DNA of 64,000 nucleotides. Origin: the human T2T-CHM13v2.0 reference genome, Homo sapiens. Location: the NCBI RefSeq assembly GCF_009914755.1, contig NC_060930.1; one strand, written 5' to 3'. Position 1 is the stretch's first letter, and each line of letters begins with the position of its first letter. The notes under the pieces were generated by a model. The model saw only the letters and a list, made by a program, of their open reading frames with translations, was not told the DNA's origin and did not search any database. Below are positions 1 through 64,000 of the stretch, one piece after another. Made by a program: the position numbers and the translations under genes.

Positions 1-26
1 CCGTCTGGTGAACCTCCAGATATTCA
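1..26 (-). CDS. RIPOR2: RIPOR2 coding exon, 5' part only (..D EYLEVHQT E..); continues beyond the window start
   Basis: The minus strand reads a pyrimidine tract, then TTTGCAG|T GAA TAT CTG GAG GTT CAC CAG ACG G. The phase fits the upstream exon ending GA (GA|T = Asp), and the peptide matches recalled RIPOR2 sequence KNGLDEYLEVHQTE. Confidence 0.95.
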
Positions 27-710
27 CTGCAAAGATAAGACAAGATGTAATCGTAATCTCTGCGCCTGTTAAGTGGAATCTGGTGCTGTTGCTGACTTTT
101 CCTTCTCAAAGGGGATTAAGAATTGAACCTTGCTCTGTAGTTGGGCAGGAGGTTTTGTATTTTCCCAGTCTTTCAACATTTTGAAAGGTCTAGCAGTGGC
201 ACTGGATACTATCCAGCTGGGAAAGTAGAAAAGGAGAAAAAAGCTGAAAGTCGAGAAAAGAAAAACCAGTGGGGAGGCAAGGGGCAAGAGGTCTGTAGAG
301 TCAGCCCTGGCTCTGGCCTGACAGAATTCTATCTAGTCAAATAGAACAAATAGTGAATGTCCCATTGCACACTAGGAAAGTCTTATTCTGGGTTCACAAT
401 CCCTGTAAGATATCAGGGAGGTTTCAGAACCCTCCTTCAGCAATGTCTAGAATGGATATGTCTGTCCATCATTGTTTAAGTGAAACTCAATACTGCACAG
501 GGTTCCAGGTCTCCATCAATGTTATGAATATGATGTGGAATACCAATATATTTCCCATCTCTGGGACTTATGTCAGGCTTCCCTAATTGTGGTACAAGAA
601 TAAAATACCTCCTACAGAAATAGACATCTGAAAAATGATCTCATAAGACCAGCTTTTCTCTGACCCCTTGGGTCTTTCCTTAAAGTACATTATCAGGTTC
701 AAGTTCTTAC

Positions 711-866
711 TCAAGTCCATTTTTCAAGGCCCTGTAGACTTCTTCCACCCTTTTAGGCTGAGGCTCTTTGGGGGGATTGTTGTTTTTGTGGCCTAAATTG
801 TGCATTTTCTTCAGTTTGGCCTGAGGCTTCTTGAGAGCGGAGGAATTTTCAATGAAGGAGTTACAC
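711..866 (-). CDS. RIPOR2: RIPOR2 156-nt coding exon (R|[51 protein letters not shown]|D)
   Basis: Acceptor TTCTTTCCATAG|G at 867/866 and donor GA|GTAAGA at 711/710. Symmetric phase 2-2, 52 codons' worth. Contained in ORF 707..922(-) and matches the recalled RIPOR2 N-terminal region. Confidence 0.97.
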
Positions 867-944
867 CTATGGAAAGAACAGAAGAAATTGTGAGGATTGG
901 GCATCCAAAAGGATTTGACCAAAGAAAAATGTCTTCTATTATTT

Positions 945-1477
945 ACTTGTTTGTTTTAGAGACAAAGTCTTCTTCTGTCATCCAGGCTGGAGTATGGTGG
1001 TGTGATCATAGCTCACTGCAGCCTTGAACTCCTGGACTCATGAGCTCAAGTGATCCTCAGCCTCCCAAGTAGCATGTGCCACCACACCCAGCTAAATAGT
1101 TTGTTGTTGTTTAAAGAGAGGGGGTCTCAGTTTGGTGCCCAGGGCAAAGTGCAGTGGTCCAATCATAGCTCACTGCAGCCTTGAACTCCTGGGCTCAAGT
1201 GGTCCTCCTGCCTCAGCCTCCCGAGGTACTGGGACCACAGGCATGCACCACCACACCTGGCTAATTTTTTTTTTCTTTGTAGAGATAGGGTCTAGCTTCA
1301 GGCAATCCTCCTGCTGTGGCCTCTCAAAGTGCTGGGATAATTTTTTAAAACATTTTTTGTAGAGATGGGGTCTTGCTATGTTGCCCAGGCTGGTCTTGAT
1401 CTCTTGGCTTCAAGCAATCCTCCAGCCTTAGACTCTCAAAGTGCTGGGATTACAGGCATGAGCCACTGTGCCTGACC
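945..1477 (-). mobile_element. Nested AluJ-type elements (one Alu, about 1100-1338, inside the middle A-rich linker of another)
   Basis: Order is right arm, then a second right arm with a deleted left arm, then a left arm; all are antisense Alu consensus. Confidence 0.85.
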
Positions 1478-2757
1478 AAGAAATGTCTTTGTAATCATCT
1501 TGTGTTCACACTAGTGTCCTTTGCAGAAGGTAATGTTCCCAGATCTGAGCCATCCTGCATTTAGTTTCTTAGTATTAGATTTGTTAACTGCTGAAACCTG
1601 AAAGCTCTGTTGGGCAGAGGCTACCTAGAGTCAAAGTCTGGCTTCAGGGAATGTGTATTCTGAGTGGAAATGTATTGCTTTTCTAAAACATCATAGGAAG
1701 CTAAGGGCAAAGAGTTCCAGGTGGACATAATAAACAGGCAGAAGGATATAATCCAACTAAAAAGATACATGCACTATGCAATTTTAGGTACAAGTGTCTA
1801 TGAAATTCAACGAGGATGTGAATAAATTCTTTTCGATAAGGGACCATAAGCATGACAAATAGCTAATTCTATATGACATTAAAATACACGTAGCTTTTTT
1901 AAAAGCTTTATTTTTAGGAAGCAAATTACTGATTAGGTATAACTTATAAAATTTCAACATCTCTAGTAGTGCCAGGGATACAGCTTGCAGCGGTAAGATG
2001 GATATCTGATAACTTAAAACCAGAGTACTGATCTAATTAGGAGATGCAGAGGCTAGGCCACTCACTGACCCAGCTATCAGTAGGAAAGCCGAGACCTCCG
2101 AGGCCGGAAGGTGCCTACTGCACCCCTCCCAGGTTAGTTATTCGTTATACTCTCTGCCATCACCGTGTGCACAAATGGGACAATACAGGTTAAAGCACAT
2201 AGGGCCCCTCAGAGGGCAAAGACCTTTATGATAACAGAAAAACTGAAGATAAACTTGGTTACATGTTGCTTATTCACTGTCTGTTCTTTCTTTCTTAAGT
2301 TCCCCTAAGTCCTGTTTCAGATGAGAGGAGATTCAGGAAACTAGAAAAACTAACTTTGGCAACCTCTGTCTGAATTACATCTGCTCCCCAGAGTCAATCT
2401 GCAGAGGCAGAATCATTATCCACTGCATGATTTCATAGCAAACATAGTCTCCAAAGTCTGAATGCAATGGAAAATGTGCTTCAAAAAGGGGTGGAAGGAG
2501 GGGTAGTGAGAGGTCTATGCATATATCACTAGTTTGTCCTAAATCCTCAGCCATCATCCTTGCAGGAGGAATTCTAAATGATAGAAAATAAACTATAGCA
2601 CTTAATTTTTAGTACATCCTTTCCATGAAAAAGATTAAAATGGGGAGGAGGCGGGGGGGCGGTTTGACAAGGCTGAATGCACACAGACCCTCTTCACAAC
2701 ATCAAAGTTCACTTCCTTGGCAAGCTGCATCCCGGGAGAGAACCACACAGTACTTGC

Positions 2758-2884
2758 CTGGATCGCCTTTCCTGGAGGCCGCTGAAACCCGCAAAGGACT
2801 GGCTTCTAATGATCCCATTGGGCCCTCCAGGCGAAAAAGACTGGGATCCTACCAACATGATTTCCGGGAGTCTGGTCGGTAGTC
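2758..2884 (-). CDS. RIPOR2: RIPOR2 127-nt exon: G|LPTRLPEI then ATG (2858) [33 protein letters not shown]|R; carries the start codon of the shorter isoforms
   Basis: Acceptor TTCCACTGTCTTCTAG|GA at 2885/2884. ATG at 2858-2856 with A at -3. Non-canonical donor CAG|GCAAGT at 2758/2757. Frame continuous with the flanking exons. Confidence 0.96.
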
Positions 2885-3074
2885 CTAGAAGACAGTGGAA
2901 AGATCATGACAATTTATAGGCAGGTTCAGACAGAAGATGCACTAAGCTTGTCAACAATGATAAAGGATGTAAAGTAAGCCATGAGACTGTTAAGTGCTTG
3001 TGAGGTTCTTTATTATGGAGTGTCCTGAAGACGAAGGGTTCAACTCTCAAAAGAATAAAAAAGATACCCATCTA

Positions 3075-3397
<323 letters not shown>

Positions 3398-4249
3398 TTA
3401 CACAAAATTGTCCATCACTTTAGGTTTCCTTCAAGAATTTTTTTTTTTAAAACAAGGTTCAACCACACCCTCAAAAACATGAAAACTGTTGTAACATTTA
3501 TCTCCATTCAACAACAATAAAAACACACAAATAGGCCAAGTCAAAGCTTCAGATAAGTCATGCGTCAAACTGAAAACACAGTCAAGTCTTAAGGCGGAAT
3601 TCTACACCTAGGGGTCATAAAGCTAAAACACTAGGTTACTTTAGAGATGAACTTACTTGAACTAGTTCTCCCTTTCTATCTTTAAGAATATTCTGAAAGC
3701 TAAGATTGTGCCACTACTGTGACAGTGCAAAATAAGAAGGGTAAAGGGAGTGCTCACAAAAGATGTGATAATCTAGGTTAGATAAGAACACAAGGGCGGT
3801 CGGGGGGAAGGTAAGAGGAAAATACAGCAGAAAGCGCACAACTTGTATTTCAGTCTTTTGCTTGGCTTTTGTAAGGACTTACCACAACAGACCAAGAAGC
3901 ATTGTCAAAACACAACTTCAGCTGAGCAGAAGCCCAGGGCTAGTTCCCCCAAAGGATGACCCTGCAACTGTTAGGTAATTCTATTCCTTTTAGATCAGGA
4001 GGAGTCAAAGCACATACCATTGTCTTAGCAGGTGACTTCAATCCAGAGAGGGGGACAGGCTAGCAGGAAAAAGGGTAAATAGTTACTGCCCAGATTGAAG
4101 ACTCCAAAGTGGGCAGACAACAAATCGGTATGTTTGCAGAGTGTCGACAATTGCCCTTTAAAGACTCAAAGAAAGAAAAGCTAAAAAAAACAACAGCAGC
4201 AGAACTCTCTGGTAGTACATCCAGATGTAATGGAAAGACCAATTTCACT

Positions 4250-4520
4250 AGACCTTCCTCAAAGCTACGCGAAGCAGCTCAGCAAGGAAGGCAGTTTGAG
4301 CGAGTTACTTCCCCAGAGAGAGAAGGACAAACAGCCTCCTCCCCCATGTTGCTGCAGGTTTTTAAATCCCCTCCCTCCCTCTCCAGGAGAGAGCAGCCCT
4401 GGAGTTTGTATGCATTCTTGCGAGGTACAGGTGCTGACTCACTTGGCTACAGGTATGGCAATCGGCTTGCTCTTTCATCTGGGTGAGATGCAAATCCCAC
4501 ACTAGCTGGGGAGGAGCAGC
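4250..4520 (-). promoter_or_regulatory. RIPOR2: Candidate proximal promoter and alternative first exon of RIPOR2 (donor unresolved)
   Basis: Repeat-free, mildly CpG-enriched. Octamer ATGCAAAT at 4488-4495, MAF/AP-1-type TGCTGACTCA at 4432-4441 and TATA-like TTTAAAA near 4360. Candidate donors at 4443 (CAA|GTGAGT), about 4309 and 3883 (GTG|GTAAGT). A proximal TSS about 1.5 kb upstream of the ATG exon is recalled. Confidence 0.5.
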
Positions 4521-4683
4521 TTACATTTTAGGGCATTCTCCAGAATTTTAGAAGTAATGAAGAAGTACGTATGAGCAGTAAAAGTAATATGTAGGGCACA
4601 AATGGTTAGACAAAATGCAAGTGCAGATAAGGTTCTCTCTGGTTACTTCTCCCCAGCCTCAAGGCTCAAAAAACTCCTAATTC

Positions 4684-5267
4684 TGTTATAAATAAATTTT
4701 TGATGCCACAAGGAAATAGCACTCAAACATAAATTTAATTTTCTCAGCAAGGCAATTTTTACTTCTATATAAGGGTGCAACTTATGAATGGAGTAATGGT
4801 GAGACCACACTTGGACAGGGGAGGGGCAGGAGTTCTTATTCCTGAAGCATGGCCCTACTGCTGTGTCGTTCCCCTATTGGCTAGGGTTGGACCGCACAGT
4901 CTAAGCTAATTCTGATTGGCTATTTTAAAGAGAGTAGGGGTATGAGCCACAGTGGTGGGGTGGGTAGTTTGGCAGGAAGGACGGTTAGGAACAGGTAACT
5001 AAAGGTGACTTAGGTCAGAGCAGGTGACCAGGGGTGACTCAGGTCCAACAGGTGACCGGGATGAGTCAGGATGAAGCAGGTGACCAGGGGAACAAATGTG
5101 AACTACTGATTAGGACTGGTGGGAATGCTGTTTACTGAAACTAGGAGCAAGGAGACGAAGAGAACCAGAAAGTTAAACTTTAAAATGGAGAATCAAAGAA
5201 TAGGAGACCTGAACGTACTGACATACTGATTCTTTGAAGAGAAACTTGGGGTTCACTATATTTAACA
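4684..5267 (-). mobile_element. Solo LTR of ERV1 class, LTR10 family (HERV-I)
   Basis: TG...CA termini, 4-bp target duplication ATTC (4680-4683 and 5268-5271), 584 bp long. The minus strand starts TGTTAAATATAGTGAACCCCAAGTTTCTCTTCAAAGAATCAGTATGTCAGTA, as in recalled LTR10 consensus. Internal CAGGTGACC repeats carry AP-1 motifs. Confidence 0.85.
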
Positions 5268-5669
5268 ATTCCTTTAATCCTTAATGAGGTTCTCCTCTGT
5301 GCTCTCTGCTGGTTACTGAGAAATCTGTCTACATTTCTTTAAGGGGATCTTTCTTAGGTTCATAAAGCATGCCTGTGGTATCACTGTATGCCATGCAAAC
5401 TTGTAATAAACTATCATGCTTTCTTAATATTTCTGTTCTTTCTGTACTCAATTTGACAACCAAGCACCCACCTTAATGTCTCAATTTGGCAAATTTTAGT
5501 ATTCTATCTTATTTTGTAAATTATTATTCATTATATCTATTGTATCACAGACACTCTTTGATCAAAGGAAAAAACTTAGAGTATTCGAAATATTTAACTA
5601 TATCATTATCTCATACCTCTTAGAAATTATATTTTTCAAGCCAATTTTCCCCCCTTATCCATTGGATCA

Positions 5670-5805
5670 CGGTAGTTTAAACTACTGATGCCTGGCTCCT
5701 ATCCCCAGGCACTGTTTAATTAATATGGGATATCACCTGGGTATGGGGAGGGTTGTAAAGTCCCCAGGTGATTCTGATGTTCACCAATGTTTGAGAGCCA
5801 CTGAC
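5670..5805. mobile_element. MER5-like hAT-Charlie DNA transposon fragment
   Basis: CCCCAGGTGATTCTGATG...TTGAGAGCCACTG terminal motif. Confidence 0.65.
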
Positions 5806-6117
5806 TTAGGAGTTTTGATTGAACAATCAGTTGCACTAGTGATAGGCAGAAAAAAAAAGAAAAGATACCAAGTTCATTGCAAATTTAAGACTTCTGTTAA
5901 AATAATCTGCTACAATTAATTAACTCCAACTCTTTCATTAAATGAATTAAACGCTGGAGAGTAAAACATATGTACCAGATTGTAAAATAATTTTCCTTCT
6001 TCCTCATTTTCTGTAACAGGTAAACAAGGTTCTCAAAATCAGAACAAATGTCTGTCCAGGATCCTAAGATTGTCAAATACTTTGGGAGGGGGAATAATGC
6101 TCAGAAACTTTTCATTA

Positions 6118-6465
<348 letters not shown>

Positions 6466-7089
6466 CTAGGAATGTGACTAGAGTGAGCAGTTTTGTTTTG
6501 TTTTGCTTTTGTAGTCTTAGAAATGATCATTATCTATCAAGAAAGAATTTGGCCAGAGCTGATTTAGGCTGAGATCTCTCTATCTTGCCATCATTTCCCC
6601 TAAAAGGTGACACATGGCCTAAGGAGAGTCATAAAACAAGCACGCACACACACAAAGTCTGGCTCTGGAAGAAATAAAAGGAGGAGGTTGGGGCAGGGTA
6701 GTGTAGAGGTATTAGGGACAAAAGTATACAAAACACTCCCTTCCCCATAGCTCCCAAGTCTGATGGAGGGGTGGTAGTTCTTCGCTACTATTCTTCCAGC
6801 TTCCCCAGCTCTTCTCCAGTTGTAACTGATCTTGCACCTCTTCGTTATCAACTGTCATTCTATTGACCACTCCACTCCTACCTCTTAGCATCTTATATCT
6901 TTAGATTGTTCCCTGGCTTCCTAGAAGTCCCAAAGACCTGGTCTGTCCCCAGCTTTCAGAAAAACTACCTCTAAAATTTTTGGGTTTTAAAGGCTTAATT
7001 GCCTCTGCCAGAGTAATCTGCATTTTAATAGCAGGTGCTCCATTGAACCAAAAGCCTTAACCTAAAGAAAGGACTACAGTAGAATTGCA

Positions 7090-7610
7090 GTATTACTGCT
7101 GGTAGGGATGTAAAATGGAATTAAAATTTTGGAGAACAATTTGGCAGTATCTGTTTAAGCTGCAAAACATACTAATCCTTTAACAGGGCACTTCTTTGAT
7201 AGCTCCTCTAGGGAAATACCCAAATGCATGAAGAGGCATATACAGGGATATTCATCACAGGCAATGTTAATAGTAATGGAAAAATGGGAAATGATATAAA
7301 TGTTAGTCATTACAGGAATGGTTAACACTCAAAATTATGTTATAATTTTGACAATAACATTATGTGGCAGTTAAAAACAACATGGCCACATGGAAAGATC
7401 CCCAGGATAAACTACAGAATGAAACAGAGTATGATAGTAGGAATGCCAAAAACAAAACTATATAAAACCACGAACACAAATAGAAAAGTTCTGAAACTAC
7501 ACACAGTCTATGGAGAGGTGGGATTGAGTGGTAGTCAGAAACATTTTAATCTTTTCTGTATTATATTTTTATACAGAAAAGGTATTTGTGTATTTTTCAT
7601 ATAATGTAAA
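7090..7610 (+). mobile_element. Old L1M 3' fragment
   Basis: Degenerate L1 3' motifs (ACTGCTGGTAGGGATGTAAAATGG...TTTGGAGAACAATTTGGCAGTATCT). Confidence 0.65.
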
Positions 7611-8015
7611 ATTCTGTTTTGAAATTGCAGACATTTGGAGTTGCCTAGAAATGGAAGTGAAAAGGAGACAGCTCATAAACAAGATCATATAACTCTGTTG
7701 AGTAATAACTGTATTTATAAAATTGTTTATATTTATCAGCCTTGCAGAGGAGAAATATGATTGCCAAGAAATATTGTATTAGGCTTTATAAATTCTGATT
7801 ACATCAGAACTATTTAGATTTCCTGATGAAGTCCTTATTATGAGTTCTGAGCTATGTAACAAGTTCATTATTTTTGTCTGCAAAACATTTAGAGCTGGGA
7901 TTGTACTCCTGGTAACATGCACTATACCTGATATATACTCATATATACCCGATATATACTCTAGGTTCACCAGTTCACCAGATGCCATATCTATTAAGCA
8001 AGAAATCCCACATAA

Positions 8016-8324
<309 letters not shown>

Positions 8325-10509
8325 TTATTGACGTCTTACCTGGTCTTTTGGAAAATTCCAGCATAACTAATATTCATTTTTGTGTGTTAAATCCCAGAAA
8401 GGACTCAAATCCTAGGCAAACAGTGTGGCTGCTATGGTTTGCTCTTCACTTGACTTTGTTGCAGGAGGCCCTGGCTGTCATACCAGGTTGCCACCCGTGC
8501 CCTGCCACTCCTATAACCAATGGGAACAACACAACAGGGTCTTTCTGGAAGGAATCCCAAGCACCTTGACTAAGAGTTGAACAAATCCTGCCATTCTGAG
8601 CTGAGCCTCTAGGCACAGAACCCTGAAAGCCACAGCTGTTTCTCGTCCCAGTTTCTTCATACAATGAAAATCACTGCCTTTTCTCTGACTATGCAGTGTT
8701 AAGTTCCAATTAAACACATATCAGGGTCTTTTGAAATTATAATAAGTATAAGATTTTACATGTTCTTGTATGAATGCTGTGATACAGGTACACTGGACTT
8801 TGGTGGATGCTATGAGCGACCACCTGACCCAAACACCTGGTGTCTGTTTAAATTAGAAGGTAGCTCATCAAATCAGCAGGCGGTTTTTGGACAAGAACAC
8901 TGAATCTGAAGATAGAAGGGGGCTGAAGCAGATAAAAAGAGAACAAGGGATTTCCCCTCACCCATCAGGTCTCAGGCTCTGATTGGACCAGAAATAAAGG
9001 GTGGAATATGATTGCAGTTTGGGGGAAGAATTTGCACCTCCTTGGAGAACTTGGAGATAACCTGTCTCTTAAGAATAAAGGACAGGAATCAATCTTGGAG
9101 GGCTGTTTGGAAGATGGGTGATGAAGGACATCTGTCATGTGGCAGGCCCATGCAGCAGGCCCTAAAGTGCAGCTCATGGTAGTGCCACCAGTAGAAGTAG
9201 TAAAAGTGACGGGGAAATGTTTGGAATGTCCAGTCTAGGTGATGGTTCTACTTCTCCCTATATTTTTATGAACTGGCATTCTGGCTCATGTTTTCATGTG
9301 TGTTTGATTAGCTTGAGTTAGCAAGCCTCTCTTCAAATTTCAGCAATTTCACTACGAGACAGGTAAGGCTAGATATATATATTAAAGTAAGAATCCTGGT
9401 TGTCAGGCCAGTGGCCGACCTCCTTTCAACATCTGCCAGGTGTGAATCTTCAAACTCACTTGTTCAGAGTAGAAGTGCTGGAGGCATTGATTAACCTGTA
9501 AGGCAACTGGGCAAATTGACTACTCAGCTAGAAGGAATGCTAATATTTATTGTTAGAGTTAAGAATACTGAGACTCATTAAAGGAAATATGATTCAGTAC
9601 ATTATTTTTAGTTTTTACAAGCACAAAAGCCCTCTCCTGTATTAGGAAAACACAGAAAGTAGAAAGGAGGCAGTGTAGGGAGAAGGAGAGAAGAACCATA
9701 CCGTTTGTATCATCCAAAGACAACCACCGGGGGAATTTTGTTCTGTTAAATTTTCTCTAGCTCTTCCCTTCTCATATAAAGCATAATAATTTGAGCATAT
9801 TGCATGCAAAATTTTGTATCCTGCTTTTTCTATCGGATTCTTTTTTTAAAGCTATGCCGAGGGGGCTATCAATTAGCTTTTTAACAAAGCTATCTTTAAA
9901 AGGATACTCAAGTCTACCCCATATTCCATGTGCTCCTTTGAATAATAAGAGGAAAACTAATGAGTCCGCATTACATGTGCCTTTTATTTCTGATTTTTCA
10001 GATATGGCAGTTTGGCCAGAGGCTAAAGGAAACCCCTGCAAGGATGAGACCAGGGCTTTTCTATGGGAAACAAGAGACCACGTGATCATTTGTGCATGCT
10101 TGAGTTGCAGGACATCAAACATCATGAAATTAAAACGAAAATACAATAGCTAGATGCTACTGTCTTAACCCTTATGGTGTTTTCCTTTTTTAAAAATTTA
10201 ACCAAACCTTCTATCGAATTAAGAATACAAACAGGCAATTCTGAGAGAGCCTTACTGATAGAAAATATGAGACACATCTGTGATTTCTGAATGACATGAG
10301 TAAGGATATCTCAGTTCTCGCCAAGGCATTTCTCATGGGGGCCAAACGTCAACTTGGAAACCAATAGTTGTCACACTTACAAAGCTATGCCATCTCCATA
10401 AGCTAGACTGAGACCAACCCCTCTGAGACAAGACAATTGACCCATAGATCAGTTGGCTGTAGCTGGGGTGACATGCTGGCAAAAGTAAAAAAATTCCACA
10501 ATCAATTCA

Positions 10510-10707
10510 AGTGTTTGCCTGAGGCCAGGGACGGGAGCAGGCAAGGAAGCAGAGAGAGGTTTTGGGGGTGGTGGAAGTGTTCTAAAAGCAAATCATGGAT
10601 GATGGTAGCACAAATGTATAAATTTACTAAAACTCAAACTGTCCACTTAAGATGAGTAAATTTTATGGTATGTGAATTGTACATCAATAAAGCTGTTTAA
10701 AAAAAAT
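10510..10707 (+). mobile_element. L1M 3' terminus
   Basis: Ends in CATCAATAAAGCTGTTTAAAAAAAA, typical of L1M 3' ends. Confidence 0.7.
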
Positions 10708-11193
10708 CACTACCAATTTCTAGAAAAAGTCATCATTCCTTCTGCAAGAGGAAGTGCCAAGAAATCAGGACTTGGAAAAGCTGAATCAGTAAGCAACCAG
10801 CTGAGAGTTGCTTTCGTGATTTGATCCTGTCTCCCAGCGAGGCTTCATAAGATGTAACACCTGCCCTCACTGCACTTTCTGAGTCATTTCTTCATGCCCG
10901 ATTTGGGTTCTTCCTTTCTTTTTCCCCTAACAATGCCATCCTGTTTATGCTCCCCCACATCGTGGTCAAAAGCAGATGTATAATTGACTTGTCTGAAAGA
11001 GGCATGTGGGCCAGATGTAAATAGCCTGCTATGCAAAATAATTATTTAAGATGAAAACTAAAGATACACGTCTGCTTATTATATGGTTACAAGGTACCTA
11101 TTACAGAGCAGTTGACTAATCTTTTTTAAAAAGTAAATATATTTATGTCATTGGCCTTTAAAAAATATGGCTGCTTTAAAGTAAATCAAAGCA

Positions 11194-11523
<330 letters not shown>

Positions 11524-12284
11524 CTAATATTTGCTTCTCAGTTGTCAACATTGTTTGCTAACCCAGTGATGAATGCATGTGTGATACACTGCTTGACTAA
11601 GACAACTGACGTGAACGGATGAAAAAAAAGTGTAGAACAACTCAACAGAGCCTCACTCCTCAGCAAGGGGATGGAAGAACCAGGGCCAGATGTTCTAACT
11701 GGCCTTTTGGGCAAGTCCTAAACTCAGTGAACCTCACACTGTATCTGTAGAGTAAAGGAAGTAATTCCTCCCCATTTTAACAGGCAAGCATTGTAAGGTT
11801 CAATTGAAATCAAAGCTTCATCCAATCTAACAATCAGGAGACTACTTGGACATGTAGACTGACTTTCCACCATCTCTGTAGATGGCTGGATTTCTGCTTT
11901 AAAACACAGAGAAAACGACGAAGTGCTTTACAAAAGGCAAAGTGCTTGAGAAACCACAGATTATTATAATGAATACTTAGTTTTAACTCACTTGAAAAAA
12001 AGAAACTTAATTTTCAGAATCTCTGGAAAGTGATATGATAATTTTCTTTCCGTGTTTTCTAAGACTCCATCAATCAATATAATTATTAAGTATATATTAT
12101 ATGCTCAGCGCTGGCAGGATGCTATGTGTTGTCCAAGATCCAAAGACAACCTAAGACTGAGCTCTGCTTTTAAAAATTTTAACAATTTAATTGAAGATAA
12201 CATGAGTATACATAAAGCGGATTGGAGACAATTTTTCATGTAAGAAATAACAGCGTAAAATTTGAAGTGGTACCTATTTCTGGG

Positions 12285-12590
12285 TTTTTTTGTTTTTTTG
12301 AGACAGAGTCTTGCTCTGTTGCCTAGGCTGGAGGGATGGATTGCAATGACTCAGTCATAGCTCACTGCAGCCTCAATCTCCTGGGCTCAAGCGATCCTCC
12401 TGCCTCAGCCTCCCGAGTAGCTGGGACTACTGGCATGTGCCTCCACACCCAGCTAATCCTTCTGATTTTTAGTAAAGACGAGATGTTGCTATGCTGGCCA
12501 GGCTGGTCTTAAACTCCTGGGCTCAAGCAATCCTCCTGCCTCGGCCTCCCAAAGTGCTGGAATTACAGGTGTGAGCCACCATGTCCGGCC
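12285..12590 (-). mobile_element. AluJ
   Basis: Antisense Alu; TSD AAGTGGTACCTATTTCT on both sides. Confidence 0.95.
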
Positions 12591-12639
12591 AAAGTGGTAC
12601 CTATTTCTTAATCTTCCAAGGAAAGCAACACAGCAGAGA

Positions 12640-12850
12640 CAATAAGAACGTGGAATCCAGAGTCAGACAAATCTGCACTCAGTTTGGGTTCTACAGCTAC
12701 AGCTGTTTGAACTTTTGCACATTATTTAACTTCCCTGAATCCCAGTTTTCTCATTTATATAAAAGGATTAACATTTCAGAGGATTTTTGTAAGGTGCAAA
12801 TGAGATAATATACATAAGACCTGGTATGTAGTAGGTGTTTAATAAGCCTA
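12640..12850 (+). mobile_element. MIR
   Basis: MIR core (TTATTTAACTTCCCTGAATCCCAGTTTTCTCATTTATATAAAAGGA...AAATGAGATAAT). Confidence 0.75.
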
Positions 12851-13069
12851 GCTGTTAATAATAATTTAAATAATAAGGAATTTTCTCAAAAGAGAGGGAG
12901 ATACATAAGACAGGAATAGCCAGGCAAGTTTAGGTAATGCTAAGGAAGCTAGAAACTAGCATCTTTTTGAAGATAGCAATTTTTAGGTAATTGAAAAGCA
13001 TGGATTCATAAGGACTATAAATATGAGTACCTGGGATGTGCAGTTCAAAAGTCAATTTTACAAAAAAGA

Positions 13070-14150
13070 TTTTGATTTTGAAATAATTTGAAGCTTACAG
13101 AAAAGTTGCAGGAAAAGTACAGAAAGTTCTCATCTACCCTTCACCCAGATTCATTCGTCGACATCTGCCACATTTTACTTTGTCATTCCTCCTCCAAATA
13201 CACACACACACACACATTATTTTTTCCCAAATCCTATGAGACTAATTTGCACATATGTATTTATATACATTTCCTCCCCCACACTGAGTAATTTGCAGAT
13301 GTGATGCAAATTTACTCTTAAATACTTCAATGTGTATTTCCTAAAATCACGGACATTTGCAGACATTTGCTGACATTCACTGACTATCGTAGTCTAATTA
13401 TCAGTATCAGGAAATGTAACATCAATACAATACTATTATCTAAGGTACAGACCTTATTCCAATTTCACCAATTGTCCCAATAATGTTCCATGTATTGTCC
13501 CTCCTCCCCACATTCCAGGAGCCAAACCAGGATCAGATGCTCCCTGTTTTGTCATGAGTCTGTCCTTTAATCTGGGACAGTTTCTTGGCAATTCTTTGGC
13601 TTTGACATTGACATTTTAATGGAATTCAGGCCACTTGTTTTGTACACTGGCCCTTACTTTGGGTTTGTTTGCTGTTTTCTTGTGATAAAAAGTCAGACTA
13701 TGCATTTTTAGCAGTGATACCACGTAAGTGACATTGTCCTTCTCAAGGCATTGCATCAGAGGCTCAAGGAGTTGCTTGGTGCCATTACCGGTGATGTTAA
13801 CTTTGATCAGTTGGTTAAAGTGTTGTTGGCCAGTTTCTCCTACGGAAAGTTACTATCTTTGCCTTTCTAGTTGATACATAGTTGGTAAGGAGGTACCTTG
13901 AGGCTATGCAAATATCTTGCTTCTTTAACCCAGGAGTTTTAGCATCCATTGATGTCTCCTGCCCAAATCAATTATTCCTATAATGATGGCAAAATGGTAC
14001 TCTTTAAACTCTATCATTCCTTCTACTGTAAAGAAAGAGCTTTTCTAATCCTTTCATTCATTCATTTCTTTCTTTATTGTCACTGTATGGACTCACGGAT
14101 TCTTGTTTTACTCAATGGGTTATAATCCACTACTATAATTTGATGCAAAA
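13070..14150 (-). mobile_element. L1M (MC/ME-type) 3' region
   Basis: Antisense L1 3' UTR motifs (TTTTGAAATAATTT...CTTACAGAAAAGTTGCA; GGTGATGTTAACTTTGATCA). Confidence 0.75.
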
Positions 14151-16887
14151 GCCAACTGTTGTCTACAAGCATTTTCTGAGCAGCACAGCCAGAGGGCTCT
14201 CACATTGCGAACCTCAAAACTTTGAATTACTGATGGGGTACTAACATCTTCAGGGCCTTGCTTGTATTTTAGTTATTTTCCCAAATGTCTTATCTCTTTA
14301 ACCAAGCTACACCCACCGTGAGAGGGGGTACCAGCTGTCTTTTGAAACTTCTCTGATGCTCGGTACAGGGTAAGATACCAAAATCATTGGCTCTGCAGCC
14401 AGGGTGATCCAGGCTTCACCCAAGTCACCTGCTCTCTCTAAGCCCTAATTTTTTTTATGAATAAAATGATGATCATACCTAAGTCACCAAGGGTGTTTTG
14501 AAGAGAAAATGAGATAACATATGTAAAAGACTTCATGTGGAAAAATGGTCTTTCCTACTAATTAGGACTTGCAATTTGAGAGATATCTGACTTTTATCAA
14601 ATGGAATGTGCTAATAATAAACCTATACACATTTTACAGGTGAAGAAACACATAGAGATGAAGTAATTTGACATTACTGCTCTCCCTTTTCCCTCTCTTT
14701 TATTCCTCTTCAAAGCAATGACAGCAGAGTACGTTGAAGCTATTTTAAGGGTCTGGCTGAGTCATTTGAAGAGTAAAGAAGAAATGTTAATAGCATTTCT
14801 ATTCATTGGGACAGTCAATTGTAGGAACTTCTAGATAATTGACACCATTTTAGCCCTGGGGAAAAATGAAAACTATTTCTTCTCCTTTTCTGGTGGATTA
14901 AATAAATGCAGGGAGTAGCAGCTGGCCTCACGATAATTAGAAGAGAAATGATTCAGGGCATAAAACTCGCCTAAGTCTAATGAGGGATTGGGTTGATTTT
15001 GACTAATGTTGTCATAACTCATTTTAAAATGCACAGTCTAGAACACTTGTAGACCCTCATTTGGTGTACACTACATGGCAAACCAGGACCAACTGTTTCC
15101 TTATTAGAAGGAAAAAGCATTTTGCACTTAAATGAAGCCTGAGCCTGTTTGTAATAATAAGTACATTTACCTATTTTAAAAAAACCCAGCAAAACCCATG
15201 TATATCAAAAAAGGAACATCTCTTGGGACTATGATCTTCAGAGACAGCTTGGCTGATCCAGCTGAGAGAAAAATACACCGACCAGGGATCCTCAATTTTT
15301 GATCACCAGGTTAAAAAAACATTGCCATATAGAAGAAAATGGCCCCATTCCTGGTATTATCAGCTCCTTCAGGCATATTTGCATGCAGCCTGTTTTCCCT
15401 AGAGCTTGGCAACTCATTTCTAGCTATTAGTGATTATTGCTTCTTTACTTCAGAACAGCATCAAAATGATACTGACATCCTCACTTCTACTGGTATTTGA
15501 CTTTACTGAAATTACCATTTTTATAAGCTAATATTTTTTATTGTTCTCATTACAACCAAGCTACATCTTTGGAAATCCTAAACAGAAAAAGCCACTAGGT
15601 TCTAGGAGAATGTACCCAACAGTGTGCTGGGAAGTATAATTACACACCATGTGCTTGTTTCCTTTGCCCAACATGTGCAATTAATGCTGGTGTTTATTAA
15701 TGGGCATGAGGGTCCAGTAGGAAATTGAATTGAGCCTTATAAATAAAGCTACATGCTGTATTTCATCTCAGAGAAAGGATAAGAAATAATCTTAAATGAA
15801 AGCTTTTCAGATATGGCCTACATAATCACACTAATAGATTTTTCATATGGCCAATTAATTTCTTTCTGTCCATCCTAACAAGTAAATTGAATTGATGGAG
15901 AATTGACTGGCAATTATGTGATGGTAAAAATAGCTGACAACATTACTCAAATATGGTAATGTTCTATGATCACGGCCTTTGTTTGAGCTAGGTTAGAGTT
16001 AAACCCTTGCAACATGAAGGTAAAGCAACGGACTTAAAACTAATTCAGCCCTTTCAAACTCCAGTTACATTCGTCATTTTATTCCTGTTGTTATGACAAC
16101 ACTTTAAAAAGCAGCACTTTAAATGCTTAACATTTAGGCATCTTATTATAGACTGGAAAATAATACATGAGGTATAAAGTGCTGCTCCTAGGGGCTTAAA
16201 AGGGAGCCTGGGGATCATCAAGAGATGCAGTTGGAACACCTGGACTGCTTTCTCTGCTGTGGCCTCTAGAGCTCAGTAACTTTGCTTTTTTCTACCCTCA
16301 AGGCAGTGAGAGCTCATCCAAGGGAGGGAAGGTTAAAGAATTTATGTGGGAAGATACAAATTATTATTCACAGCCTCTATTCTGTGGTTGCATTTTTGAA
16401 TAAGAAATTCACCCGCGACCTGAAGTATTTTATTTTCTTGATTATAGCCTGTGTCATGCAGTTTTTAAAAGGCTATAAGTGACGATGTGTTCTGATTGAT
16501 TTTAGTTGCTTATTGTTAGCTATTGGAATGACCTGTTTATGTGAATATAACTTTATAAAGGAAATTCATAACACATAACTATTATGAAAATTAATTATTG
16601 ATAAAGAGATAATGTGTTGGAGTGAACCTCTTACATGGATCTGTGACCTATTGTGTTTGTACTATCATCTGATAAAAGCACAGAAATGCTTGTTAAATTT
16701 AAAATATATATATTTTAAAGCAACTATGTTGCTTTAAAACAACGTATGTCCCTATACATAGGGAGATGTTTTTATTAAGGAAACAAGCTAGCTGAATGTT
16801 GGCATTTTCCAGTTATTATGTATTAGTAGATTGAAAATTATCTGTCATGTTTAATTCTCTCTGCCTTGAAATAAATTTCTCTGATAA

Positions 16888-17280
<393 letters not shown>

Positions 17281-17715
17281 TAGCACTATTCACAATAGCA
17301 AAACTATGAGATCAACCTAAGTTTCCATCAGGGGTTGATTTGATAAAGAAAATGTGGTATATATACACAATACAATACTATTCAACCATAAAAAATAAAA
17401 TCATGTCTTTTGCAGCAACATGGGTGGAACTGGAGGCCATTATCTTAAGTGAAACAACTCAGACACAGAAAGACAAATACTGCATGTTCTCACTCAGGAG
17501 TGGAAACTAAATAATGTGTACAAATGGACATAGAGTATGGAATGATAGACCATGGAGACTTGGGACAGTGGGGAGAGGGGAGGGGAGTGGATAACAAATT
17601 ACTTCATGGATACCATGTATGTTATTTGGGTGATGTATATTCTAAAAGCCTGGACTTCACCACTATGCAAACTATGCATGTAACAAAATTACACTTGGAC
17701 CTTTGTACCCAATAG

Positions 17716-18011
17716 ATTTTTTTTCTTTTTTTTTTTTTAAGAGACAAGGTCTTACTGTGTTGCCCAGGCTGGAGTATAGTGGTGCAATCATGGCTCACTA
17801 AAGCCTGGAACTCCTGGGCACAAGTGATTCTCTCCCCTTAGCCTCCTGAGTAGCTAGGACTACAGGCACATGCCACCACTCCCAGCGAATTTTTAAAATT
17901 GTTTGTAGAAATAGGGTCTTGCTATTTTGCCCAGGCTGGTCTCAAACTCCTGGGCTCAAGAGACCCTACTGCCCCAGCCTAGGATTACTGGGGTGGGCCA
18001 CTGCACCTGGC
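17716..18011 (-). mobile_element. AluJ inserted in L1 3' UTR
   Basis: Antisense Alu consensus, diverged. Confidence 0.9.
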
Positions 18012-18889
18012 TCCCATAAATTTATACAAAAAAAAAATTACCTTGGTCTTTCTAAATCTGTGCTGTTTTGTATAAAGTCATGTGAATTATTACTGAACAA
18101 AGTATAGCTGATGAAAAAAAGTAGAGGAAGAAAACTATAACAAACTGACTCCCTGCAGAACAACCCAGTGTCAAAGAGTTATTCCAGGATCTTAACAAAG
18201 TAAGGCAGTGCTGTGTACGTGTGTGCCGTCATATGCCAGCAGTTGCAAAGTTGAGTGGCTTCCCAGAGGCCTGTACACATGTCCTCTGCATGGTAATTTT
18301 AGCAAATTAAACTGCCATAAAAGGAATAGTGGTTTCATTGCTGGTTCTAACTGCTGCATACCAAAAGGTAGCCACATGTATAACATCTGCTGAGTTATTT
18401 TTGGTTGCTAAAGACAAATAATTTGTCATTAGAATGCAAAGCAGTTAGGTATAGCTACGTGCAAATATCTAGATTATTAACAAAACAGAATTATGTTCCT
18501 CTTTATTGTATATCAAGAGTGTTTAATAATTTCTTACTGTTCTTTGTCTAAAGGATTTGAAGCTGTAATGACAGTAACGAGATAAAAAAAAAAGGCTACC
18601 TAATTCTTATCTTTAAGTACAATATAGCATAAAGAAAGAACAAATGCTTATGTATCCGAGACTGGATCCATCAACGTATGGCAAATTCCCAACACCAAAG
18701 ACAAAAGAATACATTAGAGGCATATTTGTACATGTGTGAAATGCTGTATTACTTGTATTCTGAGCCCAAAAGGCACTATCCCATTGTTTCCCCTCTCAGA
18801 GGCCCACGTAACTCCTGTAATCACACCAAGCTCTCACTTAGGTTAGTAAGTTAGCTTCCACAATCCTCTTGCCAATTTATGGTCCTTAG

Positions 18890-19240
<351 letters not shown>

Positions 19241-19322
19241 TGAGGGTTGGAGACTTTTCCCAAGACTCCCGTCTCCCCTAATGCACCCTCCATCACCTCA
19301 CACTCACCAGTTTTAAATCTTG

Positions 19323-19461
19323 TTTGTACCCGATAGATTTTTTTCTTTTTTTTAAGAGACAAGGTCTTACTGTGTTGCCCAGGCTGGATAGTATAATGGC
19401 GCAATCATAGCTCACTAAAGCCTGGAACTCCTGGGCTCAAGTGATTCTCTCCCCTTAGCCT
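19323..19461 (-). repeat. Local duplicate of 17702-17844 (L1/AluJ junction fragment)
   Basis: Shares the non-Alu flank TTTGTACCC(A/G)ATAGATTT and private Alu variants with the element at 17.7 kb. Confidence 0.9.
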
Positions 19462-20028
19462 TGTTTCTCCTGCATCATTCCGTATGCTCACACCCAGGAC
19501 GTACTCTATCCTCTGGGTCACACAAGAACTGTTTGAAGGCCACTTTTTATTTTCTGGGACTCAAATCTCACTCTATTGCCTGGCTTCTTTTGGCCCTTGC
19601 CTTTTCCATTTTTTTTCTAGTTCACTGGGGAGAAAGTAGTTTTCATTCATTTTCTTGTGTCCTCATCTCATCAGCCTGGGTGAAGTTATAAACAGTGGAG
19701 TAAGAGGTGCTGAATCTTTGGACAGCCTGGGAGAAATAAAGCAGGCAACAGATCTTCTCTGGAAAGATTTTCACAGGGCCTCAGACTTCTTACTGATTAA
19801 TGAATTTATTCGTGGGAAAAAATGGTGGGAGAAGGACAAGAAGAGACGCAGGAGACATAGCAAGAGAGGCAATGTGTGGATTCTGTTTGGACTATAATGG
19901 CAAACCAACTGAAAAGTCATTTTAAGATACTTGGGATGTTTTAATATGTACTAGATATTAGATGATAATTTGCTAATTTTGTCAGGTGTAAAATGGCCCT
20001 AGAGTTATGCAAGGAAATGTCCATACTT

Positions 20029-20122
20029 AGTTTGAGGCTACAGTGAGTTATGATCTTGCCACTGACTCCAGCGTGGGCAACAGAGTGAGACCCTGTCTCT
20101 AAAAAAACCAAAACAAAACAAA
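20029..20122 (+). mobile_element. Alu 3' fragment (AluJ/FRAM-like) within degenerate L1M sequence
   Basis: GAGGCTACAGTGAGTTATGATC...GAGACCCTGTCTC followed by an A-rich tail. Confidence 0.8.
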
Positions 20123-22074
20123 AGTGTGCATACTCTTGAGATGCAGTGGAAGCAGGTACAAGTGAAATCCAGAGGTCTGAATTTGCTTTAAGATACTTCA
20201 ACAGCAACAATCACCAAAGGGATCGATCAAGCATGGAATAATCTTGCCAATTTTTGTAACTGGGTGATGGATATTCAGGAATTTGTTACCTCATTTACTC
20301 TATTCCTGTGTATGTTTGAAAAGTTTATTTACTGGGTGTCTACCAGCCCACTGCTGATACAAAAAGACAATCCCAAATAGCTTAAGGGTATCAGGACACT
20401 CGTCTAGCATAAAGTAGGTGAGGGCAGTCTCAGAGACAGTAATTCTTAACCTTTACCCCCTTTATGGAGCACTTTAGGACACAGTGAATGTAAGAATGGG
20501 GGACATAGACTGTAGGCAATATATGAAAACCCTTGTCCTCCTCAGGTCTCTGTGCAGATAAAGATGAGGCCATGAGAAGGGGAATGTGTCTATTTTCTCT
20601 AGAAGATGATTTGGTTTGGCCTTTTAGCCTGGTGCATTTACCCTATCCCACTTCAAAGCAAACAAGAAGGTTATAATCTGACCACACTGGTGCTCAAATT
20701 AACTGGCTTCAATAAATTCCAGATCTACCTAATTTTCCACTCCACTCAGGCCAACATCTGTGTAAATACAGAAGCCCCAACCAAACTGGGGAGCATCCTT
20801 CTTGGATATGACCCAGATCAACAGGGGAAGAGAATCGTGTTGTCAGGGAACCTTAGATTTTGCCTCTATCATCTGGTTTATAGGGAGAAGCTTGTGGGAA
20901 TATTCTGGGACTTTCACCATAAACAAGAGAACAGAGAGGTCCTAGGCTGTCAGGATCCAAAGAAACAAATGCGCAATTTGAGCCAACTGGAAGCATTGAA
21001 CTGGATCACATCAGCCACGCAAAAATGAAAAGATTAAATGATCTCCATGTAGGGAAGTTAGGTGTTCGAACCAACTGCCAGAGGACTTCTCCACCATAGC
21101 GAGCTACCAAAGAATTTAGTAGTCCAGGTGCTATGAGGAGCAGGTGACCCATTAGAGGTCAAAGTCAACAGAAAGAAAGGTTCATCTCCTGGTGGCTACA
21201 CAGCTGTTTGTATCTCAAATATTACTTGGAACTTCAAAGAAACACCTTGATTGACGAAGGTGATTCAGGACAATATTTCATGTTTGCAGACTGCACTTTT
21301 CCAAATGCTTTGGCACCTACTCTACATGCTAACAGCAACCTGTGAGTTAGGTAGGACAGTGATTATTATTCCTGTTTTACAGGAATAAGAAGAGGTTGTA
21401 TAGAAGGGAAATTCATCTGTATTCTGAGACTGACCTGTAGGCAACTGTTCCAACAAGATTGTTAGCAGAACTGGAACTGGAATGAGGGTTTCTACCACCC
21501 AGATGGGGTCTTGTTACTACTTATCTCCATTCTCCTTTAGCTAAGAGTGCAGAATTCCCTTACTATTAACAATTTCCTTTTCCGTTTCTTAATTTTCTGT
21601 CAACCGGGAGGGGAGGATCATCAGTTCTCAGAATGCCTTGTGGCCCCACAAACATCATCAATCAGTACAAATCCAATTCAGTGCTCACATGGTTTAAGAA
21701 CAGTAACTGGTGTCTCACTACGACCTCCTGTTCCCCGTCCCCAGGCGTTTTACTTTCATATCCCATAACCATTCCCAACCACTAGGCGCTCATTGAGGGT
21801 CAACAACACAGTATAACAATAATAACAGCATTTCAGTTTCAACAAGAATAAATGGATAAATGGGTCATCTTTGCTATTCAGAGAGTAACATCCCACACCT
21901 ATACTCTTAGGGTTAAATCCACAGTCATGTCGACTGTTAGAGATGGATTTAATGGGTTTATTTGAAGACATCTGCTACATTAAAATATTTACCCTTGTCC
22001 CAACCTCTGCATCCTCCTATTGATATAACTATCAATAACTTCTAGAAAGAGCCTAATATAATGCACTAATTTAG

Positions 22075-22535
<461 letters not shown>

Positions 22536-22777
22536 ATTTTTCTCCATACACACAGCATGCAGTGATCATGTCACATTTGCCTCCCATCCTTTTAACATGT
22601 AAAGAAAAAAAAGGAGTCATTCATGTTCTTTAGTCGCTTGGCTTCAACTTCACTGCACAAAATATTTGAAAAAGGCATTACAAATATTTACCAGAAAAAC
22701 AGGATAAAATTGTGTCACTCGTTCAGTCGCATACAAGGAATGGTTCTGGGAATCTTAGGATTTAAAAGAACTTCTTC

Positions 22778-23191
<414 letters not shown>

Positions 23192-23219
23192 TCACTAACA
23201 AAACAAATGCCTTCTACTT

Positions 23220-23410
23220 CAGCAGTGCTGAGACCAAAGAATCCAGCCTGCCTGGGTTTGCGGCATGGCAGCACCACTTTATACTGTGTGGCTTTCACGG
23301 GTTGCTTAAGTTTTCCAGAACTAATTGTATAATAGGGATAATAAAAGAACCAAACTCATAGGTCGCTATGAAAATTATATAGGTCAATTAATGGAAAGTG
23401 CTTAAACAGC
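23220..23410 (+). mobile_element. MIR
   Basis: Degenerate MIR consensus. Confidence 0.6.
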
Positions 23411-23691
23411 GAAAGGGTTCATTGCTGTTCTTGTTACAGCGATGAGGATATATTATCAAGTCAATTCCAGTTTACTAAAGTCTAGATTGAGAATTCCTGT
23501 ACATCTCCTAGAGGAAAAAAAACTTCAAAGGAGGTTGATTTCATGAATTTTATCATGTACCTGGGCTGTCATTTTTAACTACTGTGCATTCTCAACTCTC
23601 TTGAAAGTTGAATTAATAAGATGAGATTCAGTTATAGAGACTACATAATATCAGGAGGTCAAAAATAGTTGGCTCTTCCTATTAAAAAATA

Positions 23692-24174
<483 letters not shown>

Positions 24175-24819
24175 TCATCCCAATACATTGGAAGTGAAAA
24201 CACAGGGAGCAATGAATGTGGGTGTTGAGTCTAATCAAATGGGATGAGCAGAGTTCAGAATGTGAACTAGGCAATGTCTTTCACAAATGACAGGCATTCA
24301 CTTAAGAGTGTATTTCGATTCCTAGGAGGGCCAGAATTTTTTTCTGTACCAAAAATACATCATTTGGCAGGATGAGTTTATTGTTTGAGTCAGCAGTGCG
24401 GGTGTTCCAGCCCCAGGAGCAGATGCCCTCCAACTGTTCAGACTGGGGTATTCAGGGTGAAGAGAGAAGGGGGCCACAGCGTGGACAGGTGGCTGCACAC
24501 AGCCAGTCATAGCACCCCTCCCCCTCCGCCATCCTCCAGATTTGGATTCCGGATTACACTGTGTGCCACAATTAATATTCGCAGCAGGAAATGGCAAGTA
24601 TCAAATTTACCAGTTATGTTTCTGTTAGCACTTCCAGAGTCAAGGAAAATTGTTTAATAAGGGCATTTGTCTTAGTAAATGAAAGTTCGTCTAAACTTTA
24701 CATGTGTATGTATTACATATTTCCTGAGAGTTGGCTCCGAGGCAATTTCATGCCATCATACCTCTCATTACCAGAGGGCCTTAAGTTACAGAGAATCTTA
24801 AAGATGGTCACAGTTAGTG

Positions 24820-25164
<345 letters not shown>

Positions 25165-27299
25165 TCAAGCCAAAGTGTAATGCTAGGCACAAAATATGCA
25201 CTCAGTTAAATGACACCTATTATCCTATTATTATCATCATCATCACTAAGGTCAAAGGTAAAAAGACAAATGGCCTTACCTAAACAAAGCTTTGTGTTTT
25301 TATACTTTGCTGTGTTTTCCTACTTAAGTTGGTCTTACTAGAACCTATAATCTGAAGCGATAAGTTCTGGCACAGTAATATGATTATTATGAAGTTGTAA
25401 CTCCATTGTCTAAGCTGGGGTCCTCTGTGAGGGGGTGTGGGGCAAGGAGGTAAGTCATCTTCAACTCACCCTGCTAATATTTTCTGCAGACAAAATCTGA
25501 TTATGGCAAGTAAAGTTGCCTTAGATAAGTTGTATCACTTTTTCTCAAAAAAGGGCAATTGAGAGCCAAATAGAGATCTTCCTTTTTCTCTTTGTGAAAT
25601 TTCCTTTGGTTGTCCTTTTTTGGATCTTTAGAGAGCTTGATGGAGGGATAAGAAAATAAGAATGAAGATCAATATGCAAGGTGTTGCCTCTTGAACTTCA
25701 CTGCAATGAACTAGCTCAATTTAACCTCCCGTGTATACGTTCCCATATAAGACATTACTTTTACAATTCATCACTAAGGGAATGTGTCCTTTAAGGAACT
25801 GCTGTATTTTGTATGCCCATCTTTCTGCTAGCAGGAACTTAGGTGATAACTTCCTTTGTTCCCCTTTCTGCCTGGTTACAAGGAAGCTCAGAGTAAAATT
25901 TACTGCTCCGTCATAACAAGAACATATTTACTTTCTCTGGCTCCTCCTTTTGATACTGGTATTCTCCTTTCAAAATTGTTCATTATTGTAACCTGTCTCA
26001 ACTCAACATCAGGGAGTAGTTTTTTTTTTTTTTTTTTTCAGTAAACTTGAACCACCTCTTAGCCTTCTCTCAATTACTAGGTGTGAGTTCAAAGAGGCCT
26101 TAGCAGCTATCTATTGCTTGACAAAAGTCACAAGGAAATTTCCACTGATGTCCATTCATTGCCCCATAATTTGTTCCAGCTGTTTGTTTCAGTTTTTGGA
26201 AGCCACTGGATCATGAAGGTTCAGGGACAATGTGGGAACAAGTAGTGTGATCATTACCGTAAATCTCCCACAAATCTTGATATAGGAAATAATTATCATT
26301 CTCATTGAATTATCCTCATAAAGGAAACTATACTCAGGCTAACATGGGGCCCATGAAGATAGCTTCTTTTGCACTGATTTGAAAAATGGGCACTTCTGGA
26401 AGAGATAACATATGAGTTAAGTCAGTGAATCACAGCTATTGTTCTGGAAATTATATTCAAATCTAGTCAGTCCAAATCTGAGAACTCTATTTGTGATGCA
26501 AATAAAAAAAATACTTCTACTTAGCAAACCAATGCAATTTTGCATATCATTCAGATTGGTTACCACTTTAAATCTTTTCTGATAGAGAGATAGAAGGGTA
26601 AACCATGCGTGAATTAACCACATCTGACGCTATTCATTTTCCTTCAACTGCAGGTAATTATCCTGCATAATTCTCCTATGCATAAATTAAAACTGCATGA
26701 ATTAACAATGAGCTTGTTTTCCTACATTCAGTAATTAAGACAAAATTGATCAAGGGATACTTTACATGTGGGCACGGATCAGACAAAAGTCCTCACAAAA
26801 GAAAAGGAATGATTCCTTTTTTCTCTCAAGTTTGTTTTTTCTCCATTTTCCTCCCCTTTTGTGGGGTTGTTCAGATCTCTGAGGCGTCAATCGTTTGCAA
26901 GAGGAAGGAGAAGGCACGCCACTGATATGGCGTTATTTATCAGCATGCATTGCTTACTTGGAGAAAAAGTGCCCATTTCATTTCCTGATGATAGGGCATC
27001 TTTGCAGACACACAGCTTACCCAGCTGGAATAATGAACCTTTCAGATGGAGGATGTGAAAAATCTTCTTCTTGATTATAATAGAAGCCTGAAGAGTCTCA
27101 TCAACGCCTTGGTATCAACTGAGAACCTCAGCCTACGTGGACAGTCTCTGTTTCGAGTTGCTAAGCCAAAAGATCTGGCAGCCACAACTCAGCTAAGTTA
27201 TGTGGGAGAACTCGGGCTTTTTGAACATGCTACAAACTGGCAGTTGCTGTGGGAACTGTGGCTCTGAATTTGGAGTCTGTGTATTTACATCCACAGCCG

Positions 27300-27485
27300 C
27301 AGCACAGCCCAGACTCTGATGCCAGACGGCCTAGGTTTAAAACCAAGCTCTGCCTCTTAGTAATTTTTCAGAGCCTCCATTCTCTCATCTATAAAATGGA
27401 GTAATTACCTCAGGGTGTTGTGAGCACTCAATGAATTAGTACATGTGCCTGGCACATTAGAAATGCTATTTAGTGATAGCTATTA
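27300..27485 (+). mobile_element. MIR
   Basis: GAGCCTCCATTCTCTCATCTATAAAATGGAG...GTTGTGAG core. Confidence 0.75.
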
Positions 27486-27545
27486 CTTTTATAATAATAT
27501 AAAACATGTTTATTTAGATTGGATGTTTCATTGTATGAGAAGCTT

Positions 27546-28047
27546 GGCCAGGCGTGGTGGCTCCCACCTGTAATCCCAGCACTTTGGGAGACCGATGCAG
27601 GGAGATGCTTGAGCCCAGGAGTTCGAGACCAGCCTGGCCAACATGGTGAAACCCCATCTCTACAAAAAATACAAAAATTAGCTGGGTGTGGTGGCATGAG
27701 CCTGTGGTCCCAGCTACTCAGGAGGCTGAAATGGGAGGATCGTCTGAGCCCAGGAGATCGAGGCTGCACTGAGCTGTGATCTGGCCGCCGCACTCCAGTC
27801 TGGGTGACAGAGTGAGACTCTGTAGTTTTCTGTCAATATGCAATATGAAATATGTGTACACATATCTGTGATTCAGAATTTGCATTTATGTGTTGTTGTT
27901 GTTGTTTTGTCTTGCTTTTTGTTGTGGTAGTTGTTGTTTTAAGAGACGGGGTTGTCAAAGCTGGACTTGAACTCCTGGGCTCAAATGATCTTCCCACCTC
28001 AGCCTCTGGAGTAGCTGGGACTACAGGCACAGACCACCACACCTGCC
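27546..28047. mobile_element. Sense AluJ without tail (27546-27822) and antisense FLAM/Alu monomer (27890-28047)
   Basis: Alu consensus in opposite orientations about 70 bp apart. Confidence 0.85.
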
Positions 28048-29261
28048 TTAGACTTCGTATTTATTTTTTGAAAATTTCGATGGCTTCAAACTCCTCTTGT
28101 GCCCAGGAAGGCCTTGCCTGTGTACCTACACTCAAGATCTATGATTCACCTAAAGGGAGATGATAGAGGGAAGGTCATTTTTACCATATGCAGAATCTTA
28201 TGTGCCAGGCTTGGCCAGGCTTATACTCCCCCAGCTGGATTATAAAGGAGTGAAACTAGTCCCCTACACGAAAAACTATGCATCCTTTCAATAGGGCTTT
28301 TTTCAGTACCTTTAGCCTGATTACTGTATATTCACATTTATGAAAACATCTTGAGTTAATGCAGCCCCTTAGTCCCTTCCTGCTTTGGTTATTTTCTTCC
28401 ATCAGTGAGGGAAAGAGCCATTTTGTGACAACCAAAGAACAAAACCAAACCAAAACAAAAACTACATCTGGAAAACATCCTAATGTGAAGAAATACACAT
28501 TGAGGATCTGGAAAGAAAAAATGACCCTTAAAAAAGAAACACCACGTGCCATTTCTATCCTATTTTAGGCCAAAGACCATTATGACAAAATTCAAAGGGC
28601 AAACTTTTTTTGGAATGTCATGGGAGCCTGAAAAGGGAGCAATTCCTGACCTTTATGTCATTACAGGGGCAGGTTTCCATTTGCAAAACCAAGTGTCCAA
28701 CTGAGGACATTAGTCGTGTTGTAAGAGAAAACGGTCATACCTCAAATAGGCCATAGTTTGGTGATTGAAGGGGGAGGGCAGGAAGAACAAATCACCTCTC
28801 CTCCCTCCAGAGAAACACAGTTTTTGCTGCCTCCAGGCTGGCTAAGTGGACCTCCCGGGGTGGAGAGCGCCCAGTGAGGAGTCAGAACATCTCAGTGCTA
28901 ACCAGCTAATCCATTCGTTTGGTTTCCTAATTTGTGAAATTAGAGACATTGATATTACATCACAGGGTTGTTCTGTGGTTTAAATGAGACCATGGTTGTA
29001 AAAGTTGTTCAAAACTGCAAAAATCCACAGAGATATAAGGCACTATCACTGGGACTAAAGTATCGTGATGACTATTCTCAACTGGACCTTGAACTTAAAC
29101 TTGAGGAACAGCAGACTTTAGGTATCAAAGAAGGAGGCCTGTGCAGAAGAGAAGCGGTAGAAAAGGAAAGACCAGCAGTCAACTGGTTGGAGGAAGTAAG
29201 GGATCGCCAGTTGTGGCAGAATGTACTGCAGGTGTCAGAGCATAGTAGTCAATCCAATTAC

Positions 29262-29584
29262 TTTTTCTTTTTCTTTCTTTCTTTTTCTTTTTTTTTTTTT
29301 GAGACAGAGTTTCAACCTTGTTGCCCAGGCTGGAGTACAGTGGCGCGATCTTGGCTCACTGCAACCTCCGCCTCCTGGGTTCAAGTGATTCTCCTGCCTT
29401 AGCCTCCTGAGTAGCTGGGATTACAGGCACCCGCCACCATGCCCGGCTAATTTGTTTGTATTTTTAGTAAAGCTGGAGTTTTACCATGTTGTCCAGGCTG
29501 GTCTCGAACTCCTGACCTCAGGCGATCCACTCGCCTCAGCCTCCCAAAGTGTAGGGATTACACGCGCAAGCCACCGCGACTGGC
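29262..29584 (-). mobile_element. AluS
   Basis: Full antisense Alu. Confidence 0.95.
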
Positions 29585-30019
29585 ACTTTTCCTTCTCTTT
29601 TTCTCCATCTCCTAAGTGGGACCCCAATTTGAGGACACTTCCTGAAGTAAGGTTTGCACTACCTATACTTGCTACATTGAGACAGCTCTGCTTTGAAAAC
29701 AAGTTATTTGGATTCCTGTTTGTTCACATGCTAGATTAGCCAGTTTGAAACTAAACTCCTTCTCAATGGTACCAACTCCACTTTCCCAAATCCTCCCCCG
29801 GCAAACAAACCAAAATGTGCAACAGTTTGCTTCTAATATACAATTTAAGAATGGGTTTCTTAGACCAATGTTCTGCAGGAGGAGAAGGTGAGCTTTAGAT
29901 TTGGCTGTTCTGTGACTGCTACTATCATGTTATTTACCTCACAGGGAAGAAATTTGATAGGAATAACACAACACTGTGGTCATATTTGACCTTTTTCTGT
30001 GTCTGACCGTATAAACCAA

Positions 30020-30535
30020 TCTAGTTATTTATTGCTGTGTGACAAATCATTCCAAAATGTAGTGGCCTGAAACAACAGCAGTGAGTCAGGAATTGGGAAG
30101 GCCTCTGCCAGACAGTTCTGGCTCAGGGTCTCTCCTCAGTCAGATGGTGGCTGGACATGGAACAGCAGGGTTTGGAGGAGCTGGGGGCTGGCCAGGCATC
30201 TTTCTCTTTCTTATCATCTCAGGTCTCTCTATGTGATCAGGTAGCTTGGGCTTCCTCCTAGCATGGTAGTCTCAGGATAGTCAGACTGCTTGCATGGTGG
30301 CTGATAGCTTCAAGAGTTAGTATTCCAGCCAATAAGGTAGAAGTTGAATGATCTTTTATGATCTAGCCTTAGAAATCACATTCTCTATTGATTGAGAAAG
30401 CCACAGTTTTGAGGGGAGAGAACATAAACCCCCATCTCTCCATGTATCAGAGTATCAGAGTCACTTTATTGAAAGATCATGCGGGGTGGGAGTTATTACT
30501 GAGGGCATCTTTGGAAAATATAATCTGCCAATCTG
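30020..30535 (-). mobile_element. MLT1-type MaLR LTR
   Basis: TTATTGCTGTGTGACAAATCATTCCAAAATGTAGTGGC...GGAAATATAATCTGCCA. Confidence 0.75.
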
Positions 30536-30644
30536 CCATATGGATGGACTGTAAGTAGTTAAAGGTTAAATTTTAGAAATTCAATATTTATCCCTGAAAT
30601 GGATACTTACATAAAATCTCTCCTTAATCTCCAGATAGCAACTT

Positions 30645-30785
30645 CTTTTTTGTTTTTTTTTAACTTATTTATTTTTTAGTTTTTATGGGTACACAGTAGG
30701 TGTGTATATTTAGGGGTTACATGAGACATTTTGATACAGGCACACAATAAATAATAATTACATCAAGATAAATGGGGGTATCCTC
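30645..30785 (-). mobile_element. L1 3' terminal fragment
   Basis: TTTTTATGGGTACACAGTAGGTGTGTATATTT...GGGGTTACATGAGACATTTTGATACAGGCA. Confidence 0.8.
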
Positions 30786-31187
30786 CAGAGAGTAACTTCT
30801 AATGTGGTAAAACAGGCAACTATTCTGATGCCTCTCCCCTACCTCCCCTTTGTATCTTAATGACTTAACACTCGTTAAACTTCCTAAAAATCTCAGGCAT
30901 CCACTTGTGTTCTGCCACATGCTACTGTCCCTCAGAGAAGGATCGTGCCATGCACATAGACCAGCAGCTCCCCGATTTCCTCATGACTTTCAGTGGCAGC
31001 TGCGTCAGATAGAGTGATCGGCACTCAGCATCGTCCCAACCCCTTCTTGCTGCCTTCCTTACTGGAGCTGGGAAGCTGAAAACTGCACTGCCCAGAATCC
31101 CCTGCAGCTAGGATTCCATGTGTGAGTTGGGGTCTCCGTCAAATGCACTTGCACAAGATTGAAGGTAGAAGCGGGGGCAAGGCTGTG

Positions 31188-31697
31188 TGTATGAGTTTCA
31201 GATGGCTGTTGTAACAAATTGCCACAATTTTACTGGCTTAAAGTGAAAATGACATATATTTACAGTTCTGGAGGACAGAAGTCTAAAATGGGTCTCACTG
31301 GACTAAAATCAAGGTGTTGGCAGGGCTGTGTTACCTTCCGGCGGCTCGAGGAGAAAATCTGTTTCCTTGCCCTTTCTAGCTTCTAGAGGTCACCTGCATT
31401 CCTTCCCTTGTGGGTCCTTCCTCCATCTTCAAAGTCAGCTATGTTCCATCTCCCTGATCTTTCTATCTTTCTTCCATAGTCACATTCCCTCTGACATAGC
31501 AGGGGAAGGTTCTCTGTTTTTAAGGACAAATAGAATTAGATTGGGCCCAACTGGGTAATCCAGGATACTGTCAAGTCCTTGACTTAATCACATCTGCAAA
31601 GTCCCTTTTGCCATGTAGGGCGACATAGTCACAGGTTCCTGGCATTAGGACATGGACATCTTTGGGGTGGTGGATGTGCATTATTTTGCCTACCATA
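31188..31697 (-). mobile_element. MLT1 (B/C/D-type) LTR
   Basis: GGCTGTTGTAACAAATTGCCACA...CAGTTCTGGAGG...AATCAAGGTGTTGGCAGGGCT...GGACATGGACATCTTTGGGG. Confidence 0.85.
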
Positions 31698-31826
31698 GCA
31701 GACTTCTGCTTCTTTTATTGTCACTGCTGGCAGCCACCTTCATGGAATATCTGCTTTTTCTGTAGTGGCTTCCTGGCTGGCTTTTTCCTGACCATGCTAG
31801 TGGTAGTCTCATTCTGGAGCCAGTAG

Positions 31827-32143
<317 letters not shown>

Positions 32144-33533
32144 AGTGTATAGCTTCTTGAGTATAGGTTAGGCAGTGGCTCCAGTAGCCCTGTTTTACAA
32201 TGTACTTTTCTTAGGTGTTCCAAAAAGCTCAACCTAGAGTGTGTTTCCTTATCCTTCAACTTAGAGAGCATTTGGTTGGCCTTCCTGACCCAACAATCCT
32301 GTAACCCTTTTTATTTTATATCTTTTCTGCTGAGTAGATTCTATTCTCTGCAACTGAGCCCTGATGAAATGTTGGATCACCTGTGGGTGTCCATCACCTC
32401 AGCTTCATCTCTCTTTTTTTCTAAGCTCCACTTATTTCTGAGGATGACGCATCACCGAGACAACTCTAAATTAGATGAGAACTTGGGAGGATACAGATCA
32501 AATTGGCTAAAATGCTGCCAATAACTTTATAAACTAAAAATACGGCACTGCAATTCAAGGGTTACAGCTGGTAGTTATCTTGGAATCTTCATGTAGGATA
32601 GGTTAACCTTGAACCTCTGCATATCAGCAGGGCACCTAGTGTGAGTATACATTAATTGGAAGGTAGACTGTCACAGCTAAGGCCAAAGCCAAGTCATTCC
32701 AGGACTTCATATGTAGCAAAAAGTAGATAAATCAAGCGTCATACTGGAATTGACCTCTTGGGAGTTGCACTAGCTCCAGGAGCTCCAGGAAACTGTCACT
32801 TTGAATTTATTTCTCCTAGTAGGAGGAGGAAAATCACGTGTGCTTTTAGCGTTTCTCTGCCTTGCTTTTGTATTTCTCAGGTACTCTCCCCACTTTCCTG
32901 CCCTTGCCTTCCTTCCAAGAGCTCTCCTGGAAGCCAAGGTCAGAAGGAGACAAGCTTGAAGAGAATGGAGTCATTGTTTCTTCATTTAACATCCAAAACA
33001 ATTTGTTTGAGAAGGAAGAGATCACTTCCAGGGGTAGAGGTAAAGGCCAATAGCATTAAACCCAAAAGTGAAGAGGCAAATACAAGAAAGAATTAAAAGA
33101 CACTGTTGTTTTTCAGTACATAAGGTTGGTTTTCGGTATGGTCATTGGCCAACCTTGTTCTAGTATCATCATCATTAATAGTAGCCTTGTTTCACAATTG
33201 TTCTTATCTGACCTTCCTTGCAAGACATGCCTTTTGACTGTCCCTAACTTTCCTACCTTCAGTCTAGATCTTAAATCTAGGTTCACAGGCAGTTAGTTAA
33301 TAGTTGATACCTACCATTGGGTAGGCAGCATGCAAGTCCCAAGGATATAGGAACAAGCAAAACAGACCCTCTGTGCCTTCAGGGAGCTCACAGTCTTCCT
33401 AGTCTTTTTGTCTGGTAAATAGTCCCTTTTCCTTTCCATTTACCTGTAATCTTAGAATAGGCACATGAATGAAATCTTCATTGACTACTCCAATCACAGC
33501 CTTCTTCCTTTGACCTCTCATAGTCCTTTTCTT

Positions 33534-34006
<473 letters not shown>

Positions 34007-37000
34007 CAATATGTTATATTTTTATATTGAATGCGATGTCTAACTTTGACCAGACCTTAGAATAATTGCCCAGTAAACACATGCTTAAGTTGAAACAAAA
34101 GTGGGATTCTCCCAAATTATATAACATTACAGAGTTGAACTTAAAATCCACCTCAGAATTAAAAATGATTGTGAATCAGTTTTAGAATGCTAAATGGTGT
34201 ACAAAATAACTTCCTCTGAGACTCCTCTCTCCTTGGTCTGGTAGAGAACTCATTTTGATCTAATGGAACACAACATAGAAATATTGCACCTCATTTGCTT
34301 TCACTGTTGAAAAAAATCTAATTTCCTATTTAATTAATGTAATGAACTTGTGAAAACATTCATCTCCTCCACACAGTACTCATCGGTGTCATGTAAACAA
34401 TGCACAATAAAATAAATTGGAGCAGCTTCTTTTCTTCATAGTGTTCCCGGTTTCCTTAGAGGGAATTAAATCCAGCACAGGGCCATGTGTAAATGATCTT
34501 TTTTGTAGATAGCCTGCCGCACTCAGGAAAACATGTATTATTTTTAGGGAATGTTTCCAACCTAAGTGAGATGAGTTTACTGTGACCAAAAAACAAAACA
34601 AAACAAGACAAAAACCTGGACCATGAACCCAGAGAAGAAGTTGGTGGCTGCAGAGAGGAGACACAGAAGAGGGAAGAGGACATGTGAGGGTTTCATGCTT
34701 AATTCACTGGAGATACATGATGCATTGAGTGATTTTGTTCAGTTGAATCAACTTGAAGGTTTCCATATGCATAACAGTGAGGTTCTTGTTTTCAGGGGGA
34801 AAATGTTGTTTCAAGAAACTGCCTATAAGTAAATGAAATGAAGAAATGAAGCCAAAAGAAGGGCTCCTTCCAGATGAAAAGGCATATGCTCATGATCATT
34901 CTCCTTTTCTGAACAGATCTTTATAATAATCACATTGCAGGGTGTTTACATGACAACTGCTTTATGAGACCATTCTACACCTAGGTTTGCCTTTGGGGAG
35001 CCAATTATGAGTGACTGGGCTATCTGTACCTCCTCTCCCCACCCCCACCCCACCCCAATTCCCTTGCTCCATTGTCTGTTTTCAGCTGTTATTCTTTTCT
35101 GGTTGAATGGCCACAAACACAAGCTGTCTATCTCCCCCAGCTCATGGAGCTCAGCTTGGCAGATGAAAATAAGCCTGGTAAAGGAGCTGTTCACAAGCAC
35201 GAGGCCCTACTCACAGGACCACCGGTGCAGGAAGCCCAAGTAGAAAGTCAAATCTGCCATTGCCCTGAGGGGCACCCATTGTGTAAATAAAACGGACTTT
35301 CACTTCTATCACCACTTCCTCCCAAGAAAAGCAAGGAACTGTTTTTAGACTTCTGACTTCTTTTCAGAATGAAAACAGATAATCCATTGAATGCAATAAA
35401 TGATTAAATAAAACTCTGGTTTGCAAACCCTTCAACCCAAGGGACTATTGTATGTACAATTCAGCCATTTAATATAAAACCTGAAATCTGTGCTATTCAC
35501 CCTGCACAGTTGCCTTTGTCTATATTTTAGTCTCTTGACAGAGGGGTGAACCAATAATCTGTGAATTAACACAAAGTGTAACAGAGAAGTGTCTTGGTTA
35601 TACTTAGAAGTGGGCATGTAGTTGGTATCACAGTTGGGCTGTGGGGTTTTATCGTAGTAGGGATGTTTCCACTTTAGTGACCTCAGATTTAGGGAAGGAC
35701 ATTTGGCAGTGATTAGCAGGGCCCCAGGTCAATGGGTATGAATACTAAAGAGAAGAATTTTTATGAGAGTTTAGCTAACAAGATCCACAGATATAAATAT
35801 CTCCCTCCACCCGCCCCCAGCCTCCTTGGCTTCTCCAGGTCAACCTTGGGTGGGTCCCTTCTCTGCTGGAAATAACTTCACTTTGCAGTTAACAAAAGGA
35901 AGGAGAGCCATTTCTGGAATTGTGTTTGTGTAATCAGAATTCTATGCAACTCCCTAGCGCATGCTTTCGGTTTTCTTTCTCTGTAGCTTGGTATTTCTTT
36001 TTATTTATACTGAGGATAAAATATTCAAAGCGAAATCTCACATTAGAGTGTCAGAGGAAGAGAGAAGCAACAGCAATTGGGGGGTCCTTTGGAAAAGCAA
36101 CATATGCAGTATGTTTTTGCTAAACAGATTCTCCAATGTTCAAGTTTTCAGATGTTTGGATGCAGTAAATTTTTGGACAGGCAGATGCATTATCTTCCTG
36201 GGGGAAAGGACACAATTTGACACTATTGCAACTGAAGGGGAAGCTAGCACAGAAAGCTAATCCTGAGTGCTGGGAGATGGGGGCTTCAGATAGGGGAGTT
36301 CCTCAAGCTGCTGTTACCCTAAGTTGGTACATCCCTGCAGTTTGTTCCTACAGAAGGATAACTACTGATGCTTCCTAATTAACCACTGGAGAATAGCCAT
36401 GATGGTGCTGGTTCTCGGAGAGTTCGTGGCTGACATCCCCTGCTTGTGACAGCAGCTAAAATACAATTTGAGGAAAGTAGATGGTGTGAGTGGGCAAGCT
36501 CAGAGGCTGGTCCAAAATGGCTGGAGGAGCAAGGGGAAGAGGGGAATTGAGTGAGTGGGAATACCCGGGTAGGGGAGGGAAGGAGGTGGGTACACTCTCA
36601 GAGCAAGACAGACCCGATAGAAAACAAAAGGGAAGAAATGATTGTGTGTCAGCTAACAATCGAGCAGACGCTCACACAGGATGCCCAGTCCCATAGAGAT
36701 GGCCAAGTACAATTTCTTCAGAATGGGGGCAGTGATTAGTCACAATCCTAGACCTTCTACCAAGCGTGTGGACGTAAGAGGGTAGGAAGTGGGGAGCAGG
36801 GAGGAAACAGCCCCAACATATATTTTATCATAACTGTTTTCCCAGATTAAAAGCTTGAACATTTTTCCTCAGTCACTCAAGCAACATGTAGGTATCTCCA
36901 AGACAGGGACCTACGAGCCTACCAATCTCACTCTGCGCCACCCCCATCCCAGCAGAATCAGCCCGGTTCTCCTGCTTTTCCACTTGCTCTCTCGCTCTCC

Positions 37001-37469
37001 AGGGAGCTGTCACTTCTCACAGCGCCTCTGCCACCTTAGCACCTGATGACTTCTGCTTATCTAATTTCAAAATGCACCTACTCCCTTCGAACGTGAGGGG
37101 TCTCTATCTGCTGCCCACTGCCCTGTAAGAGGGAGCTAGAAGGTTATCGTCTCGGGCAAGAGAGCTGCACATGCTCCGCTTGACCAGCCCCCTCCCATGC
37201 CACGGACTCCTGCTAGGGTGCTCCTGTCCTCAGGTGCATCCCCTCCCCCCATCTTTCCAGACACAGATCGGCATCAAAGCAACACATTTTTTCCTTTCTT
37301 GCCCCTCTTCCCAATTCTCATCCTCCCATTCCACCTGGCCAATTTGGAATTCAGACACGGTGAGGAACGAGCTGGTTCATAGTCCAGCTCAAACGGGCAG
37401 CCCGGGGGCAAATGAAGACCCTTGAGACTGCCATCCCAGCCCTGAGCTGGATTCCCCATAGGCTCTGCG

Positions 37470-38460
37470 AGTGCCGAAGTCGTTCCGTGCCAGGGGGCCA
37501 CCCAGGACTCCCATCTGGGGGCGCTCGCACACACACCCCTCCCTGACTCCCGGGGCCCGGCGCTTCCTCGCCCCAGAAATGTCCCAACCCCGGGCAATGC
37601 TGTGGGCCCCTCTAACCTTGGCCCGTTCCTCCACTCCCCAGGGCATCCTTCAGTTCTGCTTGCAAAAAGTGCGCGTGCCCCTTTCGCTCAGCAACTTCCC
37701 GACCGTACCCTGTGGGCTTCAGATGCCCGAACCCACCAGGGTGGTGGAAGCTGAGGACGCTCCAGTTTCAACGGCTGCTTAGCATTCAACGCTCATTCAA
37801 GTCGAGGACACCCCTCCCCACACAGACCTCACCGCGTTGTACGCAAAATCAGAAGCAAAAAAGGAGAAATGAAAAGGTGAACCTACCTAACGACGACGGC
37901 TCCTTGTCATGTCAGGGGCACACTCAGGGTTCTCTGGCATATAAAAGCCTCCGCACCAATGCAATGCCCGGAGCTGCCCGCACCTCCGGCTTTGCAGACA
38001 GCCTGAGCTGGCTCACTTGGGTGAAGGGGACCCCGGGAGGAAGTCGGGTGGACGCGAGCTGTCCCCAGCGCCGGCTGCCCTGCCGCGTCCGCTCGCAGCA
38101 GCTGCGGCGCGCGGGGTGAAGTTGCGGGGCTGGCGGGCGCGAGGGTGGCGGAGCGCGGAGCTAGAGCGGCGGAGCGGGCGGAGGGGCGGGAGCCGTGAGG
38201 AGGGGGAGGCGCGGCGCGGGGGCCGGCGGCGTCACTTGTGCTGGGAGGGGAGGGCGGGTGGAGACAGCTGCTTGACAGCTACTTCAGCCCAACTCCAGGA
38301 GGCTGCGCTTCGGTGCCTGCTTCCAGCTGATCGCCGGCACGCCAGGCTCCTTTGCAAGAGCTGGCGCGGCAGCTTTGGAGTGACCCGTGGAATCGCGCCG
38401 GGGAGCGAGCCCGGTGGATCCAGCGCGCTGGAGGGAGAGGGCAGAGGAAAGGAGCCGAGG
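37470..38460. promoter_or_regulatory. RIPOR2: CpG island; internal RIPOR2 promoter
   Basis: Very high GC and CpG density, GC boxes (GGGCGG/GGGGCGGG around 38176-38190) and G-runs. This is the only CpG island in the window. Confidence 0.9.
37887..38036 (-). other. RIPOR2: Probable non-coding alternative first exon of RIPOR2 (5' end approximate)
   Basis: Strong donor TAG|GTAGGT at 37887/37886 at the downstream edge of the island on the minus strand. An alternative donor CAA|GTGAGC lies at 38017/38016. Consistent with a recalled CpG-island RIPOR2 isoform. Confidence 0.65.
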
Positions 38461-40217
38461 CAAGGAAAGGCCCTTTCAGCTAACCTTTTGGGATCTTTCA
38501 TACAAGCTGGGCTGTGCATTGAAAAAAATGAGGCGGTGGTGTATGGGGTGGGGGCGGTGTGAGGGTGAGGTTGGCTGCCCACGGCAAGGGTTGTGCTGGA
38601 AAGCCCCGCTGAAGAGGGCTGCTTTGTAGGGCACTCTCTCTACCGGGGCTGCTTTGGACACAGCTCTCATAAAGATGGCAGAAAGAGAATTGTTTTTTAT
38701 TTTGTTCTGGTGGATTTGAATGATAAAGGTTTCCTGTGGGGAAAGCATGGGTCTGCCTGATAGACAGACATTCCCAAAAAAGGGCCTTTTGGAGTGGAAA
38801 CTGTATGGAACTGGGAGTCGACAAGGACCCAGGGAAAAGGTCCTGACTCAGTCTCCATCCTTACATAGGGATTCCCTGCTATGCCTCAGTCTCCTCATCT
38901 GTTAAGTGATCATAATGAATAAATTGTGTATTTAGAATATGTTAACTAGAATAGTACCACAAGACACATCCACTCCCTCCCACACCACTTGAGATTCAGT
39001 CACCTTGTGAAAGGATCAGTAATAATCAGTGAGCTGAGACATTAGCCGAAAGGGAACATCCTAGGAGACATGTCAACATGGGAAACACCCACATCCAGTC
39101 GTGGTCTGGGCACTGCATCCTCGGGCTGGAATACAAGCAGCCAGAACCATCGCCTGATAAACTGTGTCATAACTCACCTAGGAATACAACAGAAAGGGCA
39201 AAATCGGCTTGATCCCCAGAAAGAACGCCCAAGAGCATGCCTTTACTAGACTGTGAGTTCATAGGGCAGGGACCATCTCTGTCTGATATAAGCTGTCCCC
39301 AGCACAGAGCAGGCACTCCATAGCTACATATTGAATGAAAGATGGATCACCCAGTCATTCTGAAGCACCCCTTCACTCTTACATTGATCCTTTTATTTCC
39401 CTTGCCAACCCCACCCTGCAACTTATCTGCAACCACATAGCTTTTGCTCATTTCCAAATGGCCACATCTATTCATTAGGATCCAGTTTAAATACCTTAAT
39501 CTGCATCCATTTTTCCAAGATCCCTTGCCCCCCCCCTTTTTTTTGCCCTTTCATTTCAGAGCTTTTATAGCACCTTAGTTTACTCTCCAGATGCCTAGCA
39601 CCTTCCACCTTGTATCATGACTATTTGTGTAGAGATGGATGGTTCCAAACATTTCTCTATTTACTGGAGTCTGGAGAAAGAGACCTGGAAAGAAGTACAA
39701 ATATGCAGTAGAAGTTTGGGGAGAACTGAGTAAAGCGCTACTACGGATTAGCACAGTACTAATGGTCTCATAGGACGAATCTGGAGGGAGAAGGGCCTGA
39801 CATCCACCCTGGAGAGAAGCCAACTGTATTTCCCCACCTTCCCACTCCCATCACCTTCCTGACTCAGGAATGGCACTGTTGTAAGTGACATATAACCTTT
39901 TATGAGAGGGAGGAGGAAGAGGATGAAAAGAGAGATGAGGCAGATGATGTTAGGTACTTTATAGACATTATCCCACTGAAGCCTGTCATCTCTTTCCCAT
40001 AGCTGCCTCCACTTAAAAGATAAGACTACTGATACTCTGAGAAGATGAACAAGTAACTTCCTGATGATCACAAAGATGAAGCTAGTGTTGAAAGTCAGAT
40101 GTGATTCCAAATCAAGTGCTCTTTTTACTACAGCACATTCCACTCCCACCCCCAACTTACCCTATTGGGCTGAGGGGTATCTTGCTGAGGTTTGGGCATG
40201 ACTGTGGGCATGACTTG

Positions 40218-40244
40218 AGTGTGTGTGTGTGTGTGTGTGTATGT
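40218..40244. repeat. (TG)n microsatellite
   Basis: Direct reading. Confidence 0.95.
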
Positions 40245-41095
40245 GCACATACAGAGCAGAGACCAGAAAGAAGCATGGAGTGGCTCCCCAAGCTGCTGCC
40301 TTTAGAGATTCCATGAGGTTGCCCCACTCACCGCTGTGGATTTAGGACTGAAGCTCTAAACAGGAATGAAGAGGGCACAGTGGGCTGCATCTCCCCTTGA
40401 GGGAGCTTCCTTAGGAAGGGAGCAGAACGTGTGGAGTATGGAAGGTGAAGGGCCAACACAGGCCTGAACTGACTGCATTAGACTGGAAGCTCTGGCAATT
40501 GGGATCTGTCCTGGGTGACTTTGTAGACCCCACAGTTCCTCCCACAGAGTACCTCCAGAGAACAGGTACATGTGTGACTGAGGGACCAGGCAGCACAGAT
40601 CTAAACAACCACGACACACTGTTTATTGGATTGCCTGGTCCAAATCCCAGAGATTAAGGTCATATAACCAAATAAAAAGCCCACACCAGGTCTCCTAGAG
40701 CTTAGTCTAAAGGTCTTCACACCGCCTCTCCAATCACTGCTCCTGTGTGGTCACCAAAGTCTTCATTCTTGGGTAGTTAATTTCTGCTTGCGCCCATTCT
40801 CTCTCTTATAATGCTGTTCACTTCCTTTTAGGTTCTTACTATCCCTTAGGCAGGATTCTTTATCCCCAAAACTTCACTGAGCAGAGCACTCAGATATCTC
40901 GGCTGGGTCCTTTTAACCTCATCCAGGGAAACAGTGAAGCCTAGAGCTTGACAGGCATTGGGGGTGGGTATCCTCACCCCCACCCATGAGACACTTGAAT
41001 TGCTCTTTCAGGCCAATGAAAAGGAATGGTTCTTTCCAAAGAAGAAATCGTTTAATACAAGTCAGGGTATTTTCCCCCCTCACATATAAATTTTA

Positions 41096-41427
<332 letters not shown>

Positions 41428-42180
41428 GACCCCAAGTAGTAATAATAGCTATTATTTCAAGAAGTAATTGAGTGCAACCCAGGTGCCAGGCACTCTGCTA
41501 AGGGCCGGAGGTAAGCCCAGTAGTTGTGAAACCTGCCTTGTAGAGCCTGGCGATGAGGACAGTTGTAAATAAGTGGGATGGTGAATTACGAAGGAGGCAG
41601 CACTATGGGTGCTATAGGAACTGTGATTATTTTTTATACCATAAAACAAGGTGTTTGAACTTCAGCAGCACTGAAAATGGCCTCTTTTAATAACTGAACT
41701 GTATCCCATTCTCCTCTCATGAGAACTTTTTAAGCCAGTGTGTGGTTGAAGAACGGACTCAGCCAAACAAGTCTTATGGTTCTTACTGCCATCGATCAAT
41801 CCTAGTAAATACACAATTCATCAGAAGAAAGCAGAACAGCAGCCAAAATGCAACCAATTTAATTCCCTGACTTACAGCTTCACTTATGTAATAAAGAACT
41901 TAGACCATGCCTGAAGAACCACTGCCGTTATGAAGTGAAGTCGGTGCTCTAGGTCTAATCAGAAGGTCACTTAAAGATTTGGTTGTACCTACCGACCCTT
42001 ATCTATCTATCTGTCTATCACATAATTTTTTCTGCATTCCCTGCAGAAATAAAAAACCATAGTTCTGTAACTACCTGTGTCTATTGTTCTGGTGAATTTG
42101 GCTTCTATTCTTACAGGTGACTAGTCCTAGAGACAAGTAAGCAGATACAACAGAGGTCTAATTTCTCTTTATAACTGTGA

Positions 42181-42724
<544 letters not shown>

Positions 42725-44574
42725 CCCGTCTCTCTGTATTTTTGATTTTCCAGCTTATGAAGTGCATAAGAATCACCCTGGGAAGGAATTTAACATGCAG
42801 ATTTTTAGGTCCCCCTCCTTACACAGTGTCGTTTTAACAAGCACACTGATGGTTCTGGCACAGTCATCTCAGAATGCACTTCAGGAAACACTGGTCTGAA
42901 CCAAGTCCAAATAGGCATCCAGCTCCCTTGGCACTGCAGTTGGTTCCAGAAGCCTTCCCAGCTGCATCCCCGCCACTCTGCCATGCAGGCTCTCAGCTCT
43001 GGCTCTTCTCACCCTGCATCCAGGGAAGAGTCTTGGAAAAAGTGCTGGACTCAGAGTCGATGCCTGGGTTCTATTTTAGTGTTGCCAGTAGAGAACTCAG
43101 TGGCCTTTGTGGACCTATGTCCTCATCTATCAAACGAAGGGTTTGGACAACCTGATCACCAAAGCTTCTTTTGGCTCTAACATTTGACAATTCCTGCTTC
43201 CACCTTTTTCCTCAGGCCATTCCTACTGCCTGAAAATTCTCTGCTGAGCCCTTGCCTCACTTTTCCTCCTACCTTTAATATTTGGCTCTAAAAATCCTGC
43301 CTGGCCCATGAAGCCCTGTTCAAACATTACCTCCTTCATGACACTTTCCTTGGTCATCTGTGCTGTACCTGAGTCCTCTTGTAAGTCATCTGTCCCCTGA
43401 GTGCAGACTCAATCACACATCTTCCATTTGTTGTAGCTATTTAATACACTTCTCCTCATTGGTTTATAAGCTCTGCGATGTCAGGAACTATGTTTTGTGC
43501 TGCATATAGGATAGTAACCTCTATATTAATGAGTGTAGAGGATAGCCAATAAATATTGACTAAACGAGAAATGAGAGCATACACTATCCCTGCTGGTTTC
43601 TGCCACCTTTTTCCCTGGAAAAAGAACATAACAAGCCTGCATTTATTGGTGTCTGAACTGTACCTATAGAAGCATATTTCAACCCGACAAGTGACAGCTG
43701 GGTCTTGCTCACCGCTTTCTGAACTGCTAAGAGAAAGACCCTGTTATCCTTTGCCCGTGTCTGGCACCCATGATAAGGTTCTCAAGGGAGTGGACATCTT
43801 AGGCTATTTCCTTGCCATTGTCACACATATCTGCTTGCACAATGAGAAACTTGTTTGGCCAACACTCTTGACATTTTAGTATGTCCCAAGAATGAATGTC
43901 CCGGAGGTTCAGAAGTCAGTCCCCTGTACTTGGGCAAATTATCTTAAGCCTAAACCTCCTCTCCACCCCCACTTCTAGCTTCCACACCAAGTGACCTGTA
44001 AGGCTGCATAGGTAGACAACAATCAGTGAAATGTTCAAAGTTGATGGGAAATAAAATATTCTCTAAATATAGCAGTCTCCTTCTCTCCAGAAACTTGAGA
44101 TTGGATTTCTCATATATTATTATTATATTACATATTTACATATAGAGATCATTTTCTGCAATGATATAATCTAGGCCAACAGTTCCCCCGGCCCTTTTCT
44201 TGGTTTCAAGATCCATTGATACAATACCATAATCTAGAATAGCCTTTTTGAATTTTTGGTCCCAAGACCATTTTATGCTTTTAAAAAATATTGAGGACTT
44301 TGGGGACCCCTTGAAAGGGTCCTGGGAAACCTCATGAGTCTTTAGTTCACATTTTGAGAATCAGTGATCTAGATGGACAAAAATGTTGGCAAAATGTTAA
44401 CTTTACAAATTCGTATAGTTCTAAACGCCATAGGCTGAAAGTAAATGGCATACATTTAATCAATATGTATTATTGCACAAAGGTATTAAAATAAGTATAA
44501 CATGATTCAAAGCAGTTGTAGAAGTGATTGGAAAGTATCAATATCTACGTGTAAGCACAATGCTAAGTACTTGA

Positions 44575-44889
<315 letters not shown>

Positions 44890-47779
44890 TGTAGTAGGCT
44901 TTTTTAAAGGTTCTAAGTTGACTTTCACTTCACAATATCTTTCCTTTTTCTCTCATGATCAGGGGAAACATTAAAAAAAGAGACGTATCTGTAAAGGTCT
45001 TCCAAGGTGATTTATTTATTCTGTGTCCCTGGGTCTGATGCAGTCCCTGGTTTGCAGGTTATCCCATGTTGCCCCTTTCTGTCCATCTCCATCTTCTGTC
45101 TCCTGGAGGGCTCACCTGTAGGGACCACGTCAGTGGCCGCCCTGTGATGTCCAGGTGGGTCTAGCCAATGGGGATCCCCAACAGGAGATGAAAGTGAGGT
45201 GGGAATATGCATTCCCTGGCTCCTCCCTATGAGGTCACCTTGGGCCCCAGTATCCCCTCCATCCCCATCCCCCTTGTAACTCGTCTCATTGTAAATAAGC
45301 TTCCTTGAATTATTCTAACATGAGGGAGCCGTCAGCTTCCTGACATTGGCTTGATTGATAATCATTAATCATTACCTATTATTGAAAAATTTAAAGTATC
45401 TGCTTTTATCCAGTCATTCATATTTTAAAAATATTTCTTCTTCAGGTAGCTCCTTTAATTTAATTTAATTTTCATTTCTCTTTCCATTGTAGGCCAGTGA
45501 TGTTATTGCATGTAATCCTGTTTAATTCTTTTCCAACTCCCTGCCCCCACCTATGCAAAGATCTTCCCAAAGTTTAGTTCCTCCCTAATTCATAAAGTTG
45601 GGACCATTAACTTCAGGAGCTACTTTTAGGAGGAATTACAGGCCCAGAAGCCCTATTGCTTAAAACTTTGTCACTGACTGTTAAACTTCAAAATCTTCAT
45701 GGACATTATTTTGGAGCCTGATTTATATCTGGAACTGAGGTCTCAGTAAGGTTAAATGAGCTGTCACTACTACTCAGGCAAAGCTAGAGAAAGCTCTAGA
45801 GTCTCAAGGTAGCTTAAAACACAAGGGAACACACACCGAAGCCATAACTGAGGCTCCTCCTGGCTGTGCTCTATTCCTTTCTCTCATACTCCTGCTCCTA
45901 GGCTCTGAATCCAGCTGCATGCTAAAAAGGCCTGTGCCTCCTCTGTAAGCCTGGAAACCATTAGATACCCTAGCTAGCTCCAGGGTCTAATGCCTCTTTC
46001 CTTCCTAAGTCACTCTTTCACAGCCTGCACCTCCCCCAACTAACACACATTTTATGCAAAATCAGGATACTGGATACAAGATTCATCCCCATGGGCCCAG
46101 CACAGTTTCACTTTGCAGAGGTGAAAGTGGAAATCCAACTCCTGCAGCACAGCTTGCTCAACCCACAAAGCCTTCTTTGGTAGCAGGAACCTGGCCCCAC
46201 TGCCCCTCTTTCCTTCTCTGCTCACATAGAATCCACATCCCTGGCAGCTTTGGAGAGGAGCTGTGACAACAGGATAGAGTGCTGTCATCCTCCATAATTA
46301 GCCAGGCTAGCAAGACTGCTGTAATATCACTACGTTGACAGTGCTCTTGCACCTAATAAATTATTCACGCCACCGAAGTGTAATCGCTGTCACATTCAAA
46401 ATAGGTCATTCATGCTAAGGCTGCTGGAGATGAAAATTTCACAGCAATGGTAACAAATCCAAGAGCTTTGGTTTAAGCAAATCTCCAAAGAAAGTGGCTT
46501 CTCCAAGCAATCCCATATTAAATATCTTTTATGGAATCCCGGCTATGTTTTCATTAGCAGCAGCAAGAAGAGACTGAAACAGCTGTCTGCTGGCAGGAGT
46601 GAGAGTTGGGGGATGGAAGGCTGTATTTCAGCCTCTTCCTTTCCTGACCCTCCCCCAAAAAGCCTCAAGGGGCTGCTTGAGGAAGATAAATGTGAACACC
46701 TGCTCTCGTTTGTTCTCTGCACACAAGACGATGGCTAAGTCACAATGAGGATAAGCCCTGTACATCTAGAAGAGCAAACGTACACAGGCCTCTCTGAGAA
46801 GTGCCTCTCAGCTGTGGGGTTTGCATTCACAGAGGAATTCAAGTTCAACAGCTGTAGGCCGTGTGCCCCTGCATTTCATATCCTAATTCACACACGTTTG
46901 AGCCTCTTCACCACTGAGAATACACTCGCCCTCTTGTCGGCAGTAGATACTATTCGACTCAAGTGCCTGGTGGAATACAAATATTGGACTGGTGATTTCG
47001 GTGTTTGGAGAGTTATTGGTGTTGTTACTATGTTATTTTAATGGTTTTTGAGGACTGTCTTACAGAAGGAAGAACAATTATTCCCCAGAATTAGAATAAA
47101 GAGAAGTGATTGAAGATATAACCTGTGGGATTTGAGTTAAAATAAAAGCAAATGTGGTGCCTACTAGCTATTGACTGTTAAATGGATGTGTGACTGATGG
47201 AGACAGATAAATCTCCTTTGGAGGGAAAAAGGGAGGGAGCTGAGCACTGGGGCTGATTGCTTGCCAGCCTTCTGTTAGGAACATAGACCAAACACCTCTT
47301 TAGGTCTCTTCCAGCTGAAATTCTATGAATGTATGGCCTTGGAGCAAAAGGGCAAGAAATGCAAGCATGTGAACTTGGTATGCATAGCACCAAATGCAGG
47401 AGAGCATGTGAAGATAAAGCATTCCCTGATGCATTCCCACAATTATCATGTTTACAGAACACTGCTTCCCAGGACATTAAGCTCTCAACTTCAAATATTC
47501 ACCTCCAAGAAGCCAGCCCTTTCCCTCTGATCTTTCCTTAAATTGCCCTTTAGTGTTCTGAACAGTTTGCATTGTATTACTGAACTCATGGTCTTATGGA
47601 ACACACCATATAGGTTATATAGCCCAATCCCTATAAGCTAGAGATAAATCTATGAATAATTTTCTATTATGTATATGCTGCTTTATAGGCAACATTTCAA
47701 CAACTATTTCCTGAATGTTCGCTATTCTGAGTACTTAGAATGGGACTTCATGAAGTCATCCACAATTTATATGTATACT

Positions 47780-48870
<1,091 letters not shown>

Positions 48871-48873
48871 TGA

Positions 48874-49226
<353 letters not shown>

Positions 49227-49639
49227 TTATTTATATCCCTAAATAGCTCATAAGCTCCCAAGGGAGACACATCTTCTAATTATGCTATTCATCTCTAGAG
49301 GAGCCTCAGTAAGTGCTAATCTCAAAGTATTTTTGCAGAGTTCCTAAAACTGACGCCCAGCTAGGAAGAAATTAGTAGCAAGAATCCCATACGTAACTCT
49401 CACATACGCTGTTATAAAGGAAACAGTCTTTCTAAGATTGCATCAGATATGCTTAGCCTTGGTCAGCGTCAGCTGCCTAGAACCACTTCTATCTTTTGTG
49501 GAAATTCAGTTCCCTACTGTTAAATTTACCTGGCTCAAGAAAAAGCAACTGCTCTGTAGACCCTCAGGAATTGCCTGGTACTTTCCTGTTTTTTTTTGTA
49601 CCCATTCTGAACTCTTTTTTTAAAAAAAATGTGGTAAGG

Positions 49640-49943
49640 GGCCAGGCACGGTGGCTCACGCCTGTAATCCCAGCACTTTGGGAGGCCGAGGCAGATGGAT
49701 CATTTGAGGTTAGGAGTTCGAGACCAGCCTGGCCAATGTGGTGAAACCCTGTCTCTACCAAAAATACAAAAATTAGCCTGGTGTGTTGGCGTGCACCTGT
49801 AGTTCCAGCTACTCCAGGAGGCTGAGGCACAAGAATTGCTTGAACCAGGGAGGCAGAGGCTGCAGTGAGCCAAGATGGTGCCATCACACTACAGCCTGTG
49901 CAACAGAACAGGACAGTCTCAAAAAAAAAAAAAAAAAAAAAAA
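49640..49943 (+). mobile_element. AluS
   Basis: Full Alu with a pure A tail, inserted at the end of an L1. Confidence 0.95.
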
Positions 49944-50570
49944 GGTAAAATACACATAACATAAAATGTACCATCTCAACTGTTTTTAAGTGTATAGTTC
50001 AGTAGTGTAAAGTACATTCATACCGTTCTGCACCAAACTCCAGAACTCTCTCATTTTGCAAACCTGAAACTCTATGCCCTTTAAAGCAATTCCCTGCTCT
50101 CTCCTCCCCCCAGCCTCTGGCAACCACCGTCTATTTATTGTTTCTATAAATTTGATTACTCTTGGTACTTCATAGAAGTGGATTCATACAGTATTTGTCT
50201 TTTATGGCTGACTTATTTCACTTAGCATAATGCCCTCAAGGTCCATGCATGTGGTAGCAGGTGTCAGCATTTCATTCTTCTTGCAGGCTGAATAATATTC
50301 CATTGTGTGTATATACTGTACTACATTTTGCATGGGTGGATACCTGATTTACTTCCACCTTTTGGCTATTGTGAACAATGCTGCTATGAATATGATATAC
50401 AAGTATCTTTTCAAGATTCTGCTTTTAATTATTTTGGGTATATACCCAGAAGTGGAATTGTTGGATCACCTGGCAATTCTATTTTTAATTTTTTTTAGGA
50501 ACTGCCATACTGTTTTTTGTAGTGGCTGTACCATTTTACATTCCCACCAAAAGTGGCCGAGAGTTTCCTA
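49944..50570 (-). mobile_element. L1M (MA/MB-type) 3' region
   Basis: GACTTATTTCACTTAGCATAATG...GGCTGAATAATATTCCATTGTG...TTTTGGCTATTGTGAACAATGCTGCTATGAA...TTTTACATTCCCACCAA. Confidence 0.9.
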
Positions 50571-50624
50571 ACTCTTTTCAATAGCAAGATTTTTCTCCCC
50601 CACAGCAAGTTAGAACTGCTCAGA

Positions 50625-50971
<347 letters not shown>

Positions 50972-51879
50972 TCACAGAGCTCGACATTCCTGCCTCTTGT
51001 AATGCGTAGCAACCAGGAACCATGTGGCCCCTCTAAATGTGCATGGGTGTGTGTGGCAGTGCTTTTAGCGCTCTCCTGTCGTGTCTGTTTTGAAAAGGCT
51101 TTCTTGTTCTTGAATTAACATGCAGGCTGAGCAGACCCACGCTGGTCTGCTTTACAGACATGGGGCAGTGGGCAAGAGCCAGCACTGTTTTGGGATGATC
51201 AAAGCTCTGCTAATCCCATGTAATCTCCTAACGTAAGGTAATGCATTTCCAATTTGTGGTTTCTTTGGGATATGCTCCCTGAGGCCTGGCACCATCACTC
51301 CTTGGTAAATTGGGACTTGCGTGTGTGTAAAAGCCAAAAAGACAGCTTTGAGTCATGCTTGCCTATCACTCATTATCATGCATTATGGTTAGGTCTAAGG
51401 GCTTCAGATCTTGTGGATGTGTGAACTCGAAGCATCATATGGGGGAAAGAAGTCCCTTGAAATGTTGCAGAGGTGTAAATAGAAAAGACCCCTTGGACGC
51501 TTGCTGTGTGCTATCTTCTTTCACCTGATTTACTGTTGGGCTGAGAGAAAAGATCCTTAGTCTTACGGTGTTTCTCCTTTTATAGGATGTTGCCTTCTGT
51601 TCCCTCCCCAACCCAAGGCATTCTGTCTTAGCCACCAATTTTTCATCATCCTTCCAACTGGTATTACAGAGCAATGTAATATAATGACAGATATTCTCTT
51701 TAAAAGAGTATTAAAATAATCATAAGAAGGGATAAGTCCCTTCCTACATGGGGCTTTAATAATGATAAGACCCTCCCAGCAGACATGAAAAGGAAGAAAG
51801 AGATGATACAAAAGGGGAAGAGGAAGAGAGGATTACAAAACTCTCAATGACCTTAAGATTTGGAAGTTGATGACATAGA

Positions 51880-52230
51880 CTAGAGTTGGCAGGCTTTTTC
51901 TGTAAAAAGCTAGATAAATAGTTTAGGCTTTGTGGGCCAAGTGATAAAAATGAGGAAATTTTATAAATATATATAACAAGAAAGAAAATAAAATTTCACA
52001 TATTGTTATTGACAAAATTCAAAATATAATTGAGTACTCTAAAAAATGGTCTAGTAAGGAGAAGAATGGAATTCTTTTCCTTTGGGATAATGTTTTGCTT
52101 AATTGAGATTCTAGGTTAGTGATCCCTATCACCAAATTAACTGCAAATGTTCATCTGTAAAAAACCATTCTTATCTTGCAGGTAGTTGGCTGGATCTGGC
52201 CTGAGGCCATGACTTATCCGTTTCTGCCTA
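51880..52230. mobile_element. MER58-like hAT-Charlie element
   Basis: GTTGGCAGGCTTTTTCTGTAAA...TTTAGGCTTTGTGGGCCA start and CTGGATCTGGCCTGAGGCCAT end. Confidence 0.65.
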
Positions 52231-52483
52231 GACCAAGAGCAGTGCAGAAAGCCACTGACTCACTGTGTGCAGTTCTCAGTGTTACCTGGTGGGTCATAAA
52301 GGCATAAACACCTATCTTTCTGGGTGTATTATCAATATTAGGAAGACTCACGGGGCTATCTGTGTCTACTGCATTGTAGTCCTTGTTGTAAAGGACAAGC
52401 TGTGTTGTCTTTTTGCATAGGGCAGATGATGCTTCTGACCCACCATCAGTTGCCTTTCCAGAAGTGTAGAGAATTTAGGTTCA

Positions 52484-52783
<300 letters not shown>

Positions 52784-53792
52784 TCATCCATTCTTGGTCT
52801 ATCCTGCTGCAGCTGGTACTGTTTTCAACCTAACCAACTAATTATGTGCCCTCTCATAACTTTTATGAGTGGCACTCAATAAATATTTGTTAATGAGCTC
52901 ACAGAGGATTGATTCTATTCACTCTTTCTCTGTCCCATGTACATGTAGTATTATTATGAAGCAACTGAGCTAATGTTTGTCCTGTACATTTGTATAAAAT
53001 TAATGTTTACACACAAATACACATAAACAGCTTATCTTTTTTTCAGGAAGTTTTACCACTGAAAATATTTTTAAAACAATGGAATCTAAAACAAAAACAA
53101 AACACCACTAGAGGGAACATTGTAGAGGCTTCATTTAAAAATCTTAATTGCTGTCCTAAAATACTTAATATATACAATATTAAAGTTTTCAGTGGGTGTT
53201 ATCTTTAAATTAGAAATGTTTTAACAAATACAGAAAGTTCAGCTTTTCTCAGATTACGTTTTTAAAAGAACTCTGTAAAGTGGTGATGGGGGAGGCAGTG
53301 CCTCTGATGTGTTTACCACAAGTAAATATTTACTCAGGAAATAGGTCCTGCATACTGTTAAAGATACGGTTAAAGATATGATTTTCACCTCCAGCATTTC
53401 TGGAGGAGGCAAGGGGCCCCTCTACACAATAAAACTGCCATAGTACATGTTTCTCCCTTGGATACCCAGAGAATTTTCAGGCGGAGACCAGATTGATTAA
53501 AGCAATAGCACATGGGTAAGTAATCATGTATGTATTCTGTGCCAAGCAATGGGGTTATTCTCAGCCCTGCCTTGGTCACATGGTGGAGATCAGATAGCAA
53601 TCAGGTTTGCTAATTCATGAGCCAGAGGTACCTCTATATTTTCAGGAAAGTGTTTGAGGTGAGCAGTCGCAATAGCTCTGCTTTAATCAACTGTGTCTTT
53701 TATTAAGCCAGCTCTTCCTAACAAAGGCCAGGAATAGAAGAGGGGAATTGTATAGACTTGGGGGGCTGAGACAGCTGAGAAAATCGCCGTTA

Positions 53793-55070
53793 CATAATAA
53801 CTGATATTTATGTAGTAAACCCTTATGGTTTTCAAGTATATCATACATTATCTCCCTTTAAACGCAGCAGTTTTTTGAGTGGTTAATCATCATCATCATC
53901 ATCATCATCACCACCAACATCATCATCAGCAGCAGCATCATCAGCATCATCTTCACCATTACCATCATCACCACCACCATCATCATCACCACCACCACCA
54001 TGATTATTATAATCATCATCTCACTACCACCACCACCACCACCACCACCACAACTACAATCACCACCACCATCACCACCACCACAACTACAATCACCACC
54101 ACCACCATCACTACCACCAGCACCACTACAACTACAATCACCACCATCACCATCACTACCACCAGCACCACTACAACTACAATCACCACCACCACCACCA
54201 CCACAACTACAATCACCACCACCATCACCACCACCACAACTACAATCACCACCACCACCATCACTACCACCAGCACCACTACAACTACAATCACCACCAT
54301 CACCATCACTACCACCAGCACCACTACAACTACAATCACCATCACCACCACCACCACAACTACAATCACCACCACCACCACTACAACTACAGTTACCACC
54401 ACCATCACCACCACCACCACCACAACTACAATCACCACCACCACCACTACCACCAGCACCACCACAACTACAATCACCACCACCACCACCACTACAGCTA
54501 CAATCACCACCACCATCACCACCACCACCACCACCACAACTACAATCACTACCACCATCACCACCACCACCACCATCACCATCATCGTGAATATCATCAT
54601 CATCACCTCACCACCACTACCATCACCACCACCACCACAACTATAACTATCACCACCATTATCACCACCACCATCATCAACATTATCATCATAATCATCA
54701 TCACCATAACCACCACTACAACCATCACTACCATCACCATCATAACCAATACCACTACCACCACTATCATCATCATGATTATTATCATCATCACCTTACC
54801 ACCACCACAATTATTATTATCTCTATAATCGCTACCACCACTATCATCACTACCACCAGTCCAACCACTACCGCCACCACCACCATCATCATCAGTATCA
54901 TCATAATCATCATCACCATTACCACCACTACAACCACTACTACCATCACCTTTATTATCATCATTTTCACTGGAAAAAGGGAATTGAATCTTCTCAGGGG
55001 TTAGGTAATTTGCCTAAAGCCAAACAACTAGTAAGTTGAACTAGGTTTTATGAGTTCAAATATTTTGCTC
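53793..55070 (-). mobile_element. MIR split by the VNTR
   Basis: The left flank ATAATAACTGATATTTATG...CATTATCTC...GAGTGG and the right flank TTATTATCATCATTTTCACTGG...GGTTAGGTAATTTGCCTAAAGCCAAACAACTAGTAAGT are consecutive parts of the antisense MIR consensus. Confidence 0.7.
53887..54963. repeat. Compound (CAT/CAC/TAC) tandem repeat / VNTR with a 153-bp higher-order unit
   Basis: CAACTACAAT landmarks at 54051 and 54204 open identical blocks 153 bp apart. Confidence 0.95.
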
Positions 55071-57022
55071 ATTCCACAGCATATATGTTACTTCCCCTCA
55101 GTTTGGAAGTCTGGAAGCTAAAAATCAAAGATTTAAAAACAACAATGGCTTCAGAATTTCTGTATGCAAAGTACCCAATACAGCAATATGGTTAGAAAAG
55201 GGGTCTGGGCCTTCTCTAGAAGCTGTTTGCAGAGCAACACGTGATTTTTTACTCAGATTGTAGAATGCAGACCACTCAAAACTGCAATGTTTTCTTTAAA
55301 AAGCTTTCTATTACGCTTTCTATTAAGATTAAAAATTTTAATTGATTTTTCAGTTTTTAGAGATGCTTGTGGAGATTAATAGGGGTGTGAGTCATGCCCT
55401 ACCTCAAAAACATTCTTGGTATCCCTCAGCATATGAACCACAAGTTGAAGGAGAAGAGTTTGTTTTTCCTAATATTTTAGTCACGTAATTTATCTGAAGG
55501 CAGTTAAGAGAGTTAAGAGTGCCTTCTACAAATCATATCTGCTTATTTGAGTCTTTGGTATATTTTTTTAAATACCATTCTACTAGTGTATTTTGCTGTT
55601 ATAAATAGAAAGAAAATTCCCACCATAGAAAATGTTTTCATATTTATTCTCTCTCAGAGATTTCTGAAGTTCAATTTATAGAGAATAAAAAAATTATACT
55701 CAAAGGCTCAGCCAGCTGACTCATCTTGTGATCTGAAAGGCAAGTTATCTTTTTGTTACTTCTTACACTGAATGAACAGTTTAGAATGAAGTCAAGAGGG
55801 AGAAGGGACCAGCTGCTCTTACGCTGTTGCTGTGTGAGTGGTATAGTATAAATATTTAAACCTTTAACTCCCAATAATTCAAAGGCAAAGAAAGAAAAAT
55901 CTGTGGAGAAAAGTAGCACCATAACCTCATCACTTTCCGGAAGGCAGCAACGTCTTTCTTCTCTTTATTTTATTTAGAAATAATTGCTGTCTAGGACTAA
56001 ACTTGTAATATAGCCACAGACGAAATAACCCCAGGATCTCTTCTCTGTTTAGAGGTTCTCTATTAATGAAAATCTTTACAAAGCTAGATCCGAGTGTGTT
56101 CTCTCTTCCTCAGTTTGGAAAAGAGACACTTTACCCACCCCAAAAAGTTCCCATGTTTCTCACATTTATATTTTAAGTTTCAAGAGTTTTACTTTGTATC
56201 CATCACTGTGTCTTTAAGTATCTTCTGCGTGAAGCATTTTTTAAGCAAACCGAGACATGAAAAAATTGAAGATAGAGAAAGCCAACATGTGAAAGAATGA
56301 TGACATAAATTATTATTAATTTGCTTTCTGGAGAAACACTGCCAATTATATCTGGCTTTTGATTGCTATCACAGCATAGGTCAAAATCTTTCTCTTAAAA
56401 ATATCTGAAAAGGATAAACTAAATTGTTCTTTTTTTTTTTTTGGAAGGAATATTCTAAATGATAAGATATGCTCTGGCTACACAGCACAAAATAAAGATG
56501 GTTTTTAGCTTACATGATCTGATTTGTCTGTCAACAAGAATCCAACAGTTCAGGCTCTTGACACGTCCCTCTTCAGCCTAGGGTGTGCAGATGTTATGGA
56601 ATCATCACCCTCATAGTCAGCCAAGCACATCCTCATTTCAGGGTCCCAGAAACTAGCACCTGGCACAGCCTGGACCATACTGAATGATGAGGAAGTACAA
56701 GAGAGTTTACTGTCTCATTAGCACTTGCATTTCTAGTTTCATTTTCTTCTTTCCATTTTCACTTTCTAGGACCATTTACTAGTTCTTTTTCTTGCTCTCC
56801 AACTTTTCTCTGTCCTTCTGGTACTTGAAAGAGTCACTTTAATTTGTCTCAACTAATACCTTTTCTCTTTTAAAATATCTTCCAAAATCAACTGAATTTT
56901 AAACATTTTAGTTAAACATCACAGCTTTTGGCAGATAATTAGTAGACAAAATTTTGCCATCCGAAAATAAATGAGAAGTTGAATAAACTGACATTTGCTT
57001 AGCACAATAAAATATAGAAGGC

Positions 57023-57315
57023 AGGCTGAGCATGGTGGCTTACGCTTGTAATCCCAGCACTTGGAGAGGCCTAGGTGGGAGGATCACTTAAGGCAAGGAG
57101 TTTGAGACCAACCTGGGCAACATAGTGAGAGGCTGGCTTTACAAAAAAAATTAAAAAATTAGCTGGATATGGTGGTGCACACCTGTAGTCCCAGCTACTT
57201 GGAGGCTGAGGCAGGAGGATCCCTTGAGCCCAGGAAGTTGAGGCTGCAGTGAGCTGCAATCACACCACTGCACTTCAGCCTGGGTGATAGAGCGAGAGCC
57301 TGTCTCTTGAAAAAA
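57023..57315 (+). mobile_element. AluJ
   Basis: TSD-like AAAATA(T/C)AG(A/G)AGGCA. Confidence 0.93.
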
Positions 57316-57844
57316 TACAGGAGGCATAGTTAGCCAGATAAATCACATCTTTTTAATAAATATGTTGGCTTGTGTAAGTGAAGTGGCTTCTATCAAAAAG
57401 AGAGGTGGGAGTGCAACCCTCCAGATTTATTTTAATATTTTGGTCACAAAAACTACACATTTCTTTTTCTTTGTTTAAATTATCATACCTACAATGAGTA
57501 TGCATGTACTTTTAGTTTTCAACTCAAGCCCTATAGAAGACATACTCTAGTATATCTTACACACATCATTCCTAAAAAGTTAAGACTTGGCTTGCTGCTC
57601 ATAGAGATATTAAAATAAACATCTAAAATGTTTTACTTGTAGTTTTGGGCCCCTTTTGGCATTGGCCTGATCTAAACAGGTTACCCTGAGGTCACTGGGG
57701 GCCATAAATCAGGGGGGTGGACTGGTGGCTAAGACAGCCTGCATAGCTTTAGTGCAATGTGCTATTTTAGTTTATGCCCCTGCAATGACACCATCTCTTT
57801 GGCACCAGCCAAAGAAAGCTTCCTAGACATCTATGGGAAGAGAA

Positions 57845-58125
57845 TGTTTTGCAGTAATCCAAGGCAGAGGTCACACAAGCATGAATTACTGTGGGGAGGT
57901 CTTTGTCTGCTCCAGACCCTGGGACAAATAAAGTAGGGAAAGTGACTTCCAACTAAAGCATTTATCCAGGAATTCGGGGGTGGAAATTGATCCAAGCAAT
58001 CTTGGCAAATTGTGAAAGCAAAGAGTGACCAATTCTTTTCAACCCAGGAAACTAGGGCAGCCTCTTTCTGCCCCTTTTCCAATCCCATTATTGGGTCCAC
58101 TTGAGAAACCCAGATATTTCTTGAG
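57845..58125 (-). mobile_element. Ancient L2-clade LINE ORF2 fragment
   Basis: Translates to DKDLPTVIHACVTSALDYC, resembling the L2 post-RT motif L-x-T-V-I-H-A-F-V-T-S-R-L-D-Y-C. Confidence 0.6.
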
Positions 58126-59546
58126 AAAGATTCAGCATAGTTAAATAGCAATGCTTGTATTTATTTATGTTATAAAATGTGGCATAATCACACAAAAATC
58201 TCCAATCCTCTCTAGCCAAGGCTCATATACTTTTACATTTGATTTCTCTTACTTTTTCCATGGAGGGTATGACTTAACCAGTCTGAACTTTCAACATTTA
58301 CTAGTTTTGTACATAATATGAATTTAATTGCTTTTTTCCCCTTTCTTCTTTCTATTAATTTTGGAAGGAGCAAATACAATTCAGGAAACAATATCAAAAT
58401 ATTCCAGATTATACCAGATTGCATAATTATTTACCTATTAAAAGAAAAATACTACCTTGGTTTTGTAAACAGCCTACATGGAAAGACAAAAAAAATAGGT
58501 ATTTATCCTAATTACAATTCTTTTTGTGTGTGTGTGTGTGTTAAGTGTTTTGTAGTCTTCTTGCTCCCTCTGACCTGAAGTTCCCTTTGAAAAGGAAAAA
58601 GTGCTAACTTACTTGGCTTGGAGAAAGGAGAGAGGCTTGGTTCAAAAGTGACTGCCAATTTTTTTCCAACCAGCTGTTAGTCTCCTTAAGAGCAACAGGC
58701 AGCTAATGGTTGAATGGACTTCCTTTTGCCAGTTCATCTCCATCTGGGAGAGTTCCCCTCCTTTGTGGAGGTTGAAACAACTTTCTCAGACACAGTTATC
58801 CAGGACAGAAGTATTCTCATGCTCAGTTGCACTCTACCAGCTCTGGGGGACATTTGAAAATCTGACAAATGCTTTGTAGTTTCTTGTGATCTTCAAGCAT
58901 AATCTTAAAAGGCATGTAAGTGTCCAGGAAATACAAGAACCTGAGAAATACTTTGCACACTTACTGTGAACTTGGGGTGTTTTATTATTCTAATCATTGC
59001 ACCTGACAAAAGATTACTGAGCAGTGCTGAAAATGGAGGCGGGGCGGGTTGCGTTTCTAAGGAAAGAAGCAATTGCAGCTTTAACTTGTGCCAAGGAGTA
59101 ATTTTGGCTGCTAAAATACTCACTGACCACCACCTGGTGAGCCGTTTGTTCCCACACGTGAATTCTGTTCTGTTCTTGAAAGCAGGATAGGAACCTACAC
59201 TGTGCATGGCCCTTCTTTTTTCCTTTTTTCAATTGTCATCATCATTGTCATCATCATCAGCAGCAGCAGCAGCATTGTTGTAGTCATTACCATTATTACC
59301 CATCCAGTTATTTCCACTAACACTGACCAGACTGGCTGTCAAGATCACACAGTGACAAAACAGATGAAAGCCCTTTAATTTGATAAGTTTGAAAGAACAA
59401 TGGGAAAAGAGTCTGTAAGGCTAACTACTGGTTTTTCACTACCTTGATAATCAAATGAATCATTTCTCCAGGAAAGATTAAGCCTACTTGAGAGTAACCA
59501 TTTTCTAAATGACGTGATGATGTTGTTAGGAAAGCAAACTTAAGAC

Positions 59547-59692
59547 TGTGTGTGTGTGTGTGTGTGTGTGTGTATGAGAGAGAGAAAAAGAGAGAGAAGA
59601 AACAGATGGAGAGACAGAGAGAGAACAGACATTGGGATTTGCAGTGTGTAGGTGAATCCCTTTTCTTTCTGTCTCTCTTTCTCTTTCTCTCT
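59547..59692. repeat. (TG)n followed by AG-rich and CT-rich simple repeats
   Basis: Direct reading. Confidence 0.9.
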
Positions 59693-60189
59693 CACTATAT
59701 GCAACCTGTTTTAGAACAAGAGCAGTTACACACCAATGCTCCGAAGTTCTGTGAACCTTAACATTTCCTTTAACCACAAAAAACAATTGCTGAAGCAAAC
59801 AGGATCTCAGAAAGGCAGTTTAAAAAATACATTGTGAGGATGACTCATTGACTCATTTTTTTTCTTCCCAGATCTTTATAGTGTCCATATATCTAAATGG
59901 ATTTATATATACTTTTAAGCAAATGCACCTAAATTCTAAATCTGTGTAACCTCTAGGAGAAAGGGATCTTAAAAATGTGTCAATTGCAAGGAAATATAGT
60001 TGCCCTAATAACAAGCTTCTGGGCATTTTCCTTTTTTTATGTTACGGAAAACTCATTGTGCCAAAAGCTTTCTGCTTAGGCATGTTAAGTGAGCTGAAAG
60101 TATGCGTGAATCCTAGAACAAGCATGAACTTTTACAGGTAGATACATCATTTTGAAGTAAAGACTGGAGACTGGGTAGTAGAATGCTCA

Positions 60190-60680
60190 GAGAATGTGTA
60201 ATCAGTCCCCTTGTTTCAGAAGAAGAATGAGGCTCAAAGAAGATAAATGACTTGCCCAAGATCCTCCAGCTATACCACAGCAGGGGCAAGGCTACAACTC
60301 AGACTCCTAACAACTTGTTCAGTGCTATATCTGCCACGTTAAACCTCTGAAAAGTTATTTATAAACTGAAGTTCTGTAAATAAGTCCTATTTTGAATCTG
60401 AGGTTAACCAGACGTGAAAAAATGGTCACTATTCTATAAACCCATTTTTGTAAATAGACAATAGGGATTCATATGTATTAAGTACTGACCACTATTCTAA
60501 AAGCTTTCCCTATCATAACACTTAAGCCACACACAGCCATATGAGGTTTGGACTCCATTTTATAAGTGAGTAAACTGAGGCACAGAGAGATTAGGTAACC
60601 TGCTTAAGGTCATAAGTGAATTGGTTGGCAAAGCCTAGACCGTGCAATTCCAGAGCTGAAGCTTTTGACTGTTACCCCAC
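60190..60680 (-). mobile_element. Two MIR fragments
   Basis: AATGAGGCTCAAAGAAGATAAATGACTTGCCCAAG and AAACTGAGGCACAGAGAGATTAGGTAACCTGCTTAAGGTCA. Confidence 0.8.
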
Positions 60681-62152
60681 ACAGAGCTTGCTTAAAATGA
60701 GGCAGCAGCTGGACATGCTTTCACATAAATTGCCAAACATGAGCCACGGCTCTGAAAACTGAATAAAAATACACTGGATGTTGGCCTTGCAAGGATTTTC
60801 TCTTTAATCTTTAGGGATTAAGTTAAATGAGATAATCAGTTTGGAAAAGATAAAGCATACCACATTGAAGTGCAACGCAAACATTATGCATCTACTATGA
60901 AGATAATCTGTACAACCGATAGGTATTACTGTCCCACTTCACCATTGAGGAGACCAAAGTTAGCTTGTATGGGTACCACGAAGCAGAACCAGAATCTGAG
61001 TCTGAATCTCGTTTGACTCCCAACTTATCAACCTGCACTACCTCCCTCACTTCCCACCTCAGAGCTAGCTGGTTACCTAGCTACCTGGAACCTGGGGACC
61101 TCAGCCATTCCACTACAACATGGTTAGTGAGGTTACAATAATCACCTTGGAAATGATGAATGCTCAGGAGAGAGAACACACAGGTTCATCCAGCCCTGCT
61201 TGGTCTTAACGCTTCCCTTCAGGATGGGGCCACGCATAATCCAGAGTGCAGTGCATCAGCCTATAGAGGGCGCTCTTAAGTATCATAGCCAGATGTAAAA
61301 GAGCAAAATTCCTATAGGCAAAGAAATGTGGGCTGGGCGTTTTGGAATGCCATTCCTGGAGGGAGGTGTGGGTGAATGATTGCCAATTTTTCCGTTCTAA
61401 GCTTATCTTCATAGTTGTGAGCATTTTTCAGGTCCTCAAAAGAGTTAGTATCTAAGTATAAATTTTCTCTTTAAGGTGTTTGCTTAAAGAGGAAACATCT
61501 TTAAGAAGTGAAAGCTGAAGAATGGGGCCTAAGATCAAACTTCAAGGTGTTGGTGGCCTAAACGCCTGCCATCAAAGTAACACAACAGAATGATAACTTG
61601 GTAAACAGCAGCGAAGCTCAATAGATATTCTTCAAATTGATTTAAGTTGTGATAAAAACCCAACTAATGATTTTAAATATTTCTGTAGCTAGAACAACAT
61701 AGCAGAAAGACAACATCAAAATATTAACCATGATTACATTCTACATGACTAGATTACAAGGGGTTCTTTGCGACACTCTAATTTTTCTTCAGCGAACTTG
61801 TATTGCTTGGGTAATTACACATACACAAAAACCTTACTACTGTTCCTTTTAAAAAATTACTGAATAGAGTTTTTTAAAAAATTGCTAGACGTAGTTTCTT
61901 GCGGAAAATAATCAAATTCACGAGATTCTTGAGTCCAAATTTCCTTTATTTAGGTGGCTCCAAATTCTAAAAAAGCTTTTGCCTATAGCCCAATCTCATA
62001 GGCAGCATTTGAACAAAACATCCATCCAATGACTAGATCATCCCTTTAAAATCGCAACCTTTACAGTTAAATTCCAGTGGATAGGTCAAGTCATGGAAAA
62101 GCTGCAAGATGAGAACAGAAAACTGAGCAGTGCCAATGGGGATTGGAAGCTA

Positions 62153-62683
<531 letters not shown>

Positions 62684-63064
62684 TTATTTAACTTCTTCCC
62701 TAGCAGCCCTGCTGTGCTCAAACCACTGTGACAGGCTTTCCTTAAGGTGTTAGACAAGAGATAGCACAGAAGAGAGACAAGGCAAAAAATTTAGTACTAT
62801 TTTCCAGCCTAAACTAAACCTTTATTTTAGTCATGACTTTAAAAAATGTATTTGCGGGAATGACTCAACCCCTTGTTCCACCCCTTGCCTTGTGTATTCC
62901 TTCAGTGCCTAAGTTGATATTTGCAGCCACTACCTCACTCAGGATGCTTTGTTTTTATCATTTCAAAATACTCAAGTCCTTGCCCAAGCTGGGCAAAAGT
63001 GTCCAGTGGTGTCAAAACAAAGCAAAGCAGACCGGAGAGCCTCCTGCCAGAAAGATGCATTTAC

Positions 63065-63125
63065 CTTCACCAAAAACATCATCCTCTTCATCGACCAGGA
63101 GCTCCTCAGCATCAAAAAACTGCAT
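63065..63125 (-). CDS. RIPOR2: RIPOR2 distal alternative first coding exon (MQFFDAEELLVDEEDDVFGE|G)
   Basis: CCAAG-ATG start (A at -3), 61 coding nt, donor AAG|GTAAAT. The phase-1 end joins GA at 2884 to give GGA and an open frame into MLVGSQ. Matches the recalled long RIPOR2 isoform N-terminus. Confidence 0.9.
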
Positions 63126-63450
63126 CTTGGAGAGGACAGGCGCGAGAAGCAGCAGGCAGCAGCCCCGGCAGTCTCAGCAGTCACACTGCCGACCGAGGTG
63201 ATTTCCTTTCCTTGGGTTGCCCAAGCCCTCTGGAGGGCAGCTTCCGCATCTGCCCTGAAGAAAGCAGTTTCATTCATATGAATAGGCTTCTTGAGCCTTG
63301 TGAAGAGTGAATCCCAGGTGGGGTAATTCTCACCACTGAGGAGAAAGAATTTTTTGAAGAGGGCTGCAGATCCGGTTGGATATGAATACAGATATCACTC
63401 AAAGTCTGAATGCAATGAATTCTATTTCAAAGCAACAACTTTCATATTTC
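63126..63450 (-). promoter_or_regulatory. RIPOR2: 5' UTR and distal promoter of RIPOR2
   Basis: Repeat-free, locally GC/CpG-enriched sequence directly upstream of the first coding exon. The TSS cannot be fixed from sequence (about 63190 by recall). Confidence 0.6.
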
Positions 63451-64000
63451 CTTAAAGAGGAAGGTGGGTGCTTAACTTTCTTGCTTATGAATTTGAACAC
63501 AATGGGTTTTGTTGAAAGAGGGAGTTCATATTTCTCATATCTTGGTTTTGCTTCAATTACAATTTATCTGAAAGTAAAGCAAGCCACTATGTTAAACCAA
63601 AGCAGGCATTTAGAGGACAGAGCTTTTATTTTGCTCAGTAATAGTTGCATTTTTCTTTTCTTTTCTTTTCTTTTTTTCAAACCTCTTGCATTTAAGGATT
63701 GGAAACTTTACAGCATTTAAACCAAACTGAACCATATCTAGGCTTTATGTGGCTCGATTAAATCTATAGTCAATGAATAGATAACTGGTTTTGGTCAAAC
63801 ATCTTGCATTTCACAATATTTACTCAGTTTGATACTTCAGACTGTATCACTAAAGGAGAAAGAAGAAAATGTAACTCAAAAAGCAGTCCTCCCAAAGGGA
63901 TGAGTGAACACTGAGCTTCTACGCGAGCACCATTGGCTGGCATCACCATATCGAGCTACCCAACGTGTGCCAAATTCTGTCTGGCTGCACAAACAAACAC

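What the first reader, a model, noticed from the sequence alone, without database searches (positions are those of the whole stretch)
63065..63125. Distal first exon encodes a near-perfect FFAT motif: promoter choice may switch RIPOR2 ER tethering
Seen: the 20-codon exon reads M-QFFDAEE-LLV-DEEDD-VFGE, and it is absent from isoforms that start at ATG 2858. Established: the FFAT core EFFDAxE binds the MSP domain of ER-resident VAPA/VAPB/MOSPD2 at membrane contact sites. QFFDAEE (63122-63102) deviates only at position 1. Unusually, the acidic tract lies downstream of the core rather than upstream, because the core starts at residue 2. Met-Gln is a NatB acetylation substrate type, which would neutralise the N-terminal charge. 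Inference: the distal promoter makes a VAP-binding, ER-contact form of this RHOA regulator, while the CpG-island and proximal promoters make forms without it. I do not recall this being described for RIPOR2.
Basis: partly seen in the sequence, partly recalled or inferred. Interest (0 to 1): 0.82.

Follow-up and report, generated by a model that had tools for sequence, protein, structure and literature searches.

The report
Borderline FFAT look-alike in RIPOR2 exon
The first coding exon of the main human RIPOR2 transcript really does begin with a sequence resembling an ER-tethering (FFAT) motif, but it lacks the acidic lead-in, scores at the cut-off, and exists only in apes and Old World monkeys, so ER tethering is unproven and rather unlikely.

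Summary
The letters are right. Window 63065-63125 (minus strand) encodes MQFFDAEELLVDEEDDVFGE, followed by a GT donor. The exon is not an exotic distal one. It is exon 1 of the MANE Select transcript NM_001286445.3, and a further first exon lies 106 kb upstream.

The heptad Q2-E8 matches the FFAT core at positions 2-5 and 7. The peptide is predicted to be disordered.

Three defining features are not met or are only borderline:
- Only Met lies upstream, so flank charge is 0, against 2.0-5 in five known EFFDAxE genes of this genome.
- My reconstruction of the Mikitova & Levine 2012 score gives 2.0-2.5 suboptimal elements, where the cut-off is 2 or less.
- The core sits in the least conserved part of the exon. 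FFDAxE occurs only in 13 catarrhine species. Other primates have QFLDAE, murids QFLDPEE, and pig, bats and rabbit lose the position-2 aromatic. The acidic tract and the following segment through RLPEIM are nearly invariant.

No searchable main text links RIPOR2 or FAM65B to FFAT or VAP; supplements were closed.

Verdict: a conserved acidic N-terminal extension carrying a lineage-specific, sub-threshold FFAT look-alike.

The parts
63126..63187 (-). 5'UTR of RIPOR2 exon 1 (MANE Select NM_001286445.3). It holds no ATG, and an in-frame stop lies 16 codons upstream of the start.
63065..63125 (-). Coding part of exon 1: 20 codons plus 1 base, MQFFDAEELLVDEEDDVFGE, net charge -9.
63102..63122 (-). 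FFAT-like heptad Q2-F-F-D-A-E-E8. It is the least conserved stretch of the exon, and FF occurs only in catarrhines.
63066..63092 (-). D12-E20: acidic tract DEEDD followed by VFGE, the strongly conserved part of the exon. E13 and D16 are in 52/52 variants and F18 in 51/52.
63063..63064 (-). GT splice donor (AAG|GTAAAT).
2859..2884 (-). 5' part of exon 2. It is coding only in N-terminally extended isoforms (with the last base of exon 1 it gives GLPTRLPEI) and is 5'UTR in isoforms that start at ATG 2858. Nearly invariant in tetrapods, with R-x-P-[ED]-I-M recognisable in fish.
2856..2858 (-). Internal ATG used as the start codon by the isoforms that lack the acidic extension.
63186..63463 (+). First exon of lncRNA LOC105374981 (XR_007076639.1), head-to-head with the RIPOR2 TSS at 63187. 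This is a divergent, non-CpG-island promoter.

Best explanation
This is a real, translated alternative first exon. It gives the main RIPOR2 isoform a disordered, strongly acidic N-terminal extension of 29 residues (net charge of exon 1 is -9).

Selection acts on the second half: the acidic tract DEEDD, then [VI]-F-G-E-G-L-P-x-R-L-P-E-I-M running into exon 2. By inference only, this segment serves as a docking or intramolecular regulatory peptide next to the RHO-binding PL48 domain. Alternative promoters replace it with a basic tail or with nothing.

The FFAT-like heptad at residues 2-8 sits in the poorly constrained first half. The inferred ancestral placental form is Q-[FY]-L-D-[AP]-E-E. A Leu-to-Phe change on the catarrhine stem (parsimony, no tree built) produced FFDAxE.

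Because the heptad has no upstream acidic flank and has Q at position 1, it scores at or just beyond the published cut-off. It is most likely a weak or non-functional look-alike. At best it is a low-affinity, avidity-dependent VAP contact confined to apes and Old World monkeys.
For: Shown:
- Peptide and start-codon context.
- MANE Select status and seven alternative first exons.
- 127 of 229 fetched RIPOR2 proteins carry the acidic exon.
- FFDAxE occurs in 15 of those 127 sequences. They come from 13 species, all catarrhine.
- 3 platyrrhine and 7 strepsirrhine species have QFLDAE[EQ]. Murids and cricetids have QFLDPEE, ruminants and carnivores QYLDPEE. Pig, peccary and elephant shrew have D at core position 2, bats and rabbit S, and pangolin C. 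Marsupials, a bird, tuatara and a frog have no core.
- Identity to human over 52 distinct variants: F3 0.60, F4 0.06 (L 0.71), D5 0.75, A6 0.38, E8 0.79. Against that: E13 1.0, D16 1.0, F18 0.98, G21 0.98, R25 1.0, P27 1.0, M30 1.0.
- Upstream flank charge is 0. It is 2.0-5 in OSBP, CERT1, OSBPL3, OSBPL6 and OSBPL7 in this genome.
- Mikitova & Levine weights are 1.5 for the flank and 1 for position 1. Their cut-off is 2 or less, and targeting was lost at 2.5-3 or more. Their criterion C requires the core to be better conserved than its neighbours.
- The acidic flank drives the first, electrostatic binding step.
- No main-text link between RIPOR2/FAM65B and FFAT, VAPA or VAPB.

Inferred: the function of the conserved acidic segment.
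Against: - Core positions 2, 3, 4, 5 and 7 are optimal.
- Position 1 is the least constrained element, and E1-to-Q occurs in plant FFAT-like motifs.
- FFAT motifs at extreme N-termini exist in rabphilin-11 homologues.
- The peptide is predicted to be disordered: pLDDT below 50 for residues 1-95 and no secondary structure.
- A motif with flank charge 0 and score 2.5 (Fapp2:Hs_x2-EDA) did target the ER when dimerised, TSR 1.35. Fam65b oligomerises through its N-termini.
- The six residues downstream carry charge value 3. The later Di Mattia matrix scores six downstream residues as well.
- Across the 52 variants an FFAT-like skeleton is partly kept: aromatic at core position 2 in 41/52, L or F at position 3 in 40/52, and D or E at position 4 in 49/52.
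- In-frame FFDAxE is rare: 1 of 1040 chr6 genes.
- The score is my reconstruction from Table 1, because Table S2A and the Slee & Levine matrix were not available.
Confidence: 0.6

Rival explanations
1. One reading: the human (catarrhine) N-terminus is a working FFAT motif. The isoforms made from this promoter bind VAPA, VAPB or MOSPD2 and place a RHOA/RHOC regulator at ER contact sites. The downstream acidic tract and RIPOR2 oligomerisation make up for the missing upstream flank.
For: - Optimal core at positions 2-5 and 7.
- Predicted disordered.
- Position 1 is tolerant of substitution, and N-terminal FFATs are known.
- Downstream charge value is 3.
- Dimerised weak motifs with a neutral flank targeted the ER.
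- Fam65b oligomerises.
- Proteome scans that demanded an upstream acid, or that scored about one sequence per gene (20,373 proteins), may have missed it. In mouse UniProt the forms with the acidic exon are listed as isoforms 5 and 6.
Against: - No upstream acidic flank, and a score of about 2.0-2.5 at or beyond the cut-off.
- The core is less conserved than its neighbours, and FF is restricted to catarrhines.
- No interactome or literature support in searchable main text.
- No structure-based test was possible.
Confidence: 0.2
2. The N-terminal half acts through a different short motif, for example the acidic dileucine pattern [DE]xxxL[LI] formed by D5-A-E-E-L-L10, and the FFAT resemblance is incidental.
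For: D5 to L10 fits the recalled pattern. L10 is kept in 42/52 variants and an acid at D5 in 49/52.
Against: - L9 is kept in only 31/52 variants and is replaced by F, P, S or T.
- Such signals are recalled to work in the cytosolic tails of membrane proteins, which RIPOR2 is not.
- The pattern comes from memory and from no call.
Confidence: 0.05
3. The ATG at 63125 is little used, and protein from these transcripts mostly starts at ATG 2858 by leaky scanning. The peptide would then be of minor abundance.
For: The +4 base is C, not G.
Against: - A at -3, no upstream ATG, and an in-frame upstream stop.
- The reading frame and the acidic segment are conserved at protein level from frog to human, including the nine exon-2 codons that are coding only in this frame.
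- The transcript is the RefSeq 'select' model.
Confidence: 0.05

Closest known systems
Canonical FFAT motifs (EFFDAxE with an upstream acidic tract) of OSBP, CERT1, OSBPL3, OSBPL6 and OSBPL7
   Same: Identical residues at core positions 2, 3, 4, 5 and 7. Located in a cytosolic protein, in a region predicted to be disordered.
   Different: Q instead of E at position 1. There is no upstream flank at all: charge value 0 against 2.0-5. The acidic tract lies 4-9 residues downstream. The core is not conserved beyond catarrhines, whereas conservation within families is the hallmark of the known motifs.
Rabphilin-11 (WDR44) homologues: FFAT motifs at the extreme N-terminus
   Same: The motif sits at the very start of the protein (Figure 3C legend of PMC3261905).
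   Different: I did not see those sequences in any call. From memory they keep several acidic residues before the core. In RIPOR2 only Met precedes it.
Weak FFAT-like motifs that need avidity (dimerised Fapp2:Hs EDA, Orp2a:At x2)
   Same: Score around 2.5 and, for Fapp2:Hs, a neutral flank. ER targeting was seen only when dimerised. RIPOR2 oligomerises.
   Different: Those were engineered tandem constructs tested in yeast over-expressing Scs2p. Nothing has been tested for RIPOR2.
FFNT motifs (two phenylalanines in a neutral tract) bound by MOSPD1 and MOSPD3
   Same: Neutral upstream flank.
   Different: FFNT motifs carry fewer acidic elements overall. The RIPOR2 core and its downstream region are strongly acidic. 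Not tested.
Phospho-FFAT motifs such as STARD3
   Same: From memory, STARD3 also has Q at position 1 and acidic residues downstream. Di Mattia et al. extended the scoring to six downstream residues.
   Different: Phospho-FFATs have S or T at position 4 and need phosphorylation. RIPOR2 has D4.

Membership tests
FFAT motif (VAPA/VAPB/MOSPD2 MSP-domain ligand) | Core residues F2, F3 (or Y), D4 (or E), A5 (or C), E7 (or D/S/T) | tested here: met
   Q-F-F-D-A-E-E at residues 2-8. Allowed residues are taken from PMC3261905.
FFAT motif (VAPA/VAPB/MOSPD2 MSP-domain ligand) | Acidic residue at position 1 | tested here: not met
   Q at position 1. This is the least constrained position, and E1-to-Q occurs in plant FFAT-like motifs. 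The penalty is at most about 1 unit.
FFAT motif (VAPA/VAPB/MOSPD2 MSP-domain ligand) | Acidic tract in the six residues upstream of the core | tested here: not met
   Only Met1 lies upstream, so the charge value is 0. Five coding EFFDAxE motifs in the same genome have 2.0-5. The element is weighted 1.5 units.
FFAT motif (VAPA/VAPB/MOSPD2 MSP-domain ligand) | At most 2 suboptimal elements (Mikitova & Levine 2012), or a low score in the Slee & Levine or Di Mattia matrix | tested here: inconclusive
   My reconstruction from Table 1 gives 1.5 (flank) plus 0.5-1 (Q1), a total of 2.0-2.5. Table S2A, Table EV4 and the Slee & Levine paper were not available.
FFAT motif (VAPA/VAPB/MOSPD2 MSP-domain ligand) | Lies in an unstructured, non-helical, accessible region | tested here: met
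   AlphaFold2 on P0121 (first 114 residues identical to human) with a 48-sequence alignment. Residues 1-95 have pLDDT below 50 and no secondary structure. The region is outside PL48, which starts at residue 45. Low confidence is only indirect evidence of disorder.
FFAT motif (VAPA/VAPB/MOSPD2 MSP-domain ligand) | Key residues conserved among orthologues more than neighbouring residues | tested here: not met
   F4 is in 3/52 variants and A6 in 20/52. The neighbours E13, D16, R25, P27 and M30 are in 52/52. FFDAxE occurs only in 13 catarrhine species.
FFAT motif (VAPA/VAPB/MOSPD2 MSP-domain ligand) | Cytoplasmic protein | not tested
   Taken from the literature: Fam65b is a cytosolic or membrane-associated RHO-binding protein (passages of PMC4898930).
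FFAT motif (VAPA/VAPB/MOSPD2 MSP-domain ligand) | Direct MSP-domain binding, lost on FF>AA or D4A and in the VAP KD/MD mutant | not testable with these tools
   The two-protein predictor is off, and no experiment is possible.
FFAT motif (VAPA/VAPB/MOSPD2 MSP-domain ligand) | Recovered in VAP or MOSPD2 interactomes | tested here: inconclusive
   Six main-text searches gave 0-2 papers each, all unrelated gene lists judging by title and abstract. Interactome tables are in supplements, which are closed.

The most novel reading that the evidence does not exclude
A single Leu-to-Phe change on the catarrhine stem turned a pre-existing Q-F-L-D-A-E-E N-terminus into a working, flank-less N-terminal FFAT. 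It would be read by VAP or MOSPD2 through avidity (RIPOR2 oligomers, VAP dimers) and the downstream acidic tract. In apes and Old World monkeys, promoter choice at RIPOR2 would then decide whether this RHOA/RHOC regulator is tethered to ER contact sites. That would be a lineage-specific rewiring, invisible to proteome scans that used canonical sequences and required an upstream acid.
Probability: 0.15. Interest if true: 0.6.

Novelty: new member of a known kind. Interest (0 to 1): 0.3.

Why it matters
If the motif worked, it would link a RHO-family regulator to ER membrane contact sites in an isoform-specific and primate-specific way. RIPOR2 is needed for hair-cell stereocilia (PMC4898930) and, from recall, for T-cell and neutrophil polarity. 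It would also show that a downstream acidic tract can replace the upstream one.

As the evidence stands, the main value is cautionary. A 6-of-7 core match is not a 'near-perfect FFAT' when the flank is missing and the core is the least conserved part of the exon.

The more solid by-product is that RIPOR2's alternative promoters attach conserved N-terminal tails of opposite charge, one acidic and one basic, or no tail. Their function is unstudied in the texts I could search.

Tried and rejected
- Published FFAT matrices. The Slee & Levine 2019 paper is not held. The Di Mattia matrix is in Table EV4 and the 2012 penalties are in Table S2A, both supplements and closed. I therefore reconstructed penalties from Table 1 of PMC3261905. 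The value for Q at position 1 is bracketed, not known.
- Peptide against PDB chains at E up to 10: 0 matches. This is uninformative for a 20-residue query.
- Genome-wide count of coding FFDAxE. The pattern search lists only 100 of 256 matches and gives lower bounds. Exon annotation exists only for chr6, so the CDS intersection covers chr6 alone.
- The EFFDAxE pattern found 8 places, 5 of them in known FFAT genes. Other known FFAT genes were not returned, so that set is incomplete.
- Paralogues. An exact back-translated pattern for E-D-D-[VI]-F-G-E-G matches only RIPOR2 in this genome. The RIPOR1 and RIPOR3 N-termini were not examined further.
- One search was a badly chosen paper search and gave nothing useful. 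One search (RIPOR2 plus NM_001286445) gave 0 papers.
- One search returned 0 rows because I filtered on the wrong feature kind. It was corrected.
- Rejected readings of the conserved V-F-G-E-G-L segment: a second FFAT-like core (G at position 3, P at position 7), an LC3-interacting motif, a gamma-ear motif, a B56 motif and a calcineurin motif. Each was checked by eye against recalled consensus patterns, and none fitted. These patterns come from memory, not from a call.
- Sampling limits. One search lists the best 120 of 1069 hits, ranked by similarity to the catarrhine query, so divergent orthologues are under-sampled and core conservation is if anything overstated.
- Rows excluded from the column counts: 33 proteins with other upstream exons, 69 with no extension or anchor, and one jerboa model (P0090) that has the exon but lacks exon 2. 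Tuatara P0007 and frog P0002 were added by hand because my regular expression missed them.

Full report
**What is there.** On the minus strand, window 63065-63125 reads ATG CAG TTT TTT GAT GCT GAG GAG and onwards. It translates to MQFFDAEELLVDEEDDVFGE plus one base, followed by a GTAAAT donor. The ATG has A at -3 and C at +4. The annotated 62-nt 5'UTR contains no ATG, and an in-frame stop lies 16 codons upstream.

**Which transcript.** Exon 63065-63187 is the first exon of the 'select' transcript NM_001286445.3 (1047 aa) and of three XM models. Five other first exons in the window (4018-4337, 37617-37803, 37887-38117, 56514-56655, 59124-59196) are non-coding and lead to ATG 2858. A seventh first exon lies 106 kb further upstream, outside the window, and is coding. 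It encodes MVLPSRLHWIRNRPWRDRIRRRQLN, a basic peptide. So the exon is neither unusual nor the most distal; it is the reference start. The extension over the ATG-2858 isoforms is 29 residues: 20 from this exon and 9 from the 5' end of exon 2.

**Promoter.** The promoter here is not a CpG island (GC 0.51, CpG o/e 0.34). The 37.5-38.3 kb region is one (GC 0.65, o/e 0.74). A lncRNA model starts head-to-head at 63186.

**Is the match more than chance?** The DNA pattern for F-F-D-A-x-E has 256 matches in the genome against 92 for the reversed control. These are lower bounds, and many matches come from one recurring 18-mer. Of the 12 matches on chr6, only the RIPOR2 one lies in frame in an annotated CDS, among 1040 protein-coding genes. 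The string is therefore rare in coding sequence. A rough estimate from recalled amino-acid frequencies still allows a few chance occurrences per proteome. Rarity alone does not make it functional.

**Scoring.** I read sections 5, 7, 8, 11 and 12 of Mikitova & Levine 2012 (PMC3261905). They define seven elements: positions 1, 2, 3, 4 and 7 (1 unit each), position 5 (0.5), and the charge of the six upstream residues (1.5). In the flank, D/E count 1, S/T 0.5 and K/R -1. Motifs with 2 suboptimal elements target the ER 'at barely discernible levels', and lack of 2.5-3 or more abolishes targeting.

I back-calculated penalties from their Table 1. Flanks with charge value 1 or less cost 1.5. At position 1, S/T cost 0.5, A/M/H cost 1 and K costs 1.5. 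Q is not in the table. RIPOR2 has only Met upstream (value 0, cost 1.5) and Q1 (0.5-1), which gives 2.0-2.5, on or just beyond the cut-off. Their ScanProsite screens required an upstream acid, so this motif could not have been found by them.

As an internal control, I looked at five EFFDAxE sites lying in known FFAT genes of this genome: OSBP, CERT1, OSBPL3, OSBPL6 and OSBPL7. Their upstream values are 5, 2.5, 2.5, 2.5 and 2.0, and their downstream values 0-1.5. RIPOR2 has 0 upstream and 3 downstream. The other three EFFDAxE DNA matches are non-coding. Two have stops in the flank, and one lies antisense to ATP2C1 within a lncRNA span.

The acidic residues matter because they make the first, electrostatic contact with the MSP domain before F2 and A5 dock (section 5 of PMC7610837; passages of PMC7705450).

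**Points in the motif's favour.**
- Position 1 is the least constrained element, and E1-to-Q occurs naturally.
- FFAT motifs at extreme N-termini exist in rabphilin-11 homologues.
- A dimerised motif with a neutral flank and score 2.5 did target the ER.
- Fam65b oligomerises through its N-termini (passages of PMC4898930).
- The Di Mattia matrix also scores six downstream residues.
- AlphaFold2 was run on chimpanzee P0121, whose first 114 residues are identical to the human exons 1-3, with 48 aligned sequences. Residues 1-95 have pLDDT below 50 and no secondary structure. Pfam PL48 starts at residue 45.

**Conservation.** Three chained protein searches gave 229 RIPOR2 proteins. Of these, 127 carry the acidic first exon, 33 carry another upstream exon and 69 have none.

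FFDAxE occurs in 15 of the 127. All 15 are from catarrhines: Pan troglodytes, Pan paniscus, Pongo abelii, Pongo pygmaeus, Hylobates, Symphalangus, Nomascus, two Macaca species, Papio, Colobus, Rhinopithecus and Trachypithecus.

Other lineages:

| Lineage | N-terminal core |
|---|---|
| Saimiri, Aotus, Cebus and seven strepsirrhines | QFLDAE[EQ] |
| Murids and cricetids | QFLDPEE |
| Mouse | QFLDPED |
| Ruminants and carnivores | QYLDPEE |
| Pig and peccary | QDLDPEE |
| Elephant shrew | QDLEAEE |
| Pangolin | QCLDPEE |
| Vespertilionid bats | QSPDPGE or QSRDPGE |
| Rabbit | QSLHAEE |
| Marsupials | QYREDD or QYQEED |
| A bird, tuatara and a frog | acidic residues only |

Over 52 distinct N-terminal variants, identity to human is as follows:

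| Residue | Identity | Note |
|---|---|---|
| F3 | 0.60 | |
| F4 | 0.06 | L is 0.71 |
| D5 | 0.75 | |
| A6 | 0.38 | P is 0.44 |
| E8 | 0.79 | |
| V11 | 0.44 | |
| E13 | 1.0 | |
| D16 | 1.0 | |
| F18 | 0.98 | |
| E20 | 0.96 | |
| G21 | 0.98 | |
| R25 | 1.0 | |
| P27 | 1.0 | |
| M30 | 1.0 | |

So the published conservation criterion, that the core be better conserved than its neighbours, fails. The constrained element is the acidic tract plus [VI]FGEGLPxRLPEIM.

A looser skeleton is kept in many placentals: an aromatic, then Leu, then an acid. Aromatic is present in 41/52 variants, L or F in 40/52, and D or E in 49/52. The catarrhine state is therefore one step from an older, weaker FFAT-like string. 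One search listed only the 120 best of 1069 hits, which biases the sample towards sequences like the query.

**Literature.** I searched FFAT plus RIPOR2, FFAT plus FAM65B, RIPOR2 plus VAPA, FAM65B plus VAPB, RIPOR2 plus VAPB, and FAM65B plus VAPA. These returned 1, 1, 0, 1, 2 and 1 papers. Judging by title and abstract, all are unrelated gene-list papers; I did not open them. Held reviews that mention FFAT many times, such as PMC8306308, did not co-occur with either gene name. Proteome-wide score tables and interactome tables are supplements, which were closed, so RIPOR2 could be listed there. Di Mattia et al. scored 20,373 human UniProt proteins, about one per gene. In mouse the forms with the acidic exon are UniProt isoforms 5 and 6. 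From recall only, the human canonical entry also starts at the internal Met, which would hide the motif from such scans.

**Conclusion.** The exon encodes a conserved, disordered, acidic N-terminal extension whose selected part is not the FFAT-like heptad. The heptad is a catarrhine-specific near-match without the upstream acidic tract, scoring at the threshold of detectability. I put about 0.2 on real VAP binding in human cells and about 0.6 on a weak or non-functional look-alike. The function of the conserved acidic segment is inferred, not shown.

Noticed in passing
L001:234-309 (chr6:24907033-24907108, outside the window): The most distal RIPOR2 first exon encodes a 25-residue strongly basic peptide (8 Arg, 1 Asp). 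It recurs almost unchanged in carnivore, bat, deer and squirrel models (P0030, P0035, P0043, P0046, P0070). RIPOR2 promoters therefore attach conserved N-terminal tails of opposite charge.
   Followed up: partly
proteins P0037, P0038, P0048, P0051-P0053, P0057, P0059, P0063, P0064, P0067, P0069, P0078: Muroid rodents (mouse, rat, voles, lemming, Peromyscus, gerbil) have a third coding N-terminus (MPPGTKRLRA...) spliced to the same exon 2 frame.
   Followed up: no
window 2859-2884 (-): The nine codons of exon 2 upstream of ATG 2858 are conserved as protein. They are nearly invariant in tetrapods, and R-[VF]-P-[ED]-I-M is present in teleost models. N-terminally extended isoforms therefore appear to be ancient, although this stretch is annotated as 5'UTR in most human transcripts.
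   Followed up: partly
window 63275-63277 (-), upstream of the annotated TSS: An upstream ATG (MNE...) is out of frame with ATG 63125 in human. Gnomon or Ensembl models of fallow deer, owl monkey, horse, donkey and a pocket mouse start further upstream in frame, which would make the motif internal and preceded by a basic residue.
   Followed up: no
window 63186-63187: The lncRNA LOC105374981 model XR_007076639.1 starts at 63186 (+) and RIPOR2 exon 1 starts at 63187 (-). The two start sites are head-to-head and overlap by two bases at a non-CpG promoter.
   Followed up: no
G000, many chromosomes (one search list): The 18-mer TTCTTTGATGCCCTTGAG accounts for at least 16 of the 100 listed FFDAxE-pattern matches. 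This suggests a dispersed repeat family inflates the genome count.
   Followed up: no
proteins P0132-P0134 and P0131: Orangutan sequences have Pro instead of Leu at residue 10. One bonobo UniRef record has Asp instead of Gly at residue 19, a position otherwise kept in 47/52 variants.
   Followed up: no
model m4ea34a4f7b54: In the 642-aa isoform only residues of about 100-232 (three long helices) and a beta-rich part at 251-372 are modelled with any confidence. Residues 235-536 fall below pLDDT 50 as a segment. Overall mean pLDDT is 48.
   Followed up: no
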